This document shows, one piece after another, positions 1 to 6,079 of a stretch of 6,079 nucleotides of DNA. Position numbers and translations under genes: made by a program. The notes under the pieces are model-generated. The model was not told where the DNA came from. It made no database searches and saw only the letters and a list, made by a program, of their open reading frames with translations. Numbering within the stretch: the first letter of the stretch is position 1; every line of letters begins with the position of its first letter. The stretch is taken from positions 1 to 6,079 of the forward strand of contig MTSL01000077.1 of NCBI GenBank assembly GCA_002794465.1. Reading direction: 5' to 3'. The DNA comes from Paramicrosporidium saccamoebae KSL3. Lineage: Eukaryota; Fungi; Cryptomycota.

Positions 1-11
1 CCCCCCCCCCC
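1..11. repeat. Poly-C homopolymer (at least 11 nt, may extend beyond the window)
   Basis: Seen directly: 11 consecutive C at the window start. Confidence 0.9.
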
Positions 12-100
12 TAATAGTATCATTATTCGCCTGTCAAGTCCAATTCGGGGTCAGTAGTAATGCCGCCCTTATTGGGCCCCAACCGGGCTCCCAATCCCCA

Positions 101-406
101 ATGCAATTTACAGCGTTCTTTCTGCTACTTGCATCTACTGTAGCAACGGCCAGCCAAATATCTGTTACTGCACCTATGGAAGGCAAAGTAGTTGAATTGA
201 TTGTCCAGGTTAACCAAATTGTAACGTACGGGCAACCTCTGGTGAAGCTTGAAGTAATGAAGCTGGAACAGGTTATTTGCTTGGGGGATGGTGCTGAAAC
301 AGGAAAATGGTATAGAGTCACCGGACTAAGGAATCTGAATGGAATTGCGGAAACCGGCTCCGTGGTAGCCATCTTGGAACCGGCTGAGCGAAAAGCCTAC
401 TCCTAG
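101..406 (+). CDS. Small protein (101 aa): putative signal peptide plus biotinyl-attachment (biotin/lipoyl barrel-sandwich) domain with intact acceptor lysine
   Basis: Residues 22-59, VTAPMEGKVVELIVQVNQIVTYGQPLVKLEVMKLEQVI, match the biotinyl-domain pattern AP(M)xGxV...V..G..V..GQ.L..LEAMKME. Pro25 sits 29 residues before Lys54 (codon 260-262), the same spacing as in the Propionibacterium 1.3S biotinyl subunit. The N-terminus MQFTAFFLLLASTVATA is uncharged and hydrophobic with an A-x-A site. It is paralogous to 569..868. Caveat: the frame is open (without ATG) back to the window start. Confidence 0.8.
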   Translation: MQFTAFFLLLASTVATASQISVTAPMEGKVVELIVQVNQIVTYGQPLVKLEVMKLEQVICLGDGAETGKWYRVTGLRNLNGIAETGSVVAILEPAERKAYS

Positions 407-568
407 TCCGTTTACAATACAGCAATTCGATAAGGATATCACTACATTTTAATCGTAGCCACACCGATGCTACCGAATATCAGTTAGATAATTCACGGGG
501 AATAAATACTTGATAGTTAGAGCCCTCGTTCAAGTATGGATATTCTCAGTTACTAGGGTGCAGTCTTT

Positions 569-868
569 ATGCAGCTTGCGACGCTCTTGTCGGTTTTTTT
601 TTCGGCTGCGGCAATGGCCAGTAAAATTGAGCTCAGAGCCAATCGCTCAGGACAAATTACTGTCTATCTAGTCAAGATTGGCGAAATACTAAAACCTGGA
701 CAAATGGTAATGTTGTATCGGGACTTGGATTCAAACAGTGGATCGTATGTGATGCGTTTTCGCCGTAAGGTAGAGGAAGGCGTTGCCTATAAAGTTACGG
801 GACTTTTGCCAGTGGGCTCCTTGATTGAGATGGACACTGTTGTAGCACGCCTAGAACCAATGACATGA
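569..868 (+). CDS. Small protein (99 aa): putative signal peptide plus degenerate biotinyl-like domain lacking the acceptor lysine; paralog of 101..406
   Basis: Gap-free alignment with ORF 101..406 over residues 1-54 (shared M1 Q2 S12 A15 A17 S18 I20 A24 G28 V35 I40 G44 Q45). Shared C-terminal block E.G..Y.VTGL.......E...VVA.LEP. About 27 identities by hand. In-frame TAG at 554-556 fixes the ATG. Position 54 is Asp, not Lys. Confidence 0.75.
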   Translation: MQLATLLSVFFSAAAMASKIELRANRSGQITVYLVKIGEILKPGQMVMLYRDLDSNSGSYVMRFRRKVEEGVAYKVTGLLPVGSLIEMDTVVARLEPMT

Positions 869-1088
869 TCAAGAACGCTTCTAGTCAACCAAGCATGCAA
901 AAATAAGGAAGCTTGACCATGGCGTTCGGACATTGCCGATTATTTACCCGTTTGATTATAGATGAATTGTGAAACTATTAGAACCGGTGTTTAGTAACGC
1001 TGACTCATTAAAAGTATTTGATAACATTGCCATGTGTGTAGAGACCCTTTGTTGAAATCCCTGGTCCGTGTATATACTTTCTCTCACC

Positions 1089-1664
1089 ATGCAGCTCAGA
1101 TTGATTAGGACATTCCATGCCTCGCGATTAGCCCTCAGCCGCTGGACGGGGGCAGAAGATGCAACGATAATGGCAAAGTATGAAGAACTTGGCCCGGCAT
1201 GGACGGTCCTCTCCCTATCTGTGCCTAGCCGCTCTCCCATTGAATGCCGTCGCCGCTGGCTGACCCTCAATGGTGCTATGACAAATCTCCCTGAAACAGA
1301 CCGCCGGCTGGTCTACAACGACGGATACGAACTCCACAACGGACGACTCATCAAAATTCCAATGGAGCGAATCTCGGCGGGGCCGTTTGCCAAATTGGTG
1401 GCGATGGTGAAGCCGGTGCGGTTTCGGAGAGACCGGAAGCGGGGTGGCTGGAGCAAGGAAGAGATTATGGCGGTGCAGGAAGGGGTGGAGCAATACGGAC
1501 CGAGATGGAATTTCATTGCAGCAAAGTTGCAGTATCGCACTGGACGACAGTGCAGGAACATGATGCAGAGCAGGTTTATTTCATGGGGCCGACACCTAGT
1601 CAGATCAAAGCTCCCACTGGTGGAGGAGGGTAAAGGCAGCGAGCTATTAGAGCAAACATCCTGA
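1089..1664 (+). CDS. Myb/SANT-domain protein (191 aa) with two separated Myb repeats and a putative mitochondrial presequence
   Basis: Repeat 1 (from W19, codon 1143): WTGAEDATIMAKYEELGPAWTVLSLSVPSRSPIECRRRW, W-x18-W-x18-W. Repeat 2 (from W121, codon 1449): WSKEEIMAVQEGVEQYGPRWNFIAAKLQYRTGRQCRNMM. Start placed at ATG 1089 (cacc-ATG); the track start at 1068 is GTG. Confidence 0.85.
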   Translation: MQLRLIRTFHASRLALSRWTGAEDATIMAKYEELGPAWTVLSLSVPSRSPIECRRRWLTLNGAMTNLPETDRRLVYNDGYELHNGRLIKIPMERISAGPFAKLVAMVKPVRFRRDRKRGGWSKEEIMAVQEGVEQYGPRWNFIAAKLQYRTGRQCRNMMQSRFISWGRHLVRSKLPLVEEGKGSELLEQTS

Positions 1665-1764
1665 ATATTATTAAAGGTGTCATTATGGTCTTTGGATGGG
1701 GTACGTCTTATTAAAGTATATGGTATATGGAGTACCACTCTCAACACACTAGGCCGTAGGATAG

Positions 1765-1772
1765 TATAAATA
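1765..1772 (+). promoter_or_regulatory. TATA-box-like element TATAAATA
   Basis: Consensus match in the Myb-GlnRS intergenic region; function not demonstrated. Confidence 0.25.
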
Positions 1773-1832
1773 TCTGCGCTGGTGTGACGTAGAGGCAGAG
1801 GATTGATTAGTTGGGTATGTGGCGTAAAGGGT

Positions 1833-1840
1833 TGATTGGT
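1833..1840 (-). promoter_or_regulatory. CCAAT-box-like element (ACCAATCA on the minus strand)
   Basis: TGATTGGT on plus. The same octamer recurs at 1987-1994 and 4630-4637, and GCCAATCA at 4689-4696, all outside confident CDSs. CCAATCA is the NF-Y/Hap consensus core. Confidence 0.35.
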
Positions 1841-1897
1841 TTGGAAAAGACCTAGTTGCTGGTTATTTGAGGACTATTACTATACCACTTGGGAGAC

Positions 1898-1905
1898 TAT
1901 AAAAG
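1898..1905 (+). promoter_or_regulatory. TATA-box-like element TATAAAAG
   Basis: Canonical TATA consensus 360 nt upstream of the GlnRS ATG; sequence match only. Confidence 0.35.
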
Positions 1906-1980
1906 GGCTATTGGATTAAAAATGAACGGGTTCTCTTCTCGCCTGACAGTCCATACTATTTATCCCCACTACGCGACACT

Positions 1981-2006
1981 GGGATCACCAATCATAAGCA
2001 GATACT
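1981..2006 (+). repeat. 26-bp dispersed direct repeat, copy 1 (GGGATCACCAATCATAAGCAGATACT)
   Basis: 24/26 identical to 4624..4649; both differences are transitions. Contains ACCAATCA. Confidence 0.9.
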
Positions 2007-2190
2007 TTTTAGTAGTTTTTATGCGGTCGCACATGTAAATACATTCATCCATGTCGATCAGTTTTAACTGACACTGCAGTGGGTTTCACTACTTTAGTAA
2101 CCAAAGAAATGCCTCTCGTCTTTACTTGCCGAGATGATTCGTTGGGACTGGGTGACTAATAGTTGATTCATACCAGGGATTGAGACGAGC

Positions 2191-2242
2191 TCATAGTGCC
2201 TTGTCGTAGTGCCTTGTCGTAGCACCTTGTCATAGTAGCTTG
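2191..2242 (+). repeat. 13-bp tandem repeat, 4 copies (consensus TCRTAGTGCCTTG)
   Basis: TCATAGTGCCTTG / TCGTAGTGCCTTG / TCGTAGCACCTTG / TCATAGTAGCTTG. A degenerate fifth unit at 2243-2255 ends in CTTG. Confidence 0.9.
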
Positions 2243-2257
2243 GATAGACCACTTGCC

Positions 2258-4561
2258 ATGGACGTTGAAGAACTGGCGACACTATTTGGTCGGGTTGGAA
2301 TTGAAGCCAACAAGGCCACAGAGACGGCAAAGAATAAGAAACTCGCAAAGAACTTTGAAGAGGCCATCCACGAGGCGGGCTGCGCACAAGGCACCGACCG
2401 TCCAGTGGGACTGCTTCTGTACACTTTGGCCGCCACCTGTCCCGCCAACGCGCTAAAACACCGCGCATACATTGCAGGACGAGTTGCTGCACGTGATTTA
2501 AAGAGCGAGGACCAGTTGCAAGCGGCATACAAATTTGTGGCGGCACTCCCCGAAGAGAATCCCATCGACAAGACGTCCTTTGATGCGGCTTGTGGAGTGG
2601 GAGTAAAGGTTTCCGAGGAGACGGTGCGTAATGCAGTGGAAATGGCAGTGGAGACGCATCGAGAGGGACTGTTGAGGGACCGTTATGCCTACAATATGGC
2701 GACAATTATGAAGTCACTGCGGGGACACGAAGACTTGCGCTGGGCAGACAAAAAACTGATGAAAGAGTTGGTGGATGCGCGTGTTGCCGACCTGCTGGGA
2801 CCGCGGGACAGTGAAGAGGAAATCCGAAAACGCAAACGTGAAAGCAATTGCGCCTCCCCCACCACTGCCGAGGCGGGAGTAAGGATGTTTGTGGGCGAAG
2901 TGGCGCAGCTGCATCGTCCCGGGGAGAATCCTCAGATCAGCGAAGAGATTCGCCAGAAACATTTGCAGGCGACGGGTGGAAAGGTGGTGACGCGTTTCCC
3001 TCCCGAGCCAAACGGATTTCTGCACATTGGCCACGCCAAGGCCATTAATCTCAACTTTCGTTATGCTGAGGCACACGGCGGTCAGTGTTATTTGCGCTTT
3101 GACGACACAAATCCGGAAGCCGAAGAGCCGCGATACTATGAGGCAATCAAATCAAATGTGGAATGGTTGGGCTTTACTCCCTACAAGATGACAGCCGCAT
3201 CTGACTACTTCCAGGAACTATATGAGTGCGCTCTGACACTGATCCAAAAGGGCAGGGCATATGTCTGTCATATGAACCAGGAGGACATTTCTCTTAGTCG
3301 TGGTGGCGCTGATGGAAAAGGCGCCCGTTATAACAGTCCATGGCGTGAACGCAGTGTGGAGGAAAATTTGGCTGAGTTTGAAAAAATGCGTAGTGGCCAG
3401 TACGAAGAGGGTGCTGCCTGTCTGCGTCTGAAACAGGACATGCAAAGCGGAAATCCATTCATGTGGGACTTGGTGGCATATCGTGTGCTGCGTCATCCGC
3501 ATTGTCGCACAGGCACCACATGGTGCATCTATCCAATGTACGACTTTACGCATTGTCTGTGTGACTCGTTGGAGAATATTACCCACTCAATGTGCACCAC
3601 TGAATTCATCAATGCTCGCGAGGCCTATTATTGGGTCTGTGACAATGTGGAAGTCTACAAGGCGGTGCAATGGGAATATGGCCGTCTGAACATTACCAAC
3701 ACCGTCTTGTCCAAACGCAAACTGACTAAGCTGGTTGACGCAGGAATCATTAGTAGTTGGGATGATCCACGTGTGTACACTTTGGCTGCTCTGCGTCGTC
3801 GCGGCTTTACTCCCCGCGCCATCAACGCCTTTGTGGAGGAGATTGGTGTCACTACGGCCTTTAGCGTTGTCGATGTGAAAAAGTTGGAGGCTCATGTCCG
3901 CGACGACCTCAACAAGTCCACGTTGCGTCGCATGGCGATCCTGGATCCGCTTCTCGTCAAAATTACCAACTTGGCAGATGACTTTGAAGAGTTACTTTCC
4001 ATTCCCAATGACCCCCGAGATCTTGCCAAGGGCGACTCGCTCCTTCCTCTTACTAATCAGCTGTACATTGATCGCAGCGACTTTCGCACAGAGGACGATC
4101 CCAACTTTTTCCGTCTCACCCCCAATCAGGCCGTGGGCATTTATCGCGTCGGTGTCCTCTCCTGCACACGCTACGAGACGGATGCTGATGGCAAGGTGAC
4201 GCTTATTGAGGGTACCATCAATCGCGCCGATGACGCTCCCAAGCCAAAGACCTTTATCACCTGGGTGCCCCTCTCTGAAAAGTACAATTCGCCCCTCAAG
4301 GCCGAGATCCGTCTGTATTCGGCCCTCTTCAAGTCGCGCAACCCCGATAATGCTCCAGGCGGCTATTTGAATGATGTCAATCCCCAATCTTTGACCATCA
4401 TTGAGGAGGCGTTGGTGGATCCGCGTCTCACTGACGCCCACGTCGAGGACAAGTTCCAGTTCCAGCGTGTCGGCTACTTTTGTGTTGATCCCGACTCTAC
4501 TGACAAGAAGCTCGTCTTCAACTTGACCGTCTCCATCAAGGAGGATCCCAACAAGAATTAG
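2258..4561 (+). CDS. GLN4: Glutaminyl-tRNA synthetase, eukaryotic cytosolic type (767 aa, no introns)
   Basis: Class I motif PPEPNGFLHIGHAKA (HIGH at 3023-3034), RFDDTNPE, the KMSKS-equivalent VLSKRKL (about 3704-3724), and C-terminal FQFQRVGYFCVDPDS. The eukaryote-specific N-terminal extension MDVEELATLFGRVGIEANKATETAKNKKL resembles the start of yeast Gln4. ATG at 2258 has good context (gccATGg); the track start at 2240 is TTG. Confidence 0.97.
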   Translation: MDVEELATLFGRVGIEANKATETAKNKKLAKNFEEAIHEAGCAQGTDRPVGLLLYTLAATCPANALKHRAYIAGRVAARDLKSEDQLQAAYKFVAALPEENPIDKTSFDAACGVGVKVSEETVRNAVEMAVETHREGLLRDRYAYNMATIMKSLRGHEDLRWADKKLMKELVDARVADLLGPRDSEEEIRKRKRESNCASPTTAEAGVRMFVGEVAQLHRPGENPQISEEIRQKHLQATGGKVVTRFPPEPNGFLHIGHAKAINLNFRYAEAHGGQCYLRFDDTNPEAEEPRYYEAIKSNVEWLGFTPYKMTAASDYFQELYECALTLIQKGRAYVCHMNQEDISLSRGGADGKGARYNSPWRERSVEENLAEFEKMRSGQYEEGAACLRLKQDMQSGNPFMWDLVAYRVLRHPHCRTGTTWCIYPMYDFTHCLCDSLENITHSMCTTEFINAREAYYWVCDNVEVYKAVQWEYGRLNITNTVLSKRKLTKLVDAGIISSWDDPRVYTLAALRRRGFTPRAINAFVEEIGVTTAFSVVDVKKLEAHVRDDLNKSTLRRMAILDPLLVKITNLADDFEELLSIPNDPRDLAKGDSLLPLTNQLYIDRSDFRTEDDPNFFRLTPNQAVGIYRVGVLSCTRYETDADGKVTLIEGTINRADDAPKPKTFITWVPLSEKYNSPLKAEIRLYSALFKSRNPDNAPGGYLNDVNPQSLTIIEEALVDPRLTDAHVEDKFQFQRVGYFCVDPDSTDKKLVFNLTVSIKEDPNKN

Positions 4562-4623
4562 AGCAATTAATACATTTACGAGTCTGTGAGTTAAAAGTAA
4601 CCTACTAACGCCTGTGTGGGATA

Positions 4624-4649
4624 GGGACCACCAATCATAAGCGGATACT
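4624..4649 (+). repeat. 26-bp dispersed direct repeat, copy 2 (GGGACCACCAATCATAAGCGGATACT)
   Basis: 24/26 identical to 1981..2006. Starts 63 nt after the GlnRS stop codon. Confidence 0.9.
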
Positions 4650-4688
4650 GTCTAATAGGGTCTGTTTCGCCCATGGTCAATTGAACTG

Positions 4689-4747
4689 GCCAATCAATGA
4701 TTCTATTCAACGACGGGGGCCATTCATTCCTGATAGATATATATATC
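4689..4747 (+). promoter_or_regulatory. Putative promoter: GCCAATCA box plus palindromic AT tract GATATATATATC
   Basis: GCCAATCA at 4689-4696 and GATATATATATC at 4736-4747, followed 30 nt later by acc-ATG at 4778. Confidence 0.35.
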
Positions 4748-4777
4748 TTGAAGTATCTACTCCACACACATCCTACC

Positions 4778-5386
4778 ATGATGGATATTAGCACGGTCAA
4801 TGATCGTTCTAGGAATGACTCGCAAAAACGACAGGAGAATGTCAGCACAGTGTACGAACTTTGCTGGATTCTTCACATTCACATCCTTTTACTTCCCCTG
4901 CTTTTCCCAGTAAATAAGGCTGAATGGTTTTCATATCGGACACCAATTGGGCTCACAACACTATTTTTCATCCTCCTGGCGATCCTTAAATATCGCGCAG
5001 CGCCTCATAAGAAAACATGCAAATCACCAAGCATTGATAGTGGTGGCAAACACACAAATAGCTTAGGGAGATGTCTGCAAAGGATCTTTTACTGTGAAAC
5101 AAAAATGACTCCTTGTAGCAATCCCCTTCTCGCTAGTCTCTGGAGAGTGCTGGGGTATCATGTTGTGTGTAAGCTCTTTCCCCAGCGTATTGTTTACGTT
5201 TACTTTGCAGTGGCCTGGTTCTCTTATGTTGTCCAGCCTTTCCTGTCTGGATTTCTCGGCGAATACTTTGGGCGAAAGGACGATTTGGTCTACAACGGTC
5301 GGCGTTTTAAAGTTATCCTTTCCGGAGCCCATTATTCCACGATTCAGGATGAGAATCAGGACATTTTGTATTACCCCAGATATTGA
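4778..5386 (+). CDS. Hypothetical membrane protein (202 aa; 229 aa if started at 4697)
   Basis: Long open frame with three hydrophobic stretches (LCWILHIHILLLPLLFPV; IGLTTLFFILLAILKY; IVYVYFAVAWFSYVVQPFLSGFL). No family recognised. Start 4778 is preferred because of its Kozak-like context downstream of the CCAAT and AT elements. Confidence 0.4.
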   Translation: MMDISTVNDRSRNDSQKRQENVSTVYELCWILHIHILLLPLLFPVNKAEWFSYRTPIGLTTLFFILLAILKYRAAPHKKTCKSPSIDSGGKHTNSLGRCLQRIFYCETKMTPCSNPLLASLWRVLGYHVVCKLFPQRIVYVYFAVAWFSYVVQPFLSGFLGEYFGRKDDLVYNGRRFKVILSGAHYSTIQDENQDILYYPRY

Positions 5387-5540
5387 CCTTTGTCGACTGG
5401 TCGCATCTCAAAGTTTGTAGATAGCATTTCAATAAACCCATGAACAATGGTTGCCTTACTCTTTATTTAAACCAAAATCGTAGCCTTTATCCATAGTCCC
5501 AAGCCATGTGAGCTTACAATACTTTTATACCATTACTAGT

Positions 5541-5605
5541 ATCTTCAAAGCGGGGACACATGGTAATTCAGCCGCCCGATCGCCATGTATCCTCGCTTTG
5601 AAAAT
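5541..5605. repeat. Inverted repeat / hairpin: 23-bp arms, 19-nt spacer
   Basis: Left arm 5541-5563 ATCTTCAAAGCGGGGACACATGG versus reverse complement of 5583-5605, ATTTTCAAAGCGAGGATACATGG: 20/23 identical. Confidence 0.85.
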
Positions 5606-5966
5606 TCAACTGTGAATGCTGACGCGGTCAAAGCAAACCTGACGGGACGAAGCTGTCCATTATGTGAATTGGTAGGTGAGGCCCATTCTAATGATTTCAA
5701 GAGCTTGCTCAGATAATCCTATCCCGATAGATGAAAGTTGGATAAGGTGGTCCCCAGAACCAGAAAACATTCATCGCGATACGTGATCAGTCCGGTCCAG
5801 GTTATTGCAAATAGTATGGCTCTCACCGCCGAACGAAACAAAGACAAATATAATGGGCACGACTGAAAAGGTTAATGGCTGCTTTCCCAACTTCACTCGG
5901 CTCTATTTCACACCATACCAAGAACGTGTAGAAGACGGCATAGGTGATAATACACGACAAGTACAT
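5545..5966 (-). pseudogene. Probable disrupted copy of a small hydrophobic-protein gene, paralogous to the fragment at 5997..6079
   Basis: Minus-strand frame 5871 to 5545 is open except for one TAG (5721-5719). That TAG aligns with CAG (Gln) in the neighbouring copy: SNFH--LSG*DYLSKLLKSLEW versus SNFRDSLPGQERLNRILKPLEW. The 5' boundary relies on an inferred intron 5918 to 5863. Confidence 0.35.
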
Positions 5967-5996
5967 TAAACCTCGACCTGTCCCTGAAAGCTCCCT

Positions 5997-6077
5997 CTAC
6001 TCGGGCGCTATCCATTCTAGAGGCTTTAAGATTCTGTTTAGCCGCTCCTGTCCCGGTAGGGAGTCTCGGAAGTTGGA
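5997..6077 (-). CDS. Possible 3' end of a gene entering from beyond the window (...SNFRDSLPGQERLNRILKPLEWIAPE*)
   Basis: Only 26 codons are visible. Support is codon-level conservation with 5683..5742 (synonymous pairs CTA/CTG, TTA/TTG, AAG/AAA, CTA/TTA). It could also be a pseudogene fragment. Confidence 0.3.
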   Translation of the reverse strand, partial: SNFRDSLPGQERLNRILKPLEWIAPE

Positions 6078-6079
6078 CA

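Follow-up and report, generated by a model that had tools for sequence, protein, structure and literature searches.

The window analysed here is a stretch of 6,079 nt that matches the opening 6,079 nt of contig MTSL01000077.1 (49,171 nt; assembly GCA_002794465.1) without a difference. The contig belongs to MTSL00000000, the genome accession of Paramicrosporidium saccamoebae. This species is placed among the Rozellomycota fungi and lives as an obligate parasite within the nuclei of Saccamoeba amoebae (PMC5701793). The original prediction had proposed that the genes described here would fit an intracellular parasite, and the organism is indeed one. There are two short genes in tandem near the start of the contig, which we refer to as ORF1 and ORF2, and the features of this region are as follows.

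101 to 406, plus strand: ORF1, 101 aa.
101 to 151, plus strand: ORF1 leader, residues 1-17 (MQFTAFFLLLASTVATA, then SQ), signal-peptide-like, uncharged, A-x-A at -3/-1.
152 to 388, plus strand: predicted BCCP-type barrel-sandwich biotinyl domain of ORF1, residues 18-96 (Pfam, phmmer, hhalign, AF2 and Foldseek).
260 to 262, plus strand: ORF1 codon AAG, K54 in E-V-M-K-L, aligned to the biotinyl-lysine of EAMKM.
389 to 406, plus strand: short C-terminal tail of ORF1 (RKAYS) and TAG stop, read from the sequence.
407 to 568, no strand: intergenic spacer of 162 nt, GC 0.38, with stops in all three forward frames.
569 to 868, plus strand: ORF2, 99 aa.
569 to 619, plus strand: ORF2 leader, residues 1-17 (MQLATLLSVFFSAAAMA, then SK), read from the sequence; in-frame TAG at 554.
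620 to 868, plus strand: ORF2 mature part, a putative diverged biotinyl-like domain with a remodelled hairpin, and TGA stop (BLASTP to ORF1, hhalign and alignment).
755 to 757, plus strand: ORF2 R63 codon, in the V61-M62-R63-F64 hairpin.

The two genes are on the same strand, 162 nt apart, and had been described as a pair of paralogues of about 100 aa. BLASTP agrees with this description, aligning ORF1 and ORF2 with 30% identity across 97 aa (E 2e-10). The Smith-Waterman score of the pair is 98, whereas the best of 2000 shuffles scores 56, and the mature parts by themselves score 80 in comparison with 47 in shuffles. There is no similarity left between ORF1 and ORF2 at the DNA level, so the duplication must be old. 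When the codons are aligned, identity is 0.45, 0.61 and 0.36 at the first, second and third positions respectively (about 0.27 is expected from composition), and this order (2>1>3) reveals selection on the encoded protein. The probability that 100 codons stay open, calculated from composition, is 0.0055 for each ORF and both frames are intact. Codon-usage log-likelihood, measured against the neighbouring GlnRS and Myb genes, does not discriminate the coding frame of ORFs as short as these. At the level of sequence, the comparison shows that ORF1 and ORF2 are, or long were, real protein-coding genes.

The exact 99-aa product of ORF2 is found in NCBI nr and UniRef, and the 101-aa product of ORF1 is absent from both. 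The published annotation of P. saccamoebae retained every ab initio prediction (keep_preds=1), so the ORF2 entry in nr is not evidence of a transcript. These retained, unsupported predictions and the missing ORF1 entry are what would be expected if the genes were decaying or unexpressed relics of a duplicated carboxylase biotinyl domain that has lost its function. A relic would also account for a family of two members only, in one species and with no known partner, and for a GC3 (0.44-0.45) that is lower than in the housekeeping neighbours (0.59-0.62) and near the intergenic composition. However, both frames have stayed open although the proteins now share only 30% identity, the codon-position pattern is that of long-term purifying selection and the layout of the leader has been kept in both copies. 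We consider it distinctly unlikely that the pair are relics.

The neighbouring genes are a Myb protein with two repeats (1089-1664 of the window) and a glutaminyl-tRNA synthetase (2258-4561) that carries the eukaryote-specific N-terminal domains, both identified with Pfam. The closest solved structure to the synthetase is yeast GlnRS 4h3s (E 7e-219). Neighbours of this eukaryotic type mean that bacterial contamination is not the explanation for the biotinyl-like genes, and we have rejected it. The gene pair adjoins further tandem families without Pfam matches. An Rfam scan and a tRNA scan of the whole window gave no matches, and an antisense ORF at 34-372 (112 aa), which has no Pfam match, was treated as spurious.

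A biotinyl-like domain had been predicted in each of the two proteins. For ORF1 the prediction holds. ORF1 scores 26.5 bits against PF00364 (Biotin_lipoyl), over the gathering score of 22.1, with a match that covers residues 22-59 only. The best sequence match in the PDB is the BCCP of P. horikoshii (phmmer, E 8e-8) and the best matches are all biotinyl domains. When the pair was compared profile to profile with 23 BCCP-like proteins using hhalign, the probability of a biotinyl domain was 99.0% (E 3.6e-18), and the match over residues 11-96 takes in all of the mature protein. ORF1 by itself gives 98.8%, and between them the two comparisons cover residues 11/12-96. The fold had been left to be checked by modelling, and the AlphaFold2 model of ORF1 is all-beta with a mean pLDDT of 85.4; this model rests on an alignment of 64 BCCP-like proteins, and an alignment of the two paralogues only gave a pLDDT of 49.6. 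Foldseek places the model, built as it is from a BCCP alignment, at a TMt of 0.86 to the Pyrococcus BCCP (5gua/2evb). The best matches to BCCP structures have a TMt of 0.83-0.87 and an rmsd of 1.6-2.5 Å, and every one of the 50 highest-ranking matches is a biotinyl or lipoyl domain. Taken together, the profiles and the model support ORF1 as a barrel-sandwich biotinyl domain over both half-domains.

The acceptor motif [AV]-M-K-[ML] is present in ORF1 as V52-M53-K54-L55, in register with AMKM. K54, in the context L-E-V-M-K-L-E, aligns with the biotinyl-lysine of L-E-A-M-K-M-E in 5gu9/2d5d and in the 23 BCCP-like proteins. ORF1 would probably match the PROSITE biotin-attachment pattern except at its last position. 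None of the NCBIfam models for BCCP or carboxylases reaches its cutoff for the pair, and membership of a known family, as judged by these models, stops at the level of the domain superfamily.

The evidence for ORF2 is of a different kind. There is no Pfam match, and ORF2 by itself gives a biotinyl probability of 95.3% in hhalign for the first half only (residues 13-49). Its assignment as a biotinyl domain rests mainly on paralogy with ORF1, and this part of the prediction stands in that qualified form. At the hairpin, ORF2 has V-M-R-F where ORF1 has V-M-K-L, so the acceptor lysine is found only in ORF1. The MAFFT alignment also places a 9-residue insertion at the ORF2 hairpin, with the extra residues before VMRF. 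Because ORF2 has no biotin-accepting lysine, a role centred on biotin cannot be common to the whole family.

The frame of ORF1 is open from position 2 to position 406, i.e. up to the contig start, as had been noted originally. C-terminal biotinyl domains are typical of the pyruvate, propionyl-CoA and methylcrotonyl-CoA carboxylases, and an open frame of this kind is what would be seen if ORF1 were the terminal exon or C-terminal part of a carboxylase whose upstream portion lies outside the contig, before its start. Several observations make this extremely improbable. An open stretch of 33 codons upstream of the ORF1 ATG has a chance expectation of about 18%. The 33 residues translated from it have no carboxylase similarity and no matches in Pfam or among PDB sequences, and the matches of ORF1 itself begin at residues 12-22 of the 101-aa form. 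Additionally, ORF2 is bounded upstream by an in-frame TAG at 554, five codons (15 nt) before its ATG, and has the same Met-Gln start and leader. This stop, the stops in all three frames of the spacer and the shared start and leader suggest that the duplicated unit already consisted of leader and domain. There are no carboxylase or carboxyltransferase partner domains in the pair, and the 99-101 aa of each protein are accounted for by leader and domain only. As read from the sequence, the data support the claim that ORF1 and ORF2 are stand-alone leader and biotinyl domain proteins, and not carboxylase fragments.

There are features common to both copies that are absent from canonical biotinyl domains, namely an insertion of two residues (TG) and the motif E-x-G-x-x-Y-[RK]-V-T-G-L. 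Both proteins also have V-V-A-x-L-E-P at the end. An exhaustive HMMER search of 1.84 billion representative proteins with a profile of the pair returned only the two window proteins below E 1e-10. The other 62 matches (E 1.5e-8 to 1e-3), of which P0003 is the best, cover the first half-domain only. They comprise BCCP-like proteins of ordinary prokaryotic type, adaptors of the HlyD type and a small number of biotinyl proteins with a membrane anchor. None of the 62 has a short leader of the cleavable type followed by a single domain; the nearest in architecture is P0047, a bacterial-looking protein of 109 aa whose N-terminus is charged and whose anchor is long. Word-index homology searches with ORF1 and ORF2 found self matches only, a degenerate-pattern DNA scan of JGI metagenome contigs found no relatives and there is no further copy in the first 10.4 kb of the contig. 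A search of the literature for secreted biotinyl domains, the Paramicrosporidium secretome, BCCP effectors or biotin in Microsporidia or Rozella found no relevant precedent, and neither the genome paper of P. saccamoebae nor its supplements contain any mention of biotin, carboxylases, secretion or signal peptides (PMC5701793). The original prediction knew of no described family like this one, and the searches agree. As far as public data go, the pair is restricted to one species, and the combination of such a leader with a lone biotin-carrier domain appears nowhere else in them. Judged from a domain of only 80 residues, the family could have originated in a carboxylase of the parasite itself, in the host or in a bacterium.

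The leaders were analysed by manual reading and hydropathy only, and by these means they show a short n-region, an h-region within the 7-15 residues usual for signal peptides and small residues at -3 and -1. Both are 17 residues long, hydrophobic and uncharged and end in A-x-A, as originally described. Alanine is present at -3 and -1 in both, with putative cleavage after A15-T16-A17 in ORF1 and A15-M16-A17 in ORF2. The hydrophobic core is 9-15 residues in length and is followed by a small/polar c-region. The best 10-residue Kyte-Doolittle mean within the first 40 residues is 2.33 for ORF1 (calculated on a 121-aa gene call) and 2.12 for ORF2. Charged residues first appear at E27 in ORF1 and at K19 in ORF2, and a positively charged n-region is absent from both leaders. 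Since neither leader contains Arg or Lys ahead of residue 19, we have rejected a mitochondrial presequence. Leader similarity between ORF1 and ORF2 is no higher than in shuffles, so it is the layout that is common and not the order of residues; this is expected because signal peptides evolve in this way. The first strand of the domain starts directly after the predicted cleavage site. From their leader anatomy, ORF1 and ORF2 would both be predicted to enter the ER and to be secreted.

It is also conceivable, although unlikely, that neither protein is secreted, the N-terminus being a membrane anchor (a signal anchor or a tether to an organelle membrane) or untranslated. The domain would then act within the parasite and might carry or regulate for one of the parasite's biotin enzymes, similar to plant BADC. 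The first 26 residues of ORF1 are uncharged, and membrane-anchored biotinyl proteins are among the weak bacterial matches (P0008, P0047 and P0003). ORF2 has an internal Met16 as a possible alternative start, from which a transcript beginning past the first ATG would yield a domain with no leader, and stand-alone cytosolic biotinyl proteins are known, e.g. B. subtilis BLAP (1z6h). However, a core of 9-15 residues with an A-x-A c-region is what cleaved signal peptides typically have, and a transmembrane anchor would normally be longer. In addition, the same 17-residue layout is found in both copies and ends exactly at the start of the domain. In ORF1 the first alternative start is Met26, which lies inside the first strand.

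We suggest, with about even confidence, that the pair forms a family confined to this species and directed to the secretory pathway, in which the biotinyl fold has been put to new use as a small beta module, without carboxylase chemistry. An ancient duplication would have given rise to two genes, each encoding a signal peptide of the cleavable type and a single BCCP-type barrel-sandwich domain. The leader would carry the nascent chain into the ER, where signal peptidase would cleave after A17. The beta module of about 82-84 residues would then leave the parasite cytosol and reach the surface of the parasite, its spore wall or the host nucleoplasm around it, and would serve there as a small, stable binding or structural unit and not as a swinging-arm carboxyl carrier. 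We favour a biotinyl-fold module outside the cytosol because the signal-type leaders are conserved, there are no catalytic domains, and ORF2 has lost the lysine but kept the surface motif. Biotin ligases are cytosolic or mitochondrial. The proteins are unlikely to be carboxyl carriers because there are no partner domains, entry into the ER would separate them from the cytosolic ligase and one copy has no acceptor lysine.

The main point against a biotin-independent function is that ORF1 keeps a near-perfect biotinylation hairpin (E-V-M-K-L-E), and the idea of a biotin sink or decoy therefore stays alive for ORF1. The original prediction had named a biotin sink, a ligase decoy and a wall scaffold as candidate roles of an exported effector. 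In the biotin-centred explanation ORF1 would be an exported protein, biotinylated either by the parasite ligase prior to translocation or by the host holocarboxylase synthetase once it has been released into the amoeba nucleus, and would act as a scavenger, sink or decoy with the lysine-less ORF2 as a modulator. We regard it as rather doubtful. ORF2 has all of the family-specific traits and yet has no acceptor lysine, and co-translational entry into the ER normally bypasses a cytosolic ligase. On the other hand, E51-V-M-K54-L-E56 of ORF1 matches EAMKME of the P. horikoshii BCCP residue by residue, and this BCCP has been crystallised with its ligase (2ejf). The whole fold recognised by the ligase appears intact in the ORF1 model, lysine-less BCCP-like regulators (BADC) exist in plants, and E. 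coli can biotinylate such preproteins before Sec export (PMC3418276). In a more specific form, which we consider improbable, apo-ORF1 would be released into the host nucleus and biotinylated by the host ligase, so that it harvests or sequesters biotin or titrates the ligase, and ORF2 would be a BADC-like competitor. If true, this would be the first case of a eukaryotic parasite exporting a biotin carrier domain to act on its host. Since the acceptor lysine is present in ORF1 but not in ORF2, the pair has a contrast built in by which biotin-dependent and biotin-independent hypotheses can easily be told apart by experiment.

Biotinyl domains are the textbook cytosolic or organellar swinging arms of carboxylases. 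If the secreted beta module that we favour is real, a eukaryotic family with a lone biotinyl domain behind a secretory leader would represent recruitment of this fold outside metabolism. P. saccamoebae, as an obligate parasite of nuclei, stands near the origin of Microsporidia, and the pair would provide an experimentally accessible candidate for a protein exposed to the host or on the spore surface, in a lineage with almost no known effectors. If the leaders are non-functional, the pair would be orphan stand-alone BCCP-like proteins and a minor curiosity.

The closest known systems are the biotinyl domains of BCCP and the carboxylases (PF00364; P. horikoshii BCCP 2d5d/2evb; P. shermanii 1.3S transcarboxylase subunit). 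These have the fold and homology over the whole domain in common with ORF1, which also keeps the E-[AV]-M-K-[ML]-E hairpin with the lysine in register. Unlike them, the pair has a leader of the secretory type, no linked carboxylase domains and no N-terminal BCCP oligomerisation region; it has the TG insertion and the E-x-G-x-x-Y-[RK]-V-T-G-L motif, and ORF2 is without the lysine. In BLAP of B. subtilis (Foldseek rank 47), as in the pair, one small domain of the biotinyl/lipoyl type makes up the whole protein. BLAP is, however, bacterial, cytosolic and leaderless and shares only the common fold with the pair.

Plant BADC proteins are lysine-less BCCP paralogues that act as negative regulators of heteromeric ACCase (PMC12706156; bioRxiv 10.1101/2023.08.31.555777). 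They provide a precedent for a biotinyl-type domain without the lysine that acts by binding and not by carrying CO2, and by analogy ORF2 may follow a similar logic. BADC proteins differ from the pair in that they are plastid-targeted, keep the N-terminal region of BCCP and act on a multi-subunit ACCase, and HMMER detected no specific sequence relationship between them and the pair among the 1.84 billion representatives.

The HlyD/RND periplasmic adaptors have the same barrel-sandwich fold, which serves as an extracytoplasmic, cofactor-free module for protein-protein packing. In contrast to the pair they are bacterial, 300-450 aa in length, and have a lipoyl domain interrupted by an alpha-hairpin, with beta-barrel domains after it. 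The matches of ORF1 to HlyD-type models (PF13533, PF16576, PF13437 and TIGR01730) are all weak and below the cutoffs, and ORF1 is too short and its domain continuous, so we have rejected membership of this group.

Finally, the lineage-specific signal-peptide families of Microsporidia and Rozellomycota are, like the pair, small, species-restricted, arranged in tandem and fast-diverging, and are candidates for host-exposed or spore-wall proteins. These families are generally without a recognisable domain, whereas the mature part of the pair is an identifiable metabolic carrier domain.

The 229-aa ORF that follows the GlnRS gene has two further tandem paralogues downstream (71% and 48% identity), in a longer stretch, L001, that apparently continues the same contig. 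Between these plus-strand genes lie minus-strand ORFs, as follows.

Window 4697-5386, plus strand: 229-aa ORF with hydrophobic segments, copy 1
Window ~5719-6079, minus strand: ORF with near-identical N-terminus
L001 6119-6421, minus strand: ORF with near-identical N-terminus
L001 6935-7657, plus strand: tandem paralogue of the 229-aa ORF
L001 7981-8733, minus strand: ORF with near-identical N-terminus
L001 9310-9981, plus strand: tandem paralogue of the 229-aa ORF

Within the 229-aa family, copies 1 and 2 are identical over their initial ~55 residues. There is no Pfam match for any of the three copies and, for this reason, the family is another lineage-specific tandem family, adjoining the biotinyl pair (ORF1 and ORF2). 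The minus-strand ORFs have near-identical N-termini (MSPxQxTxMxLGVGGILIHLFQIISTQH...), and no Pfam match was found for the 250-aa copy. A stretch of Ns close to L001 6085, probably an assembly gap, breaks the first copy. Because the minus-strand ORFs alternate with the plus-strand family members, the layout suggests that a unit of ~2.3 kb containing two genes has been tandemly repeated.

Short DNA repeats are found around the Myb and GlnRS genes.

Window 1981-2015: 35-nt motif GGGAYCACCAATCATAAGCRGATACT..., downstream of the Myb gene
Window 2191-2242: tandem repeat of a 13-nt unit, TAGTGCCTTGTCG, ~4 copies (84-86% matches)
Window 4624-4658: 35-nt motif GGGAYCACCAATCATAAGCRGATACT..., downstream of the GlnRS gene

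The two occurrences of the 35-nt motif share 86% identity, and its 15-nt core was matched twice (0.03 matches expected). Each copy is also upstream of the next gene, and both could represent one common element, with a regulatory or a 3'-end role. The 13-nt repeat lies directly upstream of the GlnRS start codon (2258).

GC3 is 0.44-0.45 in ORF1 and ORF2 (101-868), in comparison with 0.59-0.62 in the neighbouring Myb and GlnRS genes (1089-4561); intergenic GC is 0.38-0.43. This difference fits a pair of genes that are expressed at a low level or evolve fast. The contig opens (window 1-15) with 12 consecutive C and then TAA. This could be either an end artefact, from assembly or sequencing, or a degenerate chromosome end. 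The nature of this start matters because the ORF1 frame is open as far as it.

Finally, the best non-self match of the ORF1/ORF2 family profile (HMMER, E 1.5e-8) is P0003, an ENA metagenome protein of 439 aa from a 23-kb contig. Besides two complete biotinyl domains with MKM motifs, this protein carries two hydrophobic segments at its N-terminus and a linker rich in Pro, Ser and Gln, a layout reminiscent of the inclusion-membrane proteins of intracellular bacteria.
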